Part shown: positions 1-64,000 of the stretch, one piece after another
How positions within the stretch are numbered: the stretch's first letter is position 1
How the letters are laid out: each line of letters starts with the position of its first letter
Assembly: GCA_965113315.1 (NCBI GenBank)
Contig: OZ220377.1
Source: Podarcis vaucheri
Taxonomy: Eukaryota
DNA: 64,000 nt
Reading direction: 5' to 3' (one strand)
Position numbers and translations under genes: made by a program
The notes under the pieces: generated by a model
Seen by the model: the letters and a program-made list of their open reading frames with translations, nothing else
What the model was told of the DNA's origin: nothing
Databases searched by the model: none

Positions 1-984
1 TCCTGCTTGTTATCGAAGATACAGATAGGTATAAGGCTACAACGCTGGAACAGTTTTATTGATCTAGTAAGGGGAGAATTTCAACTCGTTTTACATTTGA
101 AGCTAGTTCTATCAAATTTGCACTTTTTGAAATGATATGAACTGGAACACAGACATCCTTTGAAATTTGCACTCATCTGAATTTTGTAATGCTGTTTTCC
201 AGCCAAATAATACACAAAAAAATGCATATATTAGGGCAAAGAGTGCATAAAAGTGAATGTATTATATCAGTGGAAGCAACACCAACAAAATTATTAAGAG
301 AAATTGCTTGCAAAATGTGTACATTAGTCAAAACTGCTTCCAAAAACTGGAGAAAGCAATGGAAAACACTGAAGATTTTTCATGAAGTTTAACAAATAAA
401 TAAAGAGCAAATTACTGCAGGAATGTAGAGAGCTGAATTTTAAATTGTAAAACGAGAACCCAAAAGAACTGGAATTGACAGATCATCCTCCACCCCACTG
501 CTTGGAATTCAGATTCTTTTAAAAAGATTGATAGCCTGAGTTATTTAATCCTTCTTCTACCACAGCGGCATGAAAACTATTTTGGGGCAGGATCCTACAT
601 ACATCTAAGACTTTTCTCTACTTAACTTTCCGTTGTGAATTAGTTCTAAGCGAAATGCCATGCCACAAACTCCTTCTCCATCCAACAATATTTATTAGAA
701 ATGCAACACAATGTTATCGTTGGAAAAAGGAACAGCATCAGACGCACGGCTAGACTGCCATAGGTCAGAATCCTGTGGACGCTTGCCTAGGAGCAAATCC
801 CTTAAATCTCAAGGGATCTTACATAGAAATGCAGAGGATTAGGATACCAGTGTACTGTTAGAAACACGAGTTCAAGGATCCAGATACTCTTGTTATCTTT
901 TCTAACCACTTAAGAACTTTTCTGCTCCCCAGTAATATCCTGAGCCTGCTAAACAAAAGGTTTAGGCACATAGCTATCTATATC

Positions 985-1122
985 AGGGGTGGGGGACCTT
1001 AGGCCATCCAGATATTGTTGGAGTCCAACTCCCATCAGCCCCAGCCATCATGGCTAATGGTCAAGGGTGGTGGGACTTGGGGTCCACAACGCATGCAGGG
1101 CCAGACATTCTGCATCCCTGAT
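985..1122. mobile_element. Degenerate lizard hAT-type MITE (ggactacaactcccatc family)
   Basis: Same palindromic core as the intact copies at 14773 and 54647; other decayed copies at ~1295-1425, ~10500-10645, ~16395-16460, ~22620-22750, ~45900-46045, ~56845-56950. Confidence 0.65.
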
Positions 1123-2686
1123 CTAAATCAGGGATCTAAACAGACTCAGGGTTGCACTTGTCCGTCAGGCTCAGTTTTTCCACTTTTAGAATGGGCACAT
1201 TACAGGACCGTTGGGAAGATGAAATAGGCTAAACATAATGCATCTTGCACAAGAAACACGCCCTAAAAATGACAAAGCCTTTAAGGTAGCTGGGCAGGTG
1301 TAGGGAACCTTTGGCCCTCCAGGTGCCACTGAACTGCAGCTCCTATTATCGCTGGCCACTGTCCATGGGCTTATGGGAATTGCAGTTCAGCAACATTTGG
1401 ATGGCCAAATGTTTTCCCCACCTGTGATAGAGAGAGAGGAGGGGATCACAGTCACTTCCAGATCAGCTATTTAAGGAACATTAATCTTTCTTTGTTTGCA
1501 GGGATGTTAGATGATGGCATGTTGCACAACCATCATGCCACACTTTCCAGCACATTTCCCCTTCACTTTCCTTACAGAAAAACTATATAGATTTAATTCA
1601 TTGTTTTGTAAGCACAAGGATACCAAATCCACTTAGATTGAGAAAGATGGATTTGCTGGTATGTGATTGAATCTCATACACAAATAGCGATACTCTGGAG
1701 GCACCCTGTCTTTGACATCCGGGGAAGCAGATTCTACTTGCCGTGTTTCACCCTCCTGCCCTGGGAGCTTTCGTAAGGGAGCAGCTGAACTGAGGAGGAG
1801 GGGTGGCCTTTTGAGTCTGGGGATAAAAGCAAGAGAAGGTACTGTTGCCATCAGTTTGGGGGCTACTTTAGGGTGTTCCTAATTGACCTATTGGTAAGCT
1901 TGATGGTCGTTTACACTGATGTTTTTTTAAATAAATTGTTCTTTGTTGACCTCTTAGTGTTATGGTGCAGCGATAGGTAAGATTTTTATTATGCACGTCG
2001 GTTACTGACCTATTGCGTTTTTTACTTTCTGCAAACTGCTCTGGGCTTGCAAGTGTGCCTATGCAAAACATTTAAACTGACTTTAGCTGCAAAACCCAGA
2101 AATGGAGGCTCTCAAAATCAGGTTAATTCCCCTTGGAACATTGGCCTGTACACTTTTAAGCTTCAGCAAAATTAGCAAACGGGTGAAGGAGAAAGGTAAA
2201 CGAGTCTCGGGGAGATAAGAGATCTGGAGTCTGAACTTTACATTTTAAAGGTGGCTCTCTTCGTTTACTCCAGTGGAGCCCTCCATTGGTAGGGTTGCAA
2301 GGTTGCACTCCAGCGAATGTGTGTGGCTTTAAATTCCCCCAAGGAAGAAAAAGAAGCAACAAACAGCTTCACCCACCTGTTTCCTTTGTGGTCCCATAAT
2401 CTACCCTCTTTCCCGCCTGCAAGATCCCCTTGGGGATCTTGCCTGCTGCCGCAAATGAAGAAGGGGTGCTTGCTGGGCAGCAACACCAGGGGAGCAGCAA
2501 ATCGCAGAAGATAATTGCACCAGTGAATTTCTGCTCCATGTGCGATTTCTGGGTTGTGACTTTGCAATCATCAGCATGGGGAACCATCACATAGGTACTA
2601 TGCTCTGCAGGGCAGCCAAACCTATGCAGGATTCGCATCCACCCAAGGAGATTCCCCCAAACTAGAAGACAAATGTAAAACATTAC

Positions 2687-2731
2687 CTTCCCCTTCTTGG
2701 AGCTGTCCATCCTAGTTCTGTGATCCAGCAT
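2687..2731 (-). CDS. GCK: Glucokinase, coding part of the upstream (neuroendocrine/beta-cell) exon 1: MLDHRTRMDSSKKGK; the rest of the gene lies off the left edge
   Basis: 45-nt ATG-to-donor segment (AAG|gtaatg, phase 0) resembling human GCK exon 1-beta MLDDRARMEAAKKEK; head-to-head with YKT6 as in the human GCK-YKT6-CAMK2B block. Confidence 0.9.
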
Positions 2732-3329
2732 TGGGGCAGCTGTCAGCACCAGCTGCTCTCCGACCAGTCCCCAACAAAGTCCAAAGTTGCCCAATGCCCA
2801 GTTTGCCTTCCCTCCTCCTTTCTTGCTGGGACAACTTAGCAGAGAGGGCAGTTCTTCCTGTTGAGAATATTCCACTTTCTTAGCTTGTTTATTTCATGTA
2901 TAAGGTTGCTTCCTCTCCTTTTGAAGTTGCTCGGCACGTGACAAAACTTCCTCTTCCGCTTTACCTTTGGTGTCTGGATTTCTCCCTGCCCGAAATGGGG
3001 TGTTCCTGGCCTTGGACTTGTTTTATGCTTCACTTGGTAGTATATCGAGAAGGAACATCCATCCTGTGCGGATCCGTTTTGCCAACCTGCATCTTGTCAA
3101 AGGCAAAGCAATGAGGCCTGTTCCAGTAACGAGAGTTTTCCCTTCCGCCCAGGTAACAGCGCATGGGAGTGTTGCGCAGATCCCGTTGCCTCTCGCCGAC
3201 TTCCTCTCAATTCAGCTCCTCTTCTGCACTCAACATCCAGTTTATTTACTTTTTCAGCCGGTGGCGTTCTCCCTTTTTCTTTTTTCCCAGCGTCCACACA
3301 GGCTGCTTCCTGGGGTCTCAAGGCTAGCC

Positions 3330-3780
3330 CTGCATTGCCATGGTGACTGGTGGTGAAAATCCTGTTGCACTACCACCTCACCAGATCCCCTCCTGCCCAT
3401 GCCATTAAAGCTGTCATGCGGAATACTGCTACCATGGGAATAGGGCTTAATTCGAATGGGCATAACAGCCACATTATCACTTCGCAGCTGCTACAGCAAC
3501 CACTCCACTGCAGGGCTTAGCAACCTGTTCTGCTCCCATAGTGATGGTGGTTCACAGCAACCCATTTCCAAGGAATGAAAGGCTGGTTTTTTAAAAAGAA
3601 AAAGAAAAAGGGAGAAGTGGGGGGGGGGGTTTAGGTGCTTCCATATCCAGCCTGGAGAAACCAATGAGAAATGGGAGTGTCAGAGGATAGAGTGTCTCCT
3701 TCTCCCAAGGTGAAACTGTTTTCCGCATCCCCACCATCACTTTGATTCTGAATATTTACCATGGCAGTGAACAACCTGAG
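3330..3780 (-). promoter_or_regulatory. GCK: GCK upstream promoter with Pal1/Pal2-like RFX X-boxes and TAAT elements
   Basis: attgccatggtgac (3334-3347), gctaccatgggaat (3428-3441), further AGCAAC half-sites near 3490-3560, tttaccatggcagt near 3756, ccattaa near 3402; ~600 nt upstream of the exon-1 ATG. Confidence 0.65.
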
Positions 3781-4158
3781 CAAGGGATTCATTGCTGTCA
3801 TGCTGGTACTTGTTAGTAGGCATCGAAACAGACTGGTTGTGCTTTAGTTTTAAGAGAGAAGGATTTCCTTGCTGAATATCTCATCCTCATTGGCCCACCT
3901 GGCCTAGAGAAGTAAGGAATAGGGGTGCTCCCCACCTGGGTTTCTAGAGAAAGATGCTGTGGTTCAATCACAGGAACTCCTACAAGCCTGCACTCAAAGG
4001 TCTGTCTTCTAATGTCAGATCAATATGTAAAATTTCATATTGAGGACCTAGGGTCACCTACACAAAAAAAGATGCTCTTTCACTGAGCTGCAGCCTCTTC
4101 CCCACCGAGTAAATGTCTTGCCCCACACTTATTGTAGGGGTTTACATTGTAAGGTTGC

Positions 4159-4581
4159 TTTCAACTACAGCGGCAAGAATGTTACTTGCCCAAAAATGGA
4201 AAGAAGAAGTAGTCCCAGCAAAATAAGAATGGATACAAAAACTTATGGAACAGGCAGAAATGGTGAAACTTATCGGAAGAATAAGAAATCAAGATAACAA
4301 ACTTTTTACAAAAGAATGGAAATAGTTTATTGAATATTTACAAATAAACTGTAAACAGATAAAAACATTAGGAGGGTTATTGTAATAACCTGCAATTTTA
4401 TAAGAGTATATATGAATAAATGAGCAAATTAAGTTAATTTGGATATGCAGAAAATGTTAAAAATAAATTTAAGGACCCGGAGAAAGAGGGGGAAGGAAGT
4501 CAAGTTTTGAGATGTTAAAATGATTGTCAGATTATTGAAATGTATAAAATTGAAAATCATAAATGAAATAATAATAATAAA
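4159..4581 (+). mobile_element. 5'-truncated L1-type LINE 3' end
   Basis: Encodes TTAARMLLAQKWKEEVVPAK*EWIQKLMEQAEMVKL (L1 ORF2 C-terminal-like); A-rich (aat)n tail; 16-bp TSD tacatt(g/t)taaggttgc at 4143-4158 and 4582-4597. Confidence 0.8.
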
Positions 4582-6099
4582 TACATTTTAAGGTTGCCAC
4601 CTTTGTTGTGGCAAAATAATGACCAGGGTGAGACAGGGATTTTTTAATTTATTTATCTGGTGGTGAAGTGACTTCAAAGCACAATCTATTGCAGCCTAAC
4701 GGGACGGCCCCTCTGGAATTTGTCGCACACACATACAAATGAATGTGTGAATCTGTTTGTGCTTTGCTAGCAGAGCTTAAATACATAACCTTTCACAGAC
4801 CTTTTCAAACACATGCATTCCCTAACTTGGCAGAGAGGCGGAAATACAGAACAAACTGTATCAATACAAGATGTAACATTTCACATTGAAACAGGGGACA
4901 ACCCTGTATTATCCAGGATGAATGGCATCCTTGAACTTTAGGAAGTGAAATGGAGAAATGATCCTGAGTGGTCCTCCTCAAAGCATTTCAGAAGGTGGGC
5001 GGCTGAAATTCTCAGCCCAGGCGGGAGAAAGCTAAGTCCGAATGGAAACAATGGAACATTATAGACATGCGTAGGAAATCATAGGCGAGGGATGGAAAGA
5101 GGGCCGTCCGCCTTCCACTGCCACGTCATGCTAAGGAAATCTCCTTGCTAGAAGGAGCATCAGCTGAGCTCTGCCTCGGGAAGAGGATGCCGCTGATTGG
5201 CTGCAGGGTGTGGGCAAATCTCTTCAGCTGGGTGGGGCAAACTCCTTGACAAGTCGATAAAAAACCCAGCTTGCCTTATAATTCTGGTTGTGGTTAGAAT
5301 CTTTCCTAGGAGAGGCAAAGGTGGAATGGAAGAGTAAATGAAAGAGTTGCAACAGGCTACTTTTCCTTGAAGCAAGTTGAATTCACCATGCTGCCTAGCC
5401 CCAGAGTTTTTATAAAAGCATTTTAAATTGTGTTCTCGCTGCATGTGCTTAGTCCCTCATCACAGCCATGGAATGTTGCTCTAGGGTTCTCAAATGGAAA
5501 AGGGGAAAAAGGTATTTTGGTCCAGAAGGAGTGGCATCAATGGAAATCGCCTAGGTCCACGCAGCTGCCGCTATGAACCTCCTGAGCCAGACCAATTCCA
5601 GCAGTCAGCATCTGCCAAAGAATTCTGGGAACTGTAGTTTTTTAAGGGTGCTTGTTAGGAGGCCCCTGTTCTCTTCACAGAGCCACGTTTCTCAGAGCTC
5701 CCTAGGACGAGAGATTGATTGCTAAACCACTATTAAATGCAGCTCAGTCGCAAGTCCACAGTTTAATAGCTTTTAAAAAAAACATTTAAAAAAATTCCTG
5801 CATTTTAGTGTTTGTATGCGTTTACATTTAGAGAACACAGACAATATTTCTAGACTCACCTATCTGGAACAAGCCTTATGGAATCCAGCAACGCTTACTT
5901 TTGAGTAGGCATATATGGGAGTGCACGGAACAGATTCAACACAAACAGCTAGTGGACGACGTTTAAAAGTCACAACCTCGTTTTTGAAAAATCCTATGTC
6001 GTTTTCTTCCTACGTGTTTTGTTAAGTGGAGCACTGCAACAACGAAATAATAAAAAGTACACTGCTATGCCCTAACTCCACACAGGTAGAAAATCAACA

Positions 6100-7300
6100 C
6101 GAAAATATTATCTCGGCACTACATTTCTACCAGCTGAATTTCTGCGTGCACAGCTTCCTTAAAAGCGAAAATGCCTCTGTCGTTGTCAAGCTTCTGTTGT
6201 ATCATTGTGGGGTGAATGCGGCTGTGAAGTGGGCATGGTTATTTAAAAACGCCGATTTCCTTTTATTTTTTTTAAAATTGCACCAGTTCCTATATATTTA
6301 CCACCGATCTTGCCCCGCACATGGAGGATTTTGCCTGATTGCGAAAGCGAACCGGAAGCCTCACCAGTTGAACCATTGCGACTGCAGCCCCTTGAGTCAA
6401 AGCGAGTTCTGACGCACGCGCAGTACGGCCAATGCGCTCCCGCGACGCTCCCCACAAAACTTATAACGGGTAGATTCGCATTGGGTCTACCAGCTTCCGA
6501 GTTCACTCTAGAGACCATCTTTCCCAGAGAGGAGGACAGTTCCCCAAAAGCTACCAGGAAGTGCGTTGGAAACTGTCTCTCCGCCTCGTTGACTTAACTT
6601 TCCGACGATTAAACAGAAAGGGAAAGGGGGAAGCCCCCCCGCCCCCCAAAAAACCCCCAACCCAACCCTGTCTCCATGTCAACAGACTGGGGCCACTCTT
6701 GAGATATTCCTACCTCTATGGCGACTCGCCGGCACTTCCGGCTTCCTCCGGGCTCCACATCCGGGTCGTCCAAAGCTTCCGCTTCGTTCATTCGCCTCCG
6801 AGCCGCTCGGGGAGCCTTGGGAGGCGAGACGTGACGTGACGTGGGAGGGGGCGCCGCCCGGAGCAGAATCGGAGCTCCCCGCGCCGTGTGGTGAGCGAGG
6901 CGCGCGCTTGGCCGTTTACCTGTCGACGTCGTCGGCTGAGGGAGGGAGAGAGGGAGGCGGGTGGCCGGCGGGGGACTTCGCAGGGCCCAGGCGGGGGGCG
7001 AGAGGGCCCTCCCGCCCATCGCTGCCCCTCGCCCGGCCGTGTGCTCGGCGCTGTACGAGAAGCTGAGGCGACAGGCCTAGCGCTGGGCTCTCCCTCCCTC
7101 CCTCAGGGGCGCAGCGAGGCGCTTTATCCTGCCTCACGGGTGACGCCCCTCCGGTTTACCCCGCTTGCTCCCCCAGAGGCTCTTAAAGGGCGGAGAAAGG
7201 GCCTTTCTCGTCACCTGAGGCCTTCGGTTAGAGGCAGAACCGGGGGTGGGGGTGGGAGGCCTCTGCAGCGCATGCGCCCTGCCACTAGGCTTTAGTCCAG
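6100..7300 (+). promoter_or_regulatory. YKT6: CpG-island promoter of YKT6
   Basis: High CpG density; ZNF143-like actacatttc (~6119), CCAAT boxes (~6428, ~6478), ETS cttccgg (~6735), tandem TGACGT (6828-6844), NRF1 gcgcatgcgc (7268-7277). Confidence 0.85.
6740..6890 (+). other. YKT6: Probable non-coding exon 1 of YKT6 (5' end approximate)
   Basis: Donor GTG|gtgagc at 6890/6891 inside the CpG island; the ATG exon has its own acceptor at 8507-8508. Confidence 0.6.
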
Positions 7301-8545
7301 TGGTGGGGGCTCTGAGGCTCTCCAGATGTTGCTTGGGGAGGGGTTATTGCTGGTGGGACAGAGAGAGCGGGAGGTAGGCATGGGTTCTCCACCCTTGCTG
7401 TGGCGCCTGTCTCATTTGCCCTTCTAGTCCAGGTATCTTTTCATGCCCAGGAATGATAATAATTATTATTTATTTACATACATACATACATACCCCACCC
7501 ACCTGGCTGCATTTGCCCAACCACTGCCCACTTCTAATCCAAATATGCGTTCATCTCTGACCATATGTTTCCATGGTGGTTGTGTTCTTGTTGCACCTTG
7601 GATCAGACAGCGACCCACTAGTGGGTCCTGACACCCGACCCACCACTTGAATCCCAGGGCTCTAGTCCCTCATTTTCTGCCGGCAGTGACTGTCCAGTGT
7701 CTGTGACCAAATAGTCTTTTCTCTTTCCGTCTTGCTTTCAGAGGAGGGTAGCTGTCCTAAGCATAGAAGTGAGTCCCACTTGGTTCCACGAGTCTTGCAC
7801 TTCAGTAAGATTGCAGCCATACAGCAAAACAGCAAGGAATCTTGGTACCTTGGTACCATTTGAAAATTGATTGCTTTACTATGTTGGGACATCTTTTCTG
7901 GCTGGCGAGCCAGATCATTATCGCCCCACCTCCCGGTAGGCCATATTTGATGGGTGGATCAGTCTTCCCACTTGTCAGTCACCGAGTGTTGTTGTGATGT
8001 CATGGGATGCAGTGCTTTGAAATCCCAATTCTTGGAACTTCAAAGCGCAGTGCAGCACTGTTTGGAAGCGCTTTTGCTTTCAGACAGTCCCAGCACTCCT
8101 GTTTGAGCCTCTGGTTGACTTGCAGCTTATGTTTTCAAATGTTCAGCAACATTTGGTGGTGACAGGTTTCACTTCCCCTGATTGAAACCTTGGTCTTTGA
8201 GCATCTCTGAAATAATGAGTGAGTGCTTGCTGTTTTTCATATGTTTATCCGTGATAAATGTTTTCTCAGACTAGTGATGTAATTGTATAGCATGCCTTCC
8301 TCAGTAAGTGTGTATAGAGTTGCTGTGTGAACTTTCAGTCTTCCTGTGCTCCATTTCCCAGTGTGTAAATGAAGTAGGTTTGGAGCCTATAGAAATCTAG
8401 TCTGGAGCGCATGTTGACATCCATTCCTCATAGTATTGCATCTTACTGCTGCTGTGTTCACTTTATCCTACCTTATTTTTGTGCTTTTCTTTTTCTTCCT
8501 TTGCTCAGGTTGTTGAGAATCAAAGAGGCTTAAGTAAATAAAAGG

Positions 8546-8649
8546 ATGAAGCTTTACAGTTTAAGTGTCCTTTACAAAGGAGATCCCAAAGTGCATTTAC
8601 TGAAAGCTGCCTATGATGTGTCGTCATTTAGCTTTTTCCAGAGATCCAG
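8546..8649 (+). CDS. YKT6: YKT6 coding exon 1 (exon starts 8509): MKLYSLSVLYKGDPKVHLLKAAYDVSSFSFFQRS
   Basis: Recognisable longin-domain N-terminus; 104 coding nt; acceptor ttgctcag, donor gtatgt; in-frame TAA upstream at 8531. Confidence 0.97.
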
Positions 8650-9071
8650 GTATGTTTCCAATGCCTCAGAATGACTACTGGGGTACTTTCCTCTGATGCT
8701 CTTCTCTGTCCTCTTCAAGGACTTGAATTTGTACTGTAGTGTCCTCTTTGGCTTTGTTGAATGGAATTCAGGATAGTGAATTCTAATGAAGCCATTCTGG
8801 TTTGAGAGTTGGCAAAAAATATGTGCATTTTTTGTTATCTCAACAAAGCTTATGATGTCTAAGCACCTATGATCTTATTTAGAAGGATGTTACTTCTCAT
8901 TAAGCATTTTACTATTTGTTAAAAAGGTTTGATACTTGTGACAATCTGAACAGATGTGCTTTGCTCTCAAAATGCTGGCCCTTTCACTTGCAAGTCTAAC
9001 ATAAACAGCTTTGAGTGTGCTCACCTAACCTGTTCAGATGTTCCATTAATGGAGTTTATTGATGTTAAGTG

Positions 9072-9793
9072 TAGGCCTGGGTGATGTATCAATTGCCCAG
9101 GATCAGTATGATGGCTAGATTGCAATGGCATCTTCACCGGACAGTATATCGTGGGTGAAATCACCACTGCTCCTGAGTCCCGTTGGCACCAGTTTGTAGA
9201 AGGACTCATGAGCCGTGGCAATTCCACCCATGATATCCTTCTGAAACCGCCATCGCCTCTGGCCCTCATACTGCATGAGTCAGAGATGGTGTGGTCTTGA
9301 TCAGCTGAGAAGTGGGCAGTTTAAGGAAGCCCACTTTTCAGCTGATCAGACCCCCTACCTCCAGCTTGTGCCAGTGGGGGCGGAGTGGGAGAAAGAGGGA
9401 GCTTGGCTGCCTGAGTGAAGTAGGCGACAGCATCAAGCAGCCCCACTCCATGAGGCACTGGGTTGGCTTTCACCCCTAATCCTTGCAGAATGGTGTTGAG
9501 GCTGCCTGATGCTGCCGCCGGGCCCAGTGCTCAGCTGCAGCATCAGCATCAGGAGGCCCCTCTCCCCAAGGCACTGGGGTGGATTGCACCCTGTGCCTTG
9601 CAAAGCTGGGCAAGGTTGCCTGATGCCTCTGCCAAGCACTGGGAGCAGAGTGAGTCCCTCCACTCCCAGTGCTGGGTGGCAGCAACAAGCAGCCCTGGCT
9701 TGGCCAGGTTTCAGCATCACCATGTATCCCCAGATCGCAATGTTTGGCTGGTGATACATCGCAATTTTGAAAAGCTGACATTGCCCAGCCCTA
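9072..9793. mobile_element. Non-autonomous DNA transposon (hAT-like) remnant
   Basis: Ends taggcctgggtgat... / ...attgcccagcccta form imperfect inverted repeats; related remnant at ~43718-44003. Confidence 0.5.
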
Positions 9794-10376
9794 GTTAAGT
9801 GTATGTACCCGGGTAAATATCATGCCATTAATCTTACAGTGCTTAGAATTCGGCTCTTGAATATTAGAGCCATTTCAGTAAAGTTGTATTTTTAATCAGA
9901 ATTACATGGAACATGAAATGAGAACTGCTGCAGCAACTCAGAATCCATCTTGTCTCTGCTCATGTATTTCTTTGAGCAAGCGTTTAGTCTTGCTACAACA
10001 TGGTTTAGGCAGTAGTTATACATATGGCTCATAGCCAGAGGCTGGGACCAAATTAGTTGACAGTAATGCTTTAGTTGAATGGATACATGTATCTATTGAC
10101 ACTTGCAGTTTTGATGAATTGTAGACTTGGAGGCTGCTTTTGAAAAACTAATAAAACCTTGCACTTTTAGAGTCTGTTTGGAGAACGATTTTAAATAGTA
10201 GTTTTTTCCTGTGGTTATTTTCCTATTAACAGATGTGTTGCAGTAAGTTCATTTGCATTGTAGCTGCTAGTAAAGTTACATTCCTCTATGGGATATATAT
10301 GGCTCTTAAGTAATCCATTTGGTAATCTTGGGGAGCTTTGCTAACTAATATTGAGGCATGCCTCTTTTGTTTTCAG

Positions 10377-10459
10377 TGTTCAGGAATTTATGACCTTCAC
10401 AAGTCAGCTGATAGTAGAGCGTTCAGAACCTGGCACCAGAGCTTCTGTAAAGGAGCAAG
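10377..10459 (+). CDS. YKT6: YKT6 coding exon 2: (S)VQEFMTFTSQLIVERSEPGTRASVKEQ
   Basis: 83 nt, tttcag / gtaaga, frame-consistent. Confidence 0.97.
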
Positions 10460-11049
10460 GTAAGAGTTTACAGAGGTCTGGGTTGTACTAAAACAGCCTT
10501 CCCCTATCTGGTATTCTCCAGATATTTTGGACTACATCTCCCATCATGTTGGGACTTGGTGCCATTTACAACTCGCAGCATGACTGTGCTGGCTGAGAAT
10601 TGTAGTCCAGAACAACTGAAGGACGTCAGGCTTGGGAAGGCTGCACTAAGAGTTAAGGATGCAAATTTGCAAAGATACATAGGTTGGAATTGAGGCATGC
10701 ATCTTTCACGTGATTACTGTTTCTCTAGCAGAAAGAAAACGGTGTGTTGGCTCTGCTGTTCAGGGGAATAAATGTTTTTGCAGTTCTCTTGCTTGAATTC
10801 TTTTTACCCTCAGACTAAGTTGGTTGGGTTTTAAAGCATAGTTTAAATTCATATCCTTATAAGCAATGAGCACCTGCAGAGCTGGCCATTGCCATCTAAG
10901 TTACAGGATGACATGACATGACTTAATCCTGCTTTGGTGAGGCAGTAAAAATGGACAGCAAGAGACATTTCAGGTTTCCATCTGAATGATGTGCATGCCA
11001 AACACACCCCATGGGTGGAGCTACTGTGTACATGGCCACACCTCTACAC

Positions 11050-12910
11050 ATTTTTTAAGCGTTTATTAATTTTCCAATTAAAACATCTAATTAACATATC
11101 AAATCAAATCCAATGAAAATAAAAAACTAAAATAAAAAAGTCCAATTGTCTTCCAAATTGTAATAATTTTTGTTTTGGCTTCCCACGGTCTGAATTCCAA
11201 AGCGCTTTCAACATCATAGTCCTGCCTCTCATCATCATCATCAATGTTTTTCATAATTTCATATCCGATTTTTCCCTCCACGTTTTGACTCTGGTTATGT
11301 GATCCTCATTCATGTCAGAAAACATACTTTTTTTCTATGGGGTGCAGATTTGTCCCTATATTGTACTTTTTCAGCTGTTTTTGTTTTTTTATCACACCGC
11401 TTCATTTAATTGCATCCAAATTCAGAGTTCTGTCCAGCTCTTTGAGAATTGTTATTTTGGCAGCTCCCAAATCGTTAATCATTTTTAATCTTCCATATGT
11501 TCAAGCGTCTGCCTGGAGGGCTCTACCAAAAAAGCTAATTTTTTGTATAGAAAACCACTGCACATTATATTAGTTTGAGTAATCCTGGACATATTAGTAT
11601 TTGCTGTTAAGTATTGTGATTCCCGTGAAGCAAATGGTTGTAGCAGGAACTGATGGGCAGTCCACACTGAATCTCCACCAAGTCATACACTGAATGATGT
11701 TTAGCTGAGGAGCTGCAGAAACCTGTCTGACAACCAAGCTGCCTCTCCTTCGTTTCAGGATTACTCCCAATGGGAGCACAAACTCTGGCCTCTGAGTTGG
11801 CCACAATTTTCCTTCATGTGGTCTGATTTACTCTGTCCATCATAGTCAATAAATGGCTGTATAATCTTTACTGTGTCTTCCACCTCAGTGTGCTGAGATT
11901 CCTTCTGGCTTAGTCTTCTTTTGTACTATTCTTTGAGCTTCCATGTACTTAAGCACTGCTTAAAAAAAATAAAACGAAAGACTGTCAAAGTCCAGAACTT
12001 ATAACACACAAGCCTACTACGTTTTTCAAGCCAGAGCAAACAGCTAGCCCTCCTGGCTGCAGTGAAAGCTTGATGATTAGGTGACAGTACGTGGTGAAAT
12101 CCCAGAAGCTTGGGCAGGTAAAAAGCAAAGGTTGTAGTGAATACATTTTATCAGTCACTTTGTGGGGAGGCATGATGCTGCCTAGTTTCAAATGGTTTTA
12201 TCAAACAGGCCCATTTGAATGCATGATTTAATAGTTGACACTGCTGATGAATTAGAGGAAGACAAATTATCAACATACACCTCAACAATAATCACTGTCA
12301 CTGGAGTAGAAAGGACTTGGATTATATTTATGCAGTTCAGTGTCTCAGTGAGTGGTGTACAATATGGTATCTTCAAGAAAAAAGAAAAATCCAAGCAAAT
12401 TTTGGCTTGCCACAGCAGTTTATTCTAATAAAGATTTGGAGAATATTGAGATATGTGCTGATAGGGTAAAAACATGGGATAGCTGAAATAGTTTATCAAA
12501 AAATCATAGGATATGAGTTATCTAGGGACCCCATACTTGTCCTTTTAGGATATGTGAAAGATATAGTACTCCCACATGACAGAAATATTCCATTTATTGA
12601 TGGCCGCACCATTAACTATAGATGGAGAAAGATTAACATGTGCACCCTGTCCCCCGATGAGTAGTGCATGTGAGTATGGGTATGGCTTTGATGGGCAAGT
12701 AAGACTTTTGTTGTCTCTCCTATCAGTTCACACAGAGTTTTAAAAATTTATTACTGGAACAATAAGGTACAGGATGTTTTGCGAAGATGCTTATTATTAG
12801 GGGCAATTTGATCAACTGCTGTTTTGTATCATCTTTTCTTTTTCTTACTCTCTTTTTGTCCAACCCTATTTAAGGATATTAACTTTTGTTGCATGGTAAT
12901 CATTACAGTA
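11050..12910 (-). mobile_element. Decayed, internally deleted L1/Tx1-type LINE ORF2
   Basis: T-run (minus-strand A tail) at ~11050; minus-strand fragments LGAAKITIL (ORF2 C-terminal-like) and MQQKLISLN...KR (endonuclease start-like) near 12890; many stops. Confidence 0.55.
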
Positions 12911-13289
12911 CTTTGTTTCTATACATCTAAATATGCATACATACATTTATTTACATATATGTATAGATAATTTATCAATATCCTGTTATGAAATAGTGAA
13001 AAAGTCTATGTCAGTTACTGTTTCTTATATTTTTCGTTCATTACTTTTTTCTCACGGTTTGAAAATTTTATTTAGAAAATGGAGGCAGGAGAAATCTTGG
13101 AACTTAGAAGGGCAAACCATCTCTCCTTGGTCTGCATTCCTTTGCCTCTATTTCCCCTGGTTCATGGAAAATGCATTTTTGGTACAGCACTAGATACCCC
13201 AGGGTGTGGCAGCTGTGAAGAAGGCAAATTCCATATTGGGGATCATTGGAAGGGAGTTGAAAATAAAATTATGAATAAATACCATTATA

Positions 13290-13830
13290 CAAATCAATGG
13301 TGTGACCGCACTTGAAATATTGCATGTCGTTCTGGATGCCACACCTCAAAAAACATATTGTAGGGTTGGGAACGGCAACCAGAATGATCATGGGGCTGAA
13401 GGATCATGAGTTTTTTGTTTAGAAAAAAGCATGCAGTGTTTATGAAATTTTGCATTGCGTGGAGAAAGCGGACAGAGAAATGTTTTTCTCCTCTCATACT
13501 ATTAGAACCTGGAGCCACCCAATGAAGCCAAATGTTGGAAGGAAAAGACAAAAGGAAGCACATAATCAAAACTATGAAAGCATTAAAGCATTGGCTACCA
13601 AGTTGGATGACTTTTAAAGGGTTTAGACAAAATTATGGAGGATAAATCTGTCAATGGCTGCTACTCAGGATGGCTGTATAATATGTGGTGGAGACAGAAT
13701 GCCCCCGAATGCCAATTGCTGGCATTCATAAGCGGATAGAATGTGGTTGGACTCATGTCCCTCTTGTGGACTTCCTGTAGGTATCTGGCCATTGTGCGAA
13801 CAGAGCGCTTGACTGGGTAGACCTTTGATC
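13290..13830 (+). mobile_element. CR1 LINE 3' fragment
   Basis: CR1-type motifs ccgcacttgaaatattg..ttctgg..ccacacctcaaaaa, ggcaaccagaatgatc, ttagacaaaattatggaggataaatctgtcaatggct. Confidence 0.7.
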
Positions 13831-14204
13831 TGCTCTCAACGATTTGAATTATCCCTTTCTCAAAATTTGAATTATTCCTTTCTCAAGCTTTATTCACAGT
13901 GCTACCAATGGGGGTTCTACATTCTCTGTGCTATGAAGCATTTTTTTCCCTGTGCTGTGCGCTATTCAGTGCTACCCAAACACAATTCTTCCTTGTGCTT
14001 GGAAGCTGCCTCAGTCCTGCAGTGGGGGAATTCCATTCATTCTTTCAAAGTGAATCTTGACCAAAGACTTGGAGTTGATAAGTTCAACATCTGCATGCTA
14101 AAACAGAGATGTCCCCAAATAAAATTGTTATCTATCTAGTATTCAGACACTAAGCAACTTTATTGGGATGAAACATGAGTTGTTCATCTTTCTCTTCACT
14201 TCAG

Positions 14205-14305
14205 AGTATCTCTGCCATGTTTATGTGCGGAATGACGGATTGGCTGGAGTGCTGATTGCAGACAATGAGTATCCATCCCGGGTCTGTTTTACCTTGTTGG
14301 ATAAG
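14205..14305 (+). CDS. YKT6: YKT6 coding exon 3: (E)YLCHVYVRNDGLAGVLIADNEYPSRVCFTLLDK
   Basis: 101 nt, cttcag / gtaagt. Confidence 0.97.
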
Positions 14306-14772
14306 GTAAGTACCAGGTTCAACCAAGATGACCTATGATTCTGCAGTTGAGCTGCAAGAGAGCATAGAATAGAAGTTTTGAAGCTGGACTATGGGCCTTT
14401 CCTGTGGTGGCACTTTGGAATGGCCTACCCCCATCCCAAAATAAGGTATGAGCTAAGGCTCTTAAAGTTTCAGCACATGCTAAAGCCTTCTTTATTTACC
14501 TTGGGCTTTACTGGTACTTAATGCCTTCTATTATGAGAGTTAATTTTATTTGGACCACTGATTGGATTTTAATATGATGGTGTCCTGTAGTTGTAGTGCA
14601 AAATTTTATACTACATTTTCTAGGCTGTTGTACGTTACCTGGCAATGCATAATACTCTGCATATAAATATTGCTTGGCTCCATTACAGGTAAAACATTAG
14701 TTCAATTGGGGCATCACACCAAAGCATGGTTTTCTCTAACCATAGTTTAGAACTCCAGCCTAGGATTTAGGC

Positions 14773-14908
14773 CAGGCTTAGGCAAACTCGGCCCTCCAGA
14801 TGTTTTGGCACTACAGCTGCCATCATCCCTGACCACTGGTCCTGTTAGCTAGGGATGATGGGAGTTGTAGTCCCAAAACATCTGGAGGGCTGAATTTGCC
14901 TATGCCTG
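14773..14908. mobile_element. hAT-type MITE, near-perfect hairpin
   Basis: Long inverted repeats caggcttaggcaaactcggccctccagatg... / ...catctggagggctgaatttgcctatgcctg; 8-bp TSD atttaggc/atttagtc. Confidence 0.85.
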
Positions 14909-15651
14909 ATTTAGTCAAAATGACCTCCTCCTCACTGCCCTCTCCCTTCCCCAATTCAGCTGAAAACTTTCAGCCCTTCCCTTCCTAAGGTTTGAGCTTC
15001 AAATACACAACAGAAAAATCTGTTTAGATATTCTTGTCTTCCTTTTTCCATTTAGGTTTCATAAGTTAACTCCAATCTCCATGGTGCAGCAACTTTTGGA
15101 GGCAGAGGGGTTGCCATATATCTATGTTTATTGGAAAATATACCTAACCAATTACAAACCATGGTTGGTCAGACCAGACATAAAACTGGTCTTCTTTTCG
15201 TGATTGGTGTGATACCAGAATAGGGGATTGGCTCTGGGGCCATTTGATGTTCAACTATTTTGTTTATTTTGTTTGTTTAAGGTAAATCATTTGCTTTCTT
15301 CCCAGGTAGTTTGAGCCTGGTGAATACAAGGAAGGAGACCTGTTTAGTTTCAGAGATGGGACTATCTTGGATGCACTCAACTCAACCTGTGCTCCTTGTT
15401 AAGGGCATAAAATCAGAGACTGGTTTTGATTAGTTACTGACCATGAACTTACTTTGGATCTTGGAACTACTTTGAGTATTTATTAACATTTCCTATTGAG
15501 GAAGGTGTGTGTTCCGGTAGAGAACACAGAAACTGGATGTCACTTGTCTGCAACTGGCAATTATGGTATTGGGGAACTTTGAGAATCTTGGTCTAGGTTG
15601 CTCTCATGAGTGAGAGGGCAGTTGAATTCTTATTGTCAGTTTGTATTGTAG

Positions 15652-15756
15652 GTGCTGGATGAATTTTCCAGGCAAGTTAATAGGATAGACTGGCCCTCTG
15701 GAACCCCGGCAACAATAAACTACACAGCTTTGGATGGTTACCTTAGTAAATACCAG
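15652..15756 (+). CDS. YKT6: YKT6 coding exon 4: VLDEFSRQVNRIDWPSGTPATINYTALDGYLSKYQ
   Basis: 105 nt, ttgtag / gtatga. Confidence 0.97.
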
Positions 15757-16231
15757 GTATGACTGAACTGGGCTAGACAATTAAAGCAAAGAAGCTTTAA
15801 TGTTGTCTGGTGCATGATTTTAACTTGCCTTTCAATGTTTATTTGTTTTAGTACTATTCTGTTTTTGTTTGGGTGTGGGTGTGTTTAGGTGGGGGGAAGC
15901 ATGTCTTTATTGATCACATGTATTGCATGCTAGCAGCCATAGTCCTAATTGCATGACTTAATCTAGTTTTTACTATGTTATATGAGAAGAGGCTGATCTC
16001 TGGGAAGAGTACAAAGAACTTTTAATATTTCTAGCAGAGGGAAGAAATACTGTTTTATCAAAATCTTCAGTGCCAAAATGTTGAAGTTTTTTATTTGGGT
16101 CATATATGTAGCTTGGCACAGTTGGAAGAATCTACTTTCTGATTATTTCATTAAGGAATTAATGTCCTAATAATGATCTCCAGTTTCTCAACTATCACCT
16201 TCTATAATAATGTGATGTGTTCCTTTTTAAG

Positions 16232-16297
16232 AATCCTCGTGATGCAGACGCAATGACAAAAGTGCAAGCCGAGCTGGATGAGACCAAAGTCATTCTG
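16232..16297 (+). CDS. YKT6: YKT6 coding exon 5: NPRDADAMTKVQAELDETKVIL
   Basis: 66 nt, tttaag / gtaagg; start of the R-SNARE motif. Confidence 0.97.
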
Positions 16298-18198
16298 GTA
16301 AGGGGCAACCTCTTACAGAAATCTTGTGGAATTGGCACATGTTGTGTTAATCCAAGTCTCCTCAACACAGTGCTTCCCAGCTATTGTAGGTCTTCAGGTC
16401 CCATCATCCCCGTCCACTGGCCCCGCTGGCTGGAGCTGGTGGAAGTTGTAGTCCAATGTCTTGGTGACTTTCTCATGACCACTTAGAAAATGAAGGACAG
16501 TACAGAATTTGCTGTACCTTGGTCCCTCAGAGACTACAACAGCATTATTAGGATATGTTGTCCCACAAAGCTGTGAAAGCTCTACAAACAAACCCTTAGT
16601 TTTCCCCTTTCTTCTTTGAAGGATGCTCTCTTCAGCATTAGTACAGTGTGTGAGTTACTGCACCAGTCTTTTAATCGGGCACTTGTGATTCTGTAAGCTG
16701 GTTGAGGAGCCATGAGCTAAGCTGAGAACAGTGATGCAGTCAGATGGAACTAGGTCATGACTACTACTTTAGCTAGGAACACCCTTTGCTTCTGTTTATG
16801 ATGTCATTAATATCTGAGTCAATCTCTTATAATGACCCTAGTGTTTCTTGTGTGGCAGAACAGAATTGTCTTGACTGTCCTGTTTTGCAATCATGCTTTA
16901 GTTGCTACCTCCCCCACAATTTAGGGATGTCCTGATTGTGGTGATGAGCAAATGCTTCAGTGTATGGCTGTTTTGAATCCTGATTCCTATTCCCATCTCA
17001 AGCAATGTGCCAGAGGCTGGGAGTTAAACTGAGCTTCTAAGATCTCGACAGAATATTAAAGCAGCTAAGAAGGGAACTATTTAACATATATTAAATCTTA
17101 AAGCAGTGTTGCTTTCTCAGCTACACTTAGGAAGCAGAGAATTACTTCTCTGGGTTAAATGCTGAAACTTTGAGATGTTGTTTATTTGCAGATTTGTGTA
17201 AAAACTTAACAAGCCTAGATAATGATTATGGGCAACTTAAGCCTAAATATTAATGTTCATTAAGTCTTAAGCATCTGAAAACAGAGTCATCTGCGTAAGT
17301 GTTGGACAAATTAAAATATAAGTATTGTTCCTGCTACACTTTTTGAATACAGTTGGCTTCCCCACTCTTCTGAGAACATGCTTAAATAGTTGAATAGCCT
17401 CTATTTCTACAGTCAATTAGAAAAAAAAACCCCTCTTGAAGAGTGAGGCAGAATTTTGTTTACATTTTAAAAGTAAGTTGTTAGAATTAGAGTCTGAAGG
17501 TGACAATGAAAATACAAAACAAAAAACCACGAACCCAAGAATAAAACATACACCACACTAAAACAATAGATTGCTAACCCAATTGCAATAAAAAAGCAGC
17601 AACTGGAATGAGCTCTAAGGATGAGGGAGGTTTGCTGAAAGCAAGCAGTGAGGTCAGCATGTGTGCCTCTCTGAGCAGAGAATACTGAGGAGCAGGGGGC
17701 ACCACTGAAAAAGCTCCATGTCATCAAGCTCTGCTGATAGAAAAAGAAGGGGACACAAAACAGATTCTTGCCCCAAACATAAAGAAAGAAGACGGCGCAA
17801 AAGCTTTTATTTATATGTATAAGCAGGCATGCACCTTTAAGAATAGTTTGGGTTTAGAATTTACACACCTCTTGGCAGGGGCCAAGGTGAGAGAGGAAGG
17901 GACGAATAAATGCTTGCAGCGGTGACAGCAATGGAGTGTTAGTCTGTGTGAGAGCCAGGTGTGTGCAGAGTCCAAGAACCTTGCCTTAAAAACCAACAAT
18001 ACTTTATAAGCACCTTCCAAGCCAGAAAGCAGAATTTCATTTTATTACTATTTTATAATACGAAGGGGTGGGGAGCTCTGTGACCGTGGCTCTGCCAATT
18101 CTTAAACTTACCCTCTGCTGCAGTTTGAGCAGCTGGGCTTGCAATATTTATTGACCACGCGCAGCCTCCATCTTTCAGCTTTGTCTTTTCTCACTTAG

Positions 18199-18300
18199 CA
18201 CAATACCATGGAGTCTTTGTTAGAAAGAGGAGAGAAGCTGGATGACTTGGTGTCCAAATCAGAAGTTCTTGGAACTCAGTCAAAAGCCTTCTACAAAACT
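18199..18300 (+). CDS. YKT6: YKT6 coding exon 6: HNTMESLLERGEKLDDLVSKSEVLGTQSKAFYKT
   Basis: 102 nt, acttag / gtaagt; contains the R-SNARE zero-layer LERGEKL. Confidence 0.97.
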
Positions 18301-19988
18301 GTAAGTATATTGTGGCCAGAGGCCCAACTATCTTGTCTCACTGACTTCTCCTCTGTCTTTCCAGCAGAGTGTTCATGGGTGGTATGTTCTTAGAGCCAAG
18401 TGTTGTGAGACACCTACCATGTACTTCCTGGGGGGAATTGGCAGAGTGTGAAGTAATTCTCATATCTCTTGCTAGTCCTGGATCTGTGAAAAGCTCTTGT
18501 GGATTGTGATGTTTAGGACTCTAGCAACAGATTCTCTTGAGTAAAGTATAATTCTCCTTGCAGATCCACACAGCTGGATCATTGTAATAGGCTGCCATAC
18601 ACTTAGGAAGAGGGAGGTTTGGCTTCCATTAACATGCTAGATAATTGATAATGGTCTATTCTCTATTGATAATAATTGGGCTTGCTCTTTTCTCTATCTT
18701 AAAAAAATAAAATGTGGCTTCAGATGTCTCTCCCTTCCACAATGTGGTGATCAAATTCAGAATTTCCTGCAATAATTTCATTTATTTCATAAAAATAATG
18801 ACAACCATCCAACAGTTCTATAAGTGGGGGAAAGGGAAAGAGTGGGCAGCAAATGAGTGTTTTTGTCTGAGAATCATGGCTTTCTTGTACAGGTATTTGC
18901 ATTGGAAATGGAACCTGGTCTATCATGAACAGTTAGATTATATTATCTGCCTAGCTGGAGATGAAATGGAAAGAGCCCTTAAATACAGGAAATTTAGGTG
19001 GGGGGTGGAACTAACAAGATTTTTCTTGTTGAAAAAGTTTGCGAATTGCAAATGGAAACATGAAATAAAAATCATCCTGACCTAAATGACAATTACTGCA
19101 TGCCTCAGACATCTTGATATTGGTTCGGCCCACATAAGCACTTGGCTTCCTCTGGCTTGTAGCCAGTGCTAGTCCTATTCATAACAGACCCATTGAAATA
19201 AACAGACATAAATTACTCATGTCAATTGATTTCAGTGGGTCTCCTTGGATTAGGACTAACATTGGATGCAGCCCTCTGGCCCTATTCTTAGGTATCTTTT
19301 CCTTGGTACAGGTATTGTGAGGAGCCTACCCTGCAGCTCCTTCCCATGCCAGCCTTTTCCCTTCTGGAACATCTCTCCTCCCCACTCCAGAGACAGGAGC
19401 TATCATGGTCCTTAGGGATTTCATTTCTATCTCTCCAGAATTCCTTTCCTGGTTTCTGAGTGTTTGTACTTAGGAAATCAGGACAGATTAATAAACCAGC
19501 CACATCCCTCCCTTAATAACCAGACATAGATGAGGTTTTGGGAATCCCCATGCATGTGATTCCGGGGGGCCGCAATATGGTGGTGGTGGTCACTTTTTAA
19601 GCCCTAAACTGCTTGGGACCCAGGCACGTTATGGACCACTTCCTACCACATCGGGAGAAGCCCTCTTGACTAACTCCCACCCACCCTCAAGCGGATGGAG
19701 ACTGGGGAGGATGCTTTCTTGCTTGAGGCCTTCCAGATGTGCTCTTGCCTTCTTTGGATTATAATTGTTGAGGTTTTTTTATTATATATGAACCTCTCTG
19801 GACATTTTTTTAAAAACTGAAGGGTGGAATATAATAAGTATTCTTGACAGATAAAATGCATAAACTAAGCTGATACTGACACGAGGAGATTCTGTACAAG
19901 GAAGCTTCTGAGGATTTGACTTGCTAAAACCTTTTAAGTGGGAATCTCTCAATGTGTGTGTGTCCTTTTTTTAAAACCATCTCTTAAG

Positions 19989-20024
19989 GCCCGCAAGCAG
20001 AACTCGTGCTGTGAGATCATGTGA
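19989..20024 (+). CDS. YKT6: YKT6 last coding exon: ARKQNSCCEIM-stop (CCAAX prenylation motif)
   Basis: Acceptor cttaag; summed CDS 104+83+101+105+66+102+36 = 597 nt = 198 aa + stop. Confidence 0.97.
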   Translation, partial: ARKQNSCCEIM

Positions 20025-22475
20025 CCCCTTCGGCTGGAATCTGCCACCTGCTCTGGACTTCATTCGCATTCAGGGCTCCAGGACACAGCAGTGAAAAGAT
20101 GCACTCCTACGACTTCCCATGGCACTCCTTATTTCCGGATATAGCCACCTCAGCCAGGCTGGATGCACTGAAAAAGGATATGATGTTGTGGTTCATGAAT
20201 TTAAAACAATCTTTTTTTTCTCCTCTTGAAAAAAGGCATCTTGGGCCTCAAGATGCTTGTACTATGAGGCTGAGGATAGACACTGACTTTTTTCCATTGG
20301 TACCAAATGGGCTCCCTGATCTAGCAGTCTGGTGGATAGCCGCCATGTGGGACTTTCTGCCCTGCTTCTTTCTGAAACCTGCAAGCAGATGTGGACTCTC
20401 TATGTATCTGTTGCTGTATGTTTACGTAACACTAAGAAAACAGTCTGACCACCTGACGGTTGCAAGCCAGGACCAAGACTTGGCTTGTCAGTCTCAACAC
20501 TGCATCTAGTGGTGACAATGAGTTTCTCAGTGTGCTAAAATGTCCCGCGGTAGTTGTGGAAGCAAGGCAGGACTGCAGCCCGTTCAGCAGAGGAGCTCCA
20601 AGGGACTGAGCAAAGAAGTTCCCAGGGTGAGCTTGGGCTTGAGAATCTGCTTGGAATTATTTCCTTTTACTCAACCTGGGAGAGTCTTTTGATCTTGTCA
20701 CTACATTTGCCAAGGAGATAAGCAGCAGCTCATTTTCGTTCCCAACACTTAACTGCCACTTGTCAAACAAAAATGTTTAAGGAGGCTTGTTATGGCATCA
20801 CAAACTGGAAATCTGTCTCATCTCAGAGCTTATTTGGAGAGGGCTTATCCATAACACTGGTCAGTTTTCTGGTCAGTGGCTTCTGTTGCTTTTGCAATGC
20901 TTCTCCATATAATGTGGAAAAGCTGTTTTCACAGTCAGCAGCTCCCTTTCACTGGTAGTGTGTTGTGTTATGGCTGCTGTTAGGCAGTGCCCCTGCCATG
21001 GTATTAAACCAGCCCTTGTTAATGGCATTGTGCCATTGCCCAGAAGTCCCACCTGCTGCTTTGCACAAGGAGCTGTGCCAGAGTTCTGTAGTTTGACCTG
21101 TCCTATATTGGGTGTAAAGTGTTTTAGCCGCTGAAGTTGTGCGTCTTGGTGTCTTGTAATGTTCTTGGCTGGACCTACATCCTCCCCACTGGAGAGTTTG
21201 TCCCTGCTGGCTAGTTTTGTTTAAATACCAGAAAACGTTGATAATAATCTCTTGTCTTTTCTATCAGTGGTGCCTGAGCTCTTAGGACCATTCTGTCTTG
21301 GGAGGCAGGGATGCTATTCTGCAATTGGAGTTCCACCCTGATCTTGCCTTTTCTGTACCTCAACTGTGGTGGGTGTGTCTGCACACAGGTGAGAAGAAGC
21401 ATCACTTAAAAAAAAAAAAAAGCCTTAGAGAAGGAGCCGTGAGAATAGCAGCTTTGGTGTCAACAGGACGGAACTGCTACGTTGTGCTGTTGTACATCAG
21501 GGAGATCCTGGGAGGGTGTATATGTCTGGGACAGCGACAAACAGCTATCTTCTGATCTAGGTCTCGTAACTGAAGTGACATCACTGCCATAACGCTTCCC
21601 TCTTTTCCGGAGAGGCATATGAACGGTTATGGGATGGAGGTCTTCCTTGCTCCCATTACTGTGCAACAAGCTGTAGCAAAGGGGGCGAATGCCACTAGGG
21701 CAGAGCCGAGGCTTATCGACAAGGACCGTGAGCATGAGTGCAATTCGTGACTTGCAATCTGTTCACTTTTTTGTGCTTTTGTGACATATTTGACTGTGCC
21801 GCTTCCTCATGGGCAACAGCAACGTCAACTTTCAAATCCATTTTTGCAATGTATTTATTACTTGATAAGAAAGCCTACACCAAGCCCAGGGCAGGGGTGA
21901 AATGGGCCAAGTGAGAGACCCAGGGTTTTACTCAGTTTTTGTTATCATAGTTGACCTGTGTTGGCTTGGTGGTGGATGTTTTGGGACAGTTTATGTCTGC
22001 ACTTACTTGCTCTCTGCAGCCGAGCCCCTCGCACACCTTGGCCAATCACAAACTTGAATCGACATTATTATGCAGGCTGCCTTGGCAGAACCAGTGCAGC
22101 ACCCCGCTTGGTGCCAGTGTATCACCAGCCTTAATTTCTTTTTTCTTCTTCCTCGGATCTCTGCTATCTGAGGCCTGTCTTTTCTGTAAAGCCCATTTTT
22201 TTGTTAATGGTCTTCTGGGCTTGATCTTAACGAGTTCTCTCCTAACAAGAGGCCGGATAGTGAGCCACAGTGATTTCCATTCCTCCTTGCTTTGGGAGAG
22301 AACAACTGTTCCCATTTGTCATTTTTTTAAACTGAAAATTAACTTCAGAAACTGACCCCGAGAAGTAAAACAGCAAGGCTAATTTGTAAAGTGTTTTGCC
22401 CCTTAGGCTCATGTGCTCACACCTCTCTACCTGTCCTCTTTCTAATGTGGAAGCTTTTACTAAAGATTGTATTTT

Positions 22476-22481
22476 AATAAA
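22476..22481 (+). terminator. YKT6: Probable YKT6 polyadenylation signal (3' UTR ~2.5 kb)
   Basis: AATAAA preceded by TGTA and followed by GT-rich ctgtatgtactgg. Confidence 0.6.
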
Positions 22482-23953
22482 TATGGCCTAACTTCTGTAT
22501 GTACTGGTTAATGGATTATACCTACATGGATAAAGTTATCACTTGATGGTTCAAAAATGGCTTGTCTCATATCATCCATGCAATAATGAATCACGGTCCT
22601 CAAACTGCTGAATTGCTCGTGTGGAACCTGTAGCCTTTCTGGTGGTACTGGACTACAACTCCCATCATCCCAGACAAATTGGCCCTATTGGCCAAGGCTG
22701 TTAGAAGTGGGAGTCCCACATGGGGGTGAGCCACAGGCTCCCATCCCTGGCTCCGGAATTATATGCAGGAACCAGATACAGCATCTACCACTATATGGTA
22801 GGGTGTCAATGCCTGATATTACAGATTTACTTCATTCTTGCCAGATCCTCCTGGGCCTTCCTGTGTGATTAGTTGATCGGTTTAGATTTGCAGGGGGCTG
22901 TTCAGCTTTGGGCTATGTAGACCAATCCCTTGGAATACTTGAGTTGCTTTTTCTTCAGGATACTGATCTATTTTTCTGTTCCCAGTGCTTCTTAATTGAG
23001 ACAGAAGTATACGTTGTAGGAGCATCCTGTCTCTGCCTTAGACTTGCACATTCGTGTCAGTTATTACAGTTGGGCAAAGAAGTCTAAAAGGGCATTTCAG
23101 TTGTAAAACTAGAAAATAGATGAGAAATACATTGAGCCCCAGTCCGTTGCTCTGACATAATTGTCATCATTCTGTTTGCAGGTTTGTGCCTGTAATTTAA
23201 CATTGTGTCATCAGCAATTCTTAGGACAGATATTCCTATAACTATAAAAAGAACACCCCAAGGAGAAACACAAGAGGGGGCAATATATTGGTCAGTAAAG
23301 GTGGGAATGTGCTTTGAATCATCTCTGTGGCATGGTAAGGGCAGTACATTACATTAGAGCAGGTACTTGCCCACAGGATCCCACCCTCGTTCCTCCCCTT
23401 GCTGAAATGAGACTTGATAGAAGCGTTCTGTTTTAGCCAATATAATATATTGCCATGTGTGCTTGGTTTGGTGTGGGGTTTCTCCAGTTCATCTCCAAAG
23501 GTGTGCAAGTGTCCCCAAAGTTTGGAGACTGCTACATTACATTGGAGACTGCTTTTAAATAGTCAGCTTCTCAGTCTGACCTAGTAATGGGGATTGCGCT
23601 ACTAGTGCCTTGGCACTAATGGTCCTTGCCCCTCCATCTCCAGAATTCAAGTGTTACTTGTACAATACGTGCGGTTTCTCTTTGAGAGGCGAGAAAGAAG
23701 ATTCTGAAGATTCTCTCTTCTCATGAAGGTGAAGGCACCCAGTTTTTCTGTGCAGCAGTTTCTTTCCATTGCTCCCAAGATTAATCCCGCTCCTGTGCCT
23801 CTCTACCTGGGTCTGTTGTCAAGGTACACAATGCAGTAACCAAGCAGGTCTTGAGTCTGAACTGTACCTGGATGGGAGACCTCCTGGGAACATTATGTAT
23901 GCTGCTTTGACCACATGGGAGGAAACATATTTACGTGCTACTACAAATGAATT

Positions 23954-24318
23954 AGGGACGCGGGTGGCGCTGTGGGTAAAAGCCTCAGCGCCTAGGGCTT
24001 GCCGATCGAAAGGTCGGCGGTTCGAATCCCCGCGGCGGGGTGCGCTCCCGCTGCTCGGTCCCAGCGCCTGCCAACCTAGCAGTTCGAAAGCACCCCCGGG
24101 TGCAAGTAGATAAATAGGTACCGCTTACCAGCGGGAAGGTAAACGGCATTTCCGTGTGCTGCGCTGGCTCGCCAGATGCAGCTTTGTCACGCTGGCCACG
24201 TGACCCGGAAGTGTCTCCGGACAGCGCTGGCCCCCGGCCTCTAGAGTGAGATGAGCGCACAACCCCAGAGTCTGTCAAGACTGGCCCGTACGGGCAGGGG
24301 TACCTTTACCTTTACCTT
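23954..24318 (+). mobile_element. Full-length young Sauria SINE (lacertid type)
   Basis: tRNA-like head gggacgcgggtggcgctgtgg...ggttcgaatccc; (accttt)n tail; 12-bp TSD tacaaatgaatt; CpGs intact. Confidence 0.92.
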
Positions 24319-24489
24319 TACAAATGAATTGGATGCTCTAATCTTTAATGATTGTATCAGTCCTGTTCAGTGGGCTTTCTTTGTGCCAAACTGTTTCCAG
24401 GTGGTGTAAAGACATTTGGCGGTGGAGTGGGCTTGAATGAGAAGCTCAGGAACATGATAATGAGACAAGGTTGCACCAGTTGTTTTGTC

Positions 24490-27400
24490 CCTTTTGTGGT
24501 TTTTTTTTTTTTATTTGCAGTTTCCCGAGACAAAAACAAAGTCGGAATCATTTTTACACTTACAAGGCTCAGAAAGAAAAGACAGTGAAATGGCAAGAAA
24601 AAGAAAGGGAGAGTTTTAAGTCAGAAAGAGGAAAAGATCCACCAGCATTCATGGGACAGACTAACAGCTCAGCTTTGCTTTTAGTTCTCATAGATATAGA
24701 TATATATAGATTTTTATTTCTCTTTAAAGGTCATGCAAAAGAAAATACAACCCCCCCTCCCCCAATCCAAAAATACCCCCAGCAACGCACTTAGTTCCAT
24801 AGTAAACAAGGTGAACACCAAAGGGGAGGCGGCCCCGGTACATTAATGTTTTAATAATGAAACACCTGTTTCAACATGCGGCTTGTAATATTTTTTTTTT
24901 CATATACATGGATGTAGAGACACTTCTCATTTGTCTTCCACAGAAACCGTACAAGCATTCTAGTACGTCCCCATATTTGAATTCTCGCTTTCCTTGCATG
25001 TTTAATCCAGTACCCACCTCCCTGTTTCCAACCCCTCCCCTGGAAAAGAAATGCAGAAATAAAGGTGCTCTGAGAGAAAGGCAATTCAGCCAGAATGTGT
25101 TGGCTCTAAATGTTATCTCCTCCCTGGTTTATGCTGGATGTTCCTGTCTTGGAAGCACTATCTCCTCAGGTGCGTATGCAAAGGTGGGGGGTGAAGATGA
25201 GCCACCATAAGCTTAGATTGCGAATATGAATTTGGAAGAGAAACACATTTTTGACCTAAACCCTAGTAGTCTGCATTCTGTTCTTAGCATCCCCTGCCCT
25301 GGGCAGAGAGGACACAACTGGGTTGGGGAGGGGAAGATGCAAGGGAACATCGTCTCCTAAGCCTCATCTAGAAATAGGAGCATCATTTAACACTTCCTGC
25401 ACTCTTGAGCTCCTCTGAACTCTTCTCTGGTGGGTAGGGTGGTGCAGTGCAAAGCCCAGTCCTGAGACGGCAGGAGTAAGAGATCTAAACCTCTTAATAT
25501 AAAGTGCTTTCAATGCTGTGTCAGTGCTGGTGGGATAGCCTCCCCCACCCCCCACCGCTGCCCATTCCCTCTTCTCCCCCCCTCTCCCCCCCTTCAATTC
25601 TCCCACCCCTGCCCAGTCATTCTGTCTTGGTCCAGTTGCCCTTACATTCAATAGCCATGCGAAGTCCTGCATGAAGCGATGGGGACGGCCTTGTAGGAGG
25701 GCCTGGACAAAGGCCACACTCGAATGCCATAGAAGTTCTCGCCACCCAAGACAGAATCCACTGCATTTCTAAGTCGCTGAGGAGTTTTCCACTCCCTCCT
25801 ACCTCTTAGCAATGGAATGAATCAATGATCCTTGCTTCACTACTTCATAATCATAGCAGAGATATCCTGGAAGACATCTAAGTCTATCAACTGTACAAGG
25901 CAACCTGGGCCCTCGATAGCAGTACTATATAGGACTGTGTCTATTGATCTCAAGCAGCTTGTCAGGTTTGGCCTAGTAGGTCCAGAGGGATCAAGAAACA
26001 AATGTGCAAAGACAGTTCATTACATAAAAGGTTTGCATGACCTTTGTCTAACCACTGAACCACAGCCTAGCCACAAGGCACTATGCTTTAAACACCTCCT
26101 TATTTCCAAGTGAAGATTATGGCTACTTGCCCTTAAACTGAAGCTTGCAGCGCCTTATGTGCAACTGTTTATTAGGCTCTGAATCCTGCACTCAAGGTGT
26201 TTTCTATCCGTATGTGCAAAATTGCAAAGGCCAGCAGGGGGACATTCCTGCCATCATGCTGTCCGAGATCTCTTTTGAGGACTTTTAAAAACAAGTTTGC
26301 TTATTCTGGAAAGCTCTGAGATGATTCTGCATTGCATGCACATCGCACGGTTCGCGCCTTCCACAGGCGTTTACTTTCTTAAGAATGTCTGAAAACAGGC
26401 ATGCAATAGGTGGCATTCTCTTAAAGTGCATATCATTTTCTTTGCTGAGAAAACTAGGTGTGCCATAGTTTGTTCTTTCCTTTGGGGGATGCAGATTACG
26501 TATGGACTGAACACAGCAATAGAATTAAGTTTTGTGCTAACGAGAGGTACTGACTCTACAACATTTAGATCAGTGAAACGTGCCAAGCATAGATATGAAT
26601 AATAAGAAGGGAGGTGCTGAAAATTTAAACTGAGAGTGGTACCAGAGTGGTACCCTAGAGATTAAACAGAGTGGTATTTTGTGGCAGGAGGGCGGGGATG
26701 CTAAACGTCATCCTCCCAGGTGATAGGCAGGTTTCATTGAACTTGGTACTTTCAACTTTTGTATACCACCCATGATCAGTCAGGTGCAGTAAGGTCATCA
26801 GAAAAGTTGGGATGCAAGCATAAAATAAGCACAGCTGAGCATTGTAGAAATGGCACAAATCCAACCCCTTGGAACATGCACATGGACTAGCAATAGGCTC
26901 TGACCCCCAAGTACTGTTTGCTAGAGGTGATTGCAAGCTTCACCACACAATCCTAGCTCTACTAGTGTTTTCTACAGAATTACAAACCTCAGCTTCCCTT
27001 TCCAGGGGCAAACAGCCTTCTACCATAGAAATGTTTGCATCTTATGCATTTTTTTCTGCAGTCTACAAAAAACACACACTTATTTTCCTTATCCAATAGG
27101 CTCTAGTTCCAATAGCTCACTGCCAGCTGGGTAAAACACAGACTTTTTATTAAGCTCACAGCTACTTGCCAAGTACTGAGGTGTGGAACTCGAGTTCCTC
27201 CTAAATGTAACCTGAAATTATATCTACAGTGCAGAGCAGCGCCAACGAGGTCTTGTATTCTAAAGGGTTTAAATGTCTCATCTTAGGCTCCTGTACCTTT
27301 TAACAGTCATGTAGAAGAGGCATGTGTACCTTGCATGACACACTACACCTGTTGAAAATCCCTTCATCTACACAACTGTGGAAAGAAACTGAAACCCCAT

Positions 27401-30400
27401 CTTCTTTTGCACGTGGCAACCCTATTTGATCTTCCTTCCCGTGGTGTGTGCAATTAAGCCAGCTTCAACACATGAGCCACTGTGACTCCAGATGTCATGA
27501 AGGAGGGCTTTGACTTATGCAGAGCTCTGCATATTGCACTGGGCTCCAAGTGCAATGCACAGCAAAACCCTCTTGCAGACTCTGGCATGTTTATCCATAG
27601 AAATTGAAAGCACAGAGAAATGCATTCTACAACAAGTCATCTATATTCCATTATCTACCATCGCAAAGGACAGGTTCAAATTACACCAGCACGCTGTCAG
27701 GTGAATAAAACTGAGGACGGGTAATTGGGCACGAACTGCGCTTAAGTGGCAGTTTATGTGGAATGAAAATATAGACCAGCCCAGATTTCTCAATTTGTAT
27801 GCCATGCATCAGTTTTCAGTACTCCATTCAAGAAAAGATAGATCAGCCAACACCAGAAGTGTATTGGAGGTCTTCTCAATCTACAACCTTTAGATACAAA
27901 GTGAGGCCAAGCTTGCTGGTACATTTGAAACTGTTTACACACACAAAAGGAGAAGCTTGCTTTTCTTAAAAGTTGCTTACATTTTCTCTCTGTTTTTAGC
28001 AACTGACTAGTTGCTGGTGTGTGCATGGAGTTATCAGAGCAGAGGATGATTTGATGGATAGAGGTGGCACAGGGCATTCATAGCACTCCCTTAGCGCCCC
28101 CTGGTGATCACTTCCATCTAAAGAACAAGCAGGGCTGCTTCATAGTGAAAAAATATACTGGTTCAGATGCAACAGGAAACCATGACTTCCTGTTAATGAG
28201 AATGTATTGTGGCAAGCCTCATGCTCATACTCTCCTCCTCGGGGAACTGTGGTTTCTTCTGAGGCTAGATGAAACCAGAATCAAACTATGGTTTGGTTTC
28301 CTATTTTTAAAAAATCTAGCCAGTTAGAATCAACCAGGATCCCCAAGTTGGGACATAACAACAGCAACAACAGACATAGTGGGTTCAAAAGGAAACCTAG
28401 CAGCTGTCACACTCCTCTCGAGTACAGGGGAGAGGGAGCACAAGCCCCCAAGTCTCACTGCCGTGCAACTGCATAATGGAAATCACAGAGTTCCCATTTT
28501 GTCTAAACCAGGTCACTGTGCAATACACGCCGAGGACGTCCTGCAGAAAGTGCTGAGCCCTTCCCCTTGTGCCACACACAATTAGCTTCTCAGTATCCTG
28601 TGCTACAGAGCCTTGGTATCCTGGCATTCACTCCTTGGCCTTGCTGTGCAACTATCATGAGATATCAGCCCCGACAATCCTGCTTAATAGCAAGATTCTT
28701 CCACTTCTTTGTATAGTTCTTTTTGACCCTGGCTATGTGCTGTTGACCTAACTCCTTTGCTCCTAAGCAATGTTAAGATATAGCAGTTCTTATTAAGGAG
28801 AGGATCCTGAAACCCATTTCACAGGGGGCTTCACTTAAAACGAGCAGTTTTCCTGACCCTTCTGGGAAGGGGTTTTAGGTGTGGAACTTTACTGTTTATT
28901 CATTTGAAAGCCAGATTGGGGTGGGGAAGATAAAACGCAGCAATCTGATAAAATGATGTATCAGTAAAAAATATGATATAGTCCCATGTATGAGAAAGCT
29001 ATAGGCTCTTAAGTGAAGTGCACAGGACGTTACTGTTGAATTAAGTGCTGTGCGGCCTTTTCTTTTAAATTGAAGTGTACAGTTCTTAATTTTGTTGCGT
29101 TCAGCTTGAGGTTTACAACTGCATGCATCGTCAGCATATTAAGTTGATTTGTGAATGTGGACTCCAGCTGAACTGGAAACACAGGTTTGATGGTCAAGTA
29201 GACGCAAAGGTGGTGTAATATGAATGAGAATACCTTTTTGAGGGCCCAGCTAGATATTATGGAGTGCTGTGGTGCAACCACCAACCCACCGTTCTGTGTG
29301 AGGTGCTGATAACATCTACTTAGAGAAAGGCATAGCATCATCTCGGTGTTTCCAAGCCCTTGACAAACAGTAACCAGTGAAATGGAATCAGGAGAGGAAG
29401 AACACTCTGACCTAGTTAGATGCTACTGGAAAGATTTGTGGAGAAGACACAAATTGGTCATCTTTAGTTTGGTGTCTTTGAGAGTGCTGGATGGAAGGTG
29501 ATTTAGATATGTCTGATAATTGAGCACTTCTTTTATTCTTGCCGTGACACTTTGAAAGACACGCTGCAGGAAGCTTTCAGCAGTAATGCACCTGCATTAA
29601 GGTTGCTTCTAGCAGGAAGACTGGCTCCTTTGCATGAGAGGACTACCCCATCCATTGCCAAAGTAGCAATCTTCTTGTTGCAAACCGTGGTTGAAAGAGG
29701 AATTTGCAGTCCCTGGCTTAACATTGGCTCCTCTGCCAAGTAAAACATGGATATGGTCTCAGTGGTGGAGCCAACAGACTGCTTGATGAGGAAGCTTTTC
29801 CAAAGAAAATTGTCTGACATTGACTCAAGAATAATCTATCAGGTGTAGGATGGTAATAATGGAAGACTAATTTGTGGTGACCTGCTTGTCCCAAAGCTCT
29901 TCAGAGCTTCTAACTACTGCATCTCTTTATAAAGAGTCCACTAAAACACCTTTTGTGCCCATACAGAGATTATCTGCATGTAGGAATCAAAAGAAAGCTA
30001 ACAATGTTAACAATGTTGTTAACAATGATATTTACGAGATGGGGTGATTCCTAAGCACTAAAATTGGATTAATTAACCTCATTTTACCACCACCTCACAA
30101 TTATATACCCAATAGTTTATAAAAATACTAGTGACAGGAAATCTGTAAGTTCCTTTGGCAACTTGTTTTGCTGCCCATTGATTCACATGAGCAGAGTATT
30201 GGTTGTGCACCCATGTTAGTGTGAAAGCCTTTCCTCTAACTGTAGCTAATGGAAATGCAATAATGGCAAGCAGGGCTTTTTTTTTCAGCTGGAACTCGGC
30301 TCCAGCACCTCTCAGGTGGGCACCATTGCCATTCTAAGAGAACAAGGGAGGTGCTCATCATGAGTTATGGCACCTCTTTTTGTGGAAAATTAGCATCGAT

Positions 30401-33400
30401 GGCAAGGCATAAGCATCTGATCTTTAACCTGTTCTAAAAATCCAAAATGCTGCATCTTCCCCTACCTTATTATGCAATGCTTCCAGCTGCTGAGGTCAGC
30501 ACTGGTGGGAGGGAAATGGGAAGCATAGCAAGAAGTATTGCCCTGAAAATGCACTCCTATTGTCAGAATTTACAGCAATCATTGTTGCTTTGGCACGAAG
30601 GTAAGCCCAGCCTCCTGTGCTGACCTGCTTATTTAGCTGGGTGAGCAGTGATCTGAATGGATCACAATGTGTGTTTTCTGGGTGGTTGATGCCCTGATTC
30701 AGAGCTACAAACCCATTGAAAAGATAGCAAAATCAACCTTGGGCTAAAGCTGTTTCTGCACCAGCACCACATTTCATTTCCCATGCCTCTACTGACCTTC
30801 ATGCTCGTCCCATATCCCTAAGTGTTTCCTCCTCTTTGGGTTTTTAAAAAACAACAACACCAAGCCCACAATGATGCTGAAATTGCACAATTTAAACATT
30901 TTGAGATAAATTCACCTAAGTGACTGATGCCTGCGCAACGTCAGATGATGGCTTGCTGACTGGGAGACTGCAAAAATTGCCATGCTTCAATAATCAACTG
31001 AAGAAAATTCACTCTTGAATTTTCTACCCTTTGGCTGTCCAAACACCACCAGCAAATCTTGCAGTTGCATTTCATTATGTACCGCCACCTTTTCCAGAAG
31101 CAGGAATGCCTTCCTAACATGACTGAACTGAGAATGCCTGCCAGTAGGTCCCATGCCAGCCAAGCCTGCAAATCTTTAGGAATCGCAGCCCTGCTTTAGC
31201 AATGCCTGCAAGTCCTGCTCTTAACAGTATATACATACCCAAATAAAGTCTTCCAAACTTTGCAAACCTTGAATAAGAGGCAGTGTGTTCTAGCAATTAA
31301 AACTCTACACTCTGGAAAGATCCACCTGAGTAGCTGCTGTACAGCCCTGATCTGTCTATTCTATGTTAGCACCCCCTCTGCAGCATTTGGCAAGACCCTT
31401 TAATGGGCACCAGGCTGAGTTACTAAATGCAGCAATCTCTGGATCAACAACAAAGAACTGTTTCACCGCCTCCTAAGCCTCATCTAGATATACGCCCGAC
31501 TGGTTTGACCAACAGTCTGAGGAAACTCTTTTTAGAGTAGATATGAAGACACCCCATTAGGTAGAGGAGAGTCAAGGCCAGGTGGGAGGTGGCACAAGTA
31601 AGATCAAAGAAGACAAAAGAGCCCTTCTCAGATTGTTTCACCATAATACAAGTTTTTCAGACCTCCCCACTACAGCCAGAACTGCAGCATGACATTCTTC
31701 CTCACCCCTTTCACAAGCAGCCATATTACCTGCGATTTATCTAACCAGCAGCATACTACAAAAGAAGAGTGCCAAGAAGACATGACAGCTCTTGATTTGA
31801 TATGGTGGCAGAGGGAGGTGTGGATTTCTAAAGCACCTAGTACCACTGCCTAATTTTAAACATGGTGCTTTTGCCCCGCCCCCCACCACAAGTCCTCTAT
31901 CCTTATTCCCTACCCTGGTGTTTAAAATCTTTTCTTGCATCTCCCCACCCCAATACACTGGTTCTGGAGAGATGACTGGACGACCCCTTAACTGAAACCA
32001 ACAATGCCACTTTGCTGGCTGGCCAGAGTCCACCCTGCAATCGGTGGTTTGCTTGACAACTCCATACCTATCCAAAATATGCTTATGGCATGCTGAGCAG
32101 AGGCAGGAGGAGGAGGAGTAAGTGGGAAACCGCCCAGCCTCCAAAACTTGTTCCTTGTAGCCTCGGCCAAGGCCAACAATGCAACCCACCCCAATCTATC
32201 AGCCAAAGGCAAGAGCAGCGTTTGGGCAGTGAGGTGCTGAACGGGGCATGTGCCTGTCTCCTTTGTGAATATGAAAGGGGGCAGGAGGGAGGGGGCCATT
32301 AAGAACAAACATCCCTGTACTTCATACATCACCCAGCTCTCTCGGCAAATGTCAGCTACCTGCCATAGTAAGCAGAGGACAGTTGTTTGTACCTTGTTTT
32401 TGCCGGGGGGGACCTAACGGAGCTGTGGTTGGTAATGGATGCAGCTCCACAGCATTTTGCTTGCACTGACCCATAAAGAGACAGCAACTCCCTTCTTCCT
32501 CCACTAGGGCTTGGTCCATTCAGAGCATCACCTGCTCCCCCTTTGGCTTGGCTTGTTTAGGGCTGCCTGCAGAGTCAGCTCCAGAAGCTGCCTGAAGTGG
32601 TTTCCTCTCTCCTGCTAGAGGAATCTGCACAGAGTTTGTTGCCAGGAGGCTCTTGCTCTGGGTGCGTGAGCTGGAGGGAGCGAGGGAATGGCCAAGTGCA
32701 AGCTTAGCTGACCAGCCCTCCTCCTTCGCGGCTGATGAAAACTTAAGAACTGATCCGCAAAGGCAGCAAACCAGCCCTTTTGTGTTTGTTTTTCTTCTTT
32801 GAAATCAACATGGGTTTCTGCTCAAAGGAAAAACACAGAGGAGAAAGCTGGGCTGGACTTTCAGAAAGCAAAAGCCGACAAAATGCCTTCCAAGAAGGTA
32901 CCCGCTGCTCCCTTCTGTTGGGCAGGGAGTCCAATTCTGAGAACTGTTAAAGAGGATGAGGTTCAGCGGTGTCAACCTTCCTCCTCCCCAGCTCTCCTAA
33001 TCTGTCACGACTGTCCCAGCCAGCCCCATTAAGCCGGGGCGGCCTTCCCCACCGTAAGCAAGCCATGGCATGGGCACAGGCACGAGGACACAACTGTTGG
33101 TAGCCCTTTGGCAAGAGGTCAGGGTCAGGGATGCTTGGGAAATGTGAGTGCCAATGAGAATCCAGACATTCAAAAAAACCTGCAAGTGAGACCTCTTTAT
33201 ATCTCTAAGGCTATGTTACCCTTCGCGTGAAGAACCCGTCAGCCTGGCCATAGCCAACTGCCACCGGGTAATCGCTGGCTCTGGGTTAGCATGGGAGGGG
33301 CCCAGAAAACAAAGCCCCACCCCCCCACCCCCATCCCCAAAAGGATCACCTTCTAGCCAAAAGAAGAACAAAATAAATAAAGAGTCTGAATAATTATAAT

Positions 33401-33599
33401 CATCATCATCATAATCCACAACCACAGCTAGAGGAGAAAATAAACGGTCAGCCCGAGAGCTCGGAAAGAGCATCCTCCGCAAAAACAAACGGTAACACAG
33501 GTCACAGACTTCCAAGCGCGAACACGACCACTGGAGAAGGCCCATGCTTTGGCAGAGAATGCAAATACTGTAAAAGTTTTTTTTCTGGGTTTTTTGTTT

Positions 33600-33630
<31 letters not shown>

Positions 33631-34139
33631 TTCACCTAACAAACTAACACCGTTCAACACTGGGGTCGACACAGGGAGGTGGAGCCTTTTTTTGTTTTTG
33701 TTTTGTTTGTTTGAAGTTGAGACATTTTTTTCATTGCAACACCTGGTCACCTGAACAGCCGGACGGACGGACACAAAGAAATGGAGTTGGTGGGGATTTG
33801 GGAGGCGCAGTGTGGCCACGCTGCGAGTCGGACAGCTGGGTTGGTTCGGCTGGGTTTGCTGATTTATTTATTTCATTTATTCAGAATCAAGTCTGGTTGG
33901 ATTTTTTCTTTTTTCCTTTTTTATATATATATTTCTTTTTTTTAGATTAGGGTTTTTTTGTTTGTTTTTTTCTGCAAACACAGGCACTGGAAATGAAAGA
34001 GGAGAGGATGGGGAAGGGGAACGGGGGGGGGGGGGGACACGAGCATGCGGGCACGTGCTTGTCACCGCTGCTTCCGGCTAGCGGCTCAGCTCAAATCACC
34101 GTCTCCTTCGAGATGAAACCAGAATATCCAGCATTAGCT
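24490..34139 (-). other. CAMK2B: CAMK2B terminal non-coding exon (3' UTR); start firm, distal end inferred
   Basis: Acceptor gtgtctttcag|agcta at 34140/34139; preceding coding exon ends 2 nt after the stop codon. Confidence 0.55.
24510..24515 (-). terminator. CAMK2B: Candidate distal polyadenylation signal of CAMK2B
   Basis: AATAAA on the minus strand (ctgcAATAAAaaaa) with upstream TGTA motifs, closing a TE-poor UTR-like block. Confidence 0.5.
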
Positions 34140-35128
34140 CTGAAAGACACAAGCAGGTAGAGAGATGCTGTGAACGATTGCCAGAGACTGTTCCCCCTCT
34201 GCAGGCCATACCACTTCCGAGCCTGACTCTGGGCCTTCCTTTAGTACTCTGGCCTGGCTTAAACGTGTTGCCAATCCTGCTTCTTGCTTCGCTGAATGAT
34301 AAATAAGAGGGAAAGGTTTGTGCGTGTGCAGATCTCTTGACGTTTGTGCATCTGGAATGTAGTTTGCTGCACAGAACCGTCTTCAAATATCTCAAGGGCT
34401 GTCGCATGAAAGACGAAACAAAGTTCTTTCTTTGCTGCTCCTCCATTGGGTAGGACACGAACCAATGGATTCAAGTTACAAGAAAAGAGATTCCAACTAA
34501 CTTTCTGATGGTAAGAGCTGTTTGACAGTGGAAGTGACTCCCTCGGAAGGTGGCGCACTCTCCTTCCCTGGAGGTTTCTAAGCAGAGGTTGGATGGCCAC
34601 CTGTCAGGGATGCTTTAGCTGAGATTCCTGCATTCCAGCAGTTTGGACTAGATGTCCCTAGGGGCCACCTTCGAACTCTATGATTCTAACCACCTCACCA
34701 CCTAGTTTAGCCTCTGTCCCCACCCACCACTGAGAGTCACCTCCTGAAAAATGCTGGAAATGGTCCCCCACCCCTCCTTGCCTTGGTCTTACCCAGGGCC
34801 ATCTTAAGTATATATGGCGCCAAGGAGCAAAGATCCTTCCGGCGTCCCCCTCCCCCCCGTTTCCCAGAGTTGCTGACCATTTTACAGCACTGCCGGCAGC
34901 TTTGCGGGGCTGGAGGAGCTGGGCAGCGGCTAGAGGGTGGCTCCTCCAGCGGGGAAGAAGCGGAGGCTCCGGGCATGGCGCTGCTTCAGGGAGGCGGGCA
35001 AGGGCAGTGAGCTGATCCCGGGAGGTGCTGCGCTCAGCCTCCACCTCTTCCCTGGTGCCCTCCAGAACTTGGCGCCCTGGTGCCCTGCGCCACTTGCCTC
35101 TATGGGCAAGATGCCCCTGGTCTTACCT

Positions 35129-35455
<327 letters not shown>

Positions 35456-37242
35456 CTATGCTGTCGTGTGCTAACAGATGAAGTGAGTAACCCTGACTTA
35501 AATAAGAACTCAACACTGTCACTGAGTGATGGCTCCCACCCCTGCTCTGGAGCCAGACAACAGTTTCAGATACGGATGCAGGCAAGGAGCAAAGGATATG
35601 GCAGTGTGTCAGGATGGATGGAGAGGAAAGTATACGCCAGTTAATGCACGAAAACAGGGTCATTCCCTCCCCCCCCACCCTTTTTCAAGGAAAACACAAC
35701 CCCTGAGGGGGCAACTCTTTGAATTTGCTTGTTGATTACTAGATTACTTCACCAGAAAGTAAGGGTTTGCGTTCTGTTCAGCTGATTAGGAAGGAATTAG
35801 GCTGGCACACCTGGGAAGATACTATAAGAATTGGTGAACGAGTTGGTGGTGGCACAACCACAGGCGCAACTGAACAGCCCTGACCTCGCCACTGCCGTAC
35901 CCTGCCCCAGCCTTATCCAGGTAAGTAGCAGCAAAGCTTGTGTCAGGAGGGCAAGCTCCCTTACAATTGCTGCTACTGCATCCAGCTGAGTATTGCCTGC
36001 GCAGACCGGCAACAGCTTCCCGGGGTCTTAGGTGGAACAGGGGTTTCCTCATTACATGATCTCTTTAGCTGGAGATGGCAGGGAATGAACCAGAGTACTT
36101 CCCCAACCCAAACATTTGAGATCAAGTGGAGACACTTTCTTAACACTACTGCAACGTTTGTTGATGGTGTGGTATGTGGCACCCACATGAGAGGGTGCTC
36201 TCTATATTAGCGCCCCAACTGTGAAACACCCTCCCCTCACAGATTCCTGGTTGATGCCAACCCTGATGGGTTTTAAGAAGCTGGTAAAGACATTTACTGA
36301 GGCCATTGGGTGCCATGGACTGGCTGGATGCAGAGGAGTGGTGGGAGGCAGTAGCCAGGGGATTGGTGGTGGGACCATGATGAGTGGTCAGAGGGAGAAG
36401 AGGGAGCAGGAAGAGGCTGTGGCAGAGAGCCATCCAGACTCAGAGGCAGGATAGGAGGTGGGGCCAAAAGGCAGAGATGACGCCTTCAGGCTGCTGAAGA
36501 AGCCAATGAATCCTTCCCTCCTGCTATGACCAGCTCCTCACCCCCTCTGGTCTCCCAGAACCAGCAGTGGTATGAAGAGGGCAGAGCAGAGACAGGCAAG
36601 GCAAATAAGTCTCAGGTTGCCTGGGAAGGAGCCAGGGGTAGGAGGAGACTTAAGGAGTTAGTTTACTAGAGGAGGGTCCCCCCCCCACACACTCTTGCAC
36701 TGCTGTGATAAAATGTTGATTTATTGTGGTAATCAGTTGAATTTGTTTAAGATTGTTTCATTAGGTATTAATACATTTTTATGGTCTGCCCACACAGTGA
36801 TTGAGGTGGGGCTCCTCCAGACAACCAATTTAATCAGCCTTTGTTCTGATTTGCTTTCACAAAACTTGTGTGTAAGTCAGACTTGTGGCCAGTTTCTACT
36901 GAGGATTCCTTCATATTTGTTTACAGTACACTAATGAGCATTCACCCTGATTTGCTTGCAGGGTGTTTATGCATCTTCCTGTTAATCATTCATTCATTCC
37001 ACACTTTTCAGTGCATTTCCCATCACATTCCTAATGCGAAAGTCTTCTGTTTGCACCGGAGTGACAGAGAACTTCAATTCATTGGTGCAAACCTGAAGTT
37101 CCAGTATGCCCTTGAATCCCTCCTGCAAAATAGTGACAGTCTGGATTCACCCTTTGATGATGAGCGGGTTATAAACTTTCTCTATAAATAAACAAATAAT
37201 TAAGCAAGCACTCATATGTCACCTGTCCCCACAACCAATATA

Positions 37243-38502
<1,260 letters not shown>

Positions 38503-39169
38503 GATAAGGTTATCAGTGGCTAAGACCCAATACGGCTATGTTCTACCTTTATGTTCAGGGCTGGTCTAAAGGCCTAGATACCCAGAAATCTCTTTCATTT
38601 TCCATCAAAGCTCAGGAAGCCTGAGCTATTGTGTTCCACAGAATGCATCTACCAAGAGAGGAAAAGATCTATCTAACTGAGAAAGGAGTTGGATAAATAA
38701 ACATCCAAAATAAACAAGTAAATATGATCCAATAAACTGCTGGGCTGCATCATCTCAAGAAACTGATTATGGATGTCAAAATGTGCTTCTCTGACAGTAA
38801 AAGAGGTACTGCTGAGTTGCTCTTTGCTCATATGATTGTAGCTCAAAAACTTTGGAAGCAGTGGCTAATTTGTGCCTTTAGATTGGGTCCACTCAAACCT
38901 GAACCAATTTTATCAATGTGCAGAAAGGGACCAATCCAAGTGACTTGTGATACTCAAACTCCAATTAGGAAAAGTCAGAAGCCCAACAAGGAATAACCAA
39001 GAGAGTTTTACGAACATTAACTCCTATGTAGACGAGACAGTTTGGCTATACCAAGTGGCTCAGCGAGGCAGGTATAAAGGCAATTGTGAGGGAGGTAAAA
39101 AGAAGAAGTCAGTAATCAAAGTGAAATTTGTTGGAGAGTGTCCTCATTAAAACTCGGGGGGGGGGGGTT

Positions 39170-39345
39170 CAAGGATATGGGCTAAAGTCACACGAGGCCA
39201 CCACCTTGCTGAAGCTAAGCAAATCCGGGTCTGGTCGGTGCCTGGATGGGAGAGACTGCCTTGGGACCACATGTAGCACAGCTCCTTTGGGTTCCATGGT
39301 GGAAGAAAGACAAGATATAAATGTAGAATGTAAAATAAATGAGAC
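39170..39345 (+). mobile_element. 5S rRNA-derived SINE-like element
   Basis: gaagctaagcaaatccgggtctggtcggtgcctggatgggagag resembles the 5S internal control region, followed by a non-5S tail; related copies at ~23840-23940 and ~50080-50215. Confidence 0.6.
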
Positions 39346-39964
39346 TATTTATTGGGAGCATCACTGATTGACACAGTGAGCTAATGGCTAATCATATTTC
39401 TGAATGACAAGAGTGAGAGGAACATATCCCCCAGGACAAGCCCAACTGCCGTGTTTCAGAGCAAGCACAATGTTCTCAAATGCGTTTCCTATGGCTATTG
39501 GGTAATGAATGGGAGAACCTCACCTTAAAATCTACAGCTACTTTTATTTTGCACGAAGAAGACAGACCTGCTCAAAAACTAGCCGGCAAACTTATTTTTT
39601 AAGATTCCTGGTGGGGACATGAAAGATATGGCACTTCCTCCTGTGGCAACATTTGGAAGCCCACAGGTGGCTCTGGGATAACACAGGTGGTAGAGATTTA
39701 ATCTCAGGGTTGTGAGTTCAAGCATCGCATTCCTGCAATGCTGGAGGTTGGACTAGATGATCCCAGAGGCCCCTTCCAACTCTAGGATTCTAGGTCATCT
39801 GTCCCCCCGTCCCCCATCCCCCCCGGATTTAAAATAACAAGTGGCATAGTGACCAGATTAAATCTGCAGATGAAGGGCACTGTATACATTAATGAATGCA
39901 AAGACATGCAAAACTGGGTTTTGAGCCCAGTATTTTAGTGAAACCAAACATCCCGTCTACTTAC

Positions 39965-40040
39965 GCATATGCCTCAAAGTCCCCATTGTTCACAGCCTCA
40001 ATCAGCTGCTCTGTAATCTTTATGATTTCCTGCTTGCGGG
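39965..40040 (-). CDS. CAMK2B: CAMK2B first hub exon: (x)[25 protein letters not shown]
   Basis: 76 nt, cttgtag / gtaagt, phase-1 start. Confidence 0.97.
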
Positions 40041-41792
40041 CTACAAGTGGAGGAAAGATCCGAAGGGGGAGAGAGAGGAGAGAAGGAAGGAAGGAAGAGG
40101 AGACATACACAACAGTCAGTGAGAGCAGATTCCCTGTAGGTCTCCAGGCCCTAGCAGAAAACTAACAGCCTTAAGTGTCCTTTCATGCCTCGCTCCTTTG
40201 TTCTGGGAGTTTATATGAACCACTTCTCCACGGTGAGATCTTGTAAGGAGGCTTACATGACATATGCAGAGTGCCATACCTTGAAAGAACAGGATGCAAA
40301 TGGCCAAGCACATATGGTAAGAAACAGTGACACAGTGCAGATCTAGGCTCACTCTTAGGAAACCAGAAAATACTGATAGCTTTCAGCAGGGCAATATTAT
40401 ATCCCTTATTCACCACAAACACGCTACAGCAAAAGTATTACTTTCCTCCCGTTCTGAAACTGCCCACGATTCTCCCACAATGATGCAGACTAAAACCACC
40501 AAGTACCTCTGTAACCAGAACATATAGGAGATCTGGAGAGATGCTAGAATTTGCAAGGCACCCAAGCGACCCAGTTAGAGCAAGCGCTATGAATAATGCA
40601 GAACCCAAGTGGCGGAGATGGTGTCGGTGGCCTTGCCAAGGTCATCTCTTGGGAGCAGAAGCATTTGGAAACTTGTGCCCTCATGGGGCCTGGAGAATCC
40701 ACTCCACTCACGCTTGCTGTGCCTTGACATAACCCCCAATCATCTCCCACTTGGATCCTAGACTCCCATTAACAGAACTGAGTGGGAAGTTGGGAAGTGG
40801 GCACCCATAAGGGTGGAGGTGGGAAGCCCTTCTAAATTCTAGCCTCTAGAAAGTTTGAATAGGTGCAGAACCCATATGTATGACTGGGCAAGGAGAGCTG
40901 CATAGGAAGACTAGCAGACCTGGAGAATCTCAAGCAACAAAGACCCCACCCACATTTTGTGGACAAGTTGGTCCCATTTGACAAAAGTGCCACTTGTGGA
41001 TCTGAGCGACAGGGATTCAATGTCCACCTTAGCCAAGGGCTTAGAAAATATGGCTTGCCAAGCATGTTAATGGTCTACGGAAAGAGACGCTTGACTCCCT
41101 TTTCTAAAGCACGTAAATGCTTTAGAATTGAATGCTTCAATCAAACTTCCATCTTCACACAACTCTTTCCTAGATCTCCTGTGTTTCCCCAGCTTGCAAC
41201 AAAACTGATCCAAGAAAGCTCATGGACCCAGGCTCTGTGTAATTGGTCCCATAAATGCCTCTCTTTCAAGGTATAATTATACTGCTGACATCCTTCTCTC
41301 TTGTTCATTTTAAATTTCATCTACTGACATAATCTTGCCTTTGATCTGGTACCTCTCCCCCACAGGCCTAGTACAAATGCAAACTTGCCACTTTTACTCA
41401 AGGTGGCTCAGGACAATTCCCCTGCCTGAACTAATGTTAATCTTTAGCTCATGTTTCTCAAACGTGTGCATGACAGAAGATGATATGCATGCAAATGAGC
41501 AAATGGGAAGGTATCAGTTAGTTGTTCTTGAACATTTGAGTTTACCTGGGCTGATTCTTTGCTTTGTGAGCACTCCTGATTCTTAGGCATGCAGGGACTA
41601 CTTGTACGTCCATGTTTATACTGCGTATGTGTTGAGGGGATTCTTTCAAGGAACATAAAACAAGCTTCTAAGTGGTTTGACTTTAAAGTAAATCTGCTAT
41701 GTTTGGGTCATATCCAATGGTAGATCTGCCATAGTGGAAAGTACTTACATCAGGGCACCTGGTTTTTGCTTATCACTGCCCCACTCGCATGC

Positions 41793-41796
<4 letters not shown>

Positions 41797-41837
<41 letters not shown>
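41797..41837. repeat. (CA)n microsatellite; reads (UG)n in CAMK2B pre-mRNA
   Basis: Direct inspection. Confidence 0.95.
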
Positions 41838-41838
<1 letters not shown>

Positions 41839-44800
41839 CCCTAGTGCAGCCCTCTTCACCATACCCCATTCTTTTTTGAATAGTAAATCAATTCTCACAA
41901 GCAGCTGATATGTGCTTATAAGAGGTATCATCAAAAATCTGGTGTCCCAACTTGCAGGAGTACTTTCTGCAAAGGCAAAGGCATCACTGAATATAACACT
42001 ATAATGTGAAATGAGAGCAGGCCCTTTTCCACAACTTACTATATAGGTTTCCATAGGACAAATAAAGTTGCTTTTTTAGGGGGGGGGGGTTAAACCTGGG
42101 GAAAGCTGCAAAGGGGGAAATGTAACCCTTTCCTTTCCCCAGCATTGGAGTCCCATTCTGAATCGCTTCCCCCAGCTGCACTTACCTTTTTAAAAGAAAA
42201 GAAAAAGTAGTGAATCATGTAGCAGACGTCCCATAATATATTCTAGGCACAACCCCAGTGGAGTAATTATACAGACTTTTGGGTTAATCTATTAATTGCA
42301 ACTGCAAAATTGCCCCCACTATGTTCAAAGCATAATAGACTGCCCCTCTCACTAATGAACTTCCTTAAAATGTGGCCACATTTTAGACATTAAAAAATAA
42401 AGATTACCCAGGATTTTAACTGATCTTATATCTACTGCTTTTTGTATTTTTACTGTTGCTTTTGCTTCTGATGCCTTTGATCTGTTTTATATTTGTTTTA
42501 TGGTTCTCTTTTGCAGGCTATCTTGAAAATCTAGATTAACAAAATTATGTTTAAAAAACCCCTAATGAACTTCCTTCTGTTTGTTTGCATCCCTCTGTAT
42601 CCCATAAAAATGTGAATGTATGAAACAGTGCTTTCCCCCTCCAAAATAAAACCACATCCTATCCTGCCCACTTCTGCACCTATAATCACCAATGTATGGA
42701 TTAGAATGATCCATCCCCACAGAAAAATGAATTGAGGTTGCAATTCTGTGCACATTTATCTGGGAGGAAGCTATATTCAACACAAGAGGGACTTACTTCC
42801 AGGTAAACATGCACAGGATGGCTCTGGGAAAGAGCGGGGGAGAACTCTTTAAAGCAGTTTAAAGCAAAACATGTAAATGGATAATTCATTCACATGAAGT
42901 GATCGTAAATATTTTGTTGAAACTATTTTGCTGGATGAAGAGGAGCAGAAATGCTGCTCCCCTACCTCTCATCAAGTCGGAGAGTCCTCAAGGCCAGCAG
43001 AACATCTCACAAGCACCACTGCCTGGCAGTAAAAATGCCCTTTCATGACACCCCAAATCAGCTGCCTAATAGTAAGACTAGCCTAGGTTGAAAATATGCA
43101 CTAAGCCTTAAAGAAACCAGCAAGCAACGAAAGACGGTACTATCCTGATCCTATCCAGCTACACATTTCTCCTTGAAAATAAACCTAGTCTCGGGGGGGA
43201 GGGGGAGGTGCCTTTAACTTTCCAGCAAATCCAGTTCTTACCTGTGAGCTTGCCAGTCATGCCTGCTTCTGCTTTGAAATGAGTGTTCTCCCTATGCCCT
43301 GTCCTAGCACTAGTTGTGTGGCATCTCAGCTCATGTTTGCTGGTGTCTCCCTCCAGCTGATAATGTGCCAAGCTGTTATTCAGCCCTGTAAACCAACACC
43401 GCTGCCCGGGACTCCCAGGTTTTCAGCAGGGGAAAGAAAGTTCAGGCCGGAGGGAGATGGCCTGAGACCTTGTGACTCACAATCCCGTGGAGAAAACAAA
43501 CCACTTTTCCTGCATCTCCCCTGCAGTTGCTACTAGGTGCAGCAAAAAAGCTGTGCACTTTCAGCGCTCGATGCAACAGCAGCAAGAACAAAACATCCTC
43601 TGTAGGTGTGCTACTTTGGATAAGACTTGATCAGCCAGAACCTATTTTTGGTAATGCAGTTTGTACACTTTTTAATGAATATAATTTTATTGCTGATTTA
43701 TGTTGTTCACTGCTATTATAGGCGGCTGGGCCAGCCGCGGGAACAGAACATTTCATGGGTGCCTTAGCATGGGTGGGCGGGGGCTGGAGGAGGCAGCGGC
43801 TTTGCTCGCCCAGCCTCAATAGGAAGAGGCAGAAGTCGCACATGGTGATGCTAATTGTCTGCGTGGCCGGCAACTGCCTTCTTCCTCCCCGCCAACTTTC
43901 TGACATCTTAGTATGCCACCGTATCGTGTAGTTTATGCCGTATTATACCATAATATTAGCTGGCGGTATATTACGATGTTGGAAAGCAGATATCACCTAG
44001 CCCGAAACGAAAGTTCTGAGAAAACATGCATTATGGGAGCCATTCATGTGTTCCGTTATAACCAATGAATTCCACCCTTGAAAACGTAATTCATTTGCCA
44101 TAATCCAGCCCAGGTGGAGAAGGGGGTAACGTGTGACCCTGAGGCTTGCTACAGCTCATCTTCCTAATGTTAAGCCATGCTTTAGCACTACGTGCTAACA
44201 CAGCCAGAGATCACACCTAAGATCAGAATATCAGACCATACAATTCCCAAAGTATGGCTTTCATTTGGCTTTTCCCAATCGGCACGTGGCTTTACTAGTG
44301 GTCTTAAACTAAGACCTCACACTACCCGGTTTGATTCCCATATTTACCAGGACTGTGACTGTGACTGAACCCGTGACTATCCCCTTGAGGCAGAAGACAA
44401 ACTGGCTTTAGGGAGGAAGTAGGACGTGCACCATAGTGCACCCTCCGGCCTGAACCTTTCTTCAAACAACATGCCTCCAACTGGATAGAAAGGAGAACAA
44501 CTGCAGTGTTTGGACCTCTGGGAGAAAAGATGGAGGGAAAATGCCCAGTCCCATGCCCATTATTTGTTTAAACACACAGCAAGAGCATCGTAAATCAGTA
44601 TCTGCAATGTCCCAGGCTTTAAACACAATGCTTCTCCCACAATGCAACCTTGATTTTCAGCTTGTGCCATGCATTTAATGCACTTTCTCTGTTAGCCTGC
44701 ATTCACACAAGCATAGCTATTTGCTCACTGAAGTGAAGTGTTTTCATGTGAAGCCATGCAGCAATACCCATTAGGCTATTCATTTCACACCTACAGTGTA

Positions 44801-44883
44801 ATAAAGAGAACAGAATCTTCCCTGGGGTCTGAACAGAACAAAGTGGGGCTCAGAGCTGCAGGCCACGAAACCATGCTACTTAC

Positions 44884-45012
44884 GATCTGAAGGCAGAGGA
44901 TTTGGGATGAGTGGAATTGGGAAAAGCTGGGTGACAGCTGGCTGTGGCCCCTCAGCTTCTGGGGCTCCAGAGCCCCGTTTCACCATGCTTAGAATATCAG
45001 ACAACTTGGCAG
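44884..45012 (-). CDS. CAMK2B: CAMK2B proline-rich repeat exon 5 (hub-proximal): AKLSDILSMVKRGSGAPEAEGPQPAVTQLFPIPLIPNPLPSD
   Basis: 129 nt, phase 1-1, caccag / gtaagtag; resembles mammalian betaM repeat ([20 protein letters not shown]). Confidence 0.92.
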
Positions 45013-45569
45013 CTGGTGTGAGACAGATGAAAGAAGGCACGGAGAGAATAATAATAAAACACAAATGAATGGGAGAGTGGAGAGGGACTAGAAAAACAAG
45101 GGAAAGAAAGGGATCAGATAAAGGAGGGCAGCTAAGAAAGAATTCAAAGTGAACAGTGTCTCCTATTCTATTCTATTCTATTCTAGTCTAGTCTAACCAA
45201 CGAAGAAGGCAATAGCACTTTCTAAAGAGTAGCTCAATGCTCACATTATAGGAAGCCATTATTCTGTGGTTTACTGTGAACACAGCTATCTGTTTTGCTC
45301 CTCTCCATGCAACCATAATCCCTGGCTTAGAATTATGTCTGAATTAGGGATCATTATTTGTTTTGCTGAAACCAACCATGATTGGTAAGGTGAGAACCTT
45401 ATTGTGTATCACACTTTATTTGCATAGAACAAACCGAATCTGCAAGCTCTTTGTACAGAGCTTGCTACAAGATTTTTGTAAGGTGGTCTGAGCTTGTGCA
45501 TAGCCTCCACATGGTTAGGGAGAGCCACAAGCATTCAGTAAAAGCAGGTAAAGTCAGTTCTTCCAAGTT

Positions 45570-45900
45570 TATGGATCTGCTAAGCCTGGAGAAGAAAAGG
45601 CTGAGAGGACAGGATAGCACTCTTCAAATACTTGGAAGGGCTGTCGCACAGAAAAGGGGCAAATACTTATTCTCTGCTGCCCCAGAAGGCAAGACTAGAC
45701 CTAAGGGGTTTAAGTTGAAGAACAGATTTCAACTGGACATTAGGAGAAACTTCTCAACAGGTGAGAGCAGTTCAACAATGGAATAAATTAACTAGAGGGA
45801 TAGTGAATTCTCCTGTGATAGGCATCTTCAAACAGACCAGCATCCGTTGAAGATGCTCTAGCTTTTGGTTGCCTTTAATAAGCAGCAGGCTGCTCTAGAT
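45570..45900 (+). mobile_element. CR1 LINE 3' fragment
   Basis: Translates to SLEKKRLRG...LFS...RFQLDIRRNF, the CR1 ORF2 terminus. Confidence 0.8.
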
Positions 45901-46268
45901 CAGGAATGGAGAACACGTGGTACTCCAAATGTTGGATTTGAGTTCCCATCAGCCCCAGTCAGCACAGCAAATGGTCAGGGGTTATGGAACTTGTAGTCCA
46001 GTAGTATTTGGGGAGCGGGTGCATAGGCTCCCCTTTCCTGCTCCAGATGACCAACTAATCCTCATTCAACTCTATGGTTCTATGAATAAAAAAAGCTATG
46101 CAAAAGCCCCCAAGACGTATTGTGCCACATGAGCTGTAGAGCTTGCACATTAGAGTCAAAGGGAGGCAAAGCAGTGCCAGCTGCCACACTAGGCTGCTGG
46201 AACATCCCTGAAGGCAAGGCCTGCACCAGTCCAGGGACAAGAAATCCCAGTGACACCACACTACTTAC

Positions 46269-46397
46269 ACTGGGGAGGAAGAGGGTTGGCAGCACCTGAA
46301 GGTGGGCATGGAAGGGTGATGGAGGACTTGGGCTCTTCGCCTTCAGGAAGCCCAGAGCCCTTTTTCACCATGCCTAATACATCACAGAGTTTTGCAG
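46269..46397 (-). CDS. CAMK2B: CAMK2B proline-rich repeat exon 4: AKLCDVLGMVKKGSGLPEGEEPKSSITLPCPPSGAANPLPPQ
   Basis: 129 nt, phase 1-1, ccccag / gtaagtag, no stops. Confidence 0.9.
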
Positions 46398-47579
46398 CTG
46401 GGGTGGAAGAGATGAGAGGAGGGAGAGGTGAGAAAAAAACACACAAAAGGCAACAAGCAGAAAGAAATGAAAGCAAGGAGGAAAGGACTAGAAAACAGGC
46501 AAAGAGAATTGGGTCAAGGAGGAGAACTTGACAGGATTGGAGTCCCATCGTTCCATAACCTAGTAACAATGCAAGCAATATTCTTCCTAGAATTATTTTC
46601 AGTGCAAATAGTCCCTCAACTTTTAAAACTGAGCAAATAGGTGAGAAATAACTCAGGATTAGTCTCAACAACTTGCCCATTACAAGGTAAAACTAGTCCT
46701 GAATTAGACTGCTCCAGACTACAAATGAGATGGAGGGGAAGAGGGGACTTGCCTAAAGTATAAACATACAAACAGGCTGGAGTGGTAGAGCTTTTGAGAT
46801 CAGACCTTATAATAATTTATAATAAGACTGTTTTCCCCCTTGGAGGTAGAACTCCTTGGAGGTAGAACTCAGCAGCCACCACTTGGGTGTTTTTAATGTG
46901 GCTGGAATGTGTCCCTGAACTCTGATGATGCTTCTTGCTTGCCTGGATGGAGGATAGAGAGGGGTGTGCATGTAGAAACTAATGGAGAAGGGCAAAATTC
47001 GCACTCGTTGCTCTGCCCACTTTTGCCTCTGGCCCCACTCACCATTGGCATGTGGTTCCTGGAAGGGAATGAAGGAGCGTGGACTGATCTAATACATTTA
47101 AGGATATTTCCACTTGAGGTATGGAGTGGGTATATCACTCTGGGGTTCTCTGCTGCCTGCACATATGAGCATAATTTATTCAGGGCAACAATCGAAACTC
47201 AACTAGCTCTGAAGCAACCATTCTTAGGGTGGATCTACACACAGGAAAAAACGCTCCAAATAAGTAGGAAATTAAATCGTTATAACAAAATAAAAAAAAC
47301 TCTATGGAAAAACACCTGTAAAAATTTCCTGCTCTCTGCTGCCATCTGCTGTTGTATGCTTATAGTGCATTCAAATCGTTGTTTCTTTACTAATGTAGCT
47401 GAGTCCTTATTCACTGATGGTGCAGCTAAGCCCTGTACTGTACCACCCAGCGAAACTGCCCCTGTTCAAAGTGCAAGGCCTTTCTTTTCAAGGAAAAACA
47501 AAAAGAGGGGAAAACCCATAAGGATTCTACACGGTGCTTGCAGTACTCCAGCTACATGCAGGCAATGCCTGCTACTTAC

Positions 47580-47708
47580 ACTGGAAAGGAAGAGGATTTG
47601 CAGCCCCTGGAGATGGGCTAGGCAGAGGGATGGAAGGCTTTGACTCTTCAGCCCCTGGAGGCCCAGACCCCTTTTTCACCATGCCTAATACATCAGACAG
47701 TTTGGCAG
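47580..47708 (-). CDS. CAMK2B: CAMK2B proline-rich repeat exon 3: AKLSDVLGMVKKGSGPPGAEESKPSIPLPSPSPGAANPLPFQ
   Basis: 129 nt, phase 1-1, ccctag / gtaagtag, no stops. Confidence 0.9.
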
Positions 47709-48095
47709 CTAGGGTGGGAGGAGGGAGAGAAATATGAGAAAACTAAACAGAAAAGTAATGGGGTGGGGAATGAATACACAATAAAGAACAAGGAGGAGGG
47801 AGTTTAGAGAAAGGAATCTGCTTGGGGGAGGGACTTTTCACGTAGCTTGCATCAGTGTCTACATTTGTTCAGATGTTCATAAAGTTCCTGAGACACTAAA
47901 GATCCCTTGGTTATTCAGGGGCTGTTGGTTCTTCTTTCTCTGCCATCATGGGGGGAAATGTTGCCTTGGCCAGAACGATGGGACAAGCAGAGTACAGAAT
48001 TATTTGGGATTACCCAGATTATCCCAAGAATGACTTGGGTTAGAAAGCAAAAATGTAAGAGCAAAATAATGTTGCGATTCCTAGTTATGTAAATA

Positions 48096-48336
48096 CAGTG
48101 GTACCTCGGGTTACATACGCTTCAGGTTACATATGCTTCAGGTTACAGACTCCGCTAACCCAGAAATAGTGCTTCAGGTTAAGAACTTTGCTTCAGGTTG
48201 AGAACAGAAATAGGGCTCCGGCAGCATGGCAGCAGCAGGAGGCCCCATTAGCTAAAGTGGTCTTCAGGTTAAGAACAGTTTCAGGTTAAGTACGGACCAC
48301 CAGAACGAATTAAGTACTTAACCCGAGGTACCACTG
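48096..48336. mobile_element. Tc1/mariner (Tigger-like) MITE
   Basis: TIRs cagtggtacctcgggtta / taacccgaggtaccactg flanked by TA. Confidence 0.9.
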
Positions 48337-48416
48337 TATGGAGTTGCTTATTCAGGGTATCAAGCCTGATACAACCATGTCTTAACACTACAGTCCTCTT
48401 TTCTGATTGCATACAC

Positions 48417-48787
48417 CAGGGGTCGGACAACCTAAGGCCCATGGACCCACGAGGCTTGTGTAACCGGCCCATGGCGACCCCCGCCGCCCTTACCGGTGTA
48501 GCGCGGGGACCGACTTCCAGGTTGATGGCACCTGTGCACGGGCGCTCCTCCAACCCAGATGTGTGCAGGAAATAGCATGTGCGCACACATGTGGGACGGA
48601 GAAGTACCTGTGTGCATGCGCACACGCCATTTCCGGTGCACTTCTGGGTCGGAGGAGCACCGGAAATAGCATGTGTGCACGCACACTCCTCTGACCCAAA
48701 AGAGAGCGCATGCGCACACGCTCCGGCCCATCCTCTGACAGACAGAACGTCGATCGGCCCATCCTTTGATAAGGTTGCTGATCTCTG
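48417..48787. mobile_element. hAT-type MITE
   Basis: Ends caggggtcggacaacct / aggttgctgatctctg; 8-bp TSD gcatacac/gcgtacac. Confidence 0.8.
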
Positions 48788-48819
48788 GCGTACACAGCCC
48801 TTTTGCAACCTGGTGCCTT

Positions 48820-49350
48820 TTAGATGGTTTGGACTACTGCAACTAATCCAGAACGCGGCAGCTAGACTGGTGACTGGGAGTGGCCGCTGAGACCACATAA
48901 CACCATTCTTGAAAGACCTACGTTGGCTCCCAGTATGTTTCCAAGCACAATTCAGAGTGTTGGTGCTGACCTTTAAAGCCCTAATCGGCCTCGGTCCAGT
49001 ATTTCTGAAGGACCGTCTCCACCCCCATCGCTCTACCCGGACACTGAGGTCCAGCGCCAAGGGCCTTCTGGCAGTTCGCTTGCCTCGAGAAGCAAAGCTA
49101 CAGGGAACCAGGCAGAGGGCCTTCTCGGTAGTGGCGCCCTCCCTGTGGAACGCCCTCCCACCAGATGTCAAAGAGAAGAACAACTACCAGACCTTTAGAA
49201 GACATCTGAAGGCCACCCTGCTTAGGGAAGCTTTTAATGTTTGATGTATTACAGTATTTTAATATTTTTTGGGAAGCCGCCCAGAGTGGCTGGGGAAGCC
49301 CAGCCAGATGGGCAGGGTATAAATAATAAATTATTATTACTACTACTACA
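48820..49350 (+). mobile_element. L2 LINE 3' end
   Basis: LQLIQNAAARLVTG...LRWLPV...FRVLVLTFKAL...RAFSVVAPSLWNALP; (tta)n/(cta)n tail. Confidence 0.9.
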
Positions 49351-49500
49351 ACAACTCCGGTCAACCCCTTAGGCAGCACAAAACTCAGGACGAGGAAGGG
49401 ACCCTGCAACACTGAGTAGGGCAGCTGCCTTACTTTATGGCTAGAAAGACTCCTCAGCAGCAGTTCTGTTTGGCAGTCCCTGGTGCCGCATGCTACTTAC

Positions 49501-49629
49501 ACTGGAGAGGAACAGGATTTGCAACAACGGAAGGAGGGAAGGGCAAAGTGATGGAAGGGTTTGCTTCTTCTGCTTCTGGTGGCCCAGAGCCCCGTTTCAC
49601 CATGCCTAATACATCAGAAAGCTTTGCAG
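49501..49629 (-). CDS. CAMK2B: CAMK2B proline-rich repeat exon 2: AKLSDVLGMVKRGSGPPEAEEANPSITLPFPPSVVANPVPLQ
   Basis: 129 nt, phase 1-1, tctcag / gtaagtag, no stops. Confidence 0.9.
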
Positions 49630-50308
49630 CTGAGAGAGGAACAGATGGGAGCAGAGAGGGCGAGACAGGGAAAGAAACCCAATTTTAAAATGAAAAGTAC
49701 CAGAAAGCCATGCTAGAGAATGGAATCAAAGTAAGACAGCATGCAAGGAAGGCTTTGGGGTTCCTTCTAGTATTCACAAATTTGGAGCTTCATTTGCCCA
49801 GTGGTCTCCTCAAATATTTTGTGTGGGAGCAAAGACCCATGTTTTTTTTTCAAAAAAAGAGATCCCTAATATGTTTTACTCCCAGCTCACACAAGCCTTC
49901 TCTATGGCCATTCCAACCCTGCTGTGTGAAGATCCAGCGTTAGCAGGAAAGAGTAAAACACAGCAGACCATGGACCATACATTGTCATGTTTCTTCTCTG
50001 TTCCCTCGACACTGAGGCAAGTCCTTTTCAGTGGTGGCCCCCGCATCAATGGGACATCCCAGAGGGAGATATGTAGCCTTATCATTGCCAGGCCATGGTC
50101 TGATGGCACCTGAAGCCCACCACCTTGCTAAAGTGCCTGGATGGGGAAATTCTTGAGGACCCCAGGCATACACTTTGAGTTCCAGGATGAAAGAAAGGAC
50201 AGGATATAAATGGATATATATATAGATATAGATAGATAGATATTTTAAAAAAAGAAATTTGAAAGTATTTTCATTCGAAGTTGTGTTTAACTAATGAAAG
50301 GCTCTACG

Positions 50309-50572
50309 GCAGGGCTGCCATCCGTCCTGATTTTCCAGGACATGTCCTCGAATTCACCTCAAAAAATGGTGTCCTGGATTATTTTTCCGGAAATCAAGCA
50401 AATGTCCTGGAAAACCGGCAATGGGGTTAAATTGTGCCAAAAATATCTTTAAAAGCTCCAAAACTCTTGTAGCTTTTACTATAAAAAGCTCAGCAACTTT
50501 GAGGGTTGTCTGAAAAAGCTCAACAACTGTTCGTGTGTCCTGATTTTTACTTTTGAAATATGGCAATCCTAT
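50309..50572. mobile_element. Non-autonomous DNA transposon remnant
   Basis: Imperfect TIRs agggctgccat / atggcaatcct with internal tgtcct repeats. Confidence 0.6.
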
Positions 50573-50656
50573 TCTATTGAGACCATGAAGGCCCTCTGGG
50601 ATTTTGTGCCAAATTAACCCCCCAGTGCTGCAAACCCAGACCGTCTTGCTACTTAC

Positions 50657-50785
50657 ACTGGGGAGGTAGAGGGTTTGCAACAGCTGGAGATATGCAGGGT
50701 GGAGAGACCAAAGTCTTTGACTCTTCAGCTTCTGGGGCCCCTGATCCCTTTTTCACCATGCCTAATACATCAGTCAGCTTGGGTA
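50657..50785 (-). CDS. CAMK2B: CAMK2B proline-rich repeat exon 1: PKLTDVLGMVKKGSGAPEAEESKTLVSPPCISPAVANPLPPQ
   Basis: 129 nt, phase 1-1, cctcag / gtaagtag, ~150-nt AG-free pyrimidine tract upstream. Confidence 0.9.
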
Positions 50786-51436
50786 CTGAGGCAGGACAGA
50801 AAAGACAGGACAGAAAAGGCAGGGAGGTAGAGAAGGAAGAGAAACCAAGTATAATGGAACAAGAACAGAAGAATGAACAAACCCAGGAACATGGGTTAGG
50901 AAATGGAAACATTAGGTGGAAAAGGTGTCCATCAGATACTATCTAGCACCCCCTCCTCAACAAACACACAAATTGTGTTATTATATTTACATTTATTTAT
51001 AGCTACTAGTGTCATACACTTACTAAATGTTTATCCACACTGTCAGAACAGACAGACCTATGACTTGTTCAGATGTTGTGCGAAACCACTGGTTCCCACT
51101 ATGTGATAATGTCTGCAAGTGCCTCCGCGGAGCTCATGCATACCCCAACCTCTTCTGCATGCTAGAGGAGAATATCAAACCTTTCTACTTTCAATTTTAA
51201 ACTAACCTTAGTCCCCCATGGCATCTGAATTCAGATGAAACTATGGTTTATTTACACTATGAACCACAGTTTCAGATCCTGGCTTGTTCTCAAATAACAG
51301 TTTTTTTAAAAAAACCACACACCATAGTTTCCTGAGCTGCAGCATCACTGGTAGCTACAATTAGTTTTAAATCCAGAACTGATGCTTTCAATCTCCTCCC
51401 TCTGGTGCGTGAAAGACAAGCAGAGGGGAAGTAAGA

Positions 51437-51451
51437 GTGTGTGTGTTTGTG

Positions 51452-51483
<32 letters not shown>
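51437..51483. repeat. Interrupted (GT)n microsatellite; reads (CA)n in CAMK2B pre-mRNA
   Basis: Direct inspection. Confidence 0.9.
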
Positions 51484-51487
<4 letters not shown>

Positions 51488-51645
51488 CCTGAGGCTCATG
51501 CAGGTTTACTTAAAATCACAGCTTAAAATTACATCTGAACTGGACCTATGGGTGGGGCATTTACTGGTCTTGGGGCATTTACTGACAGGTCAACAACAGT
51601 TGAGTGGAAAGTTGGGGAAAGGAGCACAGGGACTTTCTGACTTAC

Positions 51646-51765
51646 AAGCAGCAGCAACAGCAGCAGCAGCAGATGGTATCGGAGAAGTCTGCAGACTGGG
51701 AGGAAGTTCAGGGACAGATCCTGGATTCAACTGGCTTTTTACAAGCTCATTATCAGCAGCCTTAA
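51646..51765 (-). CDS. CAMK2B: Probable divergent CAMK2B linker cassette exon: (V)KAADNELVKSQLNPGSVPELPPSLQTSPIPSAAAAVAAA
   Basis: 120 nt, phase 1-1, open frame, acatcag / gtaagt, ~97-nt AG-free pyrimidine tract; first position in the repeat array. Confidence 0.75.
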
Positions 51766-54646
51766 CTGATGTGAATGGGTAAGAGAGGAAAAAAGAGAGG
51801 GAGGGGGAAAGGAAAAACAAACACCATAAAGCGAGAAATAAAAAGTTCCAAAGAAAAATGGCGGCTCTGATGGGAGAAAAGAGAGAATGGGAAAGCAAAA
51901 TATACATCGGCAGAGAAAGAGAAGAGGATGGCAAAATTGAATCTAAAAGAGGAGAAAAACACACAGAGGAGGCAGGGCATCATCTAACTAGAGGATTTCC
52001 ACTATCTGTTTGCTTCAGCTGGTTTGTTCCCTGTCAATCCTTTACCCCAACTCCATCCCCCCTCACTTGACCTCCCAGCTTGGCTTCCTTTGAGTAGGGC
52101 CAAAGTTGTATCTTCAGAACATTGCATATTCAAGAGAGATGCTGATAGGATACAACTCTATCCTCGTGCCACGTTTGCAACATTCTTGCGGCCTGGTGTG
52201 AGTGCCAAATTGGGTGGGCAAATTCAACCTTGTGTAATCTGCTTGGTGTGTGCTTTTTTTACTAGCATACGAAGATCCACCACTGAGAACCAGGTGCAAA
52301 ATGGCAGCTTTGGATGGTGGGGTGTGGAAACATACTCTTAGAATTGTGGAGCAGCGTGCCTCTAAGCACAAGCTCAGCCAAGCAATTTTTTCAGTATGAA
52401 AACTGAGTTTGCAGTCCTCACGCATAAAAACGCTCTCCTGTTCCCCGCCCCCGTGCACCATGTAATGAAGAAAGACATGTGTTTGCTCACTCCAGAGCGT
52501 CTGGAAATATATTCTGCACTTTATACACCGGAGTATTCTACCTGTATTTCTCCTTGCAGCCGCATGGAACAACACATGTATCAGATCTATGAATCTGTAA
52601 GTAAATCTTTTAAAACTTGCTTAGCGGGGAGTGGTCTGTTCCTTGCAAAAGGGGTAGAAAGAGGGGAGTGTTGTAAACGGGGTAAGAAAAGTCTAACAAC
52701 CTATATTCCTAATGTTCCACTGTGCTGCTGTTTTTTGTGAGTTTGAAATGCTGCTACTGGGGCTCTCTTGTGTTAGCTCCACATTTTGAATCCAAGAACC
52801 CAGCCAATTCTTTTGTTGTTCACCACACATGTGGGTTCACAAGGATTCATGTATTTTCCTCCCACAAGCAGCCTAATTTTTTTGGGGGGGGGTAGGAGGA
52901 GCCTTTTTCATTGTTGCTTTTGTTAAATAATTGTGAGCCATACAGTCATTGCTGATCTACTGCAAAACACATAAGTGATCTATCAGTAAGCTCCTGATCT
53001 AACGCCTGCCCACTCGTGTGCTAGATTACAAGGCTGTTTGCATCCCATTCTTTCCAGCACCACTAAGCCAGTTGTCAGCTTAAAGTGGAGGCAGTCTTTA
53101 AAGTCACTCTTACAGACAATACAAGACCAGTCTGGTCGACCTACTCCCAGGTAATGTTGCCGAGAGAATTAGATGCAACCTGTTACAAAAACTGTGTGCA
53201 GCACTTATTTAATTAATGTCCCCCGCCAGTCAAAAGAAAACAAGTCCCCTCCCCAGGAGTGTTTTCCAGGACCCAAGAGTTACACTATAATAACTTAAAG
53301 AGGATATCCTTCAAAACAAAAAATGCAGTTTAGGTACAAAGGCACACATGGAAGGACCTCCTACTGAACTCAGTGGGATTTACTTCTGGGCATACATGCA
53401 TAGGATTACAAAGCCCACACACCCATTACCCAGCCCTGAGCAGAACAAACCCAACTTCCTGTTGCTTCCAAGACAAAAGTATCCAGAGTAACAGGAAACA
53501 CTTGAGTTCGCTCACTTTACAATACTCTGTAACCCCACCAAAGAGGAACAATAAACATCTGCATCAATATTTGCTCTGCCTCCCATGGCTAAACTTACAC
53601 ATTTTGCTTACACACATTCATGGAACTGCATTACATAATGTGAAAAATGTGTCCCAGCCTCTTCTACAACATGGGTCTTCCACAGGTGGGCCAAACCCTA
53701 GAAGTGGGTATTGCCCAATCTAAAGTTGACCATGCATACTGGAGCTGAGGCTAGAATCTGTTTGGTTTTCATTTTAAAATGAAAGAAAGTTGCAAAGAGA
53801 AAATGTATCTACGTGTGTTGCATGTTGCTTTAAAGCTTTCTGGGTCTGAAAAAGTGAAGGCTATTGACCAATGTTGCTGCAAGGGATCTTGGGACACACA
53901 TCTCTGACTGTACACTGCTTCAGTGGCACTCTCAAAGCAGGAATGAGGCAGACTTCAGGCTTGTTTGATCTATTTTGCACTTTGTAGAACTTCAAGATCT
54001 TCCAACCAGAGCCAAGTGCAAAAGACATACACTTAGAATGAAAAAATTCTGATCACATTCGGAACCTAGGAGTTTGTTTCCAGTACCTGAACTGAACTGA
54101 GCTTACATTACTTTCACAACAAAATCCACTCCTGCCTAGTTTTCTTCTTTTCAGCTGACTGTGTTAGATGGGAGAAGTTATTTTGCTGTAAGCACTGTAA
54201 AATAACTAGGAGTCAGAAAGTCCTGCCAATCGACTGCAAATCACCCTGAGATCATCTGCCAGATTTGCTGTTCACTAGAATGGAACCGTACTGTTCATGC
54301 TAGCTTTGGGTTCAATTACAGCAAAAAAAATAAAAATAACAAAACAAACCCAACAACAACAGAAAACAAATCTTCAGAATACAAAGGTATCTTGAGGACT
54401 TATAATTTGGGCTGTGCAAACTTTCAACCAGTTAACTGGGTAGATTAAAAACATTTAACCAACTGAAAAGGCCGCAAATCAATTGGGCAGCATGTGAATT
54501 ATTTCCCAATTTGTCAGTTGGTTTTGTCTTGTCCTGGGCAACCCAAAGTGACTTACAACCCAACAGACAGGCAACAAACCCCACACAGATACACTAAACC
54601 AAGAGAAATACGATTAAAAACACCCCACCTGGGCATGTGTGTATGG

Positions 54647-54779
54647 CAGGCATAGGCAAACTCGGCCCTCCAGATGTTTTGGGACTACAACTCCCATCCA
54701 TGACCAATGGTCCTGTTAGCTAGGGATGATGGGAGCTGTAGTCCCAAAACATCTGGATGGCCGAGTTTGCCTATGCCTG
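54647..54779. mobile_element. hAT-type MITE, near-perfect hairpin (same family as 14773-14908)
   Basis: TIRs caggcataggcaaactcggcc / ggccgagtttgcctatgcctg; perfect 8-bp TSD gtgtatgg. Confidence 0.9.
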
Positions 54780-56501
54780 GTGTATGGTATATAAATTGTA
54801 GACGGCAGAGGCCATCTTAGCAGAGGCATTGCCTCTGCATCATGTCCAAGACATTTTGCAGCCTCGGGTAAAGGACAAGATGGTACCCCTCACCACAATT
54901 CCATGTAAGAAGCTGCCTGGACTGGCAGTCAAATGTTACTTCTACACTGGCAACAGGGCAGTGTATCTGGCAGGGCAGGTTTCATGGTGCATAGAACTTT
55001 GTCTTCCAGCACCTCACTGCTGCTCCCTGCCTCAAAACATGTTTATGCCTAATGGTTTGACTGGCCCTGGTTTCTCCTTCACTTCCGCACAGGAAGGACA
55101 CCTAGCATAGGAAGGATGGCCATCTGTCACGGATGCTTTACTGTAATTGAGATTCCTGCATTGCAGGGCGTTAAGACCCTCAGGGTCCCTTCCAACTCTA
55201 TGATTCCATGATTCTAATTAGGAGAAATGTCACTGCTACTTTTGAAATGTATTTTATAATGAATTCTTCGCAACCAAGTGTGCCAACCTTTGTGGGGGAC
55301 CAGGTAAGTCTCACCCCACATAATTGATAAGATGACCTGGTACACACACACTATTTGAATGGCAGTGCCCATAAAGTTTTTGCGGGGAGCCTTCTAAAAT
55401 ATTTTATTGGGGGGCAAAGTCCCCACAGCCCCTAGGAGTTGGCTCCTATGCTTGCCACCAACTTTCTAATTGTTTCATGCTGGACCTCAGTTTTTCTTTT
55501 TCTTTTTTGGGGGGTGGGGTGAGGTTCTACACATAAATTTTCCTCCCCCCCCCACCTGCTCACAACTTCACATTTTTAGCCAAAGATGACTGATGAGCTC
55601 CATGTAATCTCTGCATCTTTTGCTTTACCTTCAGGCAGCTCAAAGAGGCATGGAGCTCCTTTCTGTTGATCTAGATATATCACACATCCAAAAACAAGAA
55701 CTGAAACATCTTCCTCAGCTCTAGCAGCTGAGATCATTCAACTGGATATGGAGCCTTGAAAGATCTGTATGCAAAACTTGTCTTCTGCCAAAGTGAGATA
55801 GGTTCCCATCCCTTTTATTTTATTTGCTCTCCAGTGTATAACTAGAAATTCTCCCTAAGGAGATCCAGTGGAGAGGTGAAGCTAGAAACATTCAGTGTAT
55901 TATTTTACACTCAAGCGGGGGGGCAAAGCAATTTGGATTCCCTATCAGAGCTCAAGTAAGAGAAAGTTCTCGCAAGACTCAGTACCAACATCAACTGGGA
56001 ACTATTTGTCCTGTATCTCCCAGGAAATCAATCACACAGTCATTGCCAGCATCAGGGACGGGCATCCCAGGGGAGTTGCTGGTGACCAGGAAGGACCCAA
56101 CCAGCTCTGATGTCTCCACAACAGCTGGGTTTGTGAGCCTTCATTTTATTTTCCCACAACACCTCCACACACACACACACACCAATGCTGCTGGCACTAC
56201 CACAGCCTAGGGGGACCCATCAACGTAAATTACCCAAAGCCCTTCCAAATCTAGAGCAGGCTTTGCAAATACTATATGCAAATACTACATTTGGCCTTAA
56301 AGTCCATAGAATCCTTCATCTGCTTGTGTTCCCTTGTGCCAGAAGGTCCTTATGCTCCTATCCAAGGCCACATTCACTCATTTCTTCCAAGTGCATCCAT
56401 ATGGCTTCTCAAGGACACAAATTCTCAGGAGTGTACAGGTGGGTTTGCTTTGCCAGATTTATATGGCATGAAACTTCTGACTGACCCCTCAAGTCTGTTA
56501 C

Positions 56502-56550
56502 CTTTTGTGTCCTCATCCTCTATGGTGGTGTTTGTGCTGTCGGAGGATTC
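56502..56550 (-). CDS. CAMK2B: CAMK2B conserved linker exon: ESSDSTNTTIEDEDTK
   Basis: 49 nt, tttccacag / gtaaca, phase 0 to 1. Confidence 0.96.
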
Positions 56551-57443
56551 CTGTGGAAACATACAGGGGTGAAAAAAAGGAGAAAGAGAAACATTAGTGG
56601 CTCTGGCCAGAAACAAATGCCGGAGGAGAGGTTGAACTTGCACAACTGGGCACATCAGAACAGGGACCAGGGAGAGCTCAAAAGTCCTGTATCTAACTAA
56701 GTAATTATTAGGGGCACCCATTGTCTCTTCTCTTTCCTGCCTCTAACAGGAACATCTTTCAAACCAAGTAGGTTCAAAGATATAAAAGGGATTTCTGCCA
56801 GGAGAAAATGCAGGGATGAATCTTGACCAGGAATAAGAAACTCAAGGCTCTCTAGATGTTCCTGGACTACAATTCTCATATTTCCTGATAGTTGGTCATG
56901 TTGGCTGGAGTTGATGGGAGTCCAAGTCCATCAACATCCCATATCCCTGATCTAGACTTCCAACATGACTACATTCCTGAGTTCTCTCCACCACGATACA
57001 TCAGAATTCCATATATCTTCCTTCAAACCCCTAACCTCTTCCCTTTTAAATGAATGCTCCCTGATCAAGTCTTAACTTCCCATCTTCACAAAGGAAAATA
57101 GTTGAAATTATGGCAATTTTAGAGCAGATCCATAAATTTCTTGCCTCTGAATGTAGAAACCCACCATTTTCACCTGCCATGAGATCCTGAAAGCCCCAGG
57201 GAACCATTAGGATGGTATTCAGCTACATTTTACTCAGAGTTGACCCACTGAAATTAATGGCCCTGCCTTAATTTCATTAGGTGTACTCTGAGTAAAACTT
57301 AGTTGAATACCACCCTTAGTCACAACAGCTGTAGGTGCAGAGATGGCAGGCCTCCAAGGGTATAACTACACAATATGTTAACAATGTTTATAAGCAACGA
57401 GAGTGTTCCTCCCATCCAATGCTAATTCTTGCAGAATGTGATA

Positions 57444-57705
57444 CAGTGGTACCTCGCAAGACGAATGCCTCGCAAGACGAAAAACGCGCAAGACGAAAGA
57501 GTTTTTCGTTTTTTGAGTTGCTTTGCAAGACGAATTTCCCTATGGGCTTGCTTCGCAAGACAAAAAACGAAAACGTCTTGCAAGTTTGTTTCCTTTTTCT
57601 TAAAACCGTTAATACCCTATGGGAAACCGTGCTTCGCAAGACGAAAAATTCGCAAGACGAAAAAACTCGCAGAACTAATTAATTTCATCTTGCGAGGCAC
57701 CACTG
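57444..57705. mobile_element. Tc1/mariner-type MITE with internal cgcaagacga repeats
   Basis: TIRs cagtggtacctcgcaaga / tcttgcgaggcaccactg flanked by TA. Confidence 0.9.
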
Positions 57706-60289
57706 TACTGTGGACTATTATCCCCACCCCTTTTCCAGTTAATTTTTTAAAAAACTAAATTTTGATTCCTAGCCACATTGTGAATGTAATGTACAGTAGC
57801 TAGGAGCAGCAACTGGAGACAGCTATTGGCTATTATGTTGTGCTTGTAGGCTTCCTGGAAGGATCTGATTGGCCACTGTGGGAAGCAGAACGTTGCACTA
57901 GATGGAGCTTTGATCTGACCTAGCAGGCTTCTTTTTATAGTCTAATGTTCTTTCTGTGTCTGTCTTCATGGGGAAACATTTGTGGTGCTACAACAACGCC
58001 ATGAGAAGATAGGGTTTCCAATCTTGTGTCTTCCTCTTGAAGGAACACATCCAGGACGGAATTTGGGGTAGGGGGGGTGCTTAACTTTCTCCTGTCTACC
58101 AATTTCTCCTGCAAATGCATCCCATGGAGTTTAAAGTATTTCTGCCACCTGAGAAGCAAAGCACCTCTCCTTCCCGTCTACCAGCTCCCTCCACAAATGC
58201 CCTTCCCTACACTCAAGTCATCTTGACAACTTGGATTCTGAATCTTCATTTGCCAAGGCAATGCATTCTCCCACCCTTAGCTCTGGGCATCAATGAAACA
58301 CTTTGGGCAAACAATTCCCACCAAATCCCAACCTATTCATTATACCGTGCCACATTATACCCTGTAAAGCATAAGCATAATTTAAAAACAAAATGAGCTC
58401 AGAAAAGAATCCTGGGGAAACATTATCTCTTCTTAAGAGTCACCTATGGGAACCAAACACAGAATAGTGCACCTTGCCAAAAATACAAACGTTTTAGTAC
58501 ACGGTACATCCAGCAATTAAGGAAGAAAGAGAAACATATACTTATATAGTAGCGCTTTTAATCTGAAGAGCGTTTTACAGAGCTTGTCCTCTCACTGAAT
58601 AGAGAGCTCTGTGTCACGAACGCTGTATATTCAGCTCCTGTGTGTAAATCCAGCCCACTTCTGCAGCCCCGCTGATCAGGCCCATCATTACCCTGTCAAT
58701 AACAGAGCGCCTGGGAACAGCTGAGCAGTATGCTTAACATTCTCCACTGTGCTGCACACTCTTCTGGCTGAAGAAGCCGCGCTCCTGCTTCTGTCCTACA
58801 GCAGGTGTAGCAGTTAGCACTGTCCAGAGCAGGAGGCCAGTAACGAAAACAAAAAAAATTCTGGACAATGTAAGATCACAGACCCTGTGAACGGGTGGAG
58901 GGAGTGGAGCATCAAGCTGAAAAGAACCATCAGCTCCAACTGACAGTTGCCCTGGGACAAGACACCATGAGAGGAGCACCCTCTGGCTCCTGCCATCAGC
59001 CAGGAAAACTAAGGCTGCTGGGAAGCTACGCCTTCTGCCTCCCAAGAATAATATTGAGACAAAGGAACCCACTTCTCCCCTCCCTGCCTGAAATAATACT
59101 CTGCTCAAACTCCCTCTGGCCCAGAGACCTGAGAAGCAAAGGGAAAGAACCCTCTGGCTCCATCTATTGGCCAATGGAACAAGAGCCACCAATGGCTATT
59201 CACACAAGAGCCACCAACAAAGGAAGACCAAGCTGGGCCAAACTGGATAAAAATGCCCAGCACTTTGTTCCTGCCTTGAAGATCTCCCTCTTCTTTTTCC
59301 TTTCTCTCCCCTTTTTGTGTGCGTCTGATCTTTCTAGTTTGCAAGCCTGGTGGCAGGGCCTCTGTCTCTGTCTCTGTGTGTGTTGATATGAGCCACTGTG
59401 GAAGACAGTCATTGTCTGGAAAGCAGGATAAGAAGAGAGTAAATAAGTAAAGCTAGGGGGCTCCATTCAAGGTGCATACAATCAGCCCCAACAGTCATGC
59501 CAGCTGAGAAAGGTCTCTATGCAAAACTGAAGGGGGTGAGGGAGAGGGAGGGAGAATGCTATTCTATGTAAGAGGAGGAGCTGGAATCAGATTTGCTACC
59601 TCTGGTATGGCTTTCAACACTGGAACCCGATTTCTGGATTCTGGAGACTTCAGGGCTCGTTTTTTTCTGTTAACTCGTGCCATTTGGTGGCAGGGTTTTG
59701 CGATGTAGATAGCTGGCTGCTACCGCTGCCCAGGGGTCAGGACTGCAAACCCAGTTTCCCTGTAGGAGGTCACACTATAACCTCCTGGAGGGAAATCTCG
59801 CCGAATCATTTAAAATTCCTCAAGCCTATGAATGAAACAGAATTTGGACAAGTAAACAGCCAGCGCTTGAGGAATCACACTGGTACTGTCACCAAGGAAG
59901 AAAAATAAAATGACTTATTCAATTCTCTTGAGGAGCATCCGGAAATGCTACTGTCTGCTTCAAATGGCCCTACTCTTATGGGATATTCTGCAGGCTGTGT
60001 ATGCAGTTTAAACACAAGTTGTCCTGATTCTTTGCTGCCCTTCTCTGTTTTTGTTTCTCTGCTTTTCTCTGCTGTTGTTTCTGAAAGCAAACTGCTTTGC
60101 ATTTTCCTTATAATTATTGGAATAAATTAGAACACATCAAACTTTGCAGAAAGGGTCAAGAAATTCAAAGGCACTTCTGGAAAGGGGAAAGAGGTTGCAA
60201 AACCATCCAGACAAGTGCATTTAACACCTCTGGATCTTAGGCAATTCACTTATCTGGTATTTCACCAGCTCCGTGGGGCTGAAGGTCCT

Positions 60290-60550
60290 TCTAACTAGCT
60301 TAGATGGCTCTCACAAGAGATTAGACAAATTCATGGAAGGCAAGTTAATCAATGGCCCATATGATAGTTATATGCAATAGGTTCAGAAAGAGCGCACTTA
60401 TGTGTACCAGGTGCTGGAAAGCCATAGTGGAAGAAGCCTATGGCTTTCATGTTCCTGCATGTTTGCAGCTGATCAGCCACCCTAGGAAACAAAAGGCTGG
60501 ACTAAATGGACTTTACAGTCTGATCCACCTGCGCTCTTCTTATGCTCTTA
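60290..60550 (+). mobile_element. Old CR1-type LINE 3' tail; related fragment at ~57790-57950
   Basis: gattagacaaattcatggaaggcaagttaatcaatggc...ggactaaatggact...tctgatcca...tcttatg. Confidence 0.55.
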
Positions 60551-61001
60551 GTTTGTGTGTGCCTTGTGGTGCATTTTCAGAAATTGCTTATTATTATTAA
60601 TTAAATTTATTTATGATGTCACAGTGTTTCTCAAATGCTTTGAACTCTGCCCTTCTAAACTTATGCCACCTTTTCTGTAGGTGGATGGGGATGAGTAGTT
60701 CTGATAATCTCCTGCATGGATGAATATGCAGAAATCCTTGCACACTGTATATAAATATAATCTGCTGCACACTAATATCTACAGACTGGGGTAGTGATAT
60801 CACACTTGGAAGCAAATGGCATTGATTTTATTTACTGGCCAGGATAGATGCACAATTCCATTGCCTTACCAGGGAGACACAGCATTAGAAAACCAAAAAC
60901 CTCGTCAAAATTACCTACTGAAAAAGGGCTCAAATATGTGCTCTAATGTCTACTTGGTTGTATGTTAGGGCTCATGAAAAATTTATAGGAAAGTATATTC
61001 T

Positions 61002-61190
61002 GGGAGAAGGATCATACCTCAATGGTAAAACACATACTTGGTATGTAAAAGTTTCAGGGTCAATCCCTGACATCTCCAGGTGAGACTGGCAGTGACTCTC
61101 CAGGGTTTCAGACAGAAATCATCTCCAATCAGTGGTAGTAAACTAAATGAACCAGGCATCAGACACAGTACAAGACAGTTTCCTATATTT
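61002..61190 (+). mobile_element. Degenerate tRNA-derived squamate SINE
   Basis: A-box-like tacctcaatggtaaaacac, B-box-like agggtcaatccc, tail ...gacagtttcctat. Confidence 0.55.
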
Positions 61191-63165
61191 CCAACTATAT
61201 TCTTATTTCTCTTTTCTTAAAAAAGCCATATATCACATGGGGAGATAAGCTGTCTTTATTCCTAAGAAGTTTGGCTACTGCTTGCCTTTTTTCTTTTTCT
61301 TTTTTTCTTTTTTTTTCTTTTTTGGGTCTACCTGAAGGTCAGAATAATTTCTGCAACAGCTCTGGCACAAAAGGTGATTCATAAAGCATAAAAATGGTAG
61401 GGTTGTGTTTTCCTTATTTTTTATGTATGAAGAGGGTTCCAATTTTCCAACTAAAAATGAACAAACTCTTGCTTGTGTTTATTGTCAGAACTATAGCTTC
61501 TTTTTTTAGCACTACTGGATACTGGAACTGGTTGGATTCTGGTACTATAGATGTGGGGGGGGGGTATAGGAGGTAGGATTTTCCATTTATGAGGTATGCT
61601 AATCCTGTTCAATTGTTGAAAAACACCAAAAACAGCAAAGGGGAAAAATTATTCTCTTATAGATCACATTTCGTGGGATCTCTGAAGCTATGATAAAAAC
61701 AGTAGATTTACAGTCTGGAGATGGCTCAAATATGATTAAAAGGTTTCCTTAAACCTAGAAGATAGCTGTTCTCTCCCTGACAAAAGGGTCAGTGATCTCA
61801 ATGTAAGAGGAGTTAATGACAACACATTTGAAGCATGCAAAGAAGCCTGACAGGCTCTCTATAAACCAGAGTCATTATAATAGCAGAAAAAGGGTTTGTG
61901 CCCAATCAGAAGACAGCTGCAGGATCCAATCATAGTTCAGCATAGGGTCCCCATGACCTTTAACCAAATACGTACAGCTTTTATTTTCTGACATCAATGC
62001 ATAGGTTACATTTTACTTTTTCAAAACAGATTACCAGCATTATTCAGCTTTCACTATATACACTTAAAGCAGGAAATACACTATCCAGAAGATGGAAAAA
62101 GAGAGGAGGGCACAATTGTTTCTATAATTTGTTTGCCTGGCCTCTACCCGAGCTTCCCCAAGCTCCATTTAATGGCTGCGCCAGATGCATTGAGTGAATG
62201 GGCTTGAAGAGGAAGCATAACAATGATGATAAGAAATTAAATCCCTGTGGCAGAGAATGGGTAAGAAAATGCAGGTTTGGGTGGAGGCGAGGGCTGTGTC
62301 CGAGCAATGGATGATTGTGGCATGGAGTAATTATGTCGTTCCTCAGCTAATCCGAGTTCTTGGATTGGTCTTTTTTGGTCTGCCTGGCTGCGTTCTTTCA
62401 CTTCAGAATGATGGAGCTCACGATTGCTGCCCTCTGGTTAGCTCCTCTGGGGTCAGAGTAGAGGCTTTCTCCCCCATCCTAACACCCAGAACAAACAGCC
62501 CAGGTGCTAAGGATAACCACACCAAAACACGCATCATTGCAGATGGCAATTGAGGCAAGTAGCACTCCCCCACTCTGTAGCTTTTGGCCACAACCCAGAA
62601 TATCTGATTCATTCTATCTCTGTGCCTTAAAAGCACCAGAGGAACTTTCCACCAGAAGAGGCAGAGAGCCTAACCTTTATGATTCTCCAAAGAGGAAGAA
62701 TCTTTTCAAACCAGAGCTGTGCCATCAGTCTCAATGACATGGCTGGATTCATACTGGTGCATGTGAAAGAAGGGAGAGAAATGAGGTAAAACACAGCTCC
62801 CAGATAACTATTCTATCTTCTTGGGCATACATTGACTCATTCATGAAGACTAGGCGTCAAGGAAAAGCTCAGTTGAGCAGCTCCACTTCAGATTTATCTG
62901 GCTTCCTTCAGATTTATCTGGAACATGCTTCCCAGTAAACTCTAAAGGGCAACCTTTTTAACAAATGTCTACCATAGGAGGCAAGTGGATTGGGTTCTAT
63001 CTTATGTGGTTTCAGGCATACTGAAACAGACAAGAGGTGCAAAACCTGAGCCTACAGTCTGTCCCCAGAGGTGAAAATACACAGCAATGCAAGGAGCAGA
63101 AAGTCAATTTTTATCCAAGATTACAAAAGGGCAAACTGAGGAGAAGGAAAGACAGGCAGCAGTAC

Positions 63166-63210
63166 CTTAATGCCGTCCACTGGGTTATGGATAACGGTGG
63201 TTTGAGGTTC
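63166..63210 (-). CDS. CAMK2B: CAMK2B variable linker exon: EPQTTVIHNPVDGIK; upstream exons lie beyond the right edge
   Basis: 45 nt, ctgtag / gtactg, phase 0-0; matches the recalled mammalian CaMKII-beta sequence. Confidence 0.96.
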
Positions 63211-64000
63211 CTACAGAGGAAGAAAGGATGAACCAAAGAACAAAAGGAAGAAGATAAAAGAAAGAAGAGATAAAGAAGAAAAAAGGTGGTAATTTGAAGA
63301 GACAGGGGAAGAAATGGAGCAGAAAATGGCAGTAAAAATGTGAAGAAAAGGGAAGAGGGTGAAAAAAGACCAAGACCCACATGAGAGCAGGGAGGGGAAA
63401 CAGAATGGAAGGGGAAAAAGCAAAAGGTAATTAGTTCAGCAAAAGGCAAATGATTAACAAACAGAAAGTGGCAGAGTAAATCAGGGACAGAAGAATCGAA
63501 ACTGGATTTTTCATGAATGAAACCAAAAATCATATTCAACCCCATGGCAAGATTGTTGTGAGCCCCTTGGAAATGGAGAGTGGAAGCTGACGTTAACATT
63601 CAACCTTTCTGCAAGCCAAAGAAACCATTGCAATAGGGAAAATGATAGGAAGCGCCAAGGAGAAGAGAAAATGGCAGGAATGAGCTCCCCAAGGAAGTGT
63701 GGTCAATCCATACCATGGCAGTTAACATCTCAATAGAGGCTCCACCTGAGATCATAGGGAAGAAGAAAAAGAAAAGAAAAAGAAGAGCAGAAGGCCCTTT
63801 GACCACATCCCCTAGTCCTGAAGAGAACTTTTCATTAAGAATGAAAGTCTATCCCATTCAGAGACGCTCCCTCTAGAAGGATGCTCTGGCTTATACCTTT
63901 CACCCATAGCAGCTCTGTGCAGAAGGATTTTACAAAAGGGACTGGGTTCTGAAGAGTGCTCCTAGTGCAACCAATATCAACTTGCAAAATGCCAATAATC

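Follow-up and report, generated by a model that had tools for sequence, protein, structure and literature searches.

Five homologous 129 nt putative cassette exons in the variable linker of a lizard CAMK2B gene

The window analysed, 64 kb of DNA from the lacertid lizard Podarcis vaucheri, holds the variable-linker region of the CAMK2B gene on its minus strand. The exons that flank the array described here are 94–100% identical to those of lacertid CaMKII-beta (tblastn and sequence context). The interval from exon 18 to exon 22 contains one exon of 120 nt, termed E120, and five homologous exons of 129 nt, termed R1–R5. In the order of the gene, the features are as follows.

63166..63210 (tblastn match limits), minus strand: exon 17, linker (EPQTTVIHNPVDGIK); 100% match to Zootoca CaMKII-beta X1 residues 380–394
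59600..59683, minus strand: candidate alternative first coding exon; 28 codons from ATG, GT donor, joins exon 18 in phase 0
56502..56550, minus strand: exon 18 (ESSDSTNTTIEDEDTK); 49 nt, ends in phase 1, AG acceptor and GT donor
51646..51765, minus strand: E120 (KAADNELVKSQLNPGSVPELPPSLQTS...poly-Ala); putative 120 nt phase 1-1 cassette exon, with squamate orthologues
50657..50785, minus strand: R1, first repeat copy; 129 nt, spliced to R2 in RNA contigs, orthologue clade 98/86
49501..49629, minus strand: R2, second copy; 129 nt, RNA-contig junctions to R1 and R3
47580..47708, minus strand: R3, third copy; 129 nt, RNA-contig junctions to R2 and R4
46269..46397, minus strand: R4, fourth copy; 129 nt, RNA-contig junctions to R3 and R5
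44884..45012, minus strand: R5, fifth copy; 129 nt, RNA-contig junction to R4, orthologue clade 95/99
39965..40040, minus strand: exon 22, first hub exon (RKQEII...); 76 nt, from sequence context
37917..38009, approximate (tblastn match limits), minus strand: hub exon 23, from tblastn
35132..35362, approximate (tblastn match limits), minus strand: C-terminal hub coding sequence, from tblastn

All six exons of the array are phase 1-1 and free of stop codons, the five repeats being open when the first two bases are skipped. The acceptors of R1–R5 have a polypyrimidine tract followed by AG, and the donor is GTAAGTAG in five of five. With every length a multiple of three, all combinations of R1–R5 with E120 keep the reading frame. 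Thus an initial sequence-only reading of this DNA was exact as to the position and phase of the five repeats, the preceding 120 nt exon, the placement between exon 18 and the RKQEII exon, the consensus of the 43-residue peptide and the figure of 64 in-frame combinations. A DNA profile of the five exons matched exactly these five copies in the 64 kb window, with E values from 5e-34 to 3e-40, and gave no pseudo-copies of the 129 nt exon. Scans of the array region for tRNAs and Rfam families gave no matches. The exon copies are 61–80% identical in pairwise DNA comparisons, and their flanking introns align at the splice signals only. Duplication during assembly is therefore ruled out, as the same reading had anticipated.

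In RNA-derived contigs from two related species (runs X9 and X10), the splice points of every junction between repeats coincide with the predicted borders. In run X9, a 546 nt contig (record 18, depth 34.6) has the order R4|R3|R2|R1 with the introns removed precisely, and the skipped parts have CT..AC ends, i.e. GT..AG on the gene strand. Whether more than three copies are ever spliced together had been set beforehand as a point on which the interpretation could fail, and this single contig carries R1-R2-R3-R4. The R5|R4 junction is present in both runs, and R3|R2 and R2|R1 were also found in X10. Thus, mRNA can contain all five repeats as consecutive exons. Inclusion is not universal: splicing is known from the runs of related species, and run X11 and the raw-read run X23, both with the apparent species label of the window, have essentially no reads on the R exons. 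Predicted isoforms display about 15 different exon combinations, many without some or all of the modules, which suggests putative skipping of individual modules. Inclusion of E120 in mRNA is likewise putative and is based on gene models.

The start of each module is conserved and reads K-L-S-D-V/I-L-x-M-V-K-K/R-G-S-G-x-P-E-A-E, with a consensus for phosphorylation of the basic-basic-G-Ser type inside it; the end is a proline-rich tail with PxxP. As sequence features, each module has a single basic-basic-G-S site and either one or two PxxP motifs. AlphaFold2 models the whole insert with pLDDT below 50 and without secondary structure, and the hub folds. The insert between the regulatory segment and the hub is thus predicted to be intrinsically disordered. 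An additional constraint on the N-terminal motif at the nucleotide level was considered and set aside. The string GAT GTA TTA GGC ATG GTG AAA is identical in R1–R4, and at sites with a shared amino acid the same codon is used in 73% of cases in codons 1–20 vs 65% in codons 21–42, a difference between module halves that is not convincing.

In mammals, CAMK2B exons 19–21 define the skeletal-muscle betaM and the pancreatic beta3 isoforms (Bayer et al., 1998, as cited in PMC5882894). The mammalian insert is found in betaM of muscle and the neuromuscular junction and in beta3 of the pancreatic beta cell, and its inclusion is confined to skeletal muscle or pancreas, does not occur in brain and is MBNL1-dependent. 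Human exon 18 is 49 nt long, as in the lizard, and human exons 20 and 21 are 129 nt (bioRxiv 10.1101/721589). Exons were searched individually, and full-length comparisons were made with public proteins. A profile of the five exon peptides matched mammalian CaMKII-beta proteins with two to three repeats (P0002, 3.8e-16, three matched stretches; P0004) as well as a frog protein, the nine matches coming from a representative library at 50% identity in which CaMKII proteins collapse into few clusters. In the reverse direction, a marsupial insert used as query matched lizard (lacertid) proteins at about 1e-55, primate matches of that search being set aside. Judged by sequence, R1–R5 are a family orthologous to mammalian exons 19–21 (v7a–c, the betaM/beta3 insert). 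The statement of the initial reading that mammalian betaM carries three such exons was borne out, and the lizard exons are genuine CAMK2B exons and probable cassettes, five here vs three in mammals.

The two systems share the gene, the position between exons 18 and 22, the 129 nt phase 1-1 unit, the motif S-D-I/V-L..V-basic-basic-G-S-G-x-P-E-A-E followed by a proline-rich tail, and the inclusion of consecutive exons together. They differ in copy number and in E120, the unrelated exon in front of the squamate repeats. In addition, human copies are 'nearly identical' and those of platypus almost identical, whereas squamate copies are old and individually diverged. Predicted isoforms of turtles and caecilians have the same unit at the same locus, with copies distinguishable by position, but there are three copies, the last is shortened (38–40 amino acids), E120 is missing and the copies cluster apart from those of squamates. 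Exon 19 of CaMKII-gamma, stated in the literature to be homologous to beta exons 19–21, belongs to another gene, a paralogue, and is present there in one copy.

Among the matches listed, gene models with five copies belong to 14 species of squamates, two of them geckos. Models with both E120 and R1–R5 come from lacertids, an amphisbaenian, an anguid, an agamid, a cordylid, two skinks and two geckos, and a teiid model has R1–R5 without E120. Four copies are found in snakes, Anolis, Sceloporus, Varanus and one gecko (Euleptes); R2 or R4 is missing, with different copies missing in different lineages. Three copies without E120 were found, among the matches listed, in six turtle genera, platypus, koala, armadillo and two caecilians, a distribution that does not cover birds, crocodilians and tuatara, since these were not among the matches listed in the three protein searches. 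In these gene models, the expansion is squamate-wide and not specific to P. vaucheri. The duplication had been proposed as specific to this lizard's lineage; instead it is common, copy for copy, to all squamate groups sampled. The impression that the array was undescribed held in part: no paper describing the squamate expansion was found in the literature, but predicted isoforms of about 800 amino acids with the array are already in RefSeq and UniProt as automatic gene models.

E120 had been taken for a divergent sixth copy of the repeat. This was not upheld, as hhalign found no detectable homology to the repeats (score 7.8; shuffles averaged 8.7, and 65 out of 100 did at least as well). Orthologues of E120 are found in 15 complete squamate gene models and in a partial Phrynosoma model, this phrynosomatid model beginning inside the exon; E120 is absent from the turtle, mammal and caecilian gene models examined. 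By sequence comparison, it is a separate squamate-wide exon unrelated to R1–R5.

In a tree of 42 columns, squamate copies form one clade (98/90), although such monophyly could also reflect concerted evolution instead of duplication in the stem lineage. R5 (95/99) and R1 (98/86) each form a clade, and the copies cluster by position, not by species. The copies of the window are 64–88% identical to their gecko orthologues vs means of 52–66% to their own paralogues. R5 is the most conserved copy across squamates and the closest to mammalian, turtle and amphibian copies; R1–R4 form a subfamily of their own, with V-L-G-M-V-K-K/R, E-A-E-E and K-P-S-I-T-L-P. Because copies group by position and not by species, the array predates crown Squamata, the crown age of which is roughly 200 million years.

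The following history is considered probable. Tandem exon duplication on the squamate stem would have raised the copy number from three to five, with a gain of E120. Each copy would then have been retained as a distinct orthologue through the squamate radiation, with R2 or R4 secondarily lost in some lineages. The five repeats and E120 may insert about 255 disordered residues between the regulatory segment and the hub, and the modules may act as repeated docking or phospho-regulatory sites in non-neuronal (muscle-type) isoforms, as has been proposed for betaM. Muscle-type use in lizards is suggested by analogy with mammals.

It could be argued that five copies and E120 are the ancestral amniote or sauropsid state, that mammals and turtles were each reduced to three and that nothing was gained in squamates. 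Birds, crocodilians and tuatara lie outside the sample, and the array could have arisen before Squamata, with copies lost in turtles; copy loss is demonstrable in some squamates; and clustering by lineage can arise by concerted evolution, as the close identity of the platypus copies illustrates. However, every non-squamate lineage sampled (caecilians, turtles, monotremes, marsupials and placentals) has three copies, and E120 is absent from all non-squamate models examined. The last, shortened copy of amphibians and turtles shares F-S/T-D-x-x-N-T-V-R-R-G-S, which suggests that the three-copy layout is old, and squamate R1–R4 form one clade nested with R5, apart from turtle copies. An ancestral array of five or six copies, which the sequence-only reading had itself raised as an objection, thus appears quite unlikely for the tetrapods sampled. 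That the copies are an assembly duplication or unused exon-like relics is hardly credible. The lack of exon coverage in runs X11 and X23 would, taken alone, allow silence in those samples, but all copies are stop-free with intact splice sites, and copy-for-copy conservation reaches geckos. The artefact or relic explanation is refuted by the spliced junctions in RNA contigs of two species, the unrelated introns and the position-wise tree.

With respect to function, the array had been envisaged as a dial in which zero to six modules set the compactness of the holoenzyme, and hence its Ca2+/CaM sensitivity or frequency decoding, by linker length. The 64 in-frame combinations of six phase 1-1 exons and the many combinations among predicted isoforms are in keeping with this, as is the EC50 of CaMKII-alpha, 24 nM with a 30-residue linker vs 313 nM with none (bioRxiv 10.1101/721589). 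The idea of a dial conflicts with data on human CaMKII-beta, where the EC50 is 14–31 nM Ca2+/CaM in all seven variants measured, whose linkers range from 0 to 217 residues, the last being the annotated longest variant; these values concern EC50 and not frequency response, so that a kinetic role is compatible with them (bioRxiv 10.1101/721589). The authors of that study conclude that the linker affects alpha and not beta because the beta hub dominates. In addition, conservation of each module by position across the squamate radiation argues that module sequence, and not just linker length, is under selection, and hence for sequence-specific roles. A length dial therefore seems unlikely, and a docking or phospho-regulatory role of the modules is preferred over one in Ca2+/CaM sensitivity.

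The squamate array is a modest evolutionary variant and involves no new mechanism. It is an example of tandem exon duplication that is old and has escaped concerted evolution, whereas the mammalian copies are homogenised. The splicing of the CaMKII linker has long been studied for the isoform diversity that it creates, and little is understood of what the beta-specific proline-rich exons do. Among squamates, the modules form a natural series of five, four (different copies lost) or three, which gives defined variants for testing module partners and the effect of module number on targeting and activation. Perhaps, although this is doubtful, the five conserved modules and E120 constitute a multivalent, phospho-switchable scaffold in non-neuronal CaMKII-beta, with a separate, non-redundant partner for each module and a new mode of targeting or clustering. 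The K/R-x-G-S-G-P site, for instance, might serve for docking of the SH3 or 14-3-3 type, and lizards and snakes would then target or cluster CaMKII, in muscle or at the neuromuscular junction, in a way not available to other tetrapods.

Upstream of exon 18, the candidate first coding exon is supported by a single gene model, isoform X9 of Podarcis muralis (P0001), whose N-terminus it matches at 100%. It would yield a kinase-less linker and hub product. In this it resembles alphaKAP, the kinase-less CAMK2A product of an internal promoter, but the gene is a different one and the candidate CAMK2B N-terminus is basic (RKKR) and not a hydrophobic anchor.

The variable-linker region of CAMK2B lies on the minus strand of the window. 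It carries a 120-nt exon (E120) followed by five homologous cassette exons (R1–R5), inserted between exon 18 and the first exon of the hub. The sequence-only reading of this region, with its coordinates, 129-nt length, phase, donors, E120 and flanking exons, is right in all details checked.

Exons of the CAMK2B linker region
59600-59683 (-): candidate alternative first exon, 84 nt, ATG start, open, GT donor; in the exon 17-18 intron
56502-56550 (-): exon 18, 49 nt, ends in phase 1
51646-51765 (-): E120, 120 nt, phase 1-1
50657-50785 (-): R1, 129 nt, polypyrimidine tract and AG before, GTAAGTAG after
49501-49629 (-): R2, as R1
47580-47708 (-): R3, as R1
46269-46397 (-): R4, as R1
44884-45012 (-): R5, as R1
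39965-40040 (-): exon 22, first hub exon

All five repeat exons are stop-free only when the first two bases are skipped, i.e. in phase 1-1. Their peptides align without gaps and display 15 invariant columns (K2, L3, D5, L7, M9, V10, K11, G13, S14, G15, P17, E20, N37, P38 and P40). A profile built on the nucleotide sequences of the five exons picks out R1–R5 alone in the 64-kb window (E 5e-34 to 3e-40); the sixth-best match has E = 0.3, and no decayed extra copies are found by this profile in the window. DNA identity among the five is 61–80% and the 200-nt flanks show no alignment past the splice signals; R1–R5 are therefore old duplicates, and an assembly artefact is ruled out. E120 was considered as a diverged repeat copy and rejected, as its profile-profile score of 7.8 lies below the mean for shuffled sequences (8.7) and reveals no homology to the repeats.

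At the RNA level, contigs of four coded runs were placed on 44850-50840, a span of ~6 kb that E120, exon 18 and exon 22 lie outside. A 546-nt contig of run X9 from organism C (record 18, depth 34.6) has R4, R3, R2 and R1 consecutively, with the introns 46397/47580, 47708/49501 and 49629/50657 spliced out at exactly the borders that were predicted. On the plus strand, the excised parts begin with CT and end with AC, which reads GT..AG in gene orientation. The R5/R4 junction (45012/46269) is found both in X9 and in X10, a run from organism D, and X10 also has a contig with R3 and R2 joined as well as the R2/R1 junction. Thus, all four internal junctions of R1–R5 are present in contigs assembled from RNA, counting two related species together. 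The sequence-only reading would have been refuted had three or fewer exons ever been spliced in; the single X9 contig contains four. The X11 contigs and X23 raw reads, which bear the apparent species label of the window, have practically no reads over R1–R5.

The array is real and conserved. It represents a clade-wide variation in the copy number of an alternatively spliced cassette that was already known, plus one additional exon, and no new kind of system is involved. The known cassette consists of mammalian CAMK2B exons 19–21, or v7a-c, a family known since 1995–1998. These exons are beta-only; pancreatic beta3 has two of them and betaM, the major skeletal-muscle beta variant, has all three (Urquidi & Ashcroft 1995 and Bayer et al. 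1998, as cited in PMC5882894). In mouse and human muscle, exon inclusion needs MBNL1 and is lost in myotonic dystrophy, and betaM is the isoform accumulating at the neuromuscular junction (PMC11106974). Human exons 19–21 are in no transcript detected in hippocampus (bioRxiv 10.1101/721589). The lizard exons agree with v7a-c in locus, in the size and phase of the unit, in sequence (homology holds in both search directions) and in being included jointly in RNA. In a protein search, the best match to a profile of the five exon peptides is a Podarcis muralis CaMKII-beta isoform (1.7e-91, four stretches aligned); mammalian CaMKII-beta (two to three stretches), a bullfrog protein and a snake-like fragment are also matched. 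For many squamates, predicted isoforms in RefSeq and UniProt already contain the exons. A literature search found no paper on the squamate expansion, which is of moderate relevance to CaMKII and exon-duplication researchers.

The distribution in squamates was determined by two region-restricted protein searches, with ~170 CaMKII-beta clusters among the matches listed and repeats counted by HMM. The copy states are those of gene models, i.e. predicted proteins.

Repeat copies and E120 in squamate gene models
R1–R5 and E120: Zootoca, Podarcis muralis, P. raffonei, Lacerta agilis (Lacertidae); Rhineura (Amphisbaenia); Elgaria (Anguidae); Pogona (Agamidae); Hemicordylus (Cordylidae); Tiliqua, Lerista (Scincidae); Paroedura, Eublepharis (Gekkota)
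R1–R5, E120 incomplete: Phrynosoma (Phrynosomatidae), partial model beginning within E120
R1–R5, retrieved model without E120: Salvator (Teiidae)
Four copies, without R2: snakes, Anolis, Sceloporus
Four copies, without R4: Varanus, Euleptes (models)

E120 is complete in 15 of 17 species models, from geckos to snakes, the exceptions being Phrynosoma and Salvator. Module losses differ among squamate proteins (P0019, P0141, P0144, P0145, P0143, P0130, P0135), and the R2 of Phrynosoma looks degenerate (AKPSDGEYTMVKWGFG...). A third protein search, with a marsupial insert as query, supplied the outgroups. Exactly three copies are found, among the matches listed, in six turtle genera, platypus, koala, armadillo and other placentals, and two caecilians; in these turtle, mammal and caecilian models the first copy directly follows exon 18, with no E120. 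The bullfrog model has two copies.

Trees of the copies were built on 42-residue units, whose few columns make them indicative only. All squamate copies form one clade (SH-aLRT 99 in one tree, 98/90 in another). R5 is a clade with one copy per species (95/99) and is sister to R1–R4 (87/94); R1 is also a clade (98/86), support is moderate for the orthologue groups of R3 and R4, and gecko copy 4 clusters with R2, not R4. Copies in the window are 64–88% identical to their gecko orthologues, versus a mean of 52–66% to their own paralogues. Outside squamates, the copies of turtles, of mammals and of amphibians fall into separate lineage clusters. The simplest reading of these sequences is that early tetrapods had three copies, that two more duplications and the gain of E120 took place on the squamate stem, and that inheritance was stable thereafter, without homogenization, with R2 or R4 lost now and then. 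The alternative, an array older than squamates, has a low but real probability, because concerted evolution could blur older orthology and the sample extends to neither birds, crocodilians nor tuatara. The last, shortened copy has an N-T-V-R-R-G-S signature common to amphibians and turtles. The three copies of platypus P0177 are nearly identical to one another, in contrast to the long-diverged squamate copies; this near-identity points to gene conversion or to duplication in recent times.

The six exons are frame-neutral, every subset remaining in frame, and the complete set lengthens the stretch from regulatory segment to hub by ~255 residues. Predicted isoforms of seven species (automatic models) display ~15 exon combinations, including E120 alone, R5 alone, E120-R5, single-module skips and the full set. 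AlphaFold2, with a 25-sequence alignment, folds the hub and gives the whole insert pLDDT <50 and no secondary structure, consistent with a predicted intrinsically disordered linker. The sequence-only reading proposed that module number sets linker length and thereby tunes CaMKII-beta activation. This is at odds with human data: CaMKII-beta linkers of 0, 30, 54, 68, 69, 93 and 217 residues all have an EC50 of 14–31 nM Ca2+/CaM, whereas the EC50 of CaMKII-alpha shifts 13-fold with the linker (bioRxiv 10.1101/721589), and the authors of that study conclude that the linker tunes alpha, not beta. A kinetic effect might still exist, as the study covered EC50, not frequency decoding. A sequence-specific function of the modules is suggested instead, because each copy is conserved by position. 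Every module has one basic-basic-G-Ser site at residues 11–14, one or two PxxP motifs and 8–9 prolines in 42 residues, and the modules may serve muscle-type CaMKII-beta as a series of docking or phospho-regulatory elements.

Several motifs are found at the DNA level. The donor GTAAGTAG is common to R1–R5 and exon 22. The RBFOX core motif GCATG is present 8 nt into the introns after R2 (49501) and R5 (44884) and 21 nt after R3 (47580); it is also found inside every repeat exon at codons 8–9 (positions listed, no statistics). Perhaps the shared donor and GCATG positions bear on coordinated inclusion. The candidate first exon at 59600-59683 matches, at 100% identity, the unique N-terminal stretch (MARVNRKKRALKSPESRN...) of a Podarcis muralis gene model, 'isoform X9'; this model is without the kinase domain and begins directly ahead of exon 18. 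On this one gene model, the exon would yield an alphaKAP-like, kinase-less CaMKII-beta product.

Exon peptides were searched one by one, full-length comparisons being between public proteins and not with a spliced window model. Those of the window are identical to, or one to two residues off, those of Zootoca, Podarcis muralis, P. raffonei and Lacerta agilis, with full agreement with none. The gene is therefore the CAMK2B of a further lacertid lizard. Codon 23 of R2 (window 49559) is AAC, Asn; all four other lacertid proteins have Lys, and an organism C RNA contig has G>C on the plus strand at this position, giving AAG (Lys). The Asn is a substitution or polymorphism private to the species of the window.

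The R3-R2 intron contains interspersed repeats at 48093-48339 and ~48850-49450, whose summed depth is huge in each of the four runs, reaching ~180,000 for contigs and hundreds for raw reads. They match neither a tRNA nor an Rfam family. Hundreds of contigs leave into unrelated sequence at the sharp borders 48093/48094 and 48338/48339, and presumably 48093-48339 holds a SINE-like element of ~246 nt that is abundant and transcribed, accompanied by a second element.
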